Positions 1 through 64,000 of a DNA stretch of 64,000 nucleotides are shown in pieces (the stretch's first letter is position 1; the number at the start of each line of letters is the position of its first letter). Below the pieces are notes generated by a model. It saw only the letters and a list, made by a program, of their open reading frames with translations, made no database searches and was not told the origin of the DNA. The translations under genes and the position numbers were made by a program. Source of the DNA: an uncultured Pseudomonadota bacterium (GTDB lineage: Bacteria; Vulcanimicrobiota; Vulcanimicrobiia; Eremiobacterales; Eremiobacteraceae); assembly GCA_963736005.1 (NCBI GenBank), contig CAVTNB010000001.1, positions 320,001 through 384,000 on the forward strand, written 5' to 3'.

Positions 1-418
1 ACTCTTCGGGGACCTGAGTTTCGATGTGGACCAGCACGAAGTTGTCTGGATTCTCTTCGCGCATGTCAGAGATTATTCGCGCCGTGTGCCCGCCGTTGAG
101 GATACCCTGTGCTTCCTCGTCGATGAGAACTTCGTAAATTCCCTTGGAAGTCAACTGTACGCGCTCGGCGACGATGGTCTCACCGAGATTTTTCAGATGG
201 AAGGTGCGTGGGGTGCACTCTTCATTGAGCAACGATGCGCGAACTTTCTTGTCGATGTCGCGATTGAGGTTCTGCTTAGGCCTGCGCGCGTTAGCCTCAA
301 GCGGAAGTCCGTCGGGGAAATCTGAGACGTGCACCCACATGAAGTGATGCTCAATGCCTGTATCTACGGGGTCAGGGAGACGCCGTGCATAGTCTGACTT
401 GAATACAAAGGTTTGCAT
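1..418 (-). CDS. AIPR-like (abortive infection phage resistance, ParB-like fold) protein, 5' part; runs off the left edge
   Basis: Not in ORF track (no stop in window). Manual translation from ATG 418: MQTFVFKSDYARRLPDP...LEANARRP...TFHLKNLGETIVAERV...GILNGGHTARII; matches the AIPR pattern N-R...F..xNxGxTIV...I(V/L)NGG(Q/H)T. Confidence 0.7.
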   Translation of the reverse strand, partial: MQTFVFKSDYARRLPDPVDTGIEHHFMWVHVSDFPDGLPLEANARRPKQNLNRDIDKKVRASLLNEECTPRTFHLKNLGETIVAERVQLTSKGIYEVLIDEEAQGILNGGHTARIISDMREENPDNFVLVHIETQVPEE

Positions 419-488
419 GATTTGAGGTTCCGCATCTGGCCGAGTCCAGGACCGACGTTGCGGCACGAAGATTCGTGTCCGCTGAAGA

Positions 489-518
489 ATTATAACATAC
501 GGCAAGGCGCGCGTCCAA
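489..518 (-). promoter_or_regulatory. Sigma70-type promoter upstream of the AIPR-like gene
   Basis: Minus strand TTGGAC-N18-TATAAT with extended -10 (TGTTATAAT). Confidence 0.45.
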
Positions 519-629
519 TGCCGGATAGGATGATCTGGGACAATTTTTACGGGCTGGATACTCAATCTGTCCCACCTTTGCGGAGTACGCATCACGAGGT
601 CTGCTTTTGCTGCTCGCGTCTCAGCGCTA

Positions 630-1530
630 AGCCAGCGAGGTAGCGCCTCTTCCTGTTGGGCATCCACTAGATGCGCGTACATGTTCATAGTGATGGCGAT
701 GCTGCTATGGCTGAGGCGATCACTAACAACTTTGGGTGAATCTCTTGAGCAACATCATCGACGCACAGGCATGGCGCAAGTCGTGGAATCGCATCTTGAC
801 GCCAGCTTACGTGTGGCTCGATTGAACTTCCAGACAGAACAGATGGCGTCCAAAAGGATGATCCTGGCGAAAGCAGCACTTGTCGCCAGCTCATTGCGCG
901 CAATATGGGGCTCCGGCGAGGGGAATACAAGCGCGTTAAGCTGACTCCTTGCTTGCTCTCTGCGATGGACTTCGAGCGCCTCGCACGCTGTCACGTCGAG
1001 GGCAATAATCCGCGACTTCCCATTCTTCGGTCGTTTGATTATGAGTCTACCATCGTCCGTTTCACACAGACTTCGGAGATCGTTATTCGCCGTTTTTCCA
1101 GGTCAACGTTCGCTCAGCGTAAAGCTAAGAGTTCTCCTCGACGCATACCGGTTAGTGCAGCGATGAGCACGGGAATTATAGGTGGGTTTCTCGAATGGCG
1201 TGAAGGACTTTAGCGATTGTTGCCGCGTCAAGGGAAGTCGAAATTTGATGTTGCGTAGGTTTTGGTTTGCGAGCAGCAGCCGCGACGTTCCGAGACAGAA
1301 TCCCATCTGTCATCGCAAATCCTAGCATGGCATGGATCAAGGCGTGAACCTGACGGATGGTTGAAGCGGCAAGCCCGGATTTGCTCTTCTTTGTTGTCGC
1401 TACGAGCGTTCCGAAGCAGCGTGTAGAGGCTAGTCAGATGGGACGGCTTTAAGTCTTGAAGTCGGACACCACCAATATTGGGCTTGATCTGTTGACAGCG
1501 CGCCAAACTTGTTATACCGCTAAAGCGCTG
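630..1530 (-). pseudogene. int: Tyrosine recombinase/integrase pseudogene
   Basis: Fragments in different frames: IKPNIGGVRLQDLKPSHLTSLY (core-binding domain), TGMRRGELLALR* (catalytic Arg box; stop at 1114-1116), MRFHDLRHACAS (HDLRH at 771-785), frameshifted IHPK..SDRLSHSSIAITMNMYAHL (catalytic Tyr 677-679). Ends approximate. Confidence 0.85.
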
Positions 1531-1781
1531 GTTACGGCGACATCGGCATGGCGGTCCAAGTAATTGAGTGAAGATAGGTAGTAACCGAAACGTCACTGCG
1601 TTCTAATAGTTTGCCTTCGTATTTTGCTGCCAACATCTTTGGCGAGTTCGCGCTGCGGCTTCAGTCTTTGTTTTAACGGTCTTATATATTCGCCGGCGAG
1701 AGCCGTCCGGCTTGCGCCTGTCGCTTACGCACTATCTGCCAGGAACCATCCGGCCGCTGCCGCAATGCACCTGAACCGCTT

Positions 1782-2381
1782 CTATTTTCCTCGCTCTCTC
1801 GACGTAAGCATGACTCTATCTCCTATCTCTCCTGATAGCGTTTCTTTCGCATCGTGCGATGTGCTGCGTAGGAGACGCATAAGTGCGCAGAAGGTCCCAC
1901 TCCCTAGTCGACTCGTTGTAGCGCTACCGTCTGGATATGTATCGATCCAATGAGCGGGTTTTTCGAGAAAACTTAGATAGGCAGCGAGATCATCAAGAAT
2001 CTCGTCTTTCTTCGTAGTCCCGACACCGACCCAAGCATCGGGTTTAGCCCTCACGTGTTCCGCATATTTGACTGCGATGGCTCGTGCTTGACCGGCTTCA
2101 AGAAATGTCTTGCTATCTTCACCGAATAACCCGAATAGCGGCGCCCACTCAGCGCCGGCAAGCAAAAGCCGCACGGCCAATTCTCGCGCTGAATCCTTGG
2201 GCATCTGCCAACCTTTGGACTTAATACTACGCTCGATCCATCTCGCGTTTGTTTCCGGAAGGCCCCTGGGCTTCAGAAGGTCGGCTCTTCGCTTACCGGC
2301 CTCGCGCATCGCGTTCTCAAAGCCTTTTCTAAACGCGGCCGTCGCCTGTCGCGATAATCTCTCACTCTTTGGACGTGCCAT
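1782..2381 (-). CDS. Hypothetical protein, possible element repressor
   Basis: ORF (likely start MARPKS at 2381) divergent from the excisionase and upstream of int; basic helical N-terminus; role inferred from position only. Confidence 0.45.
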   Translation of the reverse strand: MARPKSERLSRQATAAFRKGFENAMREAGKRRADLLKPRGLPETNARWIERSIKSKGWQMPKDSARELAVRLLLAGAEWAPLFGLFGEDSKTFLEAGQARAIAVKYAEHVRAKPDAWVGVGTTKKDEILDDLAAYLSFLEKPAHWIDTYPDGSATTSRLGSGTFCALMRLLRSTSHDAKETLSGEIGDRVMLTSRERGK

Positions 2382-2491
2382 TACGTATGCTCCGACATAA
2401 ACCCACAAAAACTTCTGCATAAAGGCCAGCGGAATCCTTCGCCTACACTCGGAAAAGAAAGGCTGATATCACCTTATAGCGGAGGTAATTG

Positions 2492-2665
2492 ATGAAGGTT
2501 CTAACGGCGCGTGAAGCAGCGCAGGAGGCCCGGGTCCACTATGAGTCGCTCCTTGATGCGTGCAAGCGCGGGCAGGTGCCCCATATCCGGATAGGGGCTC
2601 GCGTGTTGATCCCAGCCGATTTCCTTGAGACTATGAAACGCCCTACACGAGCATCAAAGCGCTAA
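2492..2665 (+). CDS. Excisionase / HTH_17-type DNA-binding protein (57 aa)
   Basis: Below ORF-track cutoff; GGAGGT RBS; MKVLTAREAAQEARVHYESLLDACKRGQVPHIRIGARVLIP fits the Xis-type winged helix. Confidence 0.8.
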   Translation: MKVLTAREAAQEARVHYESLLDACKRGQVPHIRIGARVLIPADFLETMKRPTRASKR

Positions 2666-2893
2666 TGGCGGCGCCAATGGCGGCAAGTCTCAAGTTTCAT
2701 CTGGTCGCCGCCCACGAGTCAGGGGTTCAGAGTAAAAAAAGCACCGGACTGCGAGTCCGGCTGGGAAGAATCACCTTCCCGTGCGCTCGTTAGGCTAGTT
2801 GCGACTGTCTAAGCCCGAGGGTGACTGGCTTCCAAAGGGGACGCGCTTCCTGCGCTTGCCTGTGGAAGCGATATCGTTACCCTATCGGCGAAA

Positions 2894-3538
2894 ATGCGGG
2901 TATTGATGGCTCTGAGCCTTCATGCCGATCGGGTTGGGTGGTGTAACCCTACGCTGCCAACTCTGGCTAGTGCGGCTCAAATTGAGGTGAGGCATTGTCG
3001 GGAAGCGTTAATTGAGTTATCCGCCAAGGGTTGGGTAACCATCACCGGTTCAAAAGGCATACGGAATGAATACCAGTTACACATGCCACCCCGCACGACA
3101 GGCGTGCAGGGTGACCATGCACTAACCTCGCCAGCGGCCTGCACCGACAAGGCTGTTGACCTACCACGATCAGAGACCGAAGTATGCACGGCTGCCGTGC
3201 AGCAAACAAACCAAACAAATAATTTAAACAAACCAAACACCACAGTTGGAGCACCCTTATCAGCGGAGAATCAAGACCTTGTGCACGCCGTTATTAGTTC
3301 CGTGAGGGGCGCTGACTATGGCTTTGTATCGCGTCTAATCAACGCCGTCAGCCGGGACATGATTTGGCAGCAGTTGGGATATTGGGCGCATCGCCGAAAG
3401 GATCATATCCGAGATCACCCAGGCTTCTTCCGGACGATGTGCGTGATCAAGGCCGGTCCGCCAAGTGGTTCTGCTTCGCCTCGCACCCACTCGGGAACAA
3501 CTGGACTGCGACGCTTAGGCGACATCGTACGTCGTTAG
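2894..3538 (+). CDS. HTH-domain replication initiator-like protein
   Basis: N-terminal wHTH (CNPTLPTLASAAQIEVRHCREALIELSAKGWVT...RNEYQL), low-complexity linker, small C-terminal domain; typical phage/satellite Rep layout. Confidence 0.6.
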   Translation: MRVLMALSLHADRVGWCNPTLPTLASAAQIEVRHCREALIELSAKGWVTITGSKGIRNEYQLHMPPRTTGVQGDHALTSPAACTDKAVDLPRSETEVCTAAVQQTNQTNNLNKPNTTVGAPLSAENQDLVHAVISSVRGADYGFVSRLINAVSRDMIWQQLGYWAHRRKDHIRDHPGFFRTMCVIKAGPPSGSASPRTHSGTTGLRRLGDIVRR

Positions 3539-3745
3539 GGCTCAGCCGAGAATCGGACAAATCGGACACTATATAAAAGGGCATGAATGACGTTGTTAGC
3601 GAGCCAGGATAGAGCGGCCGATGAGCGGACACTCGTGGAGCGCTCAAAAATCCGACGTATCCGACACTATAAAAAAGACTCGTGGGCCGCCCTCAAGGCT
3701 CATCGGCGTGACCCACCGCGTCGCATGGTTCATCGTGCGCCCTGA

Positions 3746-4309
3746 TCATGGTTTAGTATCCAGTTGGAACCAATCCCGGCTGTCATTGTTGCGCCATATT
3801 TTAAGATGCTGCTCCCAACTGACTCCATCGTCTGAAGTGAAGTCTACGCGGTAGTCCCCTTCAAGTAGTTTACTGCCAGACGCAAAACCACCGGGAGAGC
3901 CTACGCTCCAACGCCCACGGGCATTTTTTTTGCCTTGCTTGTTCTCAACTTCGTAGTACCGCTCAGATGTTTTCTTGGACTTCCAGGGGCTAATAAACCA
4001 AGAACCACCGGAAGCCGTTTGTTCGCTAAAGCGGATCATCAGGTGGACATGATCCTCGCCTTCCGGCACATCGCCCATGACCGCGGCCAAATAAGCACGA
4101 CCGCGCGGCCAAACACGCCACGCAAGAACAAGACCACAAATTATAAGGGCTACCGCGATAAAAAGTCTCTCGACAGGAACTCCCGCTATTAGCAAACCGG
4201 CTGAACCAATAAATGCAGTTAGAACCGCAGACGCTCCAAACTTTCGCAATGATCGGGACCACCAGAACACCTGAAACATGACGATGGCGTCACTCTCGTG
4301 CTTCTGCAT
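3746..4309 (-). CDS. Hypothetical membrane protein (2 TM plus soluble domain), element cargo
   Basis: 187-aa ORF with two N-terminal hydrophobic segments. Confidence 0.5.
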   Translation of the reverse strand: MQKHESDAIVMFQVFWWSRSLRKFGASAVLTAFIGSAGLLIAGVPVERLFIAVALIICGLVLAWRVWPRGRAYLAAVMGDVPEGEDHVHLMIRFSEQTASGGSWFISPWKSKKTSERYYEVENKQGKKNARGRWSVGSPGGFASGSKLLEGDYRVDFTSDDGVSWEQHLKIWRNNDSRDWFQLDTKP

Positions 4310-4553
4310 GGAAGCAAATGCTTCGACAAGCGATAGAAATTATGCCGAAGCCAGAGCGCTGCTCACCGCCTGCGAGTTTGGCCCTTATAATGGCATTTGG
4401 CGCCGCCAACTTTGCCGCCACGTTTGCTCCTAACTTCGTCCTACCAAGCCGTAATGGAGCCGATAAAGACGCCAGACAATAGGCGCGCGCCCAGAACGGA
4501 TGGGATTTCTTCCGATGGGTTCCCACGAGCGCCGAGGCGAGGGTAGTTTTCTG

Positions 4554-4588
4554 AAGTCCGGCGCGTCTGCCAATTCCGCCACATGCCC
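4554..4588 (-). pseudogene. tRNA-Leu 5' half only (probable att-site fragment)
   Basis: GGGCATG-TG-GCGGAATTGGCAGACGC-G-CCGGA-CT-T, then non-tRNA sequence; no 3' anticodon strand, T-arm or acceptor 3' strand found in window. Confidence 0.8.
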
Positions 4589-4725
4589 ATGGTAAGATAT
4601 CGATCATCTTCGAAGTTAGATGCCTCAGCTCATGGCGGGTGGCCGCGGGTTTGAGGCTCGCTTCGAAGATGGGCGGTACTTTCTCGCTGTGTTTTGAGAA
4701 CACTAAGAACCAGCCCTGTGGTGGG

Positions 4726-5190
4726 CTAGCCGTTTGGTTGTTTCCGCACCTGAAGCAAGTTGCGCACCGAGCCGTCGGGTGACGTCAAGCGTGCGAGTAG
4801 ATCTGCCGAGTGCCACTCATCGTCGCTGTCGACCACTCCGTGAAGCAGTAGTGTATCGCCGACTGCATCGACCCAGATGGGGCGTTGCGAGAGAATGGGA
4901 TCTCCAGCAAGGGCATCGCGTAGTTTTTCAGTTGGAGGAAGCGTGATGGAAAGCGGTCCAGTGATTTGTCGAACGGCATCTGCGGCGAACTTCCCCGCGG
5001 CGCCTGCGGCCGTGGCAACGGCTCGCGCAGCTTTGCCTCCTTCGCGCGTTGCAATATCTTGAAGGGTTGAGATATTGTGAACTGCTCGACGGGTAAGCTC
5101 ACGCCGCGCAGGTTTGGGCGCAAGATAATATCCAGAAACAAGTCCGAGAGCTGCAGCGCCGATTAGACCCCAAGTGTGTCGTGACGTCAT
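4726..5190 (-). CDS. BON domain-containing protein
   Basis: N-terminal TM; C-terminal LRDALAGDPIL...IWVDAVGDTLLLHGVVDS...VRNLLQV BON pattern. Confidence 0.75.
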   Translation of the reverse strand: MTSRHTWGLIGAAALGLVSGYYLAPKPARRELTRRAVHNISTLQDIATREGGKAARAVATAAGAAGKFAADAVRQITGPLSITLPPTEKLRDALAGDPILSQRPIWVDAVGDTLLLHGVVDSDDEWHSADLLARLTSPDGSVRNLLQVRKQPNG

Positions 5191-5224
5191 GTGGAGCGCC
5201 GCCCTTCTATTTGGATGTACGCTG

Positions 5225-5296
5225 TGCGTCGTGAGGGACTTGAACCCACAACCAACGGATTAAGAGTCCGCTGCTCTACCATTGAGCTAACGACGC
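5225..5296 (-). tRNA. tRNA-Lys(CTT)
   Basis: Cloverleaf; anticodon arm GCGGA-CTCTTAA-TCCGT; T-loop TTCAAGT. Confidence 0.95.
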
Positions 5297-5339
5297 TTGC
5301 CCTATTTTTTACGGGCTTCTTCTCGCGCACACCTCCACG

Positions 5340-7463
5340 TCAGAGTTGGCTCTCGAAGAAGGTTAGCATTTGCGTCGTATCCGCGACCTGCTGATCGAAC
5401 GAATCCCCGATACCATGGCCTTGTCCGGATTTCTGCCACAAGAGGATTGGATAATCCGAGGACGAGGCGGCTTGCAGCATGGCGATCATCTTGCGCGATT
5501 CACGCGGCGCCACACGTGGGTCATTCTCGCCCGTTTTCATCAAAATGGCGGGATAGGCAACACCCTTCGTCACGTGATAGTAGGGTGAGTAGGCGTAGAC
5601 CCACGGGAATTGCTTGGGATCTCGCGGATCGCCGAACTCCGGAATGTTGAAGGCGCCGTTCGGGGTGAGCACCTCTCGAAACTCGCTGTAGAACCCCACA
5701 TCTGAGTCGACAGCGCGATAGAGACCAGGGTTTCTCGTGAGCGCGAGACCCATCAGATAACCACCGGCGCTCCCGCCCGTGATGCCGAGATGCTGCGCGT
5801 CGCCATATCCATTGTGGCCAAGCCATCCTGCGCATGCCGCCAGATCATCCGCGCGTTTGTAAACGGTTGCACGAACGGCAGCGGTGTGCCACGCTTCGCC
5901 GTACTCGCCGCCGCCTCGAATCATCGCCTGCGCGAACACGCCGCCGCGTTCCAGCCACGCGAGGAGCGGTCCGATAAAGAACGGCGACGAGACGATCCCA
6001 TACGAGCCGTACGCCGTCATAATCGTGGGAGTGACCGGACCCAACTGGGTGCTGCGCAGCGCCACGATCTCCAACGGAATCTTGGCTGTGCCATCAAGCG
6101 AGGGCACGAAGACCCGGCGTACGGTTACTTTGGAATAGTCGCCCGGAACCTTGTCTTCAATGCCGGTGGTGAGCAACCGATTGGTCGAGCGATCGTAGCG
6201 CAGCCATCGCCCGGGCGTGTCGTAGGCCGAATACCTGATGATGATGTCGCCGCCCGATGCGTCTGCCGCGACCCCGTCAAGCCTTGAAAGACCCGGCAGC
6301 GGCATTGTTGCCGTGCGCATTCCGTTCGTCGCGAAATATCGGGCGACGGAATCACCTCCATCGATCTCGCCCGTGATGAAGCCACCCGGGGCCGCGGCAA
6401 TGTCGTCAATGGCATTTGCTCCGGCGCGCACGATAACGGAACCCGTGGCAAATGTCTTGCCCGGGGGGATGCGCAAAATGTCTCCCGTTGAATGGTGCTT
6501 GGTCGAGACGACCAGGAGGTTGCCGTCGACGAAGGTGGCGCGCTGGCCTAACTCGCAGCAGTTAATTGCGTCGCTCGGATCGGCGACCTTCGTAAACGAT
6601 CCGTCGCCGTACCTGACGTACGCGCTTGCAAAAACGCCATCACCCGCGTCGACAAACAGCGCATCGCCGTTGCCGTTGGTTGCTTGTGCGACGTAGTATT
6701 CGACGTTGGCGGGTTGTCCATTTCCGAACGCGTATGTGTCGTTCGAAGGATCGGTGCCGAGCACGTGGTGATAGAGTTTGATGTTGAAGTGACGCGAATC
6801 TGGCGTGCCAGTGAGAGGAAAGCGCGTGTGGATGAAACCTCTGCCGTCCTTGTCCCAGATGACTGCGGTTGGCGTCGTACCGCCGCCGGCGTGTGGGATG
6901 ACATCGGGCAAGAGACGTCCGCTGGCTACGTCCAGGATCCGCAAGGTCTCTTCTTCTGCCCCAGCTTCTTGAGTTGTGAATGCGACTCGGGAGCCGTCCA
7001 GCGAGACAAATACAGACTCGATTGATGGTGCGGTCTGCCCCTTCGGCACAAAGGTATTCGGATTGAAAAGCACGCGCTCGGTGCCATGCAGACTATCACG
7101 GGTGACGAGTTCGTCTTGTGCCTCAGGTGGCGTCCCCCGAAAATAGATGTAGTGGCCGTTACGAATCGTCAAACCGTAACGATAGGTCCCGGTCTTCGAG
7201 AGGGCGCGGACGCGACTGCTGTACCAGCCGTACAATGGTTGCGATTCGAGGTACTGCTTGGCTATCGCAGTTTGCGCAGCTGCCCACGTGATGACTTTCG
7301 GAGAATGGTCATCTTCAAGCCAGCGATACGGGTCGACAACTTTCGTGCCAAAATAATTCTCGACGACAAGAGTGACCGGGGTCGCGGGATAGTGCAGCAC
7401 GTGAGGTGCAGCAGCAATCATTCCTATCGCGACAATCGGGGCGAGTATCCGCGTCAAGCGCAT
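5340..7463 (-). CDS. Secreted prolyl oligopeptidase (S9A)
   Basis: Signal peptide; DPYRWLED; IRGGGEYG; GGSAGG nucleophile; DPRV; GHG. Confidence 0.92.
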   Translation of the reverse strand: MRLTRILAPIVAIGMIAAAPHVLHYPATPVTLVVENYFGTKVVDPYRWLEDDHSPKVITWAAAQTAIAKQYLESQPLYGWYSSRVRALSKTGTYRYGLTIRNGHYIYFRGTPPEAQDELVTRDSLHGTERVLFNPNTFVPKGQTAPSIESVFVSLDGSRVAFTTQEAGAEEETLRILDVASGRLLPDVIPHAGGGTTPTAVIWDKDGRGFIHTRFPLTGTPDSRHFNIKLYHHVLGTDPSNDTYAFGNGQPANVEYYVAQATNGNGDALFVDAGDGVFASAYVRYGDGSFTKVADPSDAINCCELGQRATFVDGNLLVVSTKHHSTGDILRIPPGKTFATGSVIVRAGANAIDDIAAAPGGFITGEIDGGDSVARYFATNGMRTATMPLPGLSRLDGVAADASGGDIIIRYSAYDTPGRWLRYDRSTNRLLTTGIEDKVPGDYSKVTVRRVFVPSLDGTAKIPLEIVALRSTQLGPVTPTIMTAYGSYGIVSSPFFIGPLLAWLERGGVFAQAMIRGGGEYGEAWHTAAVRATVYKRADDLAACAGWLGHNGYGDAQHLGITGGSAGGYLMGLALTRNPGLYRAVDSDVGFYSEFREVLTPNGAFNIPEFGDPRDPKQFPWVYAYSPYYHVTKGVAYPAILMKTGENDPRVAPRESRKMIAMLQAASSSDYPILLWQKSGQGHGIGDSFDQQVADTTQMLTFFESQL

Positions 7464-7580
7464 GTTGCTCAGCTCCTTTTAAGGTGGCCGTTCTCGTTGC
7501 CGAGGATTTCGCACAAAGTGGCACTGGCTCTTTTCACTTGACAGGCTGCCGATATAGCTCTTTGGAATATAAAAAGGTCC

Positions 7581-9143
7581 ATGGCTACGCAGGCTTCGCC
7601 CATCACCGCTCGCAGTTCTGTCGCCCCGGCGAAAGTTGGGGGCGGTGGCGTTTCGCTCATTTTGGTCACCACCACCGTGATGATCGGCATGATCATGGCG
7701 ATCATCGATGCGTCGATTGTCAACGTCGCGCTCGACAAAATGGCTGGCAATTTGGGCGCTTCCATCGATGAAATCGGCTGGGTCGCGACCGGCTACATCC
7801 TCTCAAACGTCATCGTCATGCCGCTCAATGGCTATTTGACCGCGGTTTTGGGGCGCAAGAACTTTTATGCCGCGAGCATTGCGATCTTTACGATTGCGTC
7901 GCTCTTGTGCGGCACGGCGACGAACGTGTGGCTGCTGGTCGCTTATCGAGTGCTCCAAGGACTGGGCGGTGGCGCCTTGATCCCGACTGCCCAGGCGATC
8001 CTGTTTGAGAGTTTCCCGCCTGAGAAACGCGGACAGTCTATGGCGTTTTTCGGTCTGGCTGCCATGGTTGGCCCAGCACTCGGCCCGACCCTGGGTGGCT
8101 ACATAATCCAAAACTATACGTGGCCGCTCATCTTCTTCATTAATATCCCGCTGGGCATCTTGGGCTTCTTCATGACGTTGGCTTTCATCGAAGACCCCTC
8201 ATATATCAAGAAGCCAGAACGCGCCGCCGACTGGATCGGCATTACGGCGATGGTCGTTGGGATCTCTTCACTGCAATACGTGCTCGAGCGCGGTCAGCAC
8301 GATGATTGGTTCAATTCACCGCTCATTGTGACGCTCACGGTTGCCTCGGTAGCGGGAATTGCATATTTTATCTATCGTCAGCTGCACGACGAGCATCCCT
8401 TTGTCGACTTGCGTGTCTTTCGTTTCCCCGCATTCGCCTATGGAAACGTCGTTGGGATTGTCACAGGGTTTGGCTTGTTTGGGTTGACGCTGGTGCTGCC
8501 GCTGTTCTTGCAGATCGTTCTCGGGTTCGATGCATGGCAGACCGGGCTTGCAGTCTTGCCAGGAGCCCTCGCGACGGCGGCGGGCATGCCGATTGCGGGT
8601 ATGCTCGTCAACCGCATTGACCCGCGATTGTCAATCGCGTTCGGGCTGATTGCCTCCGCAGTTGCTGCGTGGTGGCTGGGATCGTTCAGCGCGCAGGCGG
8701 GCTATTGGGATATCTTTTGGCCTCGCGCCCTGCAGGGTTTCGCGCTGGGGTTCATTTTCGTGCCTTTGTCCACAGTCATGCTGGCGCAAGTTCCCAAGGG
8801 GGAGTTGGCGAACGCTACCGGCTTGTCAACATTGATCCGTCAGCTCGGCGGTAGTTTCGGGATCGCGATTTTGACGACGCTGCTCGTCTGGAAGGAAAAA
8901 TACGTCTTTTCCAACCTGACGGCGAGCGTCACCAACGCGCATTACGCCGTGCACAACTTCTTGAATCAATCGAGCGGTGGCCCGCTCAATCCCACGCAAC
9001 AACTCGATTCGATGCTCCAGGGCGATTCAGCGCTGATCGCCTTCAATTTCCTGTTTAGGCTGTCAGCGATTGTCTTTGTCGCCTCGCTGCCGTTCGTATG
9101 GCTGTTGCCAAAAGTGCAGCCAGCTGCCGAGTCACCAGGGTAG
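7581..9143 (+). CDS. DHA2 (EmrB/QacA) MFS efflux permease
   Basis: DASIVNVAL, WVATGY, RVLQGLGGG, GPALGPTLGG, IFFINIPLG motifs. Confidence 0.93.
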   Translation: MATQASPITARSSVAPAKVGGGGVSLILVTTTVMIGMIMAIIDASIVNVALDKMAGNLGASIDEIGWVATGYILSNVIVMPLNGYLTAVLGRKNFYAASIAIFTIASLLCGTATNVWLLVAYRVLQGLGGGALIPTAQAILFESFPPEKRGQSMAFFGLAAMVGPALGPTLGGYIIQNYTWPLIFFINIPLGILGFFMTLAFIEDPSYIKKPERAADWIGITAMVVGISSLQYVLERGQHDDWFNSPLIVTLTVASVAGIAYFIYRQLHDEHPFVDLRVFRFPAFAYGNVVGIVTGFGLFGLTLVLPLFLQIVLGFDAWQTGLAVLPGALATAAGMPIAGMLVNRIDPRLSIAFGLIASAVAAWWLGSFSAQAGYWDIFWPRALQGFALGFIFVPLSTVMLAQVPKGELANATGLSTLIRQLGGSFGIAILTTLLVWKEKYVFSNLTASVTNAHYAVHNFLNQSSGGPLNPTQQLDSMLQGDSALIAFNFLFRLSAIVFVASLPFVWLLPKVQPAAESPG

Positions 9144-9176
9144 CCGGATCGCTCGCGGCGCGCAAGTTCGAAAATG

Positions 9177-9247
9177 TGCCCCGCCAGAGAATCGGACTCT
9201 GACCTGCCGGTTAAAAGCCGGCTGCTCTACCATTGAGCTAGCGGGGC
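9177..9247 (-). tRNA. tRNA-Lys(TTT)
   Basis: Cloverleaf; anticodon arm GCCGG-CTTTTAA-CCGGC; atypical T-loop TCCGATT. Confidence 0.88.
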
Positions 9248-9250
9248 GAG

Positions 9251-9326
9251 CGCGCCTGAAGGGACTCGAACCCCCAAAACCTTCGCGTTCGAAGCGCGAC
9301 GCTCTATCCAGTTGAGCTACAGGCGC
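9251..9326 (-). tRNA. tRNA-Arg(TCG)
   Basis: Cloverleaf; anticodon arm TCGCG-CTTCGAA-CGCGA. Confidence 0.92.
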
Positions 9327-9334
9327 ACATCTAT

Positions 9335-9412
9335 TGGGGTGAATGACGGGAGTTGAACCCGCGACCTTCGGTGCCACAGACCGACGCTCTAACCAGCTGA
9401 GCTACATTCACC
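9335..9412 (-). tRNA. tRNA-His(GTG)
   Basis: Cloverleaf with encoded G-1, C73 and CCA. Confidence 0.95.
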
Positions 9413-9496
9413 ACGCGACTTCCAGTTCTCCGAAAAATTTCGTCGACCTTGAGAGCAAGACCGTCGCCACGATTAGCAAAATCTGGGGAATGTTCG

Positions 9497-9570
9497 CGCG
9501 CCCGGCGAGACTCGAACTCGCGACATCCCGCTTAGAAGGCGGGTGCTCTATCCAGCTGAGCTACGGGCGC
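9497..9570 (-). tRNA. tRNA-Arg(TCT)
   Basis: Cloverleaf; anticodon arm CCCGC-CTTCTAA-GCGGG. Confidence 0.95.
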
Positions 9571-9609
9571 ACACCTTCAATGTTCGACCATTATGAGGTA
9601 AAGATAATA

Positions 9610-9684
9610 TCGGGCGGACAGGACTTGAACCTGCGATCCTCTCGGTCCCAAACCGAGCGCTCTACCAAGCTGAGCTACCGCCCG
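9610..9684 (-). tRNA. tRNA-Pro(TGG)
   Basis: Cloverleaf; anticodon arm CTCGG-TTTGGGA-CCGAG. Confidence 0.95.
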
Positions 9685-10189
9685 TTGAACGCTTGCGCGA
9701 CCAAAACTGCGCCGCAGTCTTGCGTCTGTGACAGTTCGCGCAACGCACCTCACATTTCGCCACTTCCTCCAAGATTCTTTTCCAGCTAAATGCCCGGCCA
9801 ATGAGTGTAGAAACGTTATCCTGCTTCGTTCCCCTTACATGGTCGAATTCGAGAACGATTGGGTCTGCTTCGCCGCAATCGACGCAAGCCCGTTCAATCA
9901 AGAATTCGTCCATCAGTTTCCGATTTCTAACCTTGTACCGGCGCTGATTAGCTTGTCGCCTCTGATTGTGTTTCTTTGCGTTTCGCTTGTAGTGCTCTTG
10001 GTTATATAATCGTTGGCATGGCCTGCAATACGCGTTTGGCCTCGGGCATGACAGACTTCGACTTGGAAATTCGAATGCAGCCTTGACGGCGCCGCAAAGC
10101 GGGCACTTCTTCGTGAGCGGAGAATTCAGTGGAAAGAGACCGATTTGGTAAGATACTACTGCATCGTTCATGGACAACCTATCACGCAC
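9662..10189 (-). CDS. HNH endonuclease with N-terminal Zn ribbon
   Basis: CPLC...CRPC ribbon; CVDC...LEFDH...N...CEVRCANCHRRKT; start uncertain (ATG 10171 possible). Confidence 0.85.
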   Translation of the reverse strand: MRDRLSMNDAVVSYQIGLFPLNSPLTKKCPLCGAVKAAFEFPSRSLSCPRPNAYCRPCQRLYNQEHYKRNAKKHNQRRQANQRRYKVRNRKLMDEFLIERACVDCGEADPIVLEFDHVRGTKQDNVSTLIGRAFSWKRILEEVAKCEVRCANCHRRKTAAQFWSRKRSTGGSSAW

Positions 10190-10261
10190 GCTTGTTTGCT
10201 TGTCTAGTCAGAACAATGTCGTGAAACAAAAGAATTTTTTATTCGCTTTGAAGAGGCTCTC

Positions 10262-10705
10262 ATGGACAAAGCACGACTGTTAGCGTTCTTGCGTACTCAA
10301 ACGTTCGCCGTGCAGAGCTCCGTCTCGGCGGATGGCGGACCACAGTCCGCAGTGGTAGGCTTCGTGGTCAGCGATGAGTTCGAAGTCTTCTTCGATACGG
10401 TCGACACTTCGCGAAAGGTAAAAAATCTTCGCGGCAATCGGAAGATCGGCTTCGTCATCGGTGGGCTGACATCGGGGGACGAGCGAACGGTCCAATACGA
10501 GGGCGTCGCCGACGAGCCAAGCGGGTCCGAACTCGAGCGGCTCAAGCAACTATACTTCGCTCGATTTCCGGATGGGCCGAAGCGCCAAACATGGCCGGGC
10601 CTCATGTACGTGCGTGCCCGTCCAACTTGGATTCGATTCAGTGACTACAACCAAGATCCGCCCTTGATTGTGGAATATAGCGCTTCGCCGCTCGAGCGGA
10701 CCTAA
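10262..10705 (+). CDS. Pyridoxamine 5'-phosphate oxidase-like (PPOX split-barrel) protein
   Basis: SSVSADGGPQSAVV...DTVDTSRKVKNLRGNRKIGFVI...TVQYEG. Confidence 0.85.
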   Translation: MDKARLLAFLRTQTFAVQSSVSADGGPQSAVVGFVVSDEFEVFFDTVDTSRKVKNLRGNRKIGFVIGGLTSGDERTVQYEGVADEPSGSELERLKQLYFARFPDGPKRQTWPGLMYVRARPTWIRFSDYNQDPPLIVEYSASPLERT

Positions 10706-10720
10706 AGGTCCGCTGCTACA
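10695..10720 (-). repeat. GTAG-type REP palindrome, family A
   Basis: TGTAGCAGCGGACCTTTAGGTCCGCT (minus); identical copies at 13289-13314 and 34798-34823. Confidence 0.8.
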
Positions 10721-10810
10721 TTTACTCGAGCGCGATAGCAAAACTGACCTTCACGTCGTCCTTAATCCTCTTGGATGAAATCTCGGAGAAATTGACCGCG
10801 CCGCGACTAT

Positions 10811-11446
10811 TCAGGATGCAATCAGAGGCCCTATTATGCGTTGTAGCGCGCGCACCGCGCGACCGCGATGAGAAACCTCGTGCTTGAGTGCACTTTGCAC
10901 TTGACCGAAGGTCGCGTTGTACGGCGGATACCAAAAGATGGGGTCGTAACCGAAACCATTTTCGCCGAGTGATTGGTCCGCAATGCGGCCTTCAACTTCG
11001 CCACGCGCGACGATCGGCTCGAAGCCTGGCACGACCAATGCGCAGACCGAAACAAACCGCGCATTCCGGTTCTTGCCCTCAACTGCCCGTAAAACGTTTG
11101 CGTTGCGTTCCGGGGAGCTTGCACCCACATAAGGCGTGCGCGCCGAGCGTACACCGGGTCCCCAGCCCATCGCCTCCACTTCGATTCCTGAATCATCCGC
11201 GAGAGCCGGGGCGCAAAGAATTTCGCTCAGCGCGGCAGCTTTCAGAACCGCGTTCTCTTCGTACGTCTCGCCATCTTCTGCAACGTCGGGATACTGATCG
11301 CCAGCCATGACGACCCGTGGCAAGAACGAACCCCAGAGCGTCGCGATCTCCCGAAACTTATCGAGATTCTTGGTCGCAACAGTAATGACCGCGCCTGGAT
11401 CCAAGCGTGCCTCGCGCCAGTCGCGAAAACGTGCAGGTAACCCCAT
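10811..11446 (-). CDS. rdgB: RdgB/HAM1 non-canonical purine NTP pyrophosphatase
   Basis: ATKN..K, ENAVLKA, LADDSG, GFGYDPIF, K..VSHRGRA. Confidence 0.93.
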   Translation of the reverse strand: MGLPARFRDWREARLDPGAVITVATKNLDKFREIATLWGSFLPRVVMAGDQYPDVAEDGETYEENAVLKAAALSEILCAPALADDSGIEVEAMGWGPGVRSARTPYVGASSPERNANVLRAVEGKNRNARFVSVCALVVPGFEPIVARGEVEGRIADQSLGENGFGYDPIFWYPPYNATFGQVQSALKHEVSHRGRAVRALQRIIGPLIAS

Positions 11447-11448
11447 CC

Positions 11449-13272
11449 CTAGTCGCGCTGCAGCTTGAGCACCGCCATGAACGCCTCTTGAGGCAGCTCG
11501 ACATTACCGACCTGCTTCATGCGCTTTTTGCCTTCTTTTTGCTTCTCGAGCAGCTTACGCTTCCGCGTGATGTCGCCGCCGTAGCACTTCGCGAGCACAT
11601 TCTTGCGCATGGCCTTCACCGTCTCTCGCGCGATAATCTTATTGCCGATCGCCGCCTGAATGGGCACGTCAAAGAGCTGTCGAGGAATGACCTCGCGCAG
11701 TCGCTCTGCAAGCTTGCGACCCCAATGCGCCGCTTTGTCACGATGAATAATGAAGGACAAAGCGTCCACCGGTTCGCCATTGAGCAAAATCTCCAGCTTC
11801 ACGAGGTCGCCTGGGCGAAATCCAATGACCTCATAGTCCATGCTCGCGTACCCTTTTGTCCGCGACTTTAATTGGTCGAAGAAATCGATGATGACCTCAG
11901 CCAGCGGTATCTCGTAGCTGAAAATGACTCGCATGGGGGAAATGTAGTCCATCGAAATCATGGCACCCCGGTGCGCCTGGCACAGCTCCATGATCGCCCC
12001 GATATACTCGGCGGGCGAAATGATCGAGCAGCGCACATAGGGCTCCTCGATGACGGCGATCGCCGGTGGAGGCGGCAGTTCGGCCGGATTGTCGATGATC
12101 AAGGACTCGCCGACCGTGGTGCTGACGTGATACACGACCGACGGCGAGGTCGCGATCAAACCTACCGCATATTCTCGCTCCAATCGCTCCTGTACGATCT
12201 CCATGTGGAGCAATCCCAAGAACCCGCAGCGGAATCCAAACCCAAGCGCAATCGAGGACTCAGGCTCGTACGAGAGTGATGCATCATTGAGCTTCAGCTT
12301 CTCGAGCGCGTCACGTAAGTCACTATACTCGGAGCCTTCGTTGGCATATAAGCCGCAATACACCATCGGGGTCACTTTCCGGTAGCCTGGCAGCGGCAGG
12401 TGTGCCGGCTTGTCCGCACCAGTTAGCGTGTCGCCAACCGTGATTTCCGACAGTGACTTGATGTTCGCGATGACGTACCCCACGTCGCCGATGTCCAAAT
12501 TCTGCGCCGCCCGCATGTCGGGCCGAAACGTTCCCACCTCGAGCACCTCAAACACGCGGTCTCCAGCCATGGATCGGATCCGCGTGCCCGAGCGCAGAGC
12601 TCCGTCGAAGACGCGCACGTAGCAGATGACTCCACGGTATGCATCGTATTGCGAGTCGAACACGAGGGCACGCAGATGCTCGCTGCCACCTCTCGGCGCG
12701 GGGATTCGCGTCACAATCGCTTCGAGGATCTCTTCGATGCCGATGCCTTCTTTTGCCGACGCTTTGATGCTCTTTTCCGCCTCGATGAGCAGCGTGTCCT
12801 CAACGTCGCGGGCAACGCCCGCCGGATCCGCAGATGGCAAATCGATTTTATTGATCACTGGGATTATCTCGAGCTTGGCTTCACTTGCGAGATAAAAGTT
12901 CGCGAGGGTCTGCGCCTCGATGCCCTGCGACGCGTCGATGACAAGCAGCGCCCCCTCGCACGCCGAGAGCGAGCGAGACACCTCGTAAGAGAAATCGACG
13001 TGACCTGGCGTGTCGATGAGGTTGAGCTCGTACAGCTCGCCATCGCGGGCGCGATACTCAATGGTGACCGGATGGGCTTTGATGGTAATGCCGCGCTCGC
13101 GCTCGAGGTCCATCGAGTCGAGGACCTGCTCTTGCATCTGGCGGGCGGCCAGCGTGCCGGTTAACTCCAAGAGCCGGTCGGACAGCGTCGTCTTGCCATG
13201 ATCGATGTGGGCGATAATGCAGAAGTTGCGAACGTGGGCATTGATGCGCTCTGTGGGCGCACGATGAGTCAT
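11449..13272 (-). CDS. lepA: Elongation factor 4
   Basis: [43 protein letters not shown]. Confidence 0.98.
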
Positions 13273-13288
13273 GCGCTATGATACGCGA

Positions 13289-13314
13289 AGCGGACCTAAA
13301 GGTCCGCTGCTACA
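13289..13314 (-). repeat. GTAG-type REP palindrome, family A
   Basis: Identical 26-mer to 10695-10720. Confidence 0.8.
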
Positions 13315-13335
13315 AGCTTGAGCGAGGGCGCGCGC

Positions 13336-14442
13336 TTACGTCGAGGACGTGGCGACAACTTTGACGGCGCCACTGAGATATGGCGTCGGGTCGATGGGTT
13401 TGCCCCACAGGTTGATTTGGTAGTGGCAATGCGGGCCCGTGGCGAAACCGGTCGCCCCGACGGTCGCAATCTCCTCGCCTTTCCTCACAACTTGTCCGAC
13501 GCTCACGAGAAGTTGCGAGTCGTGCGCATACCAGGTTTGCAAGCCATTGCCATGATCGATGACGACGCGATACCCGTAGCCGTAATACCAGCCCGCTTCG
13601 ACAACGACACCGGCCGCAGTTGCATAGATAGGTGCGCCATAGTCGTTGACGATGTCAAGCCCGGCATGGAATTCGCTGTCGGGATACACGCGATATCCGA
13701 AGCCGGAAGAAATGTAACCCAATGTCGGCCAGATGGATGGGATGGCGGCAAGATAGCGCACCTGAGCTTGCTCGGCTGCGATCTTGCGCTCTGCGGCCTC
13801 CCGGATGCGTGCCTCGAGCATCGTTGTCTGCGTTCCGGTTTGGTTGACCTCATCGGAAAGCGAGGTCAACTCGGCTGCCTCAGCGGCAAAACCGAGGTTA
13901 CCGCTCACCGGCAAGTCTCGGAACCACAGAGCAATCTTACCCCAGAACGTCGGTCTTGCGAAACCATACTGTGCGTGCGTGCCGGCAACCGGCTTGCGCT
14001 CGCTTTGACGCGCAAGCGCTTTCGGAACGATGACCTTGGTGAGGCGATGAATCTCCTCGTTGTCGCGCTGTAGTTTGCCGACTTTCTGCCACAGAATATG
14101 CGTCTGCTTCGAGAACGCAGCAAGTTCTTGGCGCTGTTGGGCGTCAACCTTGGCAAGAGTGCGAGCCCGGGCTTCAGCGGCGCGAACATCGGCGACGTGC
14201 ACGCTGAAAAGCGTGGCGAGCAAAAGGACTATCGTGATGCCTGTCAATGCGAGATGACGGTGTGAAAGCTCGAGCTTGTATACCGCATCGCCGTTGTGGG
14301 GAACAATCTTCACGAGGACGCGTTTGTTCGGGCAGAATGCCCAACGCGTAAATCTTGCAAGCCGAGCGCGCAGTGATGCGCTCTCCTTAGAATCCGCGCT
14401 AGCTGGTTCGAGCAAGCTCGATCGCTCGGCGTTCTTCGTCAC
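13336..14442 (-). CDS. M23 metallopeptidase with TM and coiled coil
   Basis: HAGLD, YAH, TGPHCHY motifs; start uncertain. Confidence 0.9.
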   Translation of the reverse strand: MTKNAERSSLLEPASADSKESASLRARLARFTRWAFCPNKRVLVKIVPHNGDAVYKLELSHRHLALTGITIVLLLATLFSVHVADVRAAEARARTLAKVDAQQRQELAAFSKQTHILWQKVGKLQRDNEEIHRLTKVIVPKALARQSERKPVAGTHAQYGFARPTFWGKIALWFRDLPVSGNLGFAAEAAELTSLSDEVNQTGTQTTMLEARIREAAERKIAAEQAQVRYLAAIPSIWPTLGYISSGFGYRVYPDSEFHAGLDIVNDYGAPIYATAAGVVVEAGWYYGYGYRVVIDHGNGLQTWYAHDSQLLVSVGQVVRKGEEIATVGATGFATGPHCHYQINLWGKPIDPTPYLSGAVKVVATSST

Positions 14443-14866
14443 TCAGTTCCTTGTCCGCTGTGAAGTCGCGCACCGCTTTTGCATACGTCCTCACTTCTTC
14501 ACGCGAATAGATGCTCGAAACGAGAAATCCGTTGCCCTGCCGGTCAACCACGGCCAGAGCATACGAAAGCTCCGACCCGACATCGGGAAATGCGTTAAAC
14601 CGCACGAACCCGACCCTTTGCAAGCTGCGCGCCGCGTTTGCTTCCAACGCGTCCACCCGACCGCGCAGCGCGGCGATGTCCGCTGGACTACCCGCCGCCT
14701 TTATCTGTAGTTGGTTCGAAGTGCGCGCTCTTGCAAATGTACGGCGCGCGATAGCCCAGTGATAGACGAGCGCCACAGCGATCGCGGCAACGAATGACAT
14801 CGCAAAGATCGGGGATGTCAGCGCATTGCCTAAATTCGTCAAGAACGATACGAGAGCGTCGTTCAT
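14399..14866 (-). CDS. DUF4446-family protein
   Basis: TM then QRVGFVRFNAFPDVGSELSYALAVVD..GNGFLVSSIYSREEVRTYAK...LSDEE. Confidence 0.8.
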   Translation of the reverse strand: MNDALVSFLTNLGNALTSPIFAMSFVAAIAVALVYHWAIARRTFARARTSNQLQIKAAGSPADIAALRGRVDALEANAARSLQRVGFVRFNAFPDVGSELSYALAVVDRQGNGFLVSSIYSREEVRTYAKAVRDFTADKELSDEERRAIELARTS

Positions 14867-14928
14867 GACGCTAGCCCCGCTGATTCGAACTGCGACATTC
14901 CGCTCCTTCCTGAGCTGGGTCACACCAA

Positions 14929-15049
14929 GGGAGGCTCAGGCTAGAGAGATCCGCGGCACCCGAAAGGTTCCGCATGCCGCTGCTACCTTCCGGTCCTGAC
15001 GGGGTTAACGGACTCTCGTCGCGCGGGTCCCTAGCCTTCAACGCCTCCC
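14929..15049 (-). ncRNA. ffs: SRP RNA (S domain)
   Basis: Helix-8 motif TCAGGACCGGAAGGTAGCAGC in a long hairpin closed by GGGAGGC/GCCTCCC; downstream of tadA and tRNA-Ser; 5' end may extend further. Confidence 0.9.
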
Positions 15050-15195
15050 ACGCGCGGTTCGACTGTATGTTCGACCGCAGTGCGGGTTTTCAAGTCTGAG
15101 TATGGCCGCAACCTTCAGTTGGATGCGCTACCTTGCGAGTTGTGGCGGCGTTTGCGTGAACTTGCTCGACAATAAACTTTCGAAATGAGTTTGCA

Positions 15196-15286
15196 TGGCG
15201 GAGAGGGAGGGATTCGAACCCTCGAGGCGGTTTAAGCGCCTACACGCTTTCCAGGCGTGCCTGTTCGACCGCTCCAGCACCTCTCC
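15196..15286 (-). tRNA. tRNA-Ser(GGA)
   Basis: Cloverleaf with long variable arm; CCA encoded. Confidence 0.95.
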
Positions 15287-15298
15287 AAGTGACCATCC

Positions 15299-15877
15299 TC
15301 ACGATGGGTTGGGCTGATAGTGAAGGTAGACGAGTCCGTTTTTGAACGCTCTTGCTTCAACAAGGTTGAGGTTCGCGGTGGTAACATCTTGGAAGAGATA
15401 CTTGCCAACGCCTAAGATTGCAGGGACGACCACGAGCGAATAGTCATCGATGAGACCCATACGGGCAAGCTGTTGCACAATGGTGCCGCTGCCCAATATC
15501 GTCAGATCTTTGCCCTTCTGCTCTTTGAGCTGTGCGATTGTCGTCCGCTTTACTTCATGAACGAGCGTAATGTTTTTCCAGTGAGGCCCTTCCTCGACAC
15601 TTTGCAGCGCTTTTGAAAAAACGATTTTCGGACTCTTATTCACAACCTCAGCCATATGCGGATCGTTCTTTATCGCCTCCTGGGTTGGCCAGTAACTTTT
15701 CATCATTTCATAAGTCGTATGGCCGAAGATCAGCGCACCATTTGACTGTGTTTGCTGATGGGTGAACGCATCGAACTCAGCGTCTGGTTGTATAGCCTTA
15801 AACCAATCGATTTCGCCGAGTGGCCCAGCAAAGAAGCCATCAACTGACATAAATGTAAAGGTTGTTATTCTTCTCAC
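15299..15877 (-). CDS. Dihydrofolate reductase / RibD C-terminal domain family protein
   Basis: GTG start; FMSVDGFFAGP, LIFGHTTYE, ILGSGTIVQQL, GLIDDY..VVPAILGVG. Confidence 0.9.
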   Translation of the reverse strand: MRRITTFTFMSVDGFFAGPLGEIDWFKAIQPDAEFDAFTHQQTQSNGALIFGHTTYEMMKSYWPTQEAIKNDPHMAEVVNKSPKIVFSKALQSVEEGPHWKNITLVHEVKRTTIAQLKEQKGKDLTILGSGTIVQQLARMGLIDDYSLVVVPAILGVGKYLFQDVTTANLNLVEARAFKNGLVYLHYQPNPS

Positions 15878-15885
15878 GTTTCCTG

Positions 15886-15980
<95 letters not shown>

Positions 15981-16037
15981 ACGGTCAACCGTTGCGCATT
16001 CTTGGCATGCGCTGGTACGCCCTCTGGTGTTGCGTAG

Positions 16038-16517
16038 CTACAATTCTTCCTGGCGACGCTGCCGAAAAAATTCGCGGAGCTGCTGGGTTGCCTCGTCGCT
16101 CAGCAAACCACCTTCGATCCGAACTCGGTGGTTGAGGCGTGAATCGTCTGCGACGTTGAGCACCGAGCCTGCACCGCCGCCTTTCGGATCTGGGCACGCG
16201 AAGACCAGACGCTCGATGCGCGCAGCAACGCATGCCGCCGCGCACATGATGCAGGGTTCCTTGGTGACGTACAAAGTGGCGTTTGGGAGTCGCCAGCCGC
16301 CGCGGTGTGCACAGGCCTGGCGCAGCGCGACGATCTCTGCGTGCGCTGTGGGGTCGTGGTTCGCTTCCTTTTGGTTGAAACCGACCGCTGCAACCTTGTC
16401 GTTAATGACGAGCACTGCCCCAACGGGAACGTCACCGCGCTGTCCTGCAATCTCTGCTAATTCCAACGCCTTACGCATGAACCCGGTGTCAACCGGCGAG
16501 AATATTTGACTTTGCAT
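16038..16517 (-). CDS. tadA: tRNA adenosine(34) deaminase
   Basis: VPVGAV, DPTAHAE, WRL, EPCIMC, LNH, FFRQRR. Confidence 0.92.
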
Positions 16518-16521
16518 TGCA

Positions 16522-16595
16522 CGCGCCCGAGTGGGCTCGAACCACCAACCTTCGGCTTCGGAGGCCGACACTCTATCCAATTGAGCTACGGGCGC
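16522..16595 (-). tRNA. tRNA-Arg(CCG)
   Basis: Cloverleaf; anticodon arm TCGGC-CTCCGAA-GCCGA. Confidence 0.95.
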
Positions 16596-16715
16596 AGGGC
16601 CGCCAGAGCAACACCCGCTCTTCGCAAGCGGGTCATCGGTATCCCGCCGGGAGAGACAATCACAGAGGGCTGACTGTCAAGAAAACAAACGAAATTCGGC
16701 GTAGGAGGTTATAGC

Positions 16716-17267
16716 ATGAACAATTCTACGAACGCGTCCAATCTCGGCATGATCCCACTTCTCCTGTTCAGCCTGGGCGTTTCAATCTTCTTGCTTTCGG
16801 GAAACGCTTGGGGATATGTGTCAGACGGCGCCTACGCATCTTTTGCATTATTCACCGGCGGTCTGGGTTCGCTGATCGCGGGTTTTTGGGCATACCGGAC
16901 GGGCAACACAGCGGGCAACAGATTCGGATTCGTTGCCGCAAGTGCCCTCGGTACCTTCTTCGCATCCAGCGCCCTCTATCACTGGTTCTTCGCGTCGACC
17001 GCGCCGGATGCGGCAATGAACCGCGCTTGGATTTCGCTCGCTTGGACGGTTGTTTTCGGTTTTCTGGCGCTCGCATCAGTTCGCGTTTCCGAAATTCCAG
17101 GGCCGGGTAAAGTCATGTGGTTTTTGATTTTCGTCTTTTTCCTGTTCCGATGGATTGGCCCAGCATTTCACCTCGATGTCGCGCTCAAGGTTGAAGCTGT
17201 CACCGGTATCATCGTCGCGATCTTTGCGATGATCGGAGGTTTTATCACACTTCGCGATGCGCTTTGA
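16716..17267 (+). CDS. GPR1/FUN34/YaaH (SatP-like) 6-TM channel
   Basis: AGGAGG RBS; FTGGLGSLIAGFWAYRTGNT...FGFVAASALGTFF resembles SatP; canonical NPAPLGL motif degenerate. Confidence 0.6.
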   Translation: MNNSTNASNLGMIPLLLFSLGVSIFLLSGNAWGYVSDGAYASFALFTGGLGSLIAGFWAYRTGNTAGNRFGFVAASALGTFFASSALYHWFFASTAPDAAMNRAWISLAWTVVFGFLALASVRVSEIPGPGKVMWFLIFVFFLFRWIGPAFHLDVALKVEAVTGIIVAIFAMIGGFITLRDAL

Positions 17268-17274
17268 GTGAAAG

Positions 17275-17346
17275 TGCCTCGGGCAAGAATCGAACTTGCG
17301 ACCAAGGGCTTATGAGTCCCCTGCTCTACCGCTGAGCTACCGAGGC
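17275..17346 (-). tRNA. tRNA(CAT), non-initiator (Met elongator or Ile2)
   Basis: Paired G1-C72; anticodon arm GGGGA-CTCATAA-GCCCT. Confidence 0.85.
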
Positions 17347-17412
17347 AAAGTTGTGGCGGCCCGATCCGGTCGAACAAGTTCGACTTCGACAAGGCCGCCA
17401 CTTCCATTCACA

Positions 17413-17487
17413 CGCGCTCGGAGGGACTCGAACCCCCGACCTCCAGATTCGTAGTCTGGCATTCTAATCCAGCTGAACTACGAGCGC
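17413..17487 (-). tRNA. tRNA-Arg(ACG)
   Basis: Cloverleaf; anticodon arm CCAGA-CTACGAA-TCTGG. Confidence 0.95.
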
Positions 17488-17497
17488 ATCAACGTCG

Positions 17498-17593
17498 TGG
17501 CGGAGAGAGAGGGATTCGAACCCTCGATAGCGCCTTTACAGCACTATAACGGTTTAGCAAACCGCCGCTTTCAGCCAACTCAGCCATCTCTCC
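17498..17593 (-). tRNA. tRNA-Ser(GCT)
   Basis: Cloverleaf with long variable arm; CCA encoded. Confidence 0.95.
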
Positions 17594-17682
17594 CCACCTA
17601 CTCTTTTCGCGACCCAAAAAGCGAAATCCGTCCACGAATCATCGGACTCGCTGGGCACAGAGCTTACTGAATTCGGTCGAAG

Positions 17683-18858
17683 CTAATCGGCGTGGATCGC
17701 GTAGCGCCGGCGCTCGCAAAGCGTTTCGATCATTGCGGCCACGGACAGCGCGGAATCTGGATGCGCCAGGCTGCGGGCATTGCGCCTCATCCGGTCAAGC
17801 AACGAGGGCGAGCCCAGCAGTCGTTCGAGCGTCCGTGTGAGTTCCGGCGATCGGTCAACGCGAATTCCCACACCCCGTTCTTCAAGATAGCGCGTATTGC
17901 GTTCTTCCTGCCCGGGGAGGGGTCGCAGCATAATGATTGGCAGTTCGGTCACGAGCGCTTCAGAACTTGTGAGCCCACCCGGCTTGCTCACGAGAACGTC
18001 GGCTGCGCGCATGTAATCATACACGTTTTGGATGAAACCGGCGATCTTGACGCGATGGTGAAGATTTTGCGCTACCTCGCGCAGCCGTCGCTCCAGCGCC
18101 GGATTCTTGCCAACGACAACGACCGTTTGCACGGTTGCATTCAACTTGTCTATGGCGAGCAGCGCGTTTTCCAGCGGCCCAATACCCAAACCGCCTCCCA
18201 TGAGCAACACCGTTGTGGTTTCTGGATTGAGGCCAATGACTTGCCGGGCGCGGCGCTTGCTTGTTTCCATTGCGAACCTGGAGTCGATCGGGATGCCAGT
18301 GACGAGCACCCTATTTGGCGACACACCGCGAGAGACAAGCGTCTGTCGCATGGCGGCGGTTGCGACGGAATACCGGTCGATGTTGCGGTGGATCCAAAAG
18401 GGATGGACCACAAAATCGGTCACGACGCCAACAACGGAAGGGGCATCCTCAAATTCGCGCTTGTATTCGGCCATAACGCCACAGGGAAATGCATGCGTGC
18501 ACACCACGACGTCGGGTTGCAACTCGCTGACGAAGTTACGCAAGTTGAGTGCGGTGTAGCGATGTAGCCAGGTCTTGAATGCGGAAATTTTCGTGGCGCG
18601 TTCGGCTTGATCGTAGGCAAACTTGTAGAGTTGCGGCAATAATTTCACGATGCCAATATAACCGTTGCTCGCCACCCGATGAAACACGTTGGAAGCGTAT
18701 CGATAGGAATCGACAACTTCGCAGTGGGCGTCCGGCATCCGTTCGAGCAAGGCTGACGAAACCGCCTGCGCCGCCGCGGTGTGTCCTTCGCCGACACAGG
18801 CGGACAGAAACAGGACAGTCGGGGATGAAGCTCGCGCCCGAATTTGCGCCTTGCTCAC
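17683..18858 (-). CDS. UgtP/MGDG synthase-like diacylglycerol glycosyltransferase (GT28)
   Basis: GEGHTAAA, CTHAFP, VVTDF..HPFW, TGIPI, KPGGLTSSEAL, PGQEERN. Confidence 0.9.
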   Translation of the reverse strand: MSKAQIRARASSPTVLFLSACVGEGHTAAAQAVSSALLERMPDAHCEVVDSYRYASNVFHRVASNGYIGIVKLLPQLYKFAYDQAERATKISAFKTWLHRYTALNLRNFVSELQPDVVVCTHAFPCGVMAEYKREFEDAPSVVGVVTDFVVHPFWIHRNIDRYSVATAAMRQTLVSRGVSPNRVLVTGIPIDSRFAMETSKRRARQVIGLNPETTTVLLMGGGLGIGPLENALLAIDKLNATVQTVVVVGKNPALERRLREVAQNLHHRVKIAGFIQNVYDYMRAADVLVSKPGGLTSSEALVTELPIIMLRPLPGQEERNTRYLEERGVGIRVDRSPELTRTLERLLGSPSLLDRMRRNARSLAHPDSALSVAAMIETLCERRRYAIHAD

Positions 18859-18870
18859 CTCGAGAGCTAT

Positions 18871-19194
18871 TTAGCTATCCTCCTCGTCACTTGCACCTTG
18901 CGCTTGCTCCAAGAAATCCTCCAGGATTTCTTGCGCCAAGGTTTCATCTGATATCAGCGCGCCGCTGTCGTCCGTGACGATAAACTCATCTGCCGATTCA
19001 CAGTAGCAGACCGCGTACCGCAGCGCCGACGATGCATCTTCGACGATGCCCACAACTTCAAATTCTTGCTCGTCGCTCGGAGCCGCGGTTGCCGTCGCCG
19101 ACTTTCGCCCAACAATGATCGTGTCGCAAATCTCAACCTGTTGGGCATGCCTCGGGCGACCATTTGCCGTGTTGTGGAAGCGTTCGTGCTTCAT
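18871..19194 (-). CDS. Acidic hypothetical protein (DUF1292-like)
   Basis: EQEFEVVGIVED...YAV; position near ruvX/mltG as in Firmicutes. Confidence 0.55.
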   Translation of the reverse strand: MKHERFHNTANGRPRHAQQVEICDTIIVGRKSATATAAPSDEQEFEVVGIVEDASSALRYAVCYCESADEFIVTDDSGALISDETLAQEILEDFLEQAQGASDEEDS

Positions 19195-19223
19195 CGGCGC
19201 CTCTCTTCTACCTGGCCTTGCGA

Positions 19224-20204
19224 CTAGTGCAAATACTTGCGCTCTGCGGCCTGTTGTTCTTCCAAGGTCCGGGAAAACTGGTGCCGGCCGTGCCCTCGAT
19301 ACACGTAATAGAGATAGTCTACCTTAGCCGGGTGGAAGGCGGCAAGTAACGATTTCTTCCCAGGGTTGGCAATGGGTGTTGGCGGGAGACCCGTGTGCTT
19401 GTAGGTGTTGTATGGGCTTTCGATCGCTAAGTCGCCGAACGAAAGTGCTTGCTTGTGGTTTGGAAGGGCATATTCAATCGTCGCGTCGATTTCAAGAGGC
19501 ATGCCAAGTCGCAGGCGATTGTAAATCACGCCAGCGATCAGGCTGCGCTCAACGTCAACCTTGGCCTCCCGTTCGACCATCGACGCAATGGTCACAATTT
19601 GTGGAATGCTGAAGCCAAGCTTGTGCGCCAGTCCAACGGCGTTTGGTGGTAGATTGCGAAAGAACTCAGAGGTCATAAGCCCGGCTATTTGCTGCGCTGT
19701 CGCATGACGCGGCACGAGATACGTATCGGGATACAGATACCCTTCGAGTGAAGCGGTATGCCAGCGGTCGATCTTGAGGCTCGTCTCTCGTGAGACGAGC
19801 AAGAAAGACGGTGCAGCCTCAAGGCCGCGTTGGGCAAGGCGATTGGCGATTTGCGCTGCAGTGAAGCCTTCGGGCACCGTGATCCAAACCTGGGCAGGGC
19901 GGCCTCCCGCTGCAAGCACTGTTGCGACCTCAGGTATGGTGAGGTGCGCGGGAAAGGCGTACTCAGCTGCCTGAATCGTTTCGCTGAGGTTCTTGGCACG
20001 AAGGTAGAGCGCAAGAATCCGGGGCGACGAGATGACGCGAGCCTGGGCGAGTTCCTCGGCGATGTCGCTGACGCTCGCACCCGGTGCAACCTCAATCAAC
20101 ACTGGCGCTTCTGGCAACCTGCGGTCCCCGAACACAAGCCAAAGACCAAAGCCGACGGCGGCCACAAGGATAGCGGTAAGAACAAGTGTCGCAAAACGTT
20201 TCAT
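19224..20204 (-). CDS. mltG: Endolytic transglycosylase MltG
   Basis: LEGYLYPDTY, ASMVEREA, NRLRLGMPLEIDAT, SPYNTY..GLPPTPIANPG. Confidence 0.95.
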   Translation of the reverse strand: MKRFATLVLTAILVAAVGFGLWLVFGDRRLPEAPVLIEVAPGASVSDIAEELAQARVISSPRILALYLRAKNLSETIQAAEYAFPAHLTIPEVATVLAAGGRPAQVWITVPEGFTAAQIANRLAQRGLEAAPSFLLVSRETSLKIDRWHTASLEGYLYPDTYLVPRHATAQQIAGLMTSEFFRNLPPNAVGLAHKLGFSIPQIVTIASMVEREAKVDVERSLIAGVIYNRLRLGMPLEIDATIEYALPNHKQALSFGDLAIESPYNTYKHTGLPPTPIANPGKKSLLAAFHPAKVDYLYYVYRGHGRHQFSRTLEEQQAAERKYLH

Positions 20205-20205
20205 G

Positions 20206-20628
20206 CTACGTGCGCCCGCGATATGCAAGATACGAGCTCAAAATTTCAACCGCTGCAAGTTCGTCGACGTGACTTCGGCGCTTGCTGCCGGACAAATCGA
20301 GATCCCGTAGTTTTTTTGCAGCGGCCGCCGTGGTGAGTCGCTCGTCCTGGACGAACACTTGGCCGTGAAATTGCGCTCGCAATCCCTTGACGAATGCGTC
20401 AATCTTTTCTGCGGCTGGGCCAATGCTTCCGTCAAGACGGAGCGGATAGCCAACAACGATCGTATCAGCTCCGCGCTCGGTGGCCAGTCGTAGGACAGTT
20501 TCAAAATCGTGCGTCTTGCTGGTCCGCTTGATGGTTGTCAGCGGCATAGGGGGCAGACTCGGGTCCTCGCAAATGGCCACCCCAATGCGAACCGAACCTA
20601 CGTCAAGCGCCAGCGTCGCATTTCTCAC
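20206..20628 (-). CDS. ruvX: RuvX/YqgF pre-16S rRNA nuclease
   Basis: GTG overlapping the recO stop; LALDVGSVRIGVA, VVGYP, DERLTT, DELAAVEIL. Confidence 0.93.
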   Translation of the reverse strand: MRNATLALDVGSVRIGVAICEDPSLPPMPLTTIKRTSKTHDFETVLRLATERGADTIVVGYPLRLDGSIGPAAEKIDAFVKGLRAQFHGQVFVQDERLTTAAAAKKLRDLDLSGSKRRSHVDELAAVEILSSYLAYRGRT

Positions 20629-21437
20629 GTCGTGTGTGCCTTGGGTCTTGATCTTGTCACCGCCACGCCATGGACTTTCGAGCGGCGCCCCATTTGGTGC
20701 TCGACGAACGCGCGCGTGATCCGATGAAGCGCAACTGCGCGGGCGACTGAGTCGATTTTCCAATCGCCCCCTACAGACAATCTCAGTGGTGCGTCGCGCA
20801 GTTCCCGCAAGCGCGCGAAATCTGCAGCGCTGGTTGACAATAAATCAACCGACGATCCGGCCGACCCCTCTCGCACCGATCGAACGCATGCCTTGCAGAG
20901 TAAACCGCCCGCTTGCGGCGACAGCCACGCTCGTCCACCCGAGAGTGGGCGACGTCCGAGCACCGCACCACAACGTGCGCACGCGTCCAACTCAGGCGAG
21001 AATCCAAGTGCCGCGAGCATCTTCAGGTCCATGATAGCGAGCAGGGTCGTGATGTCTGACGTTTGCGCCAAAGCGATTTGAAAATCGCAGAGCGCTTCAT
21101 AAAGTTCCGGCACGGCCATGTCGAGCTCGCACAGGGCGTCAACCACTTCAGCCACGTAGGACGCCGCAGCGAAAGCGTCGGGATCGACCAACTGCTCCCA
21201 GATCGCTCGCACCGTTTCGGCCGAAGTGATGGTATCCAACGACTTTCCGGCGTGCAGCATGACGTTGACGCGCGTAAAGAAATCCAGTCTTCCGCCGAAC
21301 TTACTTCGCGGCCGCCGCGCGCCTCTGGCAACGGCGTCGATTTTACCTCGCTCGCGTGAGAAAAGAATTACGATGCGGTCGGCTTCGCCCAAAGGGCGCA
21401 AGCGAAGCACGACGGCTTCGGCGGAATACGATTTCAA
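20625..21437 (-). CDS. recO: DNA repair protein RecO
   Basis: AVVLR..LGEADRIV.LFSRERGK..AVARGARR; CxxC..CxxC. Confidence 0.93.
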   Translation of the reverse strand: MKSYSAEAVVLRLRPLGEADRIVILFSRERGKIDAVARGARRPRSKFGGRLDFFTRVNVMLHAGKSLDTITSAETVRAIWEQLVDPDAFAAASYVAEVVDALCELDMAVPELYEALCDFQIALAQTSDITTLLAIMDLKMLAALGFSPELDACARCGAVLGRRPLSGGRAWLSPQAGGLLCKACVRSVREGSAGSSVDLLSTSAADFARLRELRDAPLRLSVGGDWKIDSVARAVALHRITRAFVEHQMGRRSKVHGVAVTRSRPKAHTT

Positions 21438-21462
21438 AAGGATCGATAGATCCGATGCGGGC

Positions 21463-21912
21463 TTAGGCGGCGCCTACGGGCTCTCGCGAGGAGATCTTCC
21501 CTTTCTCAAAACTATCGCCGGTGAACGGCGATGACAAAAGTTCGGTCAAGGAAGTCATTGAGTACGCCCCATCTGGCCGGCAACGGATGATGAGCACTTT
21601 TGGTGAAAATTCGCTCAGCACTTGGCGGCAAGCCCCGCACGGCACGACCCCTTGGTCATCGACCCCGGCGACGGCGATCGCAACAACGCTTCGCGCTCCG
21701 GCGGCCGCAGCTGCACCCAACGCGACGCGCTCGGCGCACATCGACAAGCCAAGCGACGCATTTTCAACGTTCGCACCGGTAAAGATTCTGCCATCCCCCG
21801 TGAGTAACGCAGCACCAATATGAAACTGCGAGTAGGGGGCATAGGCGTTGAGGCGGGCCTCCCATGCTTTGTTGACCAGAGACTCGAGTTGCGCGTCATC
21901 TAGTCTTGGCAC
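21463..21912 (-). CDS. cdd: Cytidine deaminase
   Basis: AYAPYS.F.IGAA, GANVENAS, CAER, PCGACRQ. Confidence 0.93.
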   Translation of the reverse strand: MPRLDDAQLESLVNKAWEARLNAYAPYSQFHIGAALLTGDGRIFTGANVENASLGLSMCAERVALGAAAAAGARSVVAIAVAGVDDQGVVPCGACRQVLSEFSPKVLIIRCRPDGAYSMTSLTELLSSPFTGDSFEKGKISSREPVGAA

Positions 21913-21931
21913 AGATTTCCTCCCAGAGTGC

Positions 21932-23239
21932 TCAAGGTTGCGCCGGCTGTGGGGTGGCGAGACTCTCACCGGCTTCGTGTGGCATAGGCGAGTTCTTGAT
22001 GCGTACGGAGAGCAACCTTCTGCCGGCCGTCTTTTCCACAACCAAAATCACGCCGCCGTCGATAACCACCTGTTCGCCAGGCACCGGGACACGTCCGAAT
22101 AGGCCGAACGTGTAACCGCCGATGCTTTCAAAGTCCTCTGTCGGGAGGTGCAAGCCCAGCCGCTCGTTGACATCGTCAATGTTCATGCGGGCGTCAACGA
22201 TGAACTCGTTTTGTCCGGCGGGCGTGATTTCGGGCGGCCGTTCTTCCGCGTCATATTCGTCCATGATCTCGCCAACGATCTCTTCGAGCAGATCTTCCAT
22301 CGTGACGAGCCCGGCTGTCCCGCCATATTCGTCGACAACAATTGCAACCGACACATGTTCGGCCTGCATTTCGCGCAGCAACTCATCGATTTTCTTGTTT
22401 TCGGGAATTGCCTTGATTGGGCGCATGAGGGCGCGCAACGGCGTCTCCAACTCACCCCGCGATACGTACACAAGCAACTCGCGGTCGTGAACGACGCCCA
22501 CGACGTGATCGATGTTGCCTTCATAGACAGGGAGTTTTGAGTAGCCCTCACGCGCGACGATTTCAACCCCATTTTTGACCGGATCGCCGGCGCTCGTGCA
22601 AACCATGTCGGTGCGAGGCGTCATGACCTCTCGTGCAAAGGTATCGCCAAACTCGAAGATGGAGTGGATCATCTCCTTTTCCTCTTCCTCGAGTACGCCT
22701 TGCTTTTCGCCGACGTTGACAAGCGTTCGGATGTCGTCCTCAGTGACGTATGGACCTGCGCGGTTTGGATCGCCGCCGAAGAGTCGGATGAGCCACGAGG
22801 TGAGCGAAATGATCGTCCAAGTGATCGGACGCAAGATCACGTACATGACGTGGACGAAGCCTGCAAAACGGCCAGCCCACTTGGCCGCATCCTGCACGAC
22901 GACCATCTTCGGGACGATCTCCGCCGCAACCAAGAGCACGACGGTCATGACAACCATGGCAGTCAGGACCGGTCGCCAAACGCCGGCCTCGATGGCCGCC
23001 CATGTTGCTAACGACTGCGCGGTGAGCAACACGATGGTGTTGCCCACAAGGATCGTTGTTAGATAGCTGTTGCGCTCGTCGAGGAGCCGAACGAGTTGTC
23101 CGCTCTTGCCATTTTGGTCTCGCTGCAAAATGCGCAGTCGGCTGAGCGCCAAGAGGGACGCTTCCGAGGCGGCAAAGAGCCCGGCCAGGACGACCAAGCA
23201 CGCAATGCCGACGAGCGCCACAGTTACAGGTGGGTGCAT
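21932..23239 (-). CDS. HlyC/CorC (CNNM) family transporter
   Basis: DUF21 TM region, CBS pair (EVMTPR, VVDEYGGTAG), CorC domain. Confidence 0.92.
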   Translation of the reverse strand: MHPPVTVALVGIACLVVLAGLFAASEASLLALSRLRILQRDQNGKSGQLVRLLDERNSYLTTILVGNTIVLLTAQSLATWAAIEAGVWRPVLTAMVVMTVVLLVAAEIVPKMVVVQDAAKWAGRFAGFVHVMYVILRPITWTIISLTSWLIRLFGGDPNRAGPYVTEDDIRTLVNVGEKQGVLEEEEKEMIHSIFEFGDTFAREVMTPRTDMVCTSAGDPVKNGVEIVAREGYSKLPVYEGNIDHVVGVVHDRELLVYVSRGELETPLRALMRPIKAIPENKKIDELLREMQAEHVSVAIVVDEYGGTAGLVTMEDLLEEIVGEIMDEYDAEERPPEITPAGQNEFIVDARMNIDDVNERLGLHLPTEDFESIGGYTFGLFGRVPVPGEQVVIDGGVILVVEKTAGRRLLSVRIKNSPMPHEAGESLATPQPAQP

Positions 23240-23296
23240 GAGTGCGTATTCAACGCCAGTACTTGTTCGCGCAGCGCGACCTTTTTTCCACCTGCT

Positions 23297-23671
23297 TTAC
23301 CCGCTTTGCCGAAACAAGTGGGCGAGCGCTTGTCCATAGACAACAGCACCGACAATTGCCGCCGCTATGCTCGCGACCAGCACAGCGGCCGCGCCAGCGT
23401 GTTTGGCGGACCGGGCGAGCGGGTGCGTCTCCGGCTGAATAAGGTCAACGACGTGTTCTAAGCAGGTATTGAAAAGCTCCGCGGCGAGCACGAAGGCGAT
23501 CATGATGATGACGAGGAGCCAGGTATGCGTGTCGAAGTGCAGCACAGCAGCTCCCGTAATCGCAATGGCTGCAATGACGAGCTGGATGCGAAAATTCGGC
23601 TGATGCACGACCGCATGGGCAATGCCATCCGCCGCATCGGCGAAAGCTGCCAAGAACGGACGATTAGGCAC
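23297..23671 (-). CDS. dgkA: Diacylglycerol/undecaprenol kinase family
   Basis: NFRIQL, AELFNTCLEHVVD, AKHAGAAAVL. Confidence 0.88.
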   Translation of the reverse strand: MPNRPFLAAFADAADGIAHAVVHQPNFRIQLVIAAIAITGAAVLHFDTHTWLLVIIMIAFVLAAELFNTCLEHVVDLIQPETHPLARSAKHAGAAAVLVASIAAAIVGAVVYGQALAHLFRQSG

Positions 23672-24113
23672 CGGCGGAAAGTTCGCGCAACAGACGGCGT
23701 GCGACCAAATGCATGCGCGCAGCCTCTTTGCGCTCGCGATGGTCGTACCCGCACAAATGCAGTGCCCCATGCACCGCGAGGCGGGCGATCTCATCGGCGA
23801 GCGACGCTCCGTATTCGCGCGCCTGGCGGCGAGCTGTTTCGTGCGATATCAGGATGTCACCGAAAGGTTCCCCCTCGCGCCCACCATCGCTGAGCGGAAA
23901 CGAAAGAACGTCAGTTGGGGTATCGAGACCCCGGTAGCGAAGATTCAAGCGGCGAATCGTTCGATCGTTTGTGATCACGACGCTCACGTCACCCCGCACG
24001 CGCGGAGAGACTCGCGCGAGCACGTACCCCACGATGTGGCACAATGCGCCCGGCCGAACGCCGCGCATTTTCGGAGACCGCACGAAGACCACTGGACCGG
24101 CAACGTCCTTCAC
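23664..24113 (-). CDS. ybeY: rRNA maturation endoribonuclease YbeY
   Basis: LN.RYRG.D.PTDVLSF, GDILIS, HGALHLCGYDH. Confidence 0.93.
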   Translation of the reverse strand: MKDVAGPVVFVRSPKMRGVRPGALCHIVGYVLARVSPRVRGDVSVVITNDRTIRRLNLRYRGLDTPTDVLSFPLSDGGREGEPFGDILISHETARRQAREYGASLADEIARLAVHGALHLCGYDHRERKEAARMHLVARRLLRELSAGA

Positions 24114-24673
24114 CAACCCGCTGGTGTATGCCCGATCGTTCTTAGGGCCGCACATGGACCAATGACTGCCGCCGCAATGAAAAGATCCGCGCCCGTAAAC
24201 TTGCCCTGCAGAATTGGCAGCGGCGGGGCGGGCGGCGCGACGTATGAGACCGGGCCAGCGAGCTGCGTTAGGGCGGGCAAAGCTGGCATGTCGTTAAACT
24301 CGAAACTGGGTAAGACATACAGCGCCGGGGCCACGCTTGGGGCGACTTTCCAGTCGCCCCCTACAGGGGCTGCGGGAGCTACAGGAGTTGCGGGGACGGT
24401 GATTGGCGGTTTCACCTGCCTCGTAGCAGCGCTGAGCGCGCGCTGCAGCCGAGCTCGCTGCGCCGCTCTGGTTGCCGCGAGATCGGCGCTGGATTTACGC
24501 ATCGCCTCGTCGAGCTGCGCAGCTGGTGGCGTCGCGGCTTGCTTGTCTTGCTGCGCGCGGGCTCGTTTGAAGAACGTCGAGACGACATTCACAACGATAA
24601 TCAAGATGACGAAGAGCCCAATGGGATCGATCGCCGCTTGCGGCCTTCCCATCAGGCCCACCGCAAGAATCAT
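24110..24673 (-). CDS. Hypothetical membrane-anchored protein (YqfB position)
   Basis: TM then Ala/Pro-rich region; coupled to floA. Confidence 0.6.
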
Positions 24674-25689
24674 TGCGGTGGAGTCGGCGGCGTTGGTGGC
24701 GGCATTGCCGATGGCGGACCGCCACCGGACTGTCCGGCGATCGCGCTCCGCATGTTCGTGTCGGACAAGACGTTCTGCATGCGATAGTAATCCATGACGC
24801 CGAGATGCCCGCTCCGGAAAGCCTCGGCCATCGCAGCCGGTACCAAGGCTTCGGCTTCGACCACCTTCGCGCGCATCGCTTGCGTCTGGGCCTTCATTTC
24901 TTGCTCTTGAGCCATAGCGGCGTACTGGCGCTCGGCCGCTTTGGCCTGCGCTACGCGTCGGTCAGCTTCCGCTTGGGCCGTTTGTAGGTCAGCGCCAACA
25001 TTGCGCCCGACGTCGACATCGGCGATGTCGATCGAAACAATTTCGAACGCGGTGCCGGCGTCGAGTCCCTTGGCGAGCACGGTCTTGCTGATGTGATCCG
25101 GGTTTTCCAATACTTCTTTGTACGTCGTATCGCTGCCGATGGCGGCAACTACGCCTTCACCAACGCGTGCTATGACGGTTGCCTCTCCCGCGCCGCCCAC
25201 GTAGCGGTCGATTGCCGCCCGTACGGTGACGCGCGCCTTGACGTTGAGCTGAATGCCATCCTTGGCAACGCCTTGGAAGGTTGGGGTTTCGATGACCTTC
25301 GGATTCACGGACATTTGGACCGCCTCTTGCGGATTGCGCCCTGCGAGATCGATAGCGCACGCGGCTTCCCACGTCAATGGTATCTGTGCTCGTTGGGCCG
25401 AGATGAGTGAGAGCGTCACCACATCAATGTGCCCGCCCGCAAGATACTGCGATTGCATCTGATCGACGCTGACTTTCAAGCCTGCCTTGACCGCCATCAC
25501 GAGCGCATCGACGATCACGCCGGGTGGCACGCGCATGAGGCGCATTCGGACCAGGCTGAAGATCCCGAGGTGCACGCCCGCGGCCTGCGCGCGGATCCAC
25601 TGCCCAAATGGGAAGTAGTAGAGGAACATAAAAAAGAGGATGATCGCTGCAAACGCAACGATGATCACGACAAACGAGCCAAATTCCAC
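24670..25689 (-). CDS. floA: Flotillin-like protein FloA (YqfA)
   Basis: [48 protein letters not shown]. Confidence 0.95.
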
Positions 25690-25700
25690 GACGTGCTCCT

Positions 25701-26993
25701 TTAAGCCCGGGTGACGATGACTTTGCCGCCTTCAACGCGTTTGACGCGAAGGCGAGTTTGTGCCGGGATGAAATCTCCATCCGTCTGCACTTGGTAGCGA
25801 TTGCCGTTAATGATCGCCACTCCAGCAGGGCGCAAATATGTTTGCGCCACGCCTTCAGCGCCCATGAGCCCGGTCAGTGGTTTCGTTGCGATGTACCCTT
25901 CAGTCACTGACTGTGCGCCCGCAAACGCCAAGCGTCGCAAGAATGCGCTCTCCGGCAGCCAGCGCAAAATGAGAAAGAAAATTACAACTGACGCGATCAG
26001 CGAAAGAGCTGTGGAGACGACGCCCACATAAAAGGCCCCGAAAGCGAGCACGATGCTCGTTAAGATAAGCAACGCACCCACGAGCCCCGAGATACCGTGT
26101 CCGGGCAACACGTGCAGTTCAAAGAGCAGCGCGAGCACGCCCAGCCCAAAAAGTGCAAGCACCGTCCAGTTCGAGAAGCCGGCGACGATATGCGCGCCAA
26201 AGAAGAGGGCGAGCGCCGCGACTCCGATGATGCCAGCAACGAGATGCAGCGTCTGCATTTCAATGAGCAAGCCCAAGAAGCCAATGGTGAGCAAAAGACC
26301 AGAAACAAGCGGGTCGGCGGCAAACTGCGCGATGCGCTCGCCCAGGGTCTGCTCGGCGACGTGCAACCGCGGTTGATGGAAACCGGCCAGCGCCAGTGCG
26401 TCCACTTCGTTGTCAGCCATCCCGTCCACGAAGTGATACTTTTGCGCCTCCGCCGGTGAAAGTGAGAGGATCTGTCCTTTTTTCTTCAGCCCCGCAATGA
26501 CGACGTCGGGGTCGGTCATCCCGGCGGCGAGGTTCGTGTTGCGATGGTGCGCTTCTGCTAAGGAAACGAACTCCGCATGCAGCGCGGAGATGGTCTTTGC
26601 GGTCGAGGGAATCGGTTCTGCGGCGCCGATGCTGGAGCCGGGAGCCATATAGATCTTGTCGCACGCGAGCGCGATGAGCGCGCCCGCGGACCAAGCTCGT
26701 TCCTTGACGTAGGCAATCGTGGGGATACCGGCTGAGGCAAGCGCGTCGCGGATGTCGTTCGCGTCGTCGACAACGCCGCCGTTCGTCGCCAAAACAACGA
26801 GGATCGCGCTCGCGCCGGTTTCTTGCGCTTGGGTGACCGCGCTTGCGACGCGATGCGCCATGCCCGCATCGATCGTATCGTCGATGTTGATGACTTGAAC
26901 GAGCGGATTCGTTGCGACAGCGGCCCGCACGAAGGTTGCGCACGAAAGTCCGGCCGCAAAGAGTAAGGAAAAGGCCAAGACTCGGAGTTTCAT
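25701..26993 (-). CDS. nfeD: NfeD-family membrane protein with ClpP-like domain (YqeZ)
   Basis: [27 protein letters not shown] block, OB-fold LRPAG. Confidence 0.9.
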
Positions 26994-26996
26994 TTA

Positions 26997-27440
26997 TTAC
27001 TTCTTTTCCAGGAAGCTACGGACTGCTTCTTGGATGGCCTTGCCGTTTGCTTTATCTTTCAGCTCCGCCATGGCAGCTTTCATCGCTGCCCCGAACTGTG
27101 GGTTCGGTCCCAGAGGGGCTACAGCGGCTTTGACCCCTTCCAGAAGTTGCGCTGGTTCGAGTTCTTTGGGTAAATAGCCGGAAAGGATCTCGCGCTCCCT
27201 GGCTTCTTTGGCTGCTAAATCCTCGCGCTTGCCGCGTTTGAACTCCGAAATGGAGTCGTCGCGCTGTTTGACCTGCTTGCGCATGACATCGAGTTGCTCT
27301 TCGTCCGTGAGCTCGCCGTTGTGCTCGATACGACGGTAATTCATGGCGGAAATAGCCATGCGGAGTGTTCCTACACGCTCCGCGTCGCGAGCTTTCATCG
27401 CAGTCTTGAGGTCAGCCGTTAGCCTCTCGAGAATGCTCAG
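26997..27440 (-). CDS. yqeY: GatB/YqeY domain protein
   Basis: [43 protein letters not shown]; probable CTG start. Confidence 0.9.
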
Positions 27441-27607
27441 GAGCGTCGTTTGCGCGCGGCGGCGCTCTTCTTCTTCCGGCGAACGCTCGGCTTCTCGTAG
27501 TGTTCGTGGCGCCGCGCCTCGGCGAGCACGCCTGATTTCTGGCACATCTTCTTAAAACGCTTGAGGGCGCTCTCAATAGATTCGTTGGCTCCAACCCGAG
27601 TTTCCAT
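27437..27607 (-). CDS. rpsU: 30S ribosomal protein bS21 (56 aa)
   Basis: Below ORF cutoff; [56 protein letters not shown]. Confidence 0.96.
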
Positions 27608-27712
27608 ACTTGCGACACCCCCTTTGCGTGAAACGGAGCGGTCGGCGTGCGCCGACCGTCTTTTTGTTCGATTGCTCGCTTCGACGAGACCGGTTTAGGG
27701 TCCGCTCGTTGC

Positions 27713-28063
27713 CTAACCCGGAGGCCACGCGAAATGGCGTCCCGACAGCAGATGCAGGTGGAGATGGTACACAGTTTGTCCCGCGGAGGCGCCGTTATTT
27801 ATGGCTATCCGGAATCCAGCATCGGGGCCGAATTTCTCGCGGGCAATTGTTGCCGCGACGTGAAGCAGCCGGCCAAGCAAGGCCTCATCGGCTTGCGTGT
27901 GGGCGTCGAGCAGCGTGGGAAAATGCGCCTTGGGAACGACTAAGATGTGCCCGGGCGCGATCGGCCGGATGTCATTGAACGCCGCGATGGTATCGTCTTC
28001 GTAGACCAGCGGCACACCTGCCTTGCCAGACGCGATGTCGCAAAAAATGCAGGTTTCGGCCAA
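27713..28063 (-). CDS. Histidine triad nucleotide-binding protein (HinT-like)
   Basis: CIFC, AFNDIRP.AP.H.LVVPK, GQTVYHLHLHLL.GR. Confidence 0.93.
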   Translation of the reverse strand: MAETCIFCDIASGKAGVPLVYEDDTIAAFNDIRPIAPGHILVVPKAHFPTLLDAHTQADEALLGRLLHVAATIAREKFGPDAGFRIAINNGASAGQTVYHLHLHLLSGRHFAWPPG

Positions 28064-28065
28064 CG

Positions 28066-29691
28066 CTAGTTTCCGGGCGACAGCGACATGACTTGGAACG
28101 GTTCGGAATTGTCTGGATTGCCAATATAGCCGAGCACCGTTCGCTTGAAAACGATTGGCGGACCTGTGTGCACGAGGGGAACCAGGGGCGCTTGGTCGTG
28201 GACGATCTGTAGCGCTTGCGAGTAATACTCGGCTCGCTTCGTGCGGTCATTCGTGTTTTGCGCTGCGATCATCAAGTTGTGGAAGTCTGGGTCTTTCCAA
28301 AAGCACACGTTCTGCGCGCCGGGCGGAATGGCGCTATCCCTGTCAAGGATTGCGTAGAGAAAATTGTCGGGGTCGCCGTTGTCTCCGGTCCATCCGGAGA
28401 GCGCGAGGTCATGATCTCCTCGTTCGGTCTTATCCAAATACTGTCCCCACTCGAAGCCTTGAAGCGACGCGTTGATGCCCACGGTGCGCAAGTCGGCTTG
28501 GATCGCCTCAGCGACGCGCTGAGGTTCGGGAACGTACGGGCGGGGCAGTGTCATGTACCACAGCGTCGTAGTGAAGCCGTGCGGGAAGCCCGCTTGGGCG
28601 AGCAGTCGGCGGGCGTCCGCCGGGTCATACGCGTACGCGGTTTTATTGGGATGTGGCCACACGGCAAGCGGCAGAAAATCAGTAGCGACCTCAGCGGACG
28701 GGTCGTAAAAGTTTTTGACTATTGCCTTCGCGTCGATCGCTTCGTTGATGGCGCGTCTCACCAAAACGTTCGTGAACGGTGGTTTCTGCACGTTGATTGC
28801 TAGATAGAGCACGTTGTTGGGAGGTTGGTGGTAAATCGTCAGGTTGTGATCGTTTGCCAAAGCCGCCATATCGTCCGGACGGGGGTATTCCCAGCCATCG
28901 ATGTCGCCTTTTTGCATCGCGAGCAGACTGGTCGACTGGTCGGGGATGTCGCGGAAAATAATGGTTTGAATTTTTGGCTTATCGCCCCAATAGCCGGCGA
29001 ATGCCTTCATTGTAATGTGGTCGTCTTTGACCCATTCGGTCACCTCGTACGGTCCCGTCCCCACCGGCGCGCGGAAATAATTCTCTCCTTCTTTCTTCAT
29101 GGCCGTGGGTGACGAAATACCGAACGCAGGCATGGCCAGGTTGGCAAGCATCGGCGCCATGGGTCGAGTGAGCACGAACTCAACTTCGTCCGGCGCGAGG
29201 ACGCGAACGTCGCTGATGACGCCCGGAAATCCGCCGAACTGGCTTTCGTAGTAGGAATATTCCAGATTTCCTTGCAGTAGTTTGTGCCAAGGATTATCCC
29301 GCAGGCGCCAGCGATCGAAATTGAACTTCACGGCCGCTGCGTCAAAGGAAGTTTCATCGTGAAATTTCACGCCGTGCCGCAGCTTGAACTTCCAAATCTT
29401 CCCATCTGGGCTCACGCTCCAGGAGGTTGCAAGCGCCGGCTCGATGTCGAAGCTGCCAAGTGCGTAGCCGGTCAGGCCCTCCATAGTGATGCGCGACACG
29501 TTGAGCGACATGCCGTCGGTAACCACTGCAGGATCCAGTCGCACGGCATCTTGGTTGCGCCCAAAAACAAGCGTCGATCCGTTGTTTTCTGTTGCCCCCG
29601 TACTGGAGCCCGAACAGGCGGCGAGGCCGACACACGCCGCAAAGAGGGCGCCCGCAATCGCAAACCACCGCGCCACACTAGAATACTTCAC
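28066..29691 (-). CDS. Dipeptide/oligopeptide ABC substrate-binding lipoprotein (family 5)
   Basis: Lipobox LAAC; LATSW.VS.DG..W.FKLR.GVKFHD; PVGTGPY; GWTGDNGDPDNF. Confidence 0.92.
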   Translation of the reverse strand: MKYSSVARWFAIAGALFAACVGLAACSGSSTGATENNGSTLVFGRNQDAVRLDPAVVTDGMSLNVSRITMEGLTGYALGSFDIEPALATSWSVSPDGKIWKFKLRHGVKFHDETSFDAAAVKFNFDRWRLRDNPWHKLLQGNLEYSYYESQFGGFPGVISDVRVLAPDEVEFVLTRPMAPMLANLAMPAFGISSPTAMKKEGENYFRAPVGTGPYEVTEWVKDDHITMKAFAGYWGDKPKIQTIIFRDIPDQSTSLLAMQKGDIDGWEYPRPDDMAALANDHNLTIYHQPPNNVLYLAINVQKPPFTNVLVRRAINEAIDAKAIVKNFYDPSAEVATDFLPLAVWPHPNKTAYAYDPADARRLLAQAGFPHGFTTTLWYMTLPRPYVPEPQRVAEAIQADLRTVGINASLQGFEWGQYLDKTERGDHDLALSGWTGDNGDPDNFLYAILDRDSAIPPGAQNVCFWKDPDFHNLMIAAQNTNDRTKRAEYYSQALQIVHDQAPLVPLVHTGPPIVFKRTVLGYIGNPDNSEPFQVMSLSPGN

Positions 29692-29700
29692 TTCTTTGCC

Positions 29701-31233
29701 TCACTCGCCAAGGATCTTGAACGACCATTCGTACGCAAGCCCATTACCTGCAATATCGGTTCCTCTGAGCCTGACGTCCACCACCCCAGGGGGCAAATCT
29801 GCGGGTGGATAGTAGGAAATGAATGATGGCGTACGCGTTGTTTGGGCCGTTACGTCTTGACCGTTGACCGTCAGGATAAGGCTCCCGGTGTCCATGCCCT
29901 TGTTCCCCACGGTGACAAAGGTGGCGACGATATTCGGACGAGTGACGTTGATCTGGCCCCCCGCGGCTGGTGCAGTTTCACCCACTGAAGGTGGTGTGGT
30001 GATGATCGTCAGCGGGTCGGGAGCCTCCGCGAGAGCCGTGAGACCGTCTTTGGTGAGCCTCACCAGCACGGGCGCATCGGCGAGGTTCGTGCCGACGGAA
30101 ACAGCGTAGTCACCTTCGTAGTGACCCGAACGAACCTCTCGCATCACGTTATGAGCGAAGACATCGCTCAAATCGAATTCGGCACGTCCTCCGGGTGTGC
30201 CATCCAAAGCAACCTTCAACACATCGCCCGAACGAAAGGCCCGTTGTGCGTTATCCGTCACGCCGGTAATCGCTACTGACGTGCTCCCGGATTGCGCTGA
30301 GTTGGGCGTGGCGCTGGCCGTCGTTGCGTATCCACCCGGCGTGAGGGCGACAACCTCTCGCACCGCACCGCTGACGGGATCGGCGCGAACCGTCACCTTG
30401 TCGCCTGCCTGCAACGACGCAAAAGTGGCCGGCCTGCCGTCCAACGTCACGCTTGCGGATGTCGAAGTGTCCGCAGAAATCACTCGCCCACTGGTGAGCA
30501 CCATGCTTTGGTCAGCCACACTTGCGATCGTGCCATTGATGCTCGCAAAGATATCTGCGATCGAAACCAATTGTCCGGCTCCATCGAGCGTCACCACCAG
30601 CGCGTCGCCTGGGCGCACTGCAGACAGAGTGCCATTCCCGGTGACTGCGCCATGCACGTCGCGGAATGCAATGGCGGTCGTGGCGGGCACAGTCGCGGTG
30701 TAGACCTGGCCCCCTGAAGTGAATTGTATTGTTGGCGGCGCTGCCGCGCTGTTCACCGCGACCACGGTACCTTCGAAGGTCTTCGCCGACGTCGGTGGCG
30801 GGGAAGCTGCTCGCTGCCCAGTGTTACGAGATGCTGCGGAGACAACCACCGCGTGGGTCTTCGGTTTGTACGTCACCGATGCGCCGAAGACTGCACCCAG
30901 CACGCGCAGGGGCAGCATGATCCGCGAACCGTTGCGGCGCGGTGCGGCTGCAAGCTGTATCGCTTCTCCATTGACCATTGCCCTCTGGTCATCAAGATGG
31001 AGGACGACCTGTCGCAACAGGGTCGTGATCGTCACCGAGCGCTCGCGCGAGTTGGTCGTGACATAGGCGCCAAGCGCTTCACCCACGGGGCGAACGGCAA
31101 CATAGACCTTGCCATCCAGAATCGCGACCGCGCTCGAAGGCAGGCTCGCTCCGTTGACCACGACGTGCATTGGCTGAGGCGCTGCGGCGATCAGCGTGAA
31201 GACAACAAATCCAAGCCTCACATAGCGATTCAT
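29701..31233 (-). CDS. Secreted protein with copper amine oxidase-like N-terminal domain and Ig-like C-terminal domains
   Basis: Signal peptide; VYVAVRPVGEALGA, MLPLR.L...FGA.V.Y. Confidence 0.75.
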   Translation of the reverse strand: MNRYVRLGFVVFTLIAAAPQPMHVVVNGASLPSSAVAILDGKVYVAVRPVGEALGAYVTTNSRERSVTITTLLRQVVLHLDDQRAMVNGEAIQLAAAPRRNGSRIMLPLRVLGAVFGASVTYKPKTHAVVVSAASRNTGQRAASPPPTSAKTFEGTVVAVNSAAAPPTIQFTSGGQVYTATVPATTAIAFRDVHGAVTGNGTLSAVRPGDALVVTLDGAGQLVSIADIFASINGTIASVADQSMVLTSGRVISADTSTSASVTLDGRPATFASLQAGDKVTVRADPVSGAVREVVALTPGGYATTASATPNSAQSGSTSVAITGVTDNAQRAFRSGDVLKVALDGTPGGRAEFDLSDVFAHNVMREVRSGHYEGDYAVSVGTNLADAPVLVRLTKDGLTALAEAPDPLTIITTPPSVGETAPAAGGQINVTRPNIVATFVTVGNKGMDTGSLILTVNGQDVTAQTTRTPSFISYYPPADLPPGVVDVRLRGTDIAGNGLAYEWSFKILGE

Positions 31234-32324
31234 TGTCCGAGAGCCTCGCGATAGACTTGAGCGGTTTGGCGCGCGGTGAGATCCCATGAGAAGTCGCAGG
31301 CACGCTTGCGACCCGCCGCGCGCAGCGCCTCGCGCTGCGATGCGTCCATCGCTAGGGTATCCATCTGCTCGGCCAGCCCCGCGGCGTCGTGAGCGAAGAA
31401 CGTCGCCGCCGCGTGTTCTGTGAGCTCGAGGAGTGCTGGTGTCCGCGCCACGATCACTGGTGCACCGACAGACATTGCCTCGAGCGCACCCAATCCAAAG
31501 CCTTCATACAGGGACGGCTGCACCGCACCACTGCAGCCAGCATAAAGCGAGATGAGTTCGCCTTGCGTCACATGGCCCACACAGACAATCCTTCCATTTG
31601 TTTTTTGCCCGGCATCCAACACAAAATCAAAGGGTCCATCCTCCGTCAGGACGAGATCGCTGGGCGCTTTCGTCATTCGCCACGCTTCAACCAAAGTTTG
31701 GATGTTCTTGTGCGGCCGGTGGTTGCCCGCGTAGACAAAGTACGACCGATCGAGTCCAAAGCGCCGCTTGGCGGCCTCAGCGTGCATCGTTCTTGCTTGC
31801 TCATTGAGAGTGAATGCTTCACCCACGCCGAGCGGCACCACGCGAATCCGGTCCGGTTCGACTTGGAGGTACGTGCGCAGGTCCGCCAGAGTTGCCCGGG
31901 CATCTGTGATGACCAAGCGCGCCGAGCGCGCAGCCGGTCTGACAACCCACCGATAATACGGTGGAACCTTCCACGAAAAATACTGAGGGAAGCGCAGATG
32001 GATAAGATCGTGAATGGTGTAGACATGAGCGAGACTGGATCGACGCGGCGCATAGATGCTCATAAAATGGACGAGGTTGGGCTTGGCGCGTGCCAAGAAA
32101 CCAGCATAGAGCAATTGCTCGCCGAGGCCGCCATTGACAGCGCACGCCCTCGGAACCCAGTGAAACGTTGCGTTGTTCGGGAGCGGGAGTGGTTCGTTCC
32201 CAAAAACCATGAACTCAAACTCCGGCGCTTGCCCCGGCAATCGTGCGGCGAGCTCCGTGACATAAGCTTTCATCCCAACCGACATTTGGCCAGTCAAGCG
32301 AGCATCGAGCGCAATGATGGCCAT
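31230..32324 (-). CDS. Glycosyltransferase family 4
   Basis: TIHDLIHL, PHKNI, PSLYEGFGL.ALEAM, FSW. Confidence 0.92.
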   Translation of the reverse strand: MAIIALDARLTGQMSVGMKAYVTELAARLPGQAPEFEFMVFGNEPLPLPNNATFHWVPRACAVNGGLGEQLLYAGFLARAKPNLVHFMSIYAPRRSSLAHVYTIHDLIHLRFPQYFSWKVPPYYRWVVRPAARSARLVITDARATLADLRTYLQVEPDRIRVVPLGVGEAFTLNEQARTMHAEAAKRRFGLDRSYFVYAGNHRPHKNIQTLVEAWRMTKAPSDLVLTEDGPFDFVLDAGQKTNGRIVCVGHVTQGELISLYAGCSGAVQPSLYEGFGLGALEAMSVGAPVIVARTPALLELTEHAAATFFAHDAAGLAEQMDTLAMDASQREALRAAGRKRACDFSWDLTARQTAQVYREALGQ

Positions 32325-32325
32325 A

Positions 32326-33123
32326 CTAATGTAGCAGCGGACCTTCAGGTCCGCTTTTGGATTCATTCGCGCGCGTTCTTCGGCTTTTCGTGGCGACCAC
32401 CGCTGGGTAGAGCGCGCTGCCTGCGCACACGTAGGCGCCACGCCAGCCTTCCAGGAGGCCTCCGCGTCCTATCATGAGCCAGCAAAAGCGCAAGGGGGCA
32501 ACAAGCCAGGATCCTATTATTGTCAGCAGAGATGCACGGGGGCCCTGTGCTTCGAGATCCGTATAGCGCGCGAACTTGCGGCGATACTGGGTCACGCTTT
32601 CGTACGAATGATGTTCGAGTGGCTGGGCAAGCTCGCCGCTCTCTCCACTGGCATGCCATGTCTCGTGAATCGCCGCTCCCTCGTTGGTGGCTCGCGCGCG
32701 CACGTGAGCAGTACCGGTCCGGAAGAGGCGCACCAATCGGTCGGGCCACCAGCCGGCGCAGCGAATCGGGCGCCCGCAGAACCAATTGCGGCGAGACACG
32801 CTATACGCGATCAGGTTGGAAGGTGGCTCGAGCGCGTCAAGTTCTTGCCACAGGGCAGTCGTCAGACGCTCGTCCGCGTCGAGCATGAAGGTCCAAGGCG
32901 TCTTTACCAAACTTGCTGCCGCGGTCCTCGCCTGCACGTACCCAGCCCACGGTGCCTGGACGACCGTTGCACCAAGCTGGCGCGCACGAGGAGCAGTGTC
33001 GTCCGCGGACATCGCATCGTAGACGAGCGCAGGCGATTCGTCAGGCAGCGACTGCAGACACTCGACGATGTTTGCCGACTCGTCCTTTGTGAGAATGACG
33101 AACGTGATGTCGGCGTGCTTCAC
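32326..33123 (-). CDS. Glycosyltransferase family 2 (WaaE/LgtF-like)
   Basis: VILTKDE, W.GY, LDADE, RLVRLFR, IHE. Confidence 0.9.
   Translation of the reverse strand: MKHADITFVILTKDESANIVECLQSLPDESPALVYDAMSADDTAPRARQLGATVVQAPWAGYVQARTAAASLVKTPWTFMLDADERLTTALWQELDALEPPSNLIAYSVSRRNWFCGRPIRCAGWWPDRLVRLFRTGTAHVRARATNEGAAIHETWHASGESGELAQPLEHHSYESVTQYRRKFARYTDLEAQGPRASLLTIIGSWLVAPLRFCWLMIGRGGLLEGWRGAYVCAGSALYPAVVATKSRRTRANESKSGPEGPLLH
32330..32355 (+). repeat. GTAG-type REP palindrome, family A
   Basis: TGTAGCAGCGGACCTTCAGGTCCGCT; one loop substitution; lies in the 3' end of the GT2 CDS. Confidence 0.78.
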
Positions 33124-33141
33124 GCCGAACCTCGCGCCCGC

Positions 33142-34782
33142 TTACGCGCTGCGTTCGCGAGTGAGTTCGCGCCCAGCATCGCGAGCTCGCGCAGCCGCCA
33201 GGCAGGCTTCGATGAACCCCGCATAGAGGGGTGACGGGCGGGTTGGACGCGACTTAAACTCCGGATGCGCCTGGGTCCCGATGAACCACGGGTGCGAGGG
33301 CAATTCGATGATTTCGACGAGGTCCGCCGCCCGATAGTGCCCAGAAAAAACCATCCCTTTGCGCTCGAAGATCTCTTTGTATGCGTTGTTAAACTCGAAG
33401 CGATGCCGGTGGCGCTCGGAAATCTCCAGCTGTCCGTACGCTTTTTGGGCGAGCGAACCTGGTACGAGCGAACACGGATACGCCCCCAGGCGCATGGTGC
33501 CGCCCATGACCTGCAAGTTGCGCTGATTCTCCATGAAGTCGATGACTGGGTGCGGTGTCTCCGGCTCGACCTCTCGCGTGTGTGCATTTTCCAGTCCACA
33601 GACGTTTCGCGCAAACTCGACGCACGCAAGCTGCATGCCATAGCAAATCCCAAGAAATGGCAAGTTATTCTCCCGAGCGTGCTTGATCGCGAGCAGCTTC
33701 CCCTTGATGCCGCGTGCACCGAAGCCTGGCGCGACAAGGACGCCGCTCACATCGGCGAGTGCTTCGATTCCCCGCTCTTCGAGCACTTCTGAATCGATAC
33801 GCACGACTTCGACGGCCGCATTTTGCGACACGCCGGCGTGGTAGAGTGCCTCGTTGATCGAAATATATGCGTCCTTGAGCTCCACGTATTTGCCAACCAG
33901 CGCTACTCGCACGCTCTCCTTCGGACGCACGATTCGTCGAACCATCGCCCGCCATTCTTCTAAATCCAGCGTACGATCCCCAAAATTGAACTTCTGGCAG
34001 ACCGCCTCGGCCAGGCCCTCCGCTTCGAGGTTGAGCGGAACCTGGTAAATACTTTGGGCATCGCGGCTCTGGACGACTGCCGAGCGTTTGACATCGCAGA
34101 ATAGCGCGATCTTTTCCTTGATGTCTTGTGTGATGGGGTACTCCGCGCGGCAGATGATCGCGTCGGGCGATATGCCGATGGCGCGAAGCTCGCGAACCGA
34201 GTGTTGGGTGGGTTTGGTCTTCAGTTCGTCGGGCGCACCCAAATGTGGCACAAGCGTCAGATGGATGTACATGACGTGGTCGTCGCCCACGTCGTGTTTA
34301 AACTGACGGATTGCTTCAAGAAAAGGCAGGGACTCGATGTCGCCAACCGTGCCTCCGACCTCGATAATGCACACGTCCGCGGAACTTTGCAAGGCTACTT
34401 GTTTGATTCGATCTTTGATTTCGTTGGTGATGTGAGGAATGACCTGGACGGTTGCGCCCAAATACGCGCCGCGACGCTCCTGCTCGATGACCGAGCCGTA
34501 AATCTGCCCCGTTGTTACGTTGTGGAGCTTGGTGAGATTCTCATCGATGAAGCGCTCGTAGTGTCCGAGATCGAGGTCGGTTTCGGCACCGTCTTCCGTC
34601 ACGAACACCTCACCATGTTGGTACGGATTCATGGTGCCGGCATCAGTATTAATGTAGGGATCCAGTTTTTGGATGCTGACCGAAACACCGCGGCTCTTCA
34701 GCAAACGCCCGAGCGATGCGGCTGCGATACCCTTCCCAAGCGACGAGACCACGCCGCCCGTGAAAAAGATAAAACGGGTCAC
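33142..34782 (-). CDS. pyrG: CTP synthase
   Basis: [33 protein letters not shown]. Confidence 0.98.
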
Positions 34783-34797
34783 AAGTTCACGTGCTTG

Positions 34798-34823
34798 TGT
34801 AGCAGCGGACCTTTAGGTCCGCT
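34798..34823 (+). repeat. GTAG-type REP palindrome, family A (degenerate second copy ~34868-34892)
   Basis: TGTAGCAGCGGACCTTTAGGTCCGCT. Confidence 0.8.
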
Positions 34824-34904
34824 CCCTCAAAAAAGACAAGATTCATGTACTTCAAGGTTCGCTGCGAGGAGCACCGGACCTTCAGGTCCCGCCCCCGTCA
34901 TGCG

Positions 34905-35777
34905 TTAGCCTAGCCAGTTTTGTGCGTGGAAAAAGGACATCGCGTGTGCTTCGGGACTTGCCGCTTCTGGCTGGTAGTCATAGCACCACCGGGCGAGCGG
35001 CGGCAGCGACATTAAGATGGATTCGGTCCGTCCACCAGTCGCCAAGCCAAAGCTCGTGCCTCGATCGTACAAGAGATTGAATTCCACATACCGTCCCCGT
35101 CGCAAGAGTTGGAACTGACGCTCCCGTTCGCCGTATGGCTCGTCGCGGCGCCGCTGCACGATGGGAACATACGGGAGCAGAACGTTCTTGGCGCAATCGG
35201 CGACGAAACGGAAGATCGCCTCTAGGTCACCCCGCAGATCGTCAAAAAAGATCCCGCCGACACCGCGCGTTTCGCCGCGGTGCCGAATGTAGAAATATTC
35301 GTCGCACCAGCGCTTGAAGTGGCTGTAGTAGGTTGGCTCGTGGCGATCGCAGATCTCTTTCCAGCCTTTGTGGAAAATGACAACGTCCTCTCGATATGGG
35401 TAAGAGGGCGTCAAATCGCTCCCACCCCCAAACCAGCCATCGTCGCCCCTCGTGAGATACCGAAAATTGGCGTGCATGGTGGGCACCATGGGGCTTTTCG
35501 GATGTAGCACCATGGAAATGCCGGTCGCAAAAAACCTTCGATCGCGCGAATCATCATCCAACTCGCCCCACACCGTTGACGTGTTGACACCGGCGCGCTC
35601 GAAGAGGCCGCCATTGCTGAGTATTGAGGTAAGTCCGCCGCCCCCGCCGGCCCGTTCCCACCTATCCTTTTGGAACGCCTGGCCATCAAGGCTTTCCAAC
35701 GTCTCGCAGATTGACGCTTGCTGCTCTTCGACGAGTGCCTGCATCCGACGACCGAGCTCTCCGCCGGGGCCGCTCAT
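34905..35777 (-). CDS. hemF: Oxygen-dependent coproporphyrinogen III oxidase
   Basis: FERAGVN, H.NFRY, WFGGG.DLTP, RGVGGIFFD, RRGRYVEFNL.YDRGT.FGL. Confidence 0.96.
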   Translation of the reverse strand: MSGPGGELGRRMQALVEEQQASICETLESLDGQAFQKDRWERAGGGGGLTSILSNGGLFERAGVNTSTVWGELDDDSRDRRFFATGISMVLHPKSPMVPTMHANFRYLTRGDDGWFGGGSDLTPSYPYREDVVIFHKGWKEICDRHEPTYYSHFKRWCDEYFYIRHRGETRGVGGIFFDDLRGDLEAIFRFVADCAKNVLLPYVPIVQRRRDEPYGERERQFQLLRRGRYVEFNLLYDRGTSFGLATGGRTESILMSLPPLARWCYDYQPEAASPEAHAMSFFHAQNWLG

Positions 35778-36652
35778 CCAGTGAAACCCGGCTGTCTGAC
35801 GGTGACCATCCGTTCCAATCCAGCCGCGTCTGCTCGCACCTCGACACTTGCCCCGGGAAACGCGGCCTCAGCCAAAGAGACCAGCAGCGTAGCATTGTGA
35901 GGACCGCATTCCAGATAGGCCGCGCCGGTCGGTTCGAGCACGCTTGGAGCTTGTTGCAGCAACGGTCGATAAACGGCAAGGCCATCGCGGCCTCCCATAA
36001 GGGCTAACGCTGGTTCGTACGCGCGCACGCCTGCATCGAGCGCGTCGATAAAATCTTCCGCGACATACGGCAAGTTCGCCACGATCGCATCGAAGCGAAT
36101 GTCCGCGGGAAACCCCGCGAACAAATCGCTATGGATGAGCTCGACCTGTTCGGCGAATCCAAGCATGGAAACATTGTGCGATGCAAGCTCGAGCGCTTCT
36201 CTACTGACGTCGCTTGCGTTGATCTTCGCGTCAGGCAGGAGATGGGCCAGGGCGCAGGCGATTGCACCGCTGCCCGTACCCATATCAACGATCCTTGCAC
36301 CGGGTCGTTTGCGAAAATCGCGAACACAGGCCAGCACAAGCTCCTCAGTCTCCGGACGGGGTACAAGCGCGCGACGGTCGACGGCGATTTCCAAGCCACA
36401 AAACGCCTTGCGGCCAACGATATAGGCGACCGGCTCGCCGTTTGCGCGCCGTTCTGTCAACTCCAGCAGTCGTGTCTTGCGTCGGCGGTCGAGCGTTGCG
36501 TCCCCGTACGCGATGACAGCCGAAGCATCAAGCCCCGTGATGAACTGCGCCAGTAGGCGAGCATCGAGCCACGGCGTCGGTGAAACCCCGCGCAAACGGA
36601 CGCGGCAGACGTCAATGGCTTCGGCAATCGTTTTTGGATTAGGCGACGGCAT
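35774..36652 (-). CDS. prmC: Release factor glutamine methyltransferase
   Basis: [30 protein letters not shown]. Confidence 0.95.
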
Positions 36653-37730
36653 CGCCGGTTAGTCGCTTGCGCTCCTCATCCGCCAGGAGCGCGTCCACAA
36701 CCCCGTCCAAATTTCCGTCCAAAATACCCTTGAGATTTCCCGTACTGAATCCGATGCGATGATCCGTTAGTCGATCCTGTGGGAAGTTGTACGTGCGAAT
36801 CTTCTCACTGCGGTCACCGGTACCAACTTGCGCTCGCCGCGCTGATGCGGCTGCTTCTTCTTGCTCGTGCAGTTTTGCTTCGTAGAGGTGAGCCCGCAAC
36901 AGTTGCATGGCGCGCTCGCGATTTTGAAGTTGCGACCGCTCTTCTTGGCAGGCCACGACGATGCCGGTTGGCTTGTGCGTGATCCTCACCGCTGATTCGG
37001 TCTTGTTGACGTGCTGGCCACCGGCCCCTTGCGCGCGATACGTGTCGATCTCTAAGTCCGTCGGGTTGACTTCAATTTCGACCGCGTCAACTTCCGGCAT
37101 GACCGCCACGGTCGCCGTCGAGGTGTGGATTCTACCGCTCGCTTCCGTCTCCGGCACCCGCTGGACACGGTGCACGCCGCTCTCATGCTTGAAGAGACGA
37201 TATGCGCCCTTGCCTTTTACTGCGATCACGACTTCCTTGAAACCGCCCGCTTGCGACTCGGACGCACTAATGATCTCTGTCTTGAGCCTGTGACCTTCGG
37301 CAAATTTCACGTACATGCGCATGAGGTCGCCAGCAAACAGGCTCGCTTCATCGCCACCCGTTCCTGCCCTGATCTCAAGGAACAAATCCTTCTCGTCGTT
37401 GGGGTCCTTTGGAACCAAGAGGGCGCGCAGGCGATCCCTCTGCGCGGCGCTCTCCGCGCGCAAGCGCTGCACCTCGCCACGGGCAAGCTCGGCAAGCTCT
37501 GCATCGCTCTCGCGCAACAACGATTCGGCCGAAGCGAGCTCCTGCTCGAGTTGCTGCTGTCGTCGATGTGCGCTAACGATAGGCTCTAAGCCGGCGCGTT
37601 CCTTGGCGAGTTCTCTTGAAACCTTGGGGTCGTAAGCTGCGCCCATGGCCGCTAGCTTTGCCTCAATGTCGGCGAAGCGCGCTTCGACACTGCTGAGCCG
37701 AGCGTCGATCGTTGCGTCGTGATCTGCCAT
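36639..37730 (-). CDS. prfA: Peptide chain release factor 1
   Basis: [37 protein letters not shown]. Confidence 0.97.
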
Positions 37731-37740
37731 ATGTGTGAAC

Positions 37741-37765
37741 GTCGTTGCGCGAATTTATTCGCGCG
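37741..37765 (+). repeat. REP palindrome, family B (degenerate)
   Basis: GTCGTTGCGCGAATTTATTCGCGCG. Confidence 0.65.
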
Positions 37766-37770
37766 TCAAC

Positions 37771-38247
37771 TTAAGGCGCAGGCGTTTCCGCAGGAGTCTC
37801 TGCGGGGGCGTCGGCCGTCGCAGCCTTCGGTTTGCGAGTACGAGGTTTTGCGGCGCGTTTGCGCTTTGGCGCAGCTCCTACAGTCTCGGCGGCCTTTACC
37901 TCGGTAGCGGTCTCGGCCGCCTGAGCGCTCTCGGCGGCAGCGGCTTGCGCCTTAGCGGCCTCCGCCTTGGCAGCTTCAGCTTTAGCTGCTTGCGCTTGGG
38001 CTTTTTCGCGCTCGGCTTTGGCCTGATCTTTTTTGGATTTCTTGCTTGTGACCGTACCGTACTTGGTCATAAACTTCTCGACGCGGCCTTCGGTGTCGAC
38101 GAACTTCTGATTGCCCGTAAAAAACGGATGGCAAGCAGAGCAAATCTCGACGTGTAGTTTTTCACGCGTCGAACCGGTCGTAAACGTGTTACCGCACGAA
38201 CAGACCACGGTGGCTTCAAACCACTTGGGGTGGATCTTCTCTTTCAA
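37771..38247 (-). CDS. rpmE: 50S ribosomal protein bL31 (Zn-binding type) with long Ala/Lys/Glu/Pro tail
   Basis: TTG start; [31 protein letters not shown]. Confidence 0.95.
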
Positions 38248-38408
38248 TGGAAATGCCTCTCGATGGACGCTGCCCGGCCGGTGCTTTGGCGACAAGGTGT
38301 CCCGCAGCCAGCCACGTGCGTCAAACGACAGTATATCACACGGTCCTCATTGGGTCTAGACGCCTGCGGAACGGGTGGGAAACAAATGGCGCATCAAAGG
38401 AGACGAGC

Positions 38409-38705
38409 ATGTCGTTCATACCGCTAGCCTTGGGGACGGTCTTTCAAATGGTCTCGCAAAGCGGCATCGACGCCGCGCAGCAGGCCATGCTGACGATGGA
38501 CGAGACTGACCAGCTCATGCTGCAAGCTCAGGAGCTGCGGCATCAGGAAGTCATGGACGAGCGCAGCGAAAAATTCAACGAAGCTGTCCAAGAGCGCTCG
38601 GAGCGGATGCGCGAACGCGAGCTGCTCATGGACCTCGACATGTCAGACCGCAAGGTTGACGACAAGATAACCAAGGAGTGGATCGGCCTCATCCGCGGCC
38701 AATAA
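38409..38705 (+). CDS. Hypothetical helical/coiled-coil protein (98 aa)
   Basis: AAGGAG RBS before ATG 38409; Met/Gln/Glu-rich; codon usage looks coding. Confidence 0.7.
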   Translation: MSFIPLALGTVFQMVSQSGIDAAQQAMLTMDETDQLMLQAQELRHQEVMDERSEKFNEAVQERSERMRERELLMDLDMSDRKVDDKITKEWIGLIRGQ

Positions 38706-38734
38706 TCTCATCCCGCGAATGTGTTCGCGCAAAA

Positions 38735-38760
38735 TGTAGTCGCGCGAATTTATTCGCGCG
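38735..38760 (+). repeat. GTAG-type REP palindrome, family B
   Basis: TGTAGT-CGCGCGAA-TTTA-TTCGCGCG. Confidence 0.75.
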
Positions 38761-38768
38761 GGCAGAAT

Positions 38769-38797
38769 AAGAGCGGCCGGGTTCACCGGCCGCTCTT
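38769..38797. terminator. Probable bidirectional intrinsic terminator
   Basis: AAGAGCGGCCGG-GTTCA-CCGGCCGCTCTT hairpin between convergent genes. Confidence 0.6.
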
Positions 38798-38816
38798 TGT
38801 GTCGAGCTTCGTTTGT

Positions 38817-41378
38817 TTACCGCAGCGAGCCCCAGCGGTGATCGTAGGAAATGGTCAGTTGATGTGGAGGCGCGGGATACGCACTCGTGCAGTACAGATA
38901 CGGCGCGCTTGGGAAGCGACAGCCTAGCGTGTACCCAGGCGCGCCGATGAGCGGAATCCCCTGGTCGAATGCGCTCCAAAGCCCCGCATTTGTATTGAAG
39001 ATGTTCGTCCACGCTACGTGGATGCGATCAGCGCCAACCGGCACGTCAGCTCCGGCATTGTAGAGCCAAAACGGATTGACGTTGTACGCGTTGTTGTGAC
39101 CAAAATAGTTGGCGCCAAAGAAGACCGACGTGACTTGCGACAGGGTGTGGTAATTGACTGACCACCCGTACTTTTGTATGGGAACCCCGAGGAATTGCTG
39201 GTTGTTCACCACATCGCCGAGTTGAGCGGCCGTTCCCGGATCAATGCCCGTCGGATAGGCCGACTGCGTATTGTACTCGAGGTGCGCACTGAAGTTGCCG
39301 TTAAATGGAGCAGTCCCCTCGAACTCAATTCCCTGATAGACGGCGTGCGCGATGTTAAATGGTTGGGCCACGAACAAAACCGGACATGGAACCGGCGTCA
39401 TCCCACTCATGCAATTGTTACCGGCAAAGAACAACCCTGGCGGTGCTGGGAAGATGCCATCGAAGATGTGATTTGTGAGATTCGTCCGGTACAGATCGAT
39501 GCTGATGTTGCCATCGTATCGGAAGAGTCGTTGGTATCCGATATCACCGCCAACAGCGGTCTCTGCCTTTACACTTGGATTTCCGGTGTCGGCAACACAG
39601 TTAAAGTTTGAGCCGGGGCAGCTTGACCCCGGATTCCCGCGACTAAGGTTGAGCGTACTAAATAAGTCGGACAACCGAGGCGCAGCAAAACCCGTTCCGA
39701 ACGAAGCGCGAAAGACACTGTTGGTGTCCGGTTTGTAGACGACTGCGAGCCGCGGATCGAAGCGTTTCACCTGCAGCGTATCGTAGTCGCTGTAGTATCC
39801 CGCAAAAGTCAGGTCGAGCCTTGGATCGACCGTATAGTCGTCGCGAACCAGATACGTCCTCTCGATTTGCTTGCCGGTTGCTGATGGAACAAGCTGCTCG
39901 AAGGTGGCACTGGAAAATCCAGGCAGTCCACCGAAATAGAAGTCGTCACTGTTTCCGCCCGCGGCGAGCGTTAGGGCGTTGTTGCCCATCGATTTCGTCC
40001 AAGACGCCAAGACCCCGCCGAGCCGGTCAAGAGAGCGCGACTCAAAGCAGCACGTTGCAGGGGCTTCATTCAGACCATCAACTACCCGCTCCAGATACTG
40101 CTTGTAGTAGCGCAGCGTGAGGGTCCCTCCTCCGAGAGAGGTTCCGAAATCGACCCAATACTTGGGTTGGATATTCCAAACGAAGTCGCCAGGGAACCCA
40201 TAGAACGAGGGTAAGCCGGTCTTCGGATCGATGATCGGTGTGCCACTCGACGTCAGATTGGGGTTTGCGACCAGACCAAGCTGATCACGATAATCACTTT
40301 CATCCGAGGCTCCCACAACCAAGTAGCTCGCGGACGAAAGATCGTAGCGCAACTTTGCGAGCCCAGATTTGAGGTTCAATGTCTGCGTCGGGTGAGCAAT
40401 GACGTTTGCCCCAAAGAACGGCTGATAAACCGCTGTGTAAGGATACGGAACGAAACCATCTGTTCCGTATCGATGAAGATCAACTAGGTACCCAAAGCGG
40501 CCGAATGTGTTTGTTTCTAAGACGTTGTAATCCGTGGTCCCATAACCACCGGCTGTCACGATCGCCTCGCCGCCCTCGGTTTTCGCTGGATCCCGGGTGA
40601 CGAAATTCACCGTACCGCCGATTGTGTTCGCGCCAAAGAGTGAGGTGCCACCAACGCCTTTGATCACCTCGACGCGTGAATAGATGGCTGGGGTCAGGGC
40701 TGATGCATCGAAGTCTCCGTACTGGCCGTTGCGCATCGGCTCGCCATCCTGCAGCACGAGTATCTCATATCCCGTATTCGAGGCCCCATCGAATCCGCCG
40801 CCAAAACCACCTGCGCCACGAATGGTAAGAGTTGTAACGGTCCCGGGAGCGCCACCATCGTAGCGCTCAAGGGTGACCCCTGGCAGGGTCTCGAGTGCTG
40901 TTTGAGCTTGCGTTGCGCCCAAATCGATGAACTGATTGCTTGAGATCGTTGTGCTCGCGGCCGACGACGTGTTGAGCACCGGATGGCCAGTCACTGTGAC
41001 GTGTCCCAGGCTAGTGATGTTCGTCGTCGTTACCGGTTGCAGCGCCACTTGCAAGGAGATCGTTTGCCCATCGGCCAGCGGCAGAGGCGCGGACTCCGTT
41101 GTTTGGAAGAGTTTCGCCGTGACTCTGAGATAAAACGTTCCGGCGGCAAGGCCGGTAAAACTAAACGAGCCGTCCTTAGCCGTCGCGGTCGTAAATGTTT
41201 CTGCGGTGCCGACCAGGTCGACTTTCGCTCCTTGAACCGGAGAGCCGTTGTTCCCCGACACGACCGTTCCCGTGATCGAGCCAGTGCCAGCTGCCCATGC
41301 GCTCGATGGAGTCGAGTTGAGTGCGCCCACCAAGAAGGCGAGGAACGTAAGGAAACAGACAAGACGACGCAGATGCAT
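38817..41378 (-). CDS. TonB-dependent receptor with N-terminal carboxypeptidase regulatory-like domain
   Basis: AAGGAG RBS; signal peptide; GSITGTV; plug LETLPGV..IRG..DG..RVEVIKG..SLFG.N.IGGTVNFVT; barrel PRLAVVY, RASFGTGF.AP, GNP.VKAE. Confidence 0.9.
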   Translation of the reverse strand: MHLRRLVCFLTFLAFLVGALNSTPSSAWAAGTGSITGTVVSGNNGSPVQGAKVDLVGTAETFTTATAKDGSFSFTGLAAGTFYLRVTAKLFQTTESAPLPLADGQTISLQVALQPVTTTNITSLGHVTVTGHPVLNTSSAASTTISSNQFIDLGATQAQTALETLPGVTLERYDGGAPGTVTTLTIRGAGGFGGGFDGASNTGYEILVLQDGEPMRNGQYGDFDASALTPAIYSRVEVIKGVGGTSLFGANTIGGTVNFVTRDPAKTEGGEAIVTAGGYGTTDYNVLETNTFGRFGYLVDLHRYGTDGFVPYPYTAVYQPFFGANVIAHPTQTLNLKSGLAKLRYDLSSASYLVVGASDESDYRDQLGLVANPNLTSSGTPIIDPKTGLPSFYGFPGDFVWNIQPKYWVDFGTSLGGGTLTLRYYKQYLERVVDGLNEAPATCCFESRSLDRLGGVLASWTKSMGNNALTLAAGGNSDDFYFGGLPGFSSATFEQLVPSATGKQIERTYLVRDDYTVDPRLDLTFAGYYSDYDTLQVKRFDPRLAVVYKPDTNSVFRASFGTGFAAPRLSDLFSTLNLSRGNPGSSCPGSNFNCVADTGNPSVKAETAVGGDIGYQRLFRYDGNISIDLYRTNLTNHIFDGIFPAPPGLFFAGNNCMSGMTPVPCPVLFVAQPFNIAHAVYQGIEFEGTAPFNGNFSAHLEYNTQSAYPTGIDPGTAAQLGDVVNNQQFLGVPIQKYGWSVNYHTLSQVTSVFFGANYFGHNNAYNVNPFWLYNAGADVPVGADRIHVAWTNIFNTNAGLWSAFDQGIPLIGAPGYTLGCRFPSAPYLYCTSAYPAPPHQLTISYDHRWGSLR

Positions 41379-41497
41379 ATGCCTCTCCTTAAAATCTAGC
41401 GATTCCATTAGGCTCGGCGTTCTCATCCACATTCGCGCGTCCCTGTCGCTAGGTGCGCGGGAAGGTCAGTTCCTGAAAAGCGACAAAGCGGCGCTCG

Positions 41498-42559
41498 TTG
41501 AGGAGCGAAGCTGTGCATAAAACACTCGTTTGTATGTTCGTTGCGGTGGCGCTTGTGCTCGCGTCGTGTTCGAATAAGGGCGCAGGCACCTCAGGATCGG
41601 TTGCCGCCGGGAAACTATCTTTAGGAATGGTTACCGACGTCGGAGGCCTCGGGGACAAATCATTCAACGACTCTGCCTACCGCGGGCTGCAGCGCGCCCA
41701 AGCCCAGCTTGGGGTAACCGCATCTGTGCTGCAGTCGAGGTCCGTTTCCGATTACGAACCTAACCTCTCCACCCTGGCGCAGCATGGCGATGCGTTAATC
41801 TTTGCGATCGGCTTCCTCATGCACGACTCGCTCAACGATGTTGCGCCTAGATTCCCCAAAACCCATTTCGCCATCATTGACTCGGTGGTTGACCAGCCCA
41901 ACGTCACTTCTGTAACCTTCCGCGAAGAGGAAAGCTCGTTCTTAGCCGGCGTGCTTGCAGGCCTCGTGACCAAGACAAACACGGTCGGATTCCTCGGAGG
42001 CATCCAATCCCCGCTCATCGAGAAGTTCGAAGCCGGTTTTGTCGCGGGGGTGAAATCGTCAAACCCCAAAGCGCAAGTCCTCATTAAGTACACAGGTTCC
42101 TTTGACGACGTTGCTGCGGGCAAGGAATACGCCGCGGTGCTCTACGATCAAGGGGCAGACATCATCTATGCTGCCGCTGGTAAGTGCGGGCTCGGCGCTA
42201 TCGATGAAGTCAAGAGCCGACCCAAAGGCTTCTATATCATTGGCGTCGACTCCGATCAAGATGCGCTCGCTCCCGGGAAAGTCCTCACGAGCGCACTCAA
42301 GCATGTGGATAACGCGGTGTATGCTTTGGCCTTGGCTGCGTCCCAACAAAAGATTCCCAGCGGCCACGTTGTGCTCGGCCTGAAAGAAGGCGGCGTCGGT
42401 CTCACCACGATGCAGTACACCAAATCGTCCTTACCGCCGGGCGCTTTGTCAGTGCTTGCCGGTTATCAGCGCGCAATCATCTCGGGCAAGCTTGCAGTGC
42501 CTTCGACCGCAAGCGAACTTGCTGCGTTTCGTCCGGTTCCTCTTAGCGCGTCGCGATGA
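41498..42559 (+). CDS. BMP-family (nucleoside) ABC substrate-binding lipoprotein
   Basis: Lipobox LASC; TDVGGLGDKSFN, F.EEE.SFLAG, GADII, IGVDSDQ. Confidence 0.93.
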   Translation: MRSEAVHKTLVCMFVAVALVLASCSNKGAGTSGSVAAGKLSLGMVTDVGGLGDKSFNDSAYRGLQRAQAQLGVTASVLQSRSVSDYEPNLSTLAQHGDALIFAIGFLMHDSLNDVAPRFPKTHFAIIDSVVDQPNVTSVTFREEESSFLAGVLAGLVTKTNTVGFLGGIQSPLIEKFEAGFVAGVKSSNPKAQVLIKYTGSFDDVAAGKEYAAVLYDQGADIIYAAAGKCGLGAIDEVKSRPKGFYIIGVDSDQDALAPGKVLTSALKHVDNAVYALALAASQQKIPSGHVVLGLKEGGVGLTTMQYTKSSLPPGALSVLAGYQRAIISGKLAVPSTASELAAFRPVPLSASR

Positions 42560-44073
42560 GCGGCGAGTCAGCGCCGCTGCTTCGTTGCCACGGAGTGAGC
42601 AAACGCTTCGGCTCGCTGGTCGCTAACGATCGAATCGATTTTGACGTGCGTGCGGGCGAAGTGCACGCGATCGTCGGTGAAAACGGCGCCGGCAAGAGCA
42701 CGTTTATGAATCTGCTCTACGGTGTGTTGCAGCCGGATGCGGGCACCATCGAAGTTCGGGGCACTCGCGTTCGTTTTACTAACTGCGCCGATGCCATGCG
42801 AGCCGGGATTGGGATGGTGTTTCAACACTACCTGCTCGTCGAACGATTTACGGTTGCGGAAAATGTTCTGCTGGGGCGGGAACGAACTGCGCGAGGCTTT
42901 CTCGATCGGAACACCGCCAGCGATGTTGTGCGCGAGGTCGCTGCGAGGTATCGCTTCCTCATCGACCCGGATGCACGCGTGGAGTCGCTGGGCGTGGGGG
43001 CACGACAGCAAGTCGAGCTGCTGAAAGTTTTGGAACGCGATCCGCAGATCGTCATCTTGGACGAGCCGACCGCATCGCTGTCGCCGCTCGAGATCGATGG
43101 ACTCTTCGAGGTTGTTCGCCGCATGCGTTCGCAAGGCCGCGCGGTCATCTTCATCACCCATAAACTCAAAGAGGTTATGGCGATCAGCGATCGGGTGACC
43201 GTCTTGCGCCAAGGCAAAGTTGTGGGCAAGCTCGATCGGGCCGATGCGAGCGAAGCCATTCTTGGCTCCCTCATGGTGGGTAGGGACGTGCCACCCCAAG
43301 TGACGCCCGTCGGACCCGAACCATCGAGCCAGCCCGTGCTCCTCGTACGCGATATCGTCGTGCAAACCGACGCGGGGACACCAGCAGTGAGCGAAATTTC
43401 ACTTGAGGTCAAATCGGGCGAGGTTGTCGGTATTGCCGGCGTCGAGGGAAATGGCCAGGTGGAGTTCGCCGAAGCGCTCTACGGTATGCGAGCATGTGTG
43501 TCGGGCTCGATTGTGTTGGATGGCGCCGATGTGACGCATGCCAGCTCCGTTGCGCGGCGCCATGCCGGGTTGCGCTACATTTCGCCGGATCGGCAGCGCG
43601 AGGGGTTGGTGCTTGATTTCGACGCGCCCGAGAACATGCTCGTGGGCAACGAGCGCCTCATGCGGCACGGCATGGTCGTTGATCTCGCCGCCGCGCGCGC
43701 GCAAGCCGACGCGATCGCTCGGAGTTTCCGAATTCCCGGCTACACGCCGCCGGCACCGATGCGCAGCTACTCAGGTGGCACGCAACAAAAATTTTTGGTC
43801 GGCCGCGAACTTGAGGGAGGAGCGCGCGCCGTGATTGCCTTTGCGCCGACTCGGGGTGTCGATATCGGCGCCGCAGAAAGTATTTACGAACATTTCAAGC
43901 GACTGCAAGCGGGTGGTGCCTGCATCCTCTTAGTTTCGTATGACCTTGATGAGATCCGTTCGCTCGCCAATCGCATCGTCGTGTTTAGCAAGGGATGCAT
44001 TGTCGGAGAGTTGAGGACATTCCAGGCGGACGATGCGACGCTCGGGCGTTTGATGGGCGGATCTGCGGCGTGA
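42556..44073 (+). CDS. Nucleoside/sugar ABC ATP-binding protein (two NBDs)
   Basis: GENGAGKST, ILDEPT, second NBD GVEGNGQ, SGG.QQK, PTRGVD. Confidence 0.93.
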   Translation: MSGESAPLLRCHGVSKRFGSLVANDRIDFDVRAGEVHAIVGENGAGKSTFMNLLYGVLQPDAGTIEVRGTRVRFTNCADAMRAGIGMVFQHYLLVERFTVAENVLLGRERTARGFLDRNTASDVVREVAARYRFLIDPDARVESLGVGARQQVELLKVLERDPQIVILDEPTASLSPLEIDGLFEVVRRMRSQGRAVIFITHKLKEVMAISDRVTVLRQGKVVGKLDRADASEAILGSLMVGRDVPPQVTPVGPEPSSQPVLLVRDIVVQTDAGTPAVSEISLEVKSGEVVGIAGVEGNGQVEFAEALYGMRACVSGSIVLDGADVTHASSVARRHAGLRYISPDRQREGLVLDFDAPENMLVGNERLMRHGMVVDLAAARAQADAIARSFRIPGYTPPAPMRSYSGGTQQKFLVGRELEGGARAVIAFAPTRGVDIGAAESIYEHFKRLQAGGACILLVSYDLDEIRSLANRIVVFSKGCIVGELRTFQADDATLGRLMGGSAA

Positions 44074-45137
44074 CCGTGCTGCGGCGGCTCGCACCGTTCA
44101 TGCCGCTGCTTGCAGTTATTGCTCTCAGTTTCTTCATCGTCATCGCCGCCAAGGGCAACCCGATTGATGCCTACTCGGCGCTCTTCCAAGGCGCGTTCGG
44201 GTCGCTTCAGGGCATAGCTGAGACGCTGACCCAAACGACGGTGTTGTTGTTTGCGGCTCTTGGCGTTGCCATCGCTTTTCGCGCCGGCTTGTTTAATATT
44301 GGGGCGGAGGGTCAGCTGATCGTGGGCGCGTTGTGCACGGCCGTCGCCGGTGCCTCGCTCCATATACCCAAGATGTTGGAAGTGCCCGCATGCTTCGCTG
44401 CCGGCGCCGTTGGAGGCGCGTTTTGGGGCTTGATTGCCGGCTGGCTCAAGGCTCGATTTGGCGCTAGCGAAGTCATCACCACGATCATGCTCAACTACAT
44501 TGCCTATCTCGGCGCTAATTTTCTTGTTGCCGGACCCTTGCGCGGCTCGGCCTCGGCTCCGGAGACTGCCCAAGTATGGTCGACGGCAATGCTTTCGCCC
44601 ATCATCCCTCTCACACGCTTGACGGCAGCTTTCCCGTTTGCTATTTTGACGGCGATCGTGCTGTGGTGGTGGTTGCACCGCACGGTTGGAGGATTCGAGG
44701 TTCGCACGCTCGGGCGCTCGGAGCGTGCCGCGCGCTATGCGGGCATCCCCGTTCAATCGGTCATTATGCGGACCATGGCGCTCAGCGGAGCGCTCGCTGG
44801 ACTCGGCGGGGCGTCAGATGTCCTAGGGCTTGTGCATCGCTTCAACGCGGAGCTGTCTCCGGGATATGGCTTCACCGCCATCGCTGCAGCGCTGCTCGCG
44901 CAATCGAATCCGATCGCCGCGATCTTCACCTCCTTCTTCTTTGGCGCACTTCAAAATGGTGCGCTGTCAATGCAAGCACTAGCCGGCGTGCCAAAGGATC
45001 TGGTCTCCGTTATCACAGGTCTTGTGATCATGTTCGTTGCGGTGAACTGGTTTGGCAAGCGAGTGACCTTGCACGGCGCCCCAAGCGCAGACAGTGACGA
45101 TCTCCGTGACGAACCCGCACCGGAACCAGCGACATGA
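44070..45137 (+). CDS. Nucleoside ABC permease 1
   Basis: FRAGLFNIGAEGQ, EVITTIMLNYIA, GYGF.AI; GTG overlaps the upstream stop. Confidence 0.92.
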   Translation: MTVLRRLAPFMPLLAVIALSFFIVIAAKGNPIDAYSALFQGAFGSLQGIAETLTQTTVLLFAALGVAIAFRAGLFNIGAEGQLIVGALCTAVAGASLHIPKMLEVPACFAAGAVGGAFWGLIAGWLKARFGASEVITTIMLNYIAYLGANFLVAGPLRGSASAPETAQVWSTAMLSPIIPLTRLTAAFPFAILTAIVLWWWLHRTVGGFEVRTLGRSERAARYAGIPVQSVIMRTMALSGALAGLGGASDVLGLVHRFNAELSPGYGFTAIAAALLAQSNPIAAIFTSFFFGALQNGALSMQALAGVPKDLVSVITGLVIMFVAVNWFGKRVTLHGAPSADSDDLRDEPAPEPAT

Positions 45138-46051
45138 ACGGACTGCTTGGCCTTGTCGCTGCGGTGCTGGCCATCGCCTTGATCAAAGCAACGCCCCTCG
45201 TCTATGCAGCCCTTGGTGGGGTGATTTCTGAAAGTGCCGGCATCATTAACATTGCGCTCGAGGGAATGATGGCGGCGGGAGCCTTTAGCGCAGTCCTCGG
45301 ATCATTTTATTTTCACAACCTGGCCTTAGCCGTGTTGGTAGCGATGCTGACGGGCGCCGCGCTCGGCTTGCTGTTGGCGTACCTGGCCGTCACCCAGCGC
45401 GCGGACCAGATCGTCGTCGGGATGGCGATCAACGTGCTCGCAATTGGTGGTGCCGCCTTTCTCCTCGCCGTGGTCTTTGGCCAGCCGGGGGCATCACCGG
45501 AGGTCAAAAGCTTCAGTTCGCTCGGTCGCGTTGCTAGCGAAGGCCTGATGGATTTGTTCGTCAGTCCGGGCCGCTACATGCTCTTTTGGGTTGCCATTGC
45601 ACTTGTCGCGATCGTTCATATCTATTTGTATCGGACTCGCAGTGGGTTGCATCTCCGAGCGGTTGGTGAATCGCCCCATGCCGCACTCACGGCCGGCATC
45701 AATGTGGTCGGCTATCGCTACGCCGCAGCGATTGTCGGCGGCGCCCTGGCGGCACTCGGCGGGGCGTATCTCTCGATCGGGGAAGTCGATCTCTATTCTG
45801 ACGGAATGGTTGCTGGCCGGGGTTTCATCGCGCTCGCGGCGGTGATCTTTGGACGCTGGACGCCGCTCGGAGCGGCCGGCGCGTGTCTGTTCTTCGGCTT
45901 CTTTAGCAGCTTGCAGATCGCGCTGCAACGAGCGCAAGTGCCAGCGCAGCTCCTAGAAATGCTGCCCTACGTCTTAACGATCATTGCGATTGCCGGATTG
46001 ATTGGGAGGTCACGGCCGCCTGCAGCAGACGGCGTGCCGTTTACGCCTTGA
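45134..46051 (+). CDS. Nucleoside ABC permease 2
   Basis: SE.AGIINIALEG.M, LRAVGE.P.AA, GRGFIALAAVIFG.W. Confidence 0.92.
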   Translation: MNGLLGLVAAVLAIALIKATPLVYAALGGVISESAGIINIALEGMMAAGAFSAVLGSFYFHNLALAVLVAMLTGAALGLLLAYLAVTQRADQIVVGMAINVLAIGGAAFLLAVVFGQPGASPEVKSFSSLGRVASEGLMDLFVSPGRYMLFWVAIALVAIVHIYLYRTRSGLHLRAVGESPHAALTAGINVVGYRYAAAIVGGALAALGGAYLSIGEVDLYSDGMVAGRGFIALAAVIFGRWTPLGAAGACLFFGFFSSLQIALQRAQVPAQLLEMLPYVLTIIAIAGLIGRSRPPAADGVPFTP

Positions 46052-46077
46052 TGTAGTCGTGCGAATTTATTCGGACG
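46052..46077 (+). repeat. GTAG-type REP palindrome, family B
   Basis: TGTAGTCGTGCGAATTTATTCGGACG. Confidence 0.7.
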
Positions 46078-46092
46078 TGTACAACCCTTCCC

Positions 46093-46959
46093 TTACAAGC
46101 CCGCGGGATGCCACACGGTCTTGATTTCGACGAAAGATTGGATCCAATCCAAACCCTGAGCATCGCGCCCGTACCAGAATTCTGTGGGCGGCTCAGGGTG
46201 GCGGCGTACCCGCTTGAGGTTATCGCACGCGAGCTCGGCTGTTTTGGCATCAAGATCTTCGTCAGAGATCCACAGGTCAATGGCGTTCACATCCATATGC
46301 GCTGCAAGCGTCGGGGCAATCTCCGCGCGATAGCCGGTGAGCACATTTATGACACCGGCTGGGACGTCTGCGTTGGCGATCGCTTCTGCAAGACTCACCG
46401 CGCTTAAGGGATCTTTTTCCGACGCAACCAGCACGACGGTGTTGCCAGAGCAGATGATGGGGACGCAGGTCGAAATCAAGGGCAGCAGAGAGGGTGCGTG
46501 CGGGGACACGACTGCGACCACGCCTGTTGCTTCGGGACTCGAAACGTTAAAGTGGGGAGTGCTCACTGGGTTTTTTGTGGAGAGCACTTGCTCAATTTTG
46601 TCACACCAGCCCGCATACCACACGATGCGATCGATCGCCGCGCTGACCTCTCTGTCCGCTTGTGTGGGCGTCGCAATACCGCTGCCAAGAGCTTGCGCGA
46701 ACTGATCGCGCCGCGACTCCATGATTTCCGCAAGTCGATAGACGATTTGTCCCCGGTTGTACGCCGACCGATCGCGCCAAGCAGGCCAGGCGGTGCGTGC
46801 TGCCCGGACGGCGTCGCGAGCATCCTTTCGCGTCGCTCGGGCTGCGTGAACAATGCGCCCGTCGAGTTCGCAGGCAAACGTGCGCCCAGATTCAGAGCGG
46901 GTAAACGCGCCGCCAATGAACAGCTTGGGCGTCTTGCGAACGGCTACGCGTTGCGCCAA
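46093..46959 (-). CDS. Short ALDH-like protein lacking the catalytic domain
   Basis: KLFIGG.F.RSESG, YAGW.DK, GVINVLTG, HMDV, C-terminal FVEIKTVW; no ELGG or catalytic Cys. Confidence 0.88.
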   Translation of the reverse strand: MAQRVAVRKTPKLFIGGAFTRSESGRTFACELDGRIVHAARATRKDARDAVRAARTAWPAWRDRSAYNRGQIVYRLAEIMESRRDQFAQALGSGIATPTQADREVSAAIDRIVWYAGWCDKIEQVLSTKNPVSTPHFNVSSPEATGVVAVVSPHAPSLLPLISTCVPIICSGNTVVLVASEKDPLSAVSLAEAIANADVPAGVINVLTGYRAEIAPTLAAHMDVNAIDLWISDEDLDAKTAELACDNLKRVRRHPEPPTEFWYGRDAQGLDWIQSFVEIKTVWHPAGL

Positions 46960-48485
46960 GGAATCCTCACATACGGCAGCAATCCGAAAAGGCCACCCTC
47001 ACGCCCAAAGCCGCTCTCTTTATAGCCACCAAAGGCCGACGATGGGTCGAATTTGTTAAACGTGTTGCCCCAGACGACGCCGGCACGAAGTTGGGAGGCG
47101 ATTTTGAAGTTCTTGCTTCCTTTATCTGTCCACACACCCGCCGACAATCCATAGCGGGTGTTGTTGGCCTTTTCCACTGCCTCATCGGGGGTGCGGAAGG
47201 TCATGACGGAGAGCACGGGACCGAAAATCTCCTCTTGGGCAATTCGATCGGAAAGCGCTACATGCGTAAAAAATGTCGGCCTGAACCAATAACCTCGCGC
47301 GGGTAACGCGCACTCGGTCTGATAACGCTTGCGCCCAGCCTCTTCTCCGCTCGCGGCGAGCATCTCGATTTTATCGAGCTGGGCCTTGGAATTGATCGCT
47401 CCAACGTCCGTGTTCTTATCCAGCGGCTGCCCGACGCGCAGCGTTTGAATGCGCCGATAGAGTTTTTCAATCACCATCTCGTGCACCGACTCTTGCACGA
47501 GCAGTCGAGACCCAGCACAACACACGTGCCCTTGGTTGAAGAAAATGCCGTTAATGATGCCCTCGACCGCTTGATCCAAGGGCGCATCATCAAAAATAAT
47601 GTTGGCTGCCTTGCCACCCAGTTCGAGCGTCACCGGCCGGCGCAGGCGAGCGCACTCGCGGGCAATCTCTTTGCCAACCTCTGTCGACCCGGTAAAGGCA
47701 ACCTTGTCGAGCCCCGGATGTCGGACGAGCGAGGCCCCCGTCTCGCCGCCGCCGGTAATGATATTCACCACACCGGGTGGAAGGTCGGCTTGCTGGATGA
47801 TTTCGGCCAGCCACAGAGCGGTCAACGGCGTCGTTTCCGCCGGCTTTAAGACAACGGTGTTACCGCAGGCGAGCGCCGGCGCGATCTTCCAAGCCGCCAT
47901 GAGGAGCGGAAAGTTCCACGGGATGATTTGGCCAGCCACGCCCAATGGCGCGGGAGCTGCATTTCGAAACGCCCAGTCCAGCTTGTCGGCCCAACCTGCA
48001 TAATAAAAGAAATGCGCCGCTGCCAGGGGCACGTCGACGTCTCGTGACTCCCGAATCGGTTTTCCACCGTTCATCGATTCGAGCACCGCAAGTTCGCGAC
48101 TGCGTTCGGTAATCGAACGAGCAATCCGGAACAGATATTTTGCCCGGTCTTGTGGTGAGCAGCGACGCCAGTACTTCTCGTAGGCCGATCGTGCCGCTTG
48201 CACGGCTCTGTCGATGTCCGCGCCGCTTGCCTCGCCAACCTTAGTTAAGATTTCCTCGTTCGCGGGATTGAGGGTAGCGAAATAGCGGCCGCTCTTTGGC
48301 GCCACCCATTTTCCTCCAATAAAGAGGTCGTAGTGCGAAGCCAGCTTGAGGTAATCGTGTGCTTCAGGAGCGTCAACGTATTGCCAGGCCGCTTTGGCGG
48401 GGGCGGTCACCGCTAACCTCGCGCCGCCATTTGGCGAAGCTGGTGCTTTTGGCGATTTTGAAATCGGGCGAGCTCGTGGTGCCAC
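46944..48485 (-). CDS. Aldehyde dehydrogenase
   Basis: IIPWNFP, KPAE, FTGSTEVG, LELGGK, NQGHVCCAGS, EEIFGP, FGGYKESG.GRE. Confidence 0.95.
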   Translation of the reverse strand: MAPRARPISKSPKAPASPNGGARLAVTAPAKAAWQYVDAPEAHDYLKLASHYDLFIGGKWVAPKSGRYFATLNPANEEILTKVGEASGADIDRAVQAARSAYEKYWRRCSPQDRAKYLFRIARSITERSRELAVLESMNGGKPIRESRDVDVPLAAAHFFYYAGWADKLDWAFRNAAPAPLGVAGQIIPWNFPLLMAAWKIAPALACGNTVVLKPAETTPLTALWLAEIIQQADLPPGVVNIITGGGETGASLVRHPGLDKVAFTGSTEVGKEIARECARLRRPVTLELGGKAANIIFDDAPLDQAVEGIINGIFFNQGHVCCAGSRLLVQESVHEMVIEKLYRRIQTLRVGQPLDKNTDVGAINSKAQLDKIEMLAASGEEAGRKRYQTECALPARGYWFRPTFFTHVALSDRIAQEEIFGPVLSVMTFRTPDEAVEKANNTRYGLSAGVWTDKGSKNFKIASQLRAGVVWGNTFNKFDPSSAFGGYKESGFGREGGLFGLLPYVRIPWRNA

Positions 48486-48491
48486 TAGGTC

Positions 48492-49373
48492 TCAGTCCTT
48501 TGTAAAATAGTCTTCAGATTGGTACGCTCCCGTGCGCTCCTTTGTGAGCTGCATGAGAACGTCGTTTAGGAGCGAGCTTGCCCCAATGCGAAAGAACGCT
48601 GGACTCAGATAGTTGTCGCCGAGTGTCTCTTTGACAACGACGAGATATTGGAGGGCCTGTTTGGCCGTGCGCACACCGCCGGCCACTTTGACGCCGACCA
48701 GCCTTCCGTGCCGCTGCTCGTAGTCGCGCACTGCTTCGAGCATCGCGAGCGTAACCGGAAGGGTGGAAGCTGGTTGCACTTTTCCCGTGGAGGTTTTGAT
48801 AAAGTCTGCTCCCGCTTCCATCGCGAGCCAACTGGCGCGGCGGATATTGTCGTAGGTCACGAGCTCGCCAGTTTCCAGAATCACTTTCAGGATAGCCGGG
48901 CGCGTTGCTTCTCTCACCGCGGCGATCTCATCTGCGACCACTCGGTAGTTGCCCGACAAAAATGCGCCTCGATCGATGACCATGTCGATCTCGTCGGCAC
49001 CGGCCTGCAGCGCCTCGCGAGCGTCCTGCACCTTGACGTCAAGTTCGCTCTGGCCACTGGGGAACGAAGTGGCAACCGATGCCACCCTTACGTTAGTTCC
49101 CGCCAGCGCGCCCTTTGCCGCCGAAACAAGCTTGGGATAGACGCAGACCGCGGCTACAGAGGGCAGGGTGCGGTCATTGGGGTCGGGCACGATTGCTTTA
49201 CGGCAAAGCTGGCGAACGCGCTCTTGCGTGTCCTTGCCCTCAAGCGTGGTGAGGTCCATACATGCGATGGCCAGGTGAAGGCCAAGGACCTTGGATTGCT
49301 TCTTGATGCTGCGCGTGGCAAGCGTGGCCGCTCGCTCTTCCAACCCGACGGCATCGACTGTCATAAAGGCCAC
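48492..49373 (-). CDS. deoC: Deoxyribose-phosphate aldolase (long type)
   Basis: DLTTL, AAVCVYP, GADEIDMVI, LKVILETGEL, FIKTSTGK, KVAGG, RIGASSL. Confidence 0.95.
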   Translation of the reverse strand: MAFMTVDAVGLEERAATLATRSIKKQSKVLGLHLAIACMDLTTLEGKDTQERVRQLCRKAIVPDPNDRTLPSVAAVCVYPKLVSAAKGALAGTNVRVASVATSFPSGQSELDVKVQDAREALQAGADEIDMVIDRGAFLSGNYRVVADEIAAVREATRPAILKVILETGELVTYDNIRRASWLAMEAGADFIKTSTGKVQPASTLPVTLAMLEAVRDYEQRHGRLVGVKVAGGVRTAKQALQYLVVVKETLGDNYLSPAFFRIGASSLLNDVLMQLTKERTGAYQSEDYFTKD

Positions 49374-49408
49374 GAGCAGGGCTTCGACTTTGGAGTCTGC
49401 GTACCCGT

Positions 49409-50800
49409 CTAAGGATAGCAGTACGAGTCAGACGATGCATCGCCGCCTTCCAAGCGGACCTGGTGTGCACGCCGATCCGAAAACTCCACGAAGAATTTCT
49501 TGTCGGCCGTTATGCCGCCATCGGCACCAACATCGAGCTTAGCCATCCACCCTTTGATGCCATCGGGGTAAAACTGTTCGTCCCAAGAACGATAGAGCGA
49601 GTTGGTAAAGTAAACCCGCTTGCCATCACGACTGATTTCAACCATCTGTGGTCCACCGTTGAGCGCCTGACCCGGTTTGCCAGGATGCTCTGCGCGGCGC
49701 ACGATCCCACCCAAATGTATCGAACCGGTGAGCTTTGGCTTGAATGGATCGGAAACGTCGTACTGACGCATTTCGCCCGTGCCCCAACATGAAACGTACA
49801 GGAAGCGATCGTCGAGCGAGAGATCAATGTCTGATACCAGCGGCGGTACCGCTTTGAATCCTTTGAGCAGCGGTGGCAACTGGTCAGGGTCGGCCGGCTC
49901 TGCTGGAATATCGATGACCTTTGTAGCCGCCCACTTGTGCTCATCCCAATGCCAGACCCAGATGGAACTCGAGAGGTCCTTCAACGAAATGACAACGTTG
50001 ACGAAGCCATAGGCCTTCGTGGGGTCATGCGATGGGCGTAGTTCGAGTGCGGCTTGGTGCTCTGCACCGAGGTCCACCGTCTGCAAGTGCTTACGTTTGC
50101 GCAAATCCCAGAAGTGGAGCTGGTGACCGTACTGTCCGGCGAGCAGCAGCTCTGCATTGAGACCGTCCTCGATCATCTTGGGCGTGCCCCACTCGCTCGT
50201 CACCAAAATGTCGTGACCGAGATGCCAAAAGAAATCGTAGGCAAGGTACTGCGGCCCGCGATCGACCTCCCAACGCCCCAACACGTTGAAGTTGAAGTGA
50301 TCCAGCAAAAGGATGCCTCCTGGCCCTTCTCCCTGCGCATTGCCAAGCGCGCTGATGTAGATGCCGTCAGGTCCGCAATGCGTGGTATGCAGCCGCGAAT
50401 ACCCGGTGCGCTCGATGACTTCTTTCGGTTCGAGCACCCTGACAATCTTCGGTTTGCGCGGATCCGCTTTCGTGTCGAGAATATAAATGCGTGAGGATCG
50501 CAGACCGGTGACGACTAGATAGCGGCGCTCCACATGAGGATGCGGCGCATATGGACAGAGCGCAGAGCTGCATGCATTCCAGCCGAAGTGATGTAGTTCG
50601 TCGCCCTCGTGGGGCATTTCCACTTCGCCAACAAGTTTGCCATAGGAACCGGACTGCGGATCCGTGTCGACGACTGCCATCGCATCGCGCTTAGCCTTGC
50701 CGTTGACGCTCAGCATCGCGACATAGGCAAGGTTCTCGCGCGGAGCTTGCATCGCAGACTTGGCCGATGGGTAAAACGTTGGATCCGGACGGAGCTGCAT
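49409..50800 (-). CDS. Selenium-binding protein SBP56 / methanethiol oxidase family
   Basis: GDELHHFGWNACSS, HTTHC, YDFFW, SEWG, SLDDRFLYVSCW, GGPQM, WDEQFYP, GGDASSD. Confidence 0.93.
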   Translation of the reverse strand: MQLRPDPTFYPSAKSAMQAPRENLAYVAMLSVNGKAKRDAMAVVDTDPQSGSYGKLVGEVEMPHEGDELHHFGWNACSSALCPYAPHPHVERRYLVVTGLRSSRIYILDTKADPRKPKIVRVLEPKEVIERTGYSRLHTTHCGPDGIYISALGNAQGEGPGGILLLDHFNFNVLGRWEVDRGPQYLAYDFFWHLGHDILVTSEWGTPKMIEDGLNAELLLAGQYGHQLHFWDLRKRKHLQTVDLGAEHQAALELRPSHDPTKAYGFVNVVISLKDLSSSIWVWHWDEHKWAATKVIDIPAEPADPDQLPPLLKGFKAVPPLVSDIDLSLDDRFLYVSCWGTGEMRQYDVSDPFKPKLTGSIHLGGIVRRAEHPGKPGQALNGGPQMVEISRDGKRVYFTNSLYRSWDEQFYPDGIKGWMAKLDVGADGGITADKKFFVEFSDRRAHQVRLEGGDASSDSYCYP

Positions 50801-50870
50801 GGGTTGTGTCCCCCGTGATCGCGGATGCGAAGAGTTCGTCAAGATAGCGCCTGCGACTCGGGAAATCCTG

Positions 50871-51518
50871 TCACGCAAAGAGCAGGATCGCACCGCTAAT
50901 GACGAGCGCAACTGCCCACACGAGGTCGAAATTCAACCAAGCCTTTCGTAAGATTTGTAGGCCTAGCCGATCGTAAACAATGATGGCGACGACCGTCATG
51001 GTGAGAAGATAGCCAAACGTGTGTACGGCGACGGCGACAAGCCACAGTCCAAAAGGCACTACGCGTGACGCAACGACAGGCATTCCCGGCATGTGCATCT
51101 GCTGCATGCTCTTAGCCCCTACAGGCAGCAGAAAGGGCAGGAGCATCAACCCCGCGCCGTGGCCGGTCGCCATAAGGAACGCCCATGCAACGAGCCCCGA
51201 GAAGCCGACTCGCATGCCAACCCAGCGGAAATGACGGGCACGCAGCCCTCGATAGAGACCAAATCCGATGAGAATCGCGGCTGCTCCATACTTGAGGTAG
51301 ACTTGCGGCAACGTTGCTTGCAGCAAGGCTGCAAATGCAATGATTCCAAGAACCGAGACGACGTGGCCGATGGCGATCGGAGGAAGCGCAGCGAAGACGG
51401 CTCTTCGGCTGCGCTCCTGCAAGCCAAGCGCGACGGCGAAGAGCCACCCCATGCCTGGATTGACGCCATGGTAGCACCCCAAAAGGAAAAGCGCTGACCA
51501 AAACCAGGTGTGCGTCAC
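50871..51518 (-). CDS. Six-TM membrane protein associated with SBP56
   Basis: GCYHGVNPGMGWLFAVA, IAIGH, MATGHGAGLML, VHT, LRKAWLNFDLVW. Confidence 0.85.
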   Translation of the reverse strand: MTHTWFWSALFLLGCYHGVNPGMGWLFAVALGLQERSRRAVFAALPPIAIGHVVSVLGIIAFAALLQATLPQVYLKYGAAAILIGFGLYRGLRARHFRWVGMRVGFSGLVAWAFLMATGHGAGLMLLPFLLPVGAKSMQQMHMPGMPVVASRVVPFGLWLVAVAVHTFGYLLTMTVVAIIVYDRLGLQILRKAWLNFDLVWAVALVISGAILLFA

Positions 51519-51554
51519 GCTACTGAGCAGCCAGTCCGCATGCTAAGCGCAGTT

Positions 51555-51628
51555 TGGGCGATCGAGGACTCGAACCTCGGACCTCATCCTTATCAGGGAT
51601 GCGCTCTAACCACCTGAGCTAATCGCCC
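51555..51628 (-). tRNA. tRNA-Ile(GAT)
   Basis: Cloverleaf; anticodon arm CATCC-CTGATAA-GGATG. Confidence 0.95.
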
Positions 51629-51781
51629 GGACCGACAACGCCAAGCATATTCTTGCGCGATAAAGGCTGTCGGCCTGCCGGCATGGGCGGGTTGCAACCC
51701 GTAACCTCCGTCATTATCGGCAACGCGCGCTCTCGCACTCAAGGTACGGGCGAAGCCACTCGTGTAAAAAATCGTGCGTTT

Positions 51782-51854
51782 GGGGGATTAGCTCAGTTGG
51801 TAGAGCGCGTGCTTTGCAAGCATGAGGTCAGCGGTTCGAATCCGCTATCCTCCA
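51782..51854 (+). tRNA. tRNA-Ala(TGC)
   Basis: Cloverleaf; G3:U70; loop TTTGCAA. Confidence 0.95.
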
Positions 51855-51916
51855 CTTTGGCAGTTGCGCTTTGGAAGAAAGCTTCAACCCCTATTGAGGA
51901 TTGGTCATTAGGCTTG

Positions 51917-53245
51917 CTAATTGCGCACATCGATGCGCCCCAGGGGCAGTTCAACGCGCCCGCCAGTGGATAGGTGCGCAGCTGGTCGAGTAGGATTCTT
52001 TGTTGTGAGTGGGAGGACGCAGCGCACTTGTGCACCACCACCAGGCGCATTGCTCAGCTCGATCCGTCCATCAAAGGCGTCTATGATAGATTTGGCAATC
52101 GCCAGGCCCAACCCATAGCCAGCAGCGCGCGCGCGTACCTCGTCGTCGCGCCAAAAACGTTCGAATCCGCGGACAATGGCGGTAGCACTGAATCCCACGC
52201 CATTGTCGCAAACTAACACTTCACCACGATGATCCGCTACGCGCACGCGAACGGCTACGCTGCCGTACCGCGGCGCATACTTGATTGCATTTTGCACGAG
52301 CGCTGCCACCGCGCAAGTGAACGATGCTTCGTCTCCCTCTACAAAGATCGGGCCTTCAGTGTGGCAAGCGAGTGCAACACATCGCTCTGCGCTGATAGGG
52401 AGTAGTCGCTGGCAGACCGTTTCGCAGAGCGCTGAAATGTCGATCGTGCCTCGCATTCGACGATCCGCCTCTGCTCGCGCTATTGCGAGCATATCATCGA
52501 TCAGGATAGTCATCCTGTTCGCCTCTCGTTGAATCGACCTCAAGGCATCGCGACATCCGGTGGAACTGCAGCCATTTTCGATCGCGAGATCTGTTTCCGC
52601 GCGGATTACGGATAGTGGCGTTCTCAACTCGTGGGAAGCATCAGCGGTAAAGCGGCGTTGGCGCTCCAGAGCATCGTTAAGAGCATGGCGCGAAACCTTG
52701 TCGATGATCACGGTGCCGAGGACGCCGATTGTAAGGATAGCACCCACAAGGGTCCATAAAACCGCGCCCTCCATCTCGCGTAACCATTCTTCGGGACGCC
52801 AGACCACAATAGTGCCGAACCTCATTCCCCCGTGAATGACTGGCCGGATGTAGACGCGCAGCTGATCAACCCCCTGCCCAAGTGACTCGAATGAATCGGT
52901 TGAGCCCGGGCGCGAGACGAATTTCGTGATATCTGCGGGGATGCTCGACGCACTGCTCATCAACGTCGCCCCGGAGCGACCGAAAATTGCGCCGTTTACT
53001 TGCAGGGTGAGTGTGTGGTTGAATTGGCGAATGTCAGCTGCATCGAGGTGGAGATCGTACTTACCATAATCCGCCAAAGCCTCGAGCGCCTCGGCGGTCA
53101 CCGTTAATCGGGTATCGAGAGAACCCCTAACGACGCCATGAAGAGTGATCAGTGCAATAGTTGAGAGAACGAGCAAGCCACCCAAGAGCATTGCCGTTGA
53201 CGTGAGAACTAACCGTTCTCGCGGCGTTGCGAAACGCAGTTGCAT
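51917..53245 (-). CDS. Two-component sensor histidine kinase
   Basis: 2 TM; ADASHELRTPL, NAIKY, DNGVG, GLGLAI. Confidence 0.92.
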   Translation of the reverse strand: MQLRFATPRERLVLTSTAMLLGGLLVLSTIALITLHGVVRGSLDTRLTVTAEALEALADYGKYDLHLDAADIRQFNHTLTLQVNGAIFGRSGATLMSSASSIPADITKFVSRPGSTDSFESLGQGVDQLRVYIRPVIHGGMRFGTIVVWRPEEWLREMEGAVLWTLVGAILTIGVLGTVIIDKVSRHALNDALERQRRFTADASHELRTPLSVIRAETDLAIENGCSSTGCRDALRSIQREANRMTILIDDMLAIARAEADRRMRGTIDISALCETVCQRLLPISAERCVALACHTEGPIFVEGDEASFTCAVAALVQNAIKYAPRYGSVAVRVRVADHRGEVLVCDNGVGFSATAIVRGFERFWRDDEVRARAAGYGLGLAIAKSIIDAFDGRIELSNAPGGGAQVRCVLPLTTKNPTRPAAHLSTGGRVELPLGRIDVRN

Positions 53246-53934
53246 CAGGACTCCGATGAGGGACCAAACCGATAGCCTGCACCGCGGATGGTCTGGAGTA
53301 TCGGTGGTTCTGCTTCGGCGCACAACTGAGAACGCAGACGGCTGACATACACTGCGATCACGTTGTCGGCATCCGATTCGTCATCACGATTAAAGAGCGC
53401 CTGCTCCAGCATACGCCGCGTCACGAGCCGGCACGCGTTGCGCATGAAGTATTCAAGAAAGGCAAATTCGCGCGCAGTAAGGAGCAGTTCACGCGCGCCC
53501 CGGTAAGCCCGGCGCGCAGCAAGGTCGAGACACACATCTCCCACCCTTAATTCGGCAAGCGGTGCGACCGTGGACAACTCGCGTCGCGTCAGCGCGAGCA
53601 ATCTAGCCTCGAGTTCGCGAAAGACAAACGGCTTGCGCACGTAGTCCTCAGCACCAGCGTTGAGGCCCTCAACCGTATCGTCGACCGTATCACGTGAAGT
53701 GAGGATGAGGACCGGTGTCTGAACCCTTTGACCGCGTAGCGTACGCAAAACCGTCAATCCATCGCGAATCGGCAGATTCAGATCGAGCACAATAGCGTCG
53801 TAGTTCCCGCCAAGTGCGCAGTCCTCGCCCACCAGACCATTGTACGCAACATCGACGACATGACCGCGTTGCTTGAGGCCACGCTGCAAAACATCGCACA
53901 GAGGCTCATCATCTTCGATGACTAGCAGCTTCAT
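53245..53934 (-). CDS. OmpR-family response regulator
   Basis: LVIEDD, LDLNLP..DG, KPF, VYVSRLR, TIRGAGY. Confidence 0.95.
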   Translation of the reverse strand: MKLLVIEDDEPLCDVLQRGLKQRGHVVDVAYNGLVGEDCALGGNYDAIVLDLNLPIRDGLTVLRTLRGQRVQTPVLILTSRDTVDDTVEGLNAGAEDYVRKPFVFRELEARLLALTRRELSTVAPLAELRVGDVCLDLAARRAYRGARELLLTAREFAFLEYFMRNACRLVTRRMLEQALFNRDDESDADNVIAVYVSRLRSQLCAEAEPPILQTIRGAGYRFGPSSES

Positions 53935-54032
53935 TGGACAATCATTCCTTGCGCAGCTTGACTAAACCTAACTGCGACCTTCAGGAACCCTCGATTTCTC
54001 TAAGCGCCACCGTCTGCCCCCCGGCGCCAAAA

Positions 54033-56753
54033 TTACAGCCGGTATTGCACGGTGAACATCACTTGCGTCGCCGGCAATCCGTACAGTTCGCTACCCTGCG
54101 TCAGGGAGCTTGTATCGGTTCCGAACTGGTTCTCAGGCTGGAATGTCCCGAGACCAATGAGCCCATATCGGCTTGTTGCGGCGCTGTTGAATAAGTTATT
54201 GATGCCGAGCGTGAACGTAGCTAAGCCGGCGGTTTTCGATGCAGAGGCATTCGTCCACCAAAACGGAGGATGATTGATCGCATTGTTCTGATCCATGTAA
54301 TTGTACTCAACTCGCATATCAACGCCGGCGGTGCGTTCGAAAGCGACGGAATATTTGTGCAGCGGAACGCCCTCGAGTTGCGAGTTGTTGATGATGGTAA
54401 AGTTTTGCTGCAGGATTGAGTCGGGCACGCCGATGTAGAACGCCGACTGGGTATCATATACGTAGTCTGCAAAGAGATTATCCGCTAGGTACTCTCTTCC
54501 CGACAGCTCGATGCCGCGATACCGAGCTGCGGCCGCATTGAAGGTTGTATTCACCGCGAGGTTCGCGATAGTCGGATTGGGGATGTTCGGACAGATAGAA
54601 GCGATCTTGTTAAGATAGAGTTGAATCGTTTGCTGCGGCACCGTATTACCAACGGCAGTGAAAGGAAGCGTGCCTGAAAAGAGTGCGCCTTGTTCGTTTG
54701 ACTGGTAGAGATTGAGTTGCAACGAGTTGTCGCCATTGAATCGGTGGCCGAAGGCAAATTCATAATCGGTTGCCTTCTCGGGGCCCAGATTTCGATCGGC
54801 GACGTCGCCGATCGTAGATTGTAGGTTCCCCGCGCAGTTTGGGAAGAAACTGCCGACGTTGCCGTTGACCGCGGGAGCGGCAAAAACCAGAGACGGTTGC
54901 GGAACGCTGGTGGAATGCCCTGCTGTCACACGCAACACGTCTGCGCCGGATGGCCTAAACATGACCGAGACCCGTGGGTCGAAGGAGGTAACCGGCGTTA
55001 CGTTTGCATGCTTCAGCCACAAGTTGAGAAAGAACGAGAGCCGACTATTCGGGTATATTTGATCGTTGATAAAATAGCCCGTGTCATTTATATCGAACGG
55101 TTGCAGGAATACGATCTGATTTATCACTTGGTTGGGGTTTGTAACATTATCCGGAAATTGATCGTTTGTTATTTCTTGATGTTCGAGCGAGTACCCGAAG
55201 CCAAAATCGTTCTTCGACGAGGCGATATCATCGGTAACGAGCAGCCCGTGGGTAACAAAGAAGTGTGATCGAAAAAATGCTGAGGCAACCGCACGATTAA
55301 AGTCAGTCGTGTAGTTGTCAACGTAGCCGTCGACGATGAACGTGTTATTGTTGGTCGACTTGGTGAATCTAGCGTCGTAGTCCTGATTTTTGATGGCCTG
55401 CCAAGGCCCGGGGCCGCCACCCGCTGGACCCGAGCTCTGTTGAGCATACTGACTGGGCGCAAGGCACTTGAACTTGGGGGGAGCGTCGACAAGAACGGCG
55501 ATCGATCCCGTACAGGTCTCGGTGGTCCCGTTCGGAAGCGTCACTTGGGTCTGGTTGCCATTTTGAAGCAGCGCTTCCTGCGCATTGTGGAGTTGAAACG
55601 CGTAAGGAAGATTGTCTTGATCACCGTTACCGGTCTTATCGTCCCAGGACGTGGTCGAAAAGGTGGTGAGTTGCAACTTCGTTGAGCCGTCAAAGCTGTA
55701 TACGAGCTTTGCCAAGTCGTTGCGTAAGACGTAGTTCCCTGAAACCGCGTATGTGTTCGCGATTTCGTTTGCCGAAGTCAAATTATTACCCAACAGGCCG
55801 CGCTCGGTGATCTGTTCGGGTGCAAACTGGCCATAGGTTCCCTGAACCGCGTGCATTAACGCGTACCCGAGTTTGCTAATGGTTCCTGTCGTTTGAAGTC
55901 CGGTCAGCAGTTTGCCGTCGTTGCCGATGCCCTGCTCGATAACAGTGCTGTTTCTCAGCGTTGGTTCGAGCGTTTGGTAATCCACCGTCCCCGCGATCGT
56001 ATCGACTCCGTAGAGACCGGTTGCGCCGGAACCGTAGGTCACCTGGATTCCACGGAGGCCAAAGAACGGAGACACTTGCGAATCGTACGTGTTGAAGGCA
56101 TTGACCGCTGATCCCAGCGGCCCAATTTGGTGGCCATCCAAGAGCGTGGCGGTCTCGCTCGGGTTGTAGCCGCGGATGGTGAGGAAAAGATCGTCTCCCA
56201 CGGCATTGCTGGTCGAGGCAGTAATCCCCGGTAGGATGCCGACCGCGTCGGCCGCGCGAACGAAATTCTCCGCCTGAAGGCGCTGCTGGGGAATGGTCTG
56301 ATTGATCGTCGCGCTGCTTTGGAGTGCTCTACCACCGCTTGTGACCAATACGGTTCCAATCTGTCGCACTCCGCTGGCAATGCGCCTGATTGCGGTTCGA
56401 ATCTCGGTCGCGTGTCCAGCAACCACGAGAACCTGCGAGACCTGGCTACGCTCGTAGCCAGACACGTCAACAACGATGGAATACATCCCGGGAGCGGCGG
56501 CGAGAAAACTGAACGAGCCGTCGCTAGCGGTGAGCGTTTCAGCGACTTTGCGATCCCCTTGATCTAGGTCCACTCGTGCGGCCACGATTGGCAAGCCACC
56601 GTTGGAATCGACGATTGTTCCTGTAACCGACCCCGTGGAAGCGGCAGTGGCTTGTGCGCTCGCCGCCTCGGCGAACCCCAAAGCCGCCAACCCAACTGAC
56701 AGCACCGTCGCAACGATCGCGATCGAAAGAACCTTCCGCCAGTTAGTCATCAA
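54033..56753 (-). CDS. TonB-dependent receptor with N-terminal carboxypeptidase regulatory-like domain
   Basis: Signal peptide; GSVTGTI; LPGI..IRG..LLDG..G.VDY plug; PRVSV; LGPEKA; C-terminal FTVQYRL. Confidence 0.9.
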   Translation of the reverse strand: MMTNWRKVLSIAIVATVLSVGLAALGFAEAASAQATAASTGSVTGTIVDSNGGLPIVAARVDLDQGDRKVAETLTASDGSFSFLAAAPGMYSIVVDVSGYERSQVSQVLVVAGHATEIRTAIRRIASGVRQIGTVLVTSGGRALQSSATINQTIPQQRLQAENFVRAADAVGILPGITASTSNAVGDDLFLTIRGYNPSETATLLDGHQIGPLGSAVNAFNTYDSQVSPFFGLRGIQVTYGSGATGLYGVDTIAGTVDYQTLEPTLRNSTVIEQGIGNDGKLLTGLQTTGTISKLGYALMHAVQGTYGQFAPEQITERGLLGNNLTSANEIANTYAVSGNYVLRNDLAKLVYSFDGSTKLQLTTFSTTSWDDKTGNGDQDNLPYAFQLHNAQEALLQNGNQTQVTLPNGTTETCTGSIAVLVDAPPKFKCLAPSQYAQQSSGPAGGGPGPWQAIKNQDYDARFTKSTNNNTFIVDGYVDNYTTDFNRAVASAFFRSHFFVTHGLLVTDDIASSKNDFGFGYSLEHQEITNDQFPDNVTNPNQVINQIVFLQPFDINDTGYFINDQIYPNSRLSFFLNLWLKHANVTPVTSFDPRVSVMFRPSGADVLRVTAGHSTSVPQPSLVFAAPAVNGNVGSFFPNCAGNLQSTIGDVADRNLGPEKATDYEFAFGHRFNGDNSLQLNLYQSNEQGALFSGTLPFTAVGNTVPQQTIQLYLNKIASICPNIPNPTIANLAVNTTFNAAAARYRGIELSGREYLADNLFADYVYDTQSAFYIGVPDSILQQNFTIINNSQLEGVPLHKYSVAFERTAGVDMRVEYNYMDQNNAINHPPFWWTNASASKTAGLATFTLGINNLFNSAATSRYGLIGLGTFQPENQFGTDTSSLTQGSELYGLPATQVMFTVQYRL

Positions 56754-57057
56754 CGAACACCCCTTTCAGAACGCTTCTTCGCCGCCATAAGGAGAGTTGG
56801 CGTCGGAATCACGAGACGCGTCGGAGTTGTGGAATTTTTGAAAACGGCGGTGAGGCCCGCCGAGCTATCCGGCCGCGCCCCGTGTTCATCATAACGCCGA
56901 AATATTACTCTCACCTTTCAGACTTAGACCTTCAAGGCGCACTGCTGAAAGAGCATGCTCCCTAGAATCGAGGCGGAAATATTTCCACGCGCATGAGAGC
57001 AAGGGCTGCGTCTTACGCAGGCGAACGTGGCAGACGCGCGTGGGAGGCGCGACCGCG

Positions 57058-57394
57058 ATGTCGTCGCGCAGGTTTTTTCTGAGTTGTGCTCTTTCCGCCG
57101 CCGGCCTCCTGACGTCAGATCTCGTGGAGTGCAGCTCGTCCTTCCTCGGGACCCACGCCAACTCCAGTCCCGACAACCTCTGCGCCAACGGCACCAACGG
57201 CTTTGGCCAAGGAACTCGCGGCATCGCTGCAACGGAGTCTACCGAACGCAAAGCTATCCGAAGCGATAACCGCGAAGATTGCATCCGATATCCAAGACGG
57301 TTTCGCAATCAACAAAGCATTCACAAATGTTGACAATAAGAACCTTCCTCCACCGGATTTTATTTTTAGCGCTGACAACGAGCACCGGCCATGA
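57058..57394 (+). pseudogene. Frameshifted small Tat-signal protein coupled to the amidase
   Basis: GGGAGG RBS; MSSRRFFL...AAGLL in one frame; AARPSSGPTPTP...ALAKELAASLQ...LPPPDFIFS in the +1 frame; stop overlaps the amidase ATG (ATGA). Confidence 0.6.
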
Positions 57395-58788
57395 GCGTGA
57401 CGTTCGCAACGATTGTCGAGCTCGGCGAGATGCTGCGCTCAAGGCAGATCAGTTCAGTTGAACTGACACACGAGTGTCTGCAACGGCTCGAGCGTTATGG
57501 TCCACAACTCAATAGTGTTGTGACGCTCATGCCGCAGCGCGCTCTGGCCGCGGCTGCGCAGGCGGACAAAGATCTCGCAACGGGAACCGACCGCGGCCCG
57601 CTGCACGGCATCCCGTACGGCGCCAAGGATCTTCTGGCCGCAGTAGGCGCGCCCACGACTTGGGGCGCCGCACCATATAAAACGCAGCACTTTTTTTATG
57701 ACGCGGAAGTGGTCGCGCGATTAGAACGCGCCGGCGCGGTTCTCGTGGGCAAACTCGCGATGATCGAGCTTGCCGGCGGGATGGGTTACAATCAGGCCGA
57801 TGCAACATTCACCGGACCTTGTAAAACGCCATGGAATCTCAATTACTGGAGCGGCGGCTCCTCGAGTGGGTCGGGCGCATCAGTTGCTTCCGGCCTGGTG
57901 CCGTTTGCAATTGGATCGGAAACCGACGGCTCCATCATGAACCCATCCGCCTACTGCGGAGACACGGGCTTGCGTCCAACATATGGGCGGGTCAGTCGCT
58001 TTGGAGCAATGCCACTTTCGTGGACACTTGACAAACTCGGTCCACTCTGCCGCTCGGCCTTGGATGCCGGCTTGGTACTCAACGCAATCGCAGGCCACGA
58101 TGACAAAGATTTTGCCTCGGTGCAGATACCTGTTGAACACCCCGACGTGGGAACCACTTCGCGACGATGGCGCATGGCCACCATAGAGGGAACGGGCCAG
58201 AAACTTCAAGCGGAGGTTGCCCGTAACTTCGAAAGGTCTCTCGAAGTGCTCGGCGCGTTGGGGACAATATCACACGCTATGCTCCCAAAGTTTCCCTACG
58301 ATGCAATGGTTGGCGCGGTTATTGCGGCAGAGGCGGCTTCATCGTTTCGCGATATCATAGAAGACGGTCGGGTCCAAGAGCTGAGAGACCCAAGCGACCG
58401 AATCGGCGGGTACTCGTATCTTGTCGTCTACGCTGTCGACTATGTTGACGCGATGCGCCAGCGCGCCGCGCTCAGGTCATCCTTCGCCAAGCTCTTTACC
58501 GATGTTGATGTTCTCGTAGCGCCCACCTTTAGCACCGTGGCGCCGCCGATCGACATTCCATTTGACAAGGCGTATCCTGGGACTGACGATGGCGCGCTCA
58601 TCACCGCTTGCAACCTCGTCGGGGTACCTGCGATCAGCGTACCAAATGGCATCGGGGCGCACGGCTTGCCAACCGGGCTCATGTTCGTGGCTCGGCCGTT
58701 TGCAGAAACCGATCTAGTGCGAATCGCATCCGCATACCAGGCGCGAACTTCACACCACCTTGAGCATCCGTCACGATTCATGATGTAG
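57391..58788 (+). CDS. Amidase signature family protein (GatA-like)
   Basis: GPLHGIPYGAKD, GGSSSGS, IGSETDGSI..PS..CG..GLRPT. Confidence 0.93.
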   Translation: MSVTFATIVELGEMLRSRQISSVELTHECLQRLERYGPQLNSVVTLMPQRALAAAAQADKDLATGTDRGPLHGIPYGAKDLLAAVGAPTTWGAAPYKTQHFFYDAEVVARLERAGAVLVGKLAMIELAGGMGYNQADATFTGPCKTPWNLNYWSGGSSSGSGASVASGLVPFAIGSETDGSIMNPSAYCGDTGLRPTYGRVSRFGAMPLSWTLDKLGPLCRSALDAGLVLNAIAGHDDKDFASVQIPVEHPDVGTTSRRWRMATIEGTGQKLQAEVARNFERSLEVLGALGTISHAMLPKFPYDAMVGAVIAAEAASSFRDIIEDGRVQELRDPSDRIGGYSYLVVYAVDYVDAMRQRAALRSSFAKLFTDVDVLVAPTFSTVAPPIDIPFDKAYPGTDDGALITACNLVGVPAISVPNGIGAHGLPTGLMFVARPFAETDLVRIASAYQARTSHHLEHPSRFMM

Positions 58789-59143
58789 CTTGGTTCGAAC
58801 GCTTGGCCGTGACTGCATCGACCTTGGTCAAAAGTGGGTTGGTTGATTCCTTGTCGATGCCATCGATGAACACGATCCAATGGGTCGTCGCTGATGCCGC
58901 CCGTATGGCAAGCGCTGGTTGATAGGCATCCGATTCATGCCACTGTTTCGCTTGCTCGAGCGTAGGAAATTCTACGATAGCCAATCGCTTTGGTGCGTCC
59001 GCTCCTTCGACCACCGAGGATATCGGACCGCGTGCTAGATACCTGCCCCCAAAAGGCTTCAGTGAATCGACCACGATCTTGCCGTATCGTTCCACAGCGT
59101 CGGCATCATTCCACGTGATGCAGGCAACCAAATATGCTGGCAT
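58778..59143 (-). CDS. DUF1330 domain protein
   Basis: PAYLV..., GGRYLARG..VEG, IVEFP..E.A..W..S.AYQ. Confidence 0.88.
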   Translation of the reverse strand: MPAYLVACITWNDADAVERYGKIVVDSLKPFGGRYLARGPISSVVEGADAPKRLAIVEFPTLEQAKQWHESDAYQPALAIRAASATTHWIVFIDGIDKESTNPLLTKVDAVTAKRSNQATS

Positions 59144-59167
59144 GGGTGCTCCTTTAAAATGTGTTGA

Positions 59168-59785
59168 CTAGCGATCCGCCTTTGACCACTGGATGGCGTC
59201 TTCGAGGGCTTCTTCTCCCCAAAAAAGCTCTCCCTTGACGACGCAATTCGGCGCGCCGAAAATACCGAGTTGCATCGCCTGCTCGGTATTGCTGCGCAGG
59301 AGTCCACGTTTCGCCTGCGACAGAGCTTGCGCCAAAATCGCCTCGGCGCCGGCCCCCGCATGAGTCAGAACTCGTCGGATCACCCCTTCATCAGCAATAT
59401 CCTCGTTATCGCCAAAATTGGCAACGAAGGCCGCGCGCACATACCGTGCCGCGATGGGTTCGTCCGCAACCGCGCAGCCGACCCGGGCGGCTAGGGTGCT
59501 GTTGCGGGGAAACAGTGTCGGTTTTTGCCAAGGGATTGCAAACTTTGCCGTGAGCCGTTCGACATCGCGCCACATATAAGCGCCTCGTAAAGGATTGAGA
59601 TTGTAGTGCGAATCGTTCCAGCCTTGGAGCTGAAAGATAGGACCGAGCAAAAATGGCTTCCAGCGCAAGCGCACGCTTGCCACTCGACAAAGTTCTTCAA
59701 TGCGCATCGCCGCAATATACGAGTATGGGCTTGCAAAGTCAAACCAAAATTCAAGTTCTCCGGACTTCGGGCGCGGATCATTCAC
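59168..59785 (-). CDS. HCCA isomerase / DsbA-like (GST kappa) protein
   Basis: FWFDFASPYSY, PFLLG.IF, GIFGAP..V.GELFWG. Confidence 0.9.
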   Translation of the reverse strand: MNDPRPKSGELEFWFDFASPYSYIAAMRIEELCRVASVRLRWKPFLLGPIFQLQGWNDSHYNLNPLRGAYMWRDVERLTAKFAIPWQKPTLFPRNSTLAARVGCAVADEPIAARYVRAAFVANFGDNEDIADEGVIRRVLTHAGAGAEAILAQALSQAKRGLLRSNTEQAMQLGIFGAPNCVVKGELFWGEEALEDAIQWSKADR

Positions 59786-61155
59786 TTATCTGGGCCGATC
59801 CAAATGGTCTTGACGTTGACGAATTCGCGGATGCCGAATTCGCTGAGCTCGCGCCCGTAGCCTGACGCTTTCACCCCGCCGAAGGGCAGCCTGGGATCGG
59901 ACTTGACCATGCCATTGACGAACACCGCTCCGGCTTCGATGCGTTTGATGAACTGCTCTCGCTCGCTCGCATCGCTTGTCCAAACACTGGCACCCAGACC
60001 AAACGTTGTGCTATTGGCGATCGCGATGGCCTCGTCGGCATCGCGCACGCGAAACACCATTGCAACGGGACCAAAAATCTCTTCTCTTGCAACGGCCGAT
60101 TGTGGTGGCACCTGCGCAACGATCGTGGGTGCATAATAGTAACCGGGCTGCTCCAATCTCTTGCCCCCAACCAACACCTTCGCGCCGGCGTCGACCAAGG
60201 CGTGCACTTGTCGGTCGACCTCCGAAACGCTGCTCTCATTGACAAGTGGGCCAACCTCTGTCGTCTCTGCCATCGGGTCACCCACGCGCAGCGCCTGAAA
60301 TCGCTCCACAAACTTGCGCACAAATTCATCCGCAACAGCATCCGCGACGATAAACCGTTTCGCTGCAATGCAGGATTCGCCGTTGTTCTGCACGCGCGCT
60401 TGGGTGGCGACCGCAACGGCTTGGTCCAAGTTCGCGCTCGGCATGACGATGAAAGGGTCACTGCCGCCAAGCTCGAGCACCGTCTTTTTGATTTCATGAC
60501 CGGCTTGGGAAGCGACCGTTCTCCCCGCTGGCTCACTTCCGGTCAACGTCACGGCGCGCACCCGAACGTCGCGGATGAGGCTCTCGACCGCCCCGGCACC
60601 AATGAGCAGCGATCCGAAAATGCCATCTGGGAAGCCGCTGCGCGCGAAGATCGATTCGATCGCAAGAGAGCATTGGGGCACATTTGACGCATGTTTGAGC
60701 AAGCCAGCGTTGCCAGCCATGAGCGCCGGAGCAGCAAAACGGATGACTTGCCAGAAGGGGAAATTCCACGGCATGATCGCGAGGATGACCCCTAAGGGTT
60801 CGTAGCGCACGAGACTTTCGACAGCATCGGTGGCAACGCGCTCGTCCGCAAGCTGTTGAGCCGCATGTTCGGCGTAAAACCGACATGCCCACGCACATTT
60901 TTCGACCTCTGCAACTGCTTGGCGCAGGGGCTTGCCCATTTCCAGCGTCGCTGTTTTTGCTAGCTCGCTCTTACCTGCTTCCAAGAGCTCCGCGGCTTTC
61001 ACCATATGCGTGGCTCGCGCAGAAAAACTTAACGCGCGGTTTGCTTCGAATGCACGCTGTGCAGCCACAAGTTTGTGCTCGATCTGCGCCTTCGTCAACG
61101 GCTCGAACTGTTTGAGTATCTGCCCGGTGGCAGGATTCACACTTGCAATGGCCAT
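59782..61155 (-). CDS. NAD(P)-dependent succinate-semialdehyde dehydrogenase (Sad/GabD-like)
   Basis: MPWNFPFWQ, LKHASNVP, LELGGSD, NNGESCIAAKR, FGGVK.SGYGRE. Confidence 0.92.
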   Translation of the reverse strand: MAIASVNPATGQILKQFEPLTKAQIEHKLVAAQRAFEANRALSFSARATHMVKAAELLEAGKSELAKTATLEMGKPLRQAVAEVEKCAWACRFYAEHAAQQLADERVATDAVESLVRYEPLGVILAIMPWNFPFWQVIRFAAPALMAGNAGLLKHASNVPQCSLAIESIFARSGFPDGIFGSLLIGAGAVESLIRDVRVRAVTLTGSEPAGRTVASQAGHEIKKTVLELGGSDPFIVMPSANLDQAVAVATQARVQNNGESCIAAKRFIVADAVADEFVRKFVERFQALRVGDPMAETTEVGPLVNESSVSEVDRQVHALVDAGAKVLVGGKRLEQPGYYYAPTIVAQVPPQSAVAREEIFGPVAMVFRVRDADEAIAIANSTTFGLGASVWTSDASEREQFIKRIEAGAVFVNGMVKSDPRLPFGGVKASGYGRELSEFGIREFVNVKTIWIGPDK

Positions 61156-61171
61156 GGTTAGCGTTTTCCTA

Positions 61172-62698
61172 TTACTTTGATGGAGCTGGGGTTGTGAGAT
61201 TCCTATTGTATTCGTCAAGCATTTCCAGCTCGCCCGCGTTTGAAAGGGTTTGCCGGTGATGCTTGATCCAATTTCGCGGGAGGCTCCCAAAGACCGGCTT
61301 GCCAGTGCGATGGCGGTAGATCGCAAAGAAGATAATGCCGAAAATGACCCACGACGGTCCGGCGATGCGCCCGGTTGGATGGGTGAGCAGCGTGAAGATC
61401 AAGATGGCCGCAATGCCGAGGAATCCGACGATGGAAATGAGCGAAACATCGCCTTTCACGCCATTGATGGTCAGCGGAATATTCCACGGCATGCGGAAGC
61501 GCCGCGGCGCACTTTTGTCGGTAAAGCGCAAAGTCATGAGTGCCACAAACACGAGTGTATACGAGAGCGCGGCGCCGAAGGCGTAGAGGTCCCCCAGAAA
61601 GCTAAAGGCTCGTGGCCCCTGGAGATACGCGATGACGAGCACGATGGCTGCGATGCCCGAAAAGAAAATAATCGTTTGGATAGGGGTCTTTGTTTTTGGG
61701 TTCGTTACTTGAAACCAACTCGGCAATAGGTGAAACTTGCCCATCGAGTAGGCGATGCGCGACGCGCCATACACGCCAGAATTACTCGAGATCATGACGA
61801 GCAGTGCGCCGATGATAGGAACGTACCACTTCAAGACGTTTCCAATGAGCGGCAATTGCGCGGCGAGTAAGGCGACCGCCTTGTCGTTGTTATCTGAGCT
61901 GCCGAAATACTGATAGGCCGGTTGACCTTGAATATGCGGCATGCCGAGCACAAGGTTGGAATACGCTAACGCGAAGATCAAAATCGTCAAGATGAGCGCG
62001 ATGGACGTCCTCGGCATGACGGTTGACGGCCGCTGCGTTTCTTCTGCCGCCTGCGCAATACTTTCGAGTCCCACAAATGAGATAATTGCAAGCGAGACGC
62101 CGAGCAAAAGCTCGTTCGTCTGCGGCCAATGAAACTTCATGGTGTTGATGAGCATCTGTGGATGCCATGCGAAGAGAAAACCACAGACCAAGATGAGGGT
62201 CTCGTTGCAAATGTCGACTGCGGCGACGAGTTCGTTGAGCCTCGACGACTGCCTCACGCCACTAATGTTGAGGAGCATGAGAAAGGCCGTCACGATTAAG
62301 ACTGCCAGAAAGCGGACGAGTTGATGATCGGCAAAATATGGAATGAGGATGCTCAAGTAGGCAATGGTTGCCCAAGCAAAGATCGCAATGTCAACAGTGA
62401 AATCCAAAAGGACAGCCCAGCCCGCCACAAAGCCGAAAAAGTCGCCGAGCGCACGGGTGACAAAGAACTGCCCTCCACCGGCGACGGGATAGGTGGACGC
62501 GAGTTCGGTATAGGCAAGCCCGATGCAAACATACACGATGCCGGCAAACAGGAATGCGATGTTGGCGGCACCCATTGCCGCCCCAACCACGAGGCCCAGC
62601 GCAACGTAAATGTCGGCGCCCACGTCGGCATAGCCCCATGAGTAGGAACCCCACGTCGTGACTGCACGGCGCAGGTCTGTGCCAGAAGTTGTGGGCAT
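61172..62698 (-). CDS. APC family permease
   Basis: YTELAS.YP.AGG, SFVGLES..AAEE, SRIAYSM; multi-TM. Confidence 0.9.
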   Translation of the reverse strand: MPTTSGTDLRRAVTTWGSYSWGYADVGADIYVALGLVVGAAMGAANIAFLFAGIVYVCIGLAYTELASTYPVAGGGQFFVTRALGDFFGFVAGWAVLLDFTVDIAIFAWATIAYLSILIPYFADHQLVRFLAVLIVTAFLMLLNISGVRQSSRLNELVAAVDICNETLILVCGFLFAWHPQMLINTMKFHWPQTNELLLGVSLAIISFVGLESIAQAAEETQRPSTVMPRTSIALILTILIFALAYSNLVLGMPHIQGQPAYQYFGSSDNNDKAVALLAAQLPLIGNVLKWYVPIIGALLVMISSNSGVYGASRIAYSMGKFHLLPSWFQVTNPKTKTPIQTIIFFSGIAAIVLVIAYLQGPRAFSFLGDLYAFGAALSYTLVFVALMTLRFTDKSAPRRFRMPWNIPLTINGVKGDVSLISIVGFLGIAAILIFTLLTHPTGRIAGPSWVIFGIIFFAIYRHRTGKPVFGSLPRNWIKHHRQTLSNAGELEMLDEYNRNLTTPAPSK

Positions 62699-62794
62699 GG
62701 CGCCCTGGATTCGTTTAGGACTAACGGATTCCCGCGGCAAGAATGGTTCTGCGCGCGCTTGGTCCTATTAGGAAGCCGTGGAGGCTATCCGCTC

Positions 62795-63271
62795 GTGAAG
62801 AAAACCATTTTTGCACTCCTTGCAATGGTCCTCAGCGCTGTGATTATCGGCTGCTCGCACAAAGAAGGTGCGCCTGCTGGCTCGGCGAGCGGGGCACAAG
62901 CGGCGGGAACCATGACTCCCGTACCCGCCTCGGTGCAAGCGAAGGAGTTTGTCACGTTTGATTTTTCAGACGTTGCCGTCACCACAAGCGGCGCACCGGT
63001 CTTGCGCCTCACGGTCGAAGCGAAAAATGGCAGTAAAGATCCTCTGCTGTGCGATGAAAGCAGTTTCTCGGCAGAACTAGCAGATGGCACGATCCTCGCA
63101 CCTGACGCTGGCGCGCAAAACACCTGCGACCCTGATTCAATCGATCCGGGCGGGTCATCGAAGGTCATCATGTTCTTCGATTTGCCCAGCGGCTACACCG
63201 GGCCCCTCATGTTGATTATGAGAACCGCAGACAACACGCTAATCGGCCAAGGGACAACCAACATCCACTAG
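62795..63271 (+). CDS. Lipoprotein with Ig-like (DUF4352-like) domain
   Basis: GGAGG RBS; GTG start; lipobox IIGC; L.V...N.S..., IDPG....MFFDLP. Confidence 0.7.
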   Translation: MKKTIFALLAMVLSAVIIGCSHKEGAPAGSASGAQAAGTMTPVPASVQAKEFVTFDFSDVAVTTSGAPVLRLTVEAKNGSKDPLLCDESSFSAELADGTILAPDAGAQNTCDPDSIDPGGSSKVIMFFDLPSGYTGPLMLIMRTADNTLIGQGTTNIH

Positions 63272-63322
63272 TCCGTGTGCCGACAGGGACGACACGGCCG
63301 CTCAAGCAAAGCACCTGATCAC

Positions 63323-63398
<76 letters not shown>

Positions 63399-63505
63399 CT
63401 TAGAAGCCTTGTGAATCAAAGCTGCTCTGCCGGAGGGCGGTCCTTCTGCAGCAGCTCCTTGTAGCGTAATTGTAGCGTAGCATCATCAACCAGTGGATAA
63501 AACGC

Positions 63506-64000
63506 ATGCCGACTATCAAGTGCAGGCTCCTGCCGTACAACCCTTTCAATACATGCGCTGAAACAAATGAGCTTCCGCAACCCGGTGACATGTTCCACCA
63601 CAACCCGCTTGGTTTAGCAGTCGTCCTACCAGTGTCGCCTTTGGAGGTTTGGTTCATTCAAAGCAAGACAAATTGCGGAGATCCGACCCCACATTTTTCG
63701 TGCTGGAAATGGTCTGGTGAGCCTCCGGACATAACCGTGGACTCGGCGTGTTCAACAGGAGCTGGCAGCATTTCGGTTTATCCCCCTGAGCAACCGCGTT
63801 ACCACGCCTTTTTATGGCATGGCGACCTAATTGATATCGAGCAGGCCAAGGTTGATCTTGCGTATTTCCAAAGCCTCACGATCGGCGATCAGATAAAGCT
63901 CAAGGCACGCACTTTTCTAGATGCCGTTAGATGGGAGGTCCCGATGCGAGACGAGGATCTAAAACAATTTGTGGGTGAGCGTGTTAGCCGAGTCCGCCTC
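63506..64000 (+). CDS. Hypothetical protein, 5' part; runs off the right edge
   Basis: Not in ORF track; open for 165 codons: MPTIKCRLL...PGDM...VVLP...WKWSGEPPDITV...SISV...YHAFLWHGDL... Confidence 0.6.
   Translation, partial: MPTIKCRLLPYNPFNTCAETNELPQPGDMFHHNPLGLAVVLPVSPLEVWFIQSKTNCGDPTPHFSCWKWSGEPPDITVDSACSTGAGSISVYPPEQPRYHAFLWHGDLIDIEQAKVDLAYFQSLTIGDQIKLKARTFLDAVRWEVPMRDEDLKQFVGERVSRVRL

Follow-up and report, generated by a model that had tools for sequence, protein, structure and literature searches.

Nuclease genes lodged in the tRNA clusters of phages are the closest described counterparts, in layout, of the locus presented here. In the available text of PMC2330249, SegB of T4 is a tRNA-cluster homing endonuclease that recognises a conserved T-loop motif of tRNA genes, and its homing into segB-less phages is shown. 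The same text proposes that maturation of tRNA-Arg cuts the SegB message between its last codon and its stop codon, restraining expression, and cites the same idea of control by processing for the F-Tfl enzymes of T5. In the T5 RefSeq record, hegD, hegC and T5.069 overlap the 5' ends of same-strand tRNAs by 23, 14 and 24 nt, respectively. HNH genes are the most widespread protein genes inside the tRNA arrays of bacteria, plasmids and phages, where they have been taken for homing genes and for signs of horizontal transfer (PMC5966550, PMC6582537, available parts); the available parts of these two papers make no mention of an overlap between an ORF and a tRNA. Our literature search, which covered main texts, returned the SegB proposal alone on a link between a stop codon inside a tRNA and RNase P, and it found nothing linking this layout to tmRNA and nothing on the HNH family in Eremiobacterota.

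In the window, that is, the whole 64,000-nt stretch of DNA analysed, an ORF at 9662..10189 on the (-) strand encodes 175 amino acids when read from a GTG at 10189, and ends in ...STGGSSAW*. The earlier note had described it as an HNH gene co-oriented with Pro-Arg-His-Arg-Lys tRNAs and fused to the head of their operon, and the ORF list, ARAGORN and Rfam bear this out: there is no spacer between the ORF and tRNA-Pro, the reading frame runs 23 nt into the tRNA, and the stop codon is the TAG at 9664-9662, in the D-loop. The final codons are ACG GGC GGT AGC TCA GCT TGG TAG, with the tRNA starting at the second base of ACG. In the overlap (9662..9684, (-) strand) the last seven codons and the stop are tRNA sequence at the same time, covering the acceptor stem, D-stem and D-loop. 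Overlaps of this kind explain the ORFs that gene callers place across tRNA genes here. Behind the tRNA concerned, tRNA-Pro(UGG) (tgg; 9610..9684), the (-) strand carries tRNA-Arg(UCU) (tct; 9496-9570), tRNA-His (9335-9411), tRNA-Arg(UCG) (tcg; 9250-9326) and tRNA-Lys(UUU) (ttt; 9176-9247), all called by both ARAGORN and Rfam. The assembly contains 46 tRNA genes, and each of these five is the sole copy for its anticodon; the order of the operon is kept across the class. Upstream of the HNH gene lies a divergent PNPOx-like gene (10262..10705, (+) strand; PF01243, E 8.5e-12) with a Ham1/RdgB-type gene beyond it, and on the downstream side the operon faces a convergent MFS transporter gene. Pfam analysis of the neighbouring genes revealed no defence-system context. 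A tmRNA gene with the tag ANSEYALAA was located by ARAGORN on contig C3 (145744-146094).

We read this gene as a free-standing HNH cassette of the homing type that brings a promoter of its own and is transcribed together with the tRNAs, the loss of its stop codon probably being a tolerated by-product; we give this reading a probability of roughly 0.6.

The identity of the protein rests on its match to phrog_2255 (residues 26-167, E 5.3e-34) and on a set of invariant residues. Three PHROGs families carrying the name "HNH endonuclease", phrog_2255, phrog_3106 and phrog_4234, are hit with E values from 5e-34 to 8e-15. In an alignment of 31 sequences C102, C105, D116, H117, C150, N152, C153 and H154 (CxxC...DH...CxNCH) do not vary; this comprises the catalytic Asp-His, Asn and His and the two CxxC zinc-binding pairs expected of an HNH (beta-beta-alpha-metal) nuclease. 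Homologues number 3216 proteins at E<=0.001, some of them two-domain forms of 230-305 amino acids. Pfam and NCBIfam returned no significant family for the window protein; NCBIfam gave no match at all, and the best Pfam row, PF01844 (HNH), fell short of its cut-off of 21.4 bits with a score of 13 (E 0.12) and is found at E<0.05 in just one of the 31 family members. A large HNH family missed by Pfam is hereby flagged. The AlphaFold2 model (pLDDT 86.9) consists of a zinc-ribbon hairpin (26-37), a basic helix of 43 residues and a strand-strand-helix domain (113-168; strands 113-117 and 146-150, helix 151-168), with the tRNA-encoded tail modelled at low confidence (pLDDT 50 for the block 171-175). 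Foldseek against the PDB with the whole model gave nothing at E<=0.001; among its weak rows were the HNH nuclease Gme (4h9d, E 2.4), Cap5, ZRANB3, PacI and Hpy99I. The wide VIA-align search with the whole model peaked at Z 4.6, which is not above noise, and a PDB sequence-profile search yielded just a weak Dof-type zinc-finger row (E 0.33). That the whole-model searches stay at noise level is probably owing to the 43-residue helix. Read by themselves, the missing Pfam and NCBIfam families and the structure searches at noise level would suit a spurious or decaying ORF which runs into the tRNA by chance. This we find barely credible, being contradicted by the 3216 homologues, the phrog_2255 match, the invariant catalytic and zinc residues, a junction kept in 64 of 97 copies and the ratio of substitutions: in six close pairs dN/dS is 0.07-0.16 at dS 0.30-1.41, indicating purifying selection on intact copies. 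The earlier note was right in taking the ORF for a real nuclease gene.

The true start of the gene is likely not the GTG at 10189 but the ATG at 10171-10169, which gives a phrog_2255-family protein of 169 amino acids from a gene at 9662..10171 ((-) strand). We set it there because the closest homologue (P0001, 93% identical) begins at the equivalent methionine and because a promoter-like motif ends 7 nt before it. This motif (10172..10206, (-) strand) consists of TAGACA at 10206-10201, a 16-nt spacer, TGATAG at 10184-10179 and 7 nt leading to the ATG at 10171. It would read as a promoter whose predicted +1 coincides with the start codon, and the predicted transcript would be leaderless. The window copy belongs to a family, f1, whose motif is TAGACA/TTGACA-N16-17-(T)GATAnn-N6-7-ATG (10206-10169 in the window). 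The f1 motif stands at the same distance in other f1 copies, including those in other slots of the operon and in reverse orientation, and two similar sites occur elsewhere in the genome. A second family, f2, carries a palindrome of the GTGCCA...TGGCAC type, and a third group has TATAAT followed by GAGGTG. Strict patterns detected such motifs in at least 35 of the 69 occupied loci, a lower bound, and in none of seven empty alleles; since they are present in occupied loci and absent from all seven empty ones, the motif travels with the HNH gene. A sigma-54 reading of the f2 TGGCAC was rejected, the GG-to-GC spacing being inconsistent between loci and one base off the consensus; the motif looks more like a palindrome. 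Nor did the upstream motif, inspected by eye, match a tRNA convincingly enough to be a tRNA remnant.

The transcription of the operon is constrained by its surroundings. Because the PNPOx-like gene is divergent, read-through from upstream is excluded as a source of tRNA transcription in the window, and the start of transcription has to lie either in the 90 nt that precede the HNH gene or within that gene. The five tRNAs being single-copy, the operon must be well expressed. A generic sigma-70 scan and a scan for terminator-like sites, both of 9000-10500, each returned 0 sites. As there is no space between the ORF and tRNA-Pro for a terminator, any HNH transcript continues into the tRNA, which folds as a cloverleaf in the context of the precursor. 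We infer from the zero intergenic distance and the lack of a terminator-like site in the scan that at least some co-transcription of the HNH gene and the tRNAs is hard to avoid.

For the homing-type cassette that we prefer, these features suggest the following course of events. A cassette of about 0.5 kb, made up of the promoter-like motif and the ORF and drawn from a family at home in the tRNA gene clusters of phages and bacteria, would have inserted exactly at the 5' end of tRNA-Pro(UGG). With no spacer before the tRNA the ORF lacks its own stop codon, and it would end on a TAG that the tRNA must keep, normally U8-A9-G10 and here the TAG of the D-loop. HNH and tRNAs would be made as one precursor. 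RNase P cleaves at tRNA position 1. Its cut at +1 would free tRNA-Pro and deprive the HNH message of its last seven codons and its stop, so that the nuclease could be completed on unprocessed precursor only and its level is most likely low. Plausibly, the non-stop message is handled by tmRNA or decays. Tight insertion probably brought the loss of the stop codon with it as a tolerated side effect, and we do not see in this loss a device built for a purpose. If T4 SegB is a guide, tRNA alleles that lack the HNH gene are probably cut by the enzyme, and the gene would then be copied into them by repair.

How general the junction is was assessed in a census of 110 loci, 30 from 61 related genomes and 80 from more than 563 hits in contigs representing one genome per species. 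Three unpublished genomes (G008, G013 and G011), the source of loci L017 and L125, are included in the tallies, and one locus (L103) was counted as two rows owing to a frameshift. Removal of duplicates left 97 non-redundant copies, in each of which the stop was placed relative to the next tRNA. The stop falls inside a co-oriented tRNA in 64 copies; in seven the ORF reads through the whole tRNA, in two the stop abuts it, in ten it lies 1-30 nt and in one 31-100 nt before it. Four copies run into the 3' end of an antisense tRNA, two are the upstream members of tandem pairs, and in seven, two of which lie near the end of the locus, no tRNA was called downstream. A check offered with the earlier note was that homologues might usually stop before the tRNA; they do not, and since the overlap recurs in 64 of 97 non-redundant copies, it is more than chance. 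TAG is the stop codon in 74 of the 97. The commonest overlap, of 10 or 11 nt (45 copies), brings the ORF to an end on tRNA bases 8-10, and the next, of 23 or 24 nt (16 copies), is that of the window. The distance from the CxNCH[RK] motif to the first base of the tRNA is 36-44 nt in 48 of 80 copies, which corresponds to the end of the terminal helix of the model. In Eremiobacterota the partner is mainly tRNA-Pro(tgg). Elsewhere it is a His, Arg(tct), Arg(tcg), Arg(acg), Gly, Thr or Glu tRNA, in taxa which include Acidobacteriota, Chloroflexota, Dactylosporangium and a Berkelbacteria genome. Junctions formed independently with different tRNAs all lack a spacer, and packing alone does not suffice to explain this fully, a point that tells against the reading preferred here.

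These counts bear on the interpretation put forward in the earlier note, namely that the stop inside the tRNA is itself selected. Processing by RNase P would then yield a non-stop mRNA, ribosomes would stall on it, and tmRNA tagging would cap the dose of the nuclease, which would rise whenever tRNA processing or ribosome rescue is perturbed. Besides the 64 copies, which are spread over several phyla, and a phage copy, this view could draw on the spacer-free junctions that arose separately with tRNAs for Pro, His, Arg(tcg), Arg(acg) and Thr. It could also draw on the tail that leads from the HNH motif to the tRNA: stops occur there in the ORF's own frame in 12 of 80 copies, as against 22 and 40 of 80 in the two alternative frames, and the preferred phase (43:21:16) is the one ending at tRNA bases 8-10. 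The genome does encode a tmRNA, and the same logic has been put forward for SegB of T4 and the F-Tfl enzymes of T5 (PMC2330249, available text). The arrangement is not obligatory across the family, however: 13 of the 97 copies reach a stop of their own at or ahead of the tRNA, and the four antisense copies lie where RNase P cannot act on the message. Among 11 phage relatives, moreover, the distance to the next tRNA spans from a 49-nt overlap to a gap of 240 nt. Much of the depletion of stops in the tail lies in the conserved terminal helix, and the copies are related, so that the counts overstate the number of independent events.

The window itself adds a further point against a selected stop. 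Its locus and that of G002, from the same genus (alignment of L001 with L002), are 91.5% identical in DNA over 2.6 kb, and the window has a 2-nt insertion at about 9691..9692 ((-) strand), some 8 nt before the tRNA. This insertion shifts the end of the ORF from ...FNGR*, with the stop at tRNA bases 8-10, to ...STGGSSAW* in the D-loop; both P0001 and L002 end in ...FNGR*. Being absent from G002, the insertion marks the D-loop stop of the window as what would be a recent, tolerated variant specific to this lineage. The change of tail and stop shows no sign of cost, which speaks against a device under selection. The 23-nt state arises at several separate places on the tree of copies. Taking both sides together, we regard a selected limiter as rather unlikely. 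For the sensor role that the earlier note had attached to it we found nothing in favour, and its interpretation as a whole is partly supported.

The distribution of the gene fits a mobile origin, which the preferred homing-type cassette also calls for, combined with long residence. It was matched in 37 of 61 related Eremiobacterota genomes, patchily within genera (4 of 7 in g2, 8 of 12 in g13), and no match was found in the remaining 24 of the 61; of the 47 genomes of high quality, 20 gave none. Empty alleles (L031, L034, L039, L124 and L127) share their flanks with occupied ones, and the distance from the upstream gene to tRNA-Pro is 61-140 nt in HNH-less alleles versus about 600 nt in occupied alleles. 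Further copies sit between the Pro and Arg(tct) and between the Arg(tct) and His genes, and, in reverse orientation, between the Arg(tcg) and Lys genes. Tandem copies and pseudogenes exist, one copy having four stops. Over its first 25 nt tRNA-Pro is the same whether the allele is occupied or empty, which leaves self-immunity unexplained. The idea that the cassette brings a tRNA-Pro along and replaces the resident gene with it was not supported, since variants of the acceptor stem track the host family and not the presence of the HNH gene, in a comparison whose 75 nt hold little signal. Relatives of the gene occur in phages and in several phyla, including Acidobacteriota, Chloroflexota, Actinomycetota and candidate-phyla bacteria. 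Transfer across phyla was rejected for three loci labelled "Acidiferrales" (L059), "Acidoferrum" (L065) and "Babeliales" (L061); because they share Eremiobacterota flanks and motif, their taxon labels are probably the result of mis-binning.

A tree was calculated for 86 copies (quick search, SH-aLRT support only), 11 of the 97 having been dropped because they lacked the motif or were too short. Host family and tRNA partner both structure the tree, which needs 19 label changes versus 34 in shuffled data and in which many forks are unresolved. Because of this clustering, and of a dN/dS of 0.07-0.16 at dS 0.3-1.4, the pattern looks like long vertical residence under selection and not like frequent invasion followed by decay. 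It would also fit a gene that is useful to the host.

The host could retain the gene in two ways. Either the promoter of the cassette has come to drive the five single-copy tRNAs ("promoter capture"), so that a cell losing the cassette precisely would die, or the nuclease does something for the host, for example against incoming phage or foreign tRNA-cluster DNA. Strong purifying selection and largely vertical inheritance speak for such retention, as does the single-copy state of all five downstream tRNAs in a set of 46. The upstream gene in the window is divergent, no conserved promoter-like element other than that of the cassette precedes the operon, and the motifs are missing from 7/7 empty alleles. 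Against this, the 24 of 61 related genomes without a match, 20 of 47 at high quality, make the gene dispensable for the clade, pseudogenised and tandem copies are known, and the neighbourhood shows no defence-system context. Furthermore, the promoter is itself predicted from motifs, and one inside the ORF is also possible. We hold retention by the host to be unlikely.

The two ideas can be combined into a lock that works in both directions, the leaderless promoter of the cassette driving five essential tRNAs while RNase P removes the stop of the nuclease. If this were true, the host could not delete the cassette cleanly, and the dose of nuclease would be set by a race of the first ribosome against tRNA maturation, with tmRNA clearing the rest; it would also explain how a selfish nuclease gene stays intact under long purifying selection in a chromosome. 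We think this combination quite improbable, and return to the homing-type cassette with a tolerated loss of its stop as the reading to be set beside the phage systems.

Phage relatives of the window protein were found by tblastn in 232 records, at 36-47% identity. Ten of the 11 phage loci examined sit in tRNA clusters, and nine of the 11 start at most 50 nt after an upstream tRNA. Gp109 of Streptomyces phage JimJam ends on bases 8-10 of a tRNA-Pro(tgg), a 10-nt overlap, and this junction is that of most Eremiobacterota copies. Gp155 of Mycobacterium phage ArcherS7 overlaps a tRNA-Trp by 49 nt, and the match in Mx1 overlaps a tRNA-Lys; in the remaining loci there is a gap of 10-240 nt or the next gene is protein-coding. 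JimJam gp109 and, among the Mycobacterium phages, ArcherS7 gp155, Bonray gp168 and Lewan gp109 are actinophage HNH proteins of the same phrog_2255 family as the window protein. The phage copies lie in accessory tRNA arrays at a variable 3' distance, whereas the window copy, which has a promoter-like motif of its own, stands in front of single-copy tRNAs that form a core operon of the chromosome. The tRNA arrays of mycobacteria are likewise accessory and horizontally acquired, unlike the operon in the window (PMC5966550, PMC6582537, available parts).

The earlier note had further called the arrangement a strong candidate for an undescribed system. This does not hold, since T5 hegC, hegD and T5.069 overlap tRNAs and the idea itself was proposed in the SegB paper (PMC2330249, available text). 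The layout is a chromosomal member of a known phage-type arrangement: a nuclease gene wedged against a tRNA and ending on its conserved TAG. This phage habit is now seen as a conserved and, by its inheritance pattern, apparently long-lived feature at the head of a core single-copy tRNA operon in the uncultured phylum Eremiobacterota. The more than 560 genomic loci provide a natural data set for the 18-year-old proposal that tRNA maturation restrains the expression of homing nucleases.

In animal mitochondria, tRNA processing releases mRNAs without a complete stop codon, which polyadenylation then completes (tRNA punctuation). The likeness to the present locus is by analogy alone, as the bacterial message would stay non-stop.

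The defining layout of T4 SegB and of T5 hegC and hegD, a place in a same-strand tRNA cluster with the ORF ending at or inside the next tRNA, is found in the window as well. As in the case of SegB (PMC2330249, available text), a free-standing nuclease gene stands in a tRNA cluster and its message would be part of a tRNA precursor. SegB is a phage gene of the GIY-YIG fold, whereas the window gene is of the HNH type, chromosomal and known from its sequence. The ORFs of the T5 F-Tfl endonucleases hegC, hegD and T5.069 run into the next tRNA as that of the window does. Close homology to hegC or hegD was looked for and not found, tblastn of the window protein against the T5 tRNA region giving E 0.003 to hegA and 0.26 to hegC; the T5 enzymes are distant relatives only, which share with the window gene the habit of ending within a tRNA.

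In family f1, which includes the window copy, the HNH gene is preceded by a promoter-like element of the form TAGACA/TTGACA-N16-17-(T)GATAnn. In the window it lies within positions 10172-10206 on the minus strand. The same motif was found in the related loci L003, L004, L012, L016, L023, L024, L026, L029, L030 and L113, and across the window and these loci it ends 6-7 nt short of the HNH start codon. No Shine-Dalgarno sequence was present in the window or in these loci which, together with the short distance, suggests that the HNH messages are leaderless. In the window's own assembly, the ATG at G000:C1:547374 is also preceded by a similar site. Further upstream in the window lies a PNPOx-like gene (10262-10705, plus strand). 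Within family f1, it separates the HNH cassette from the Ham1-type gene only in the window and in the same-genus genome G002; in the other genomes the Ham1-type gene directly precedes either the cassette or tRNA-Pro.

The window's assembly contains another tRNA pair, Gln-Glu, headed by a second HNH gene which is only distantly related to that of the window. This gene lies outside the window on contig C3 (locus L141, 553-1260, minus strand), and its 235 amino acid product matches Pfam PF01844 above the cut-off (22.6 bits). Its reading frame has no stop ahead of the tRNAs; it remains open across the whole of tRNA-Gln(ctg) (583-656) and terminates within tRNA-Glu(ctc) (502-575). In the related Eremiobacterota genome G003 (L010, with a public twin, L048), the order is HNH, tRNA-Pro, HNH and tRNA-Arg(tct) in a single continuous open frame, the first HNH ORF crossing the entire tRNA-Pro into the second copy. 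Many relatives of 230-305 amino acids, among homologues P0012-P0120 and at loci L095, L105, L106, L108, L111, L117 and L118, possess two HNH units per protein or occur as two tandem copies. These are mostly from Chloroflexota (Limnocylindria) and adjoin tRNA-Gly(ccc) or tRNA-Arg(acg).

The contigs of L059, L061, L065 and L075 are titled Acidiferrales, Babeliales or Acidoferrum; they share their flanking gene and upstream motif with Eremiobacterota loci, and are probably mis-binned. Ahead of family-f2 and Elarobacter-type copies, an imperfect palindrome, GTGC(C/A)A-N4-6-TGGCAC, recurs 20-30 nt upstream of the HNH start (L014, L015, L019, L047, L052, L056, L059, L065, L070, L084, L086, L092, L102 and L116). 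The palindrome resembles an operator to which a dimeric DNA-binding protein, perhaps the HNH nuclease itself, would bind.
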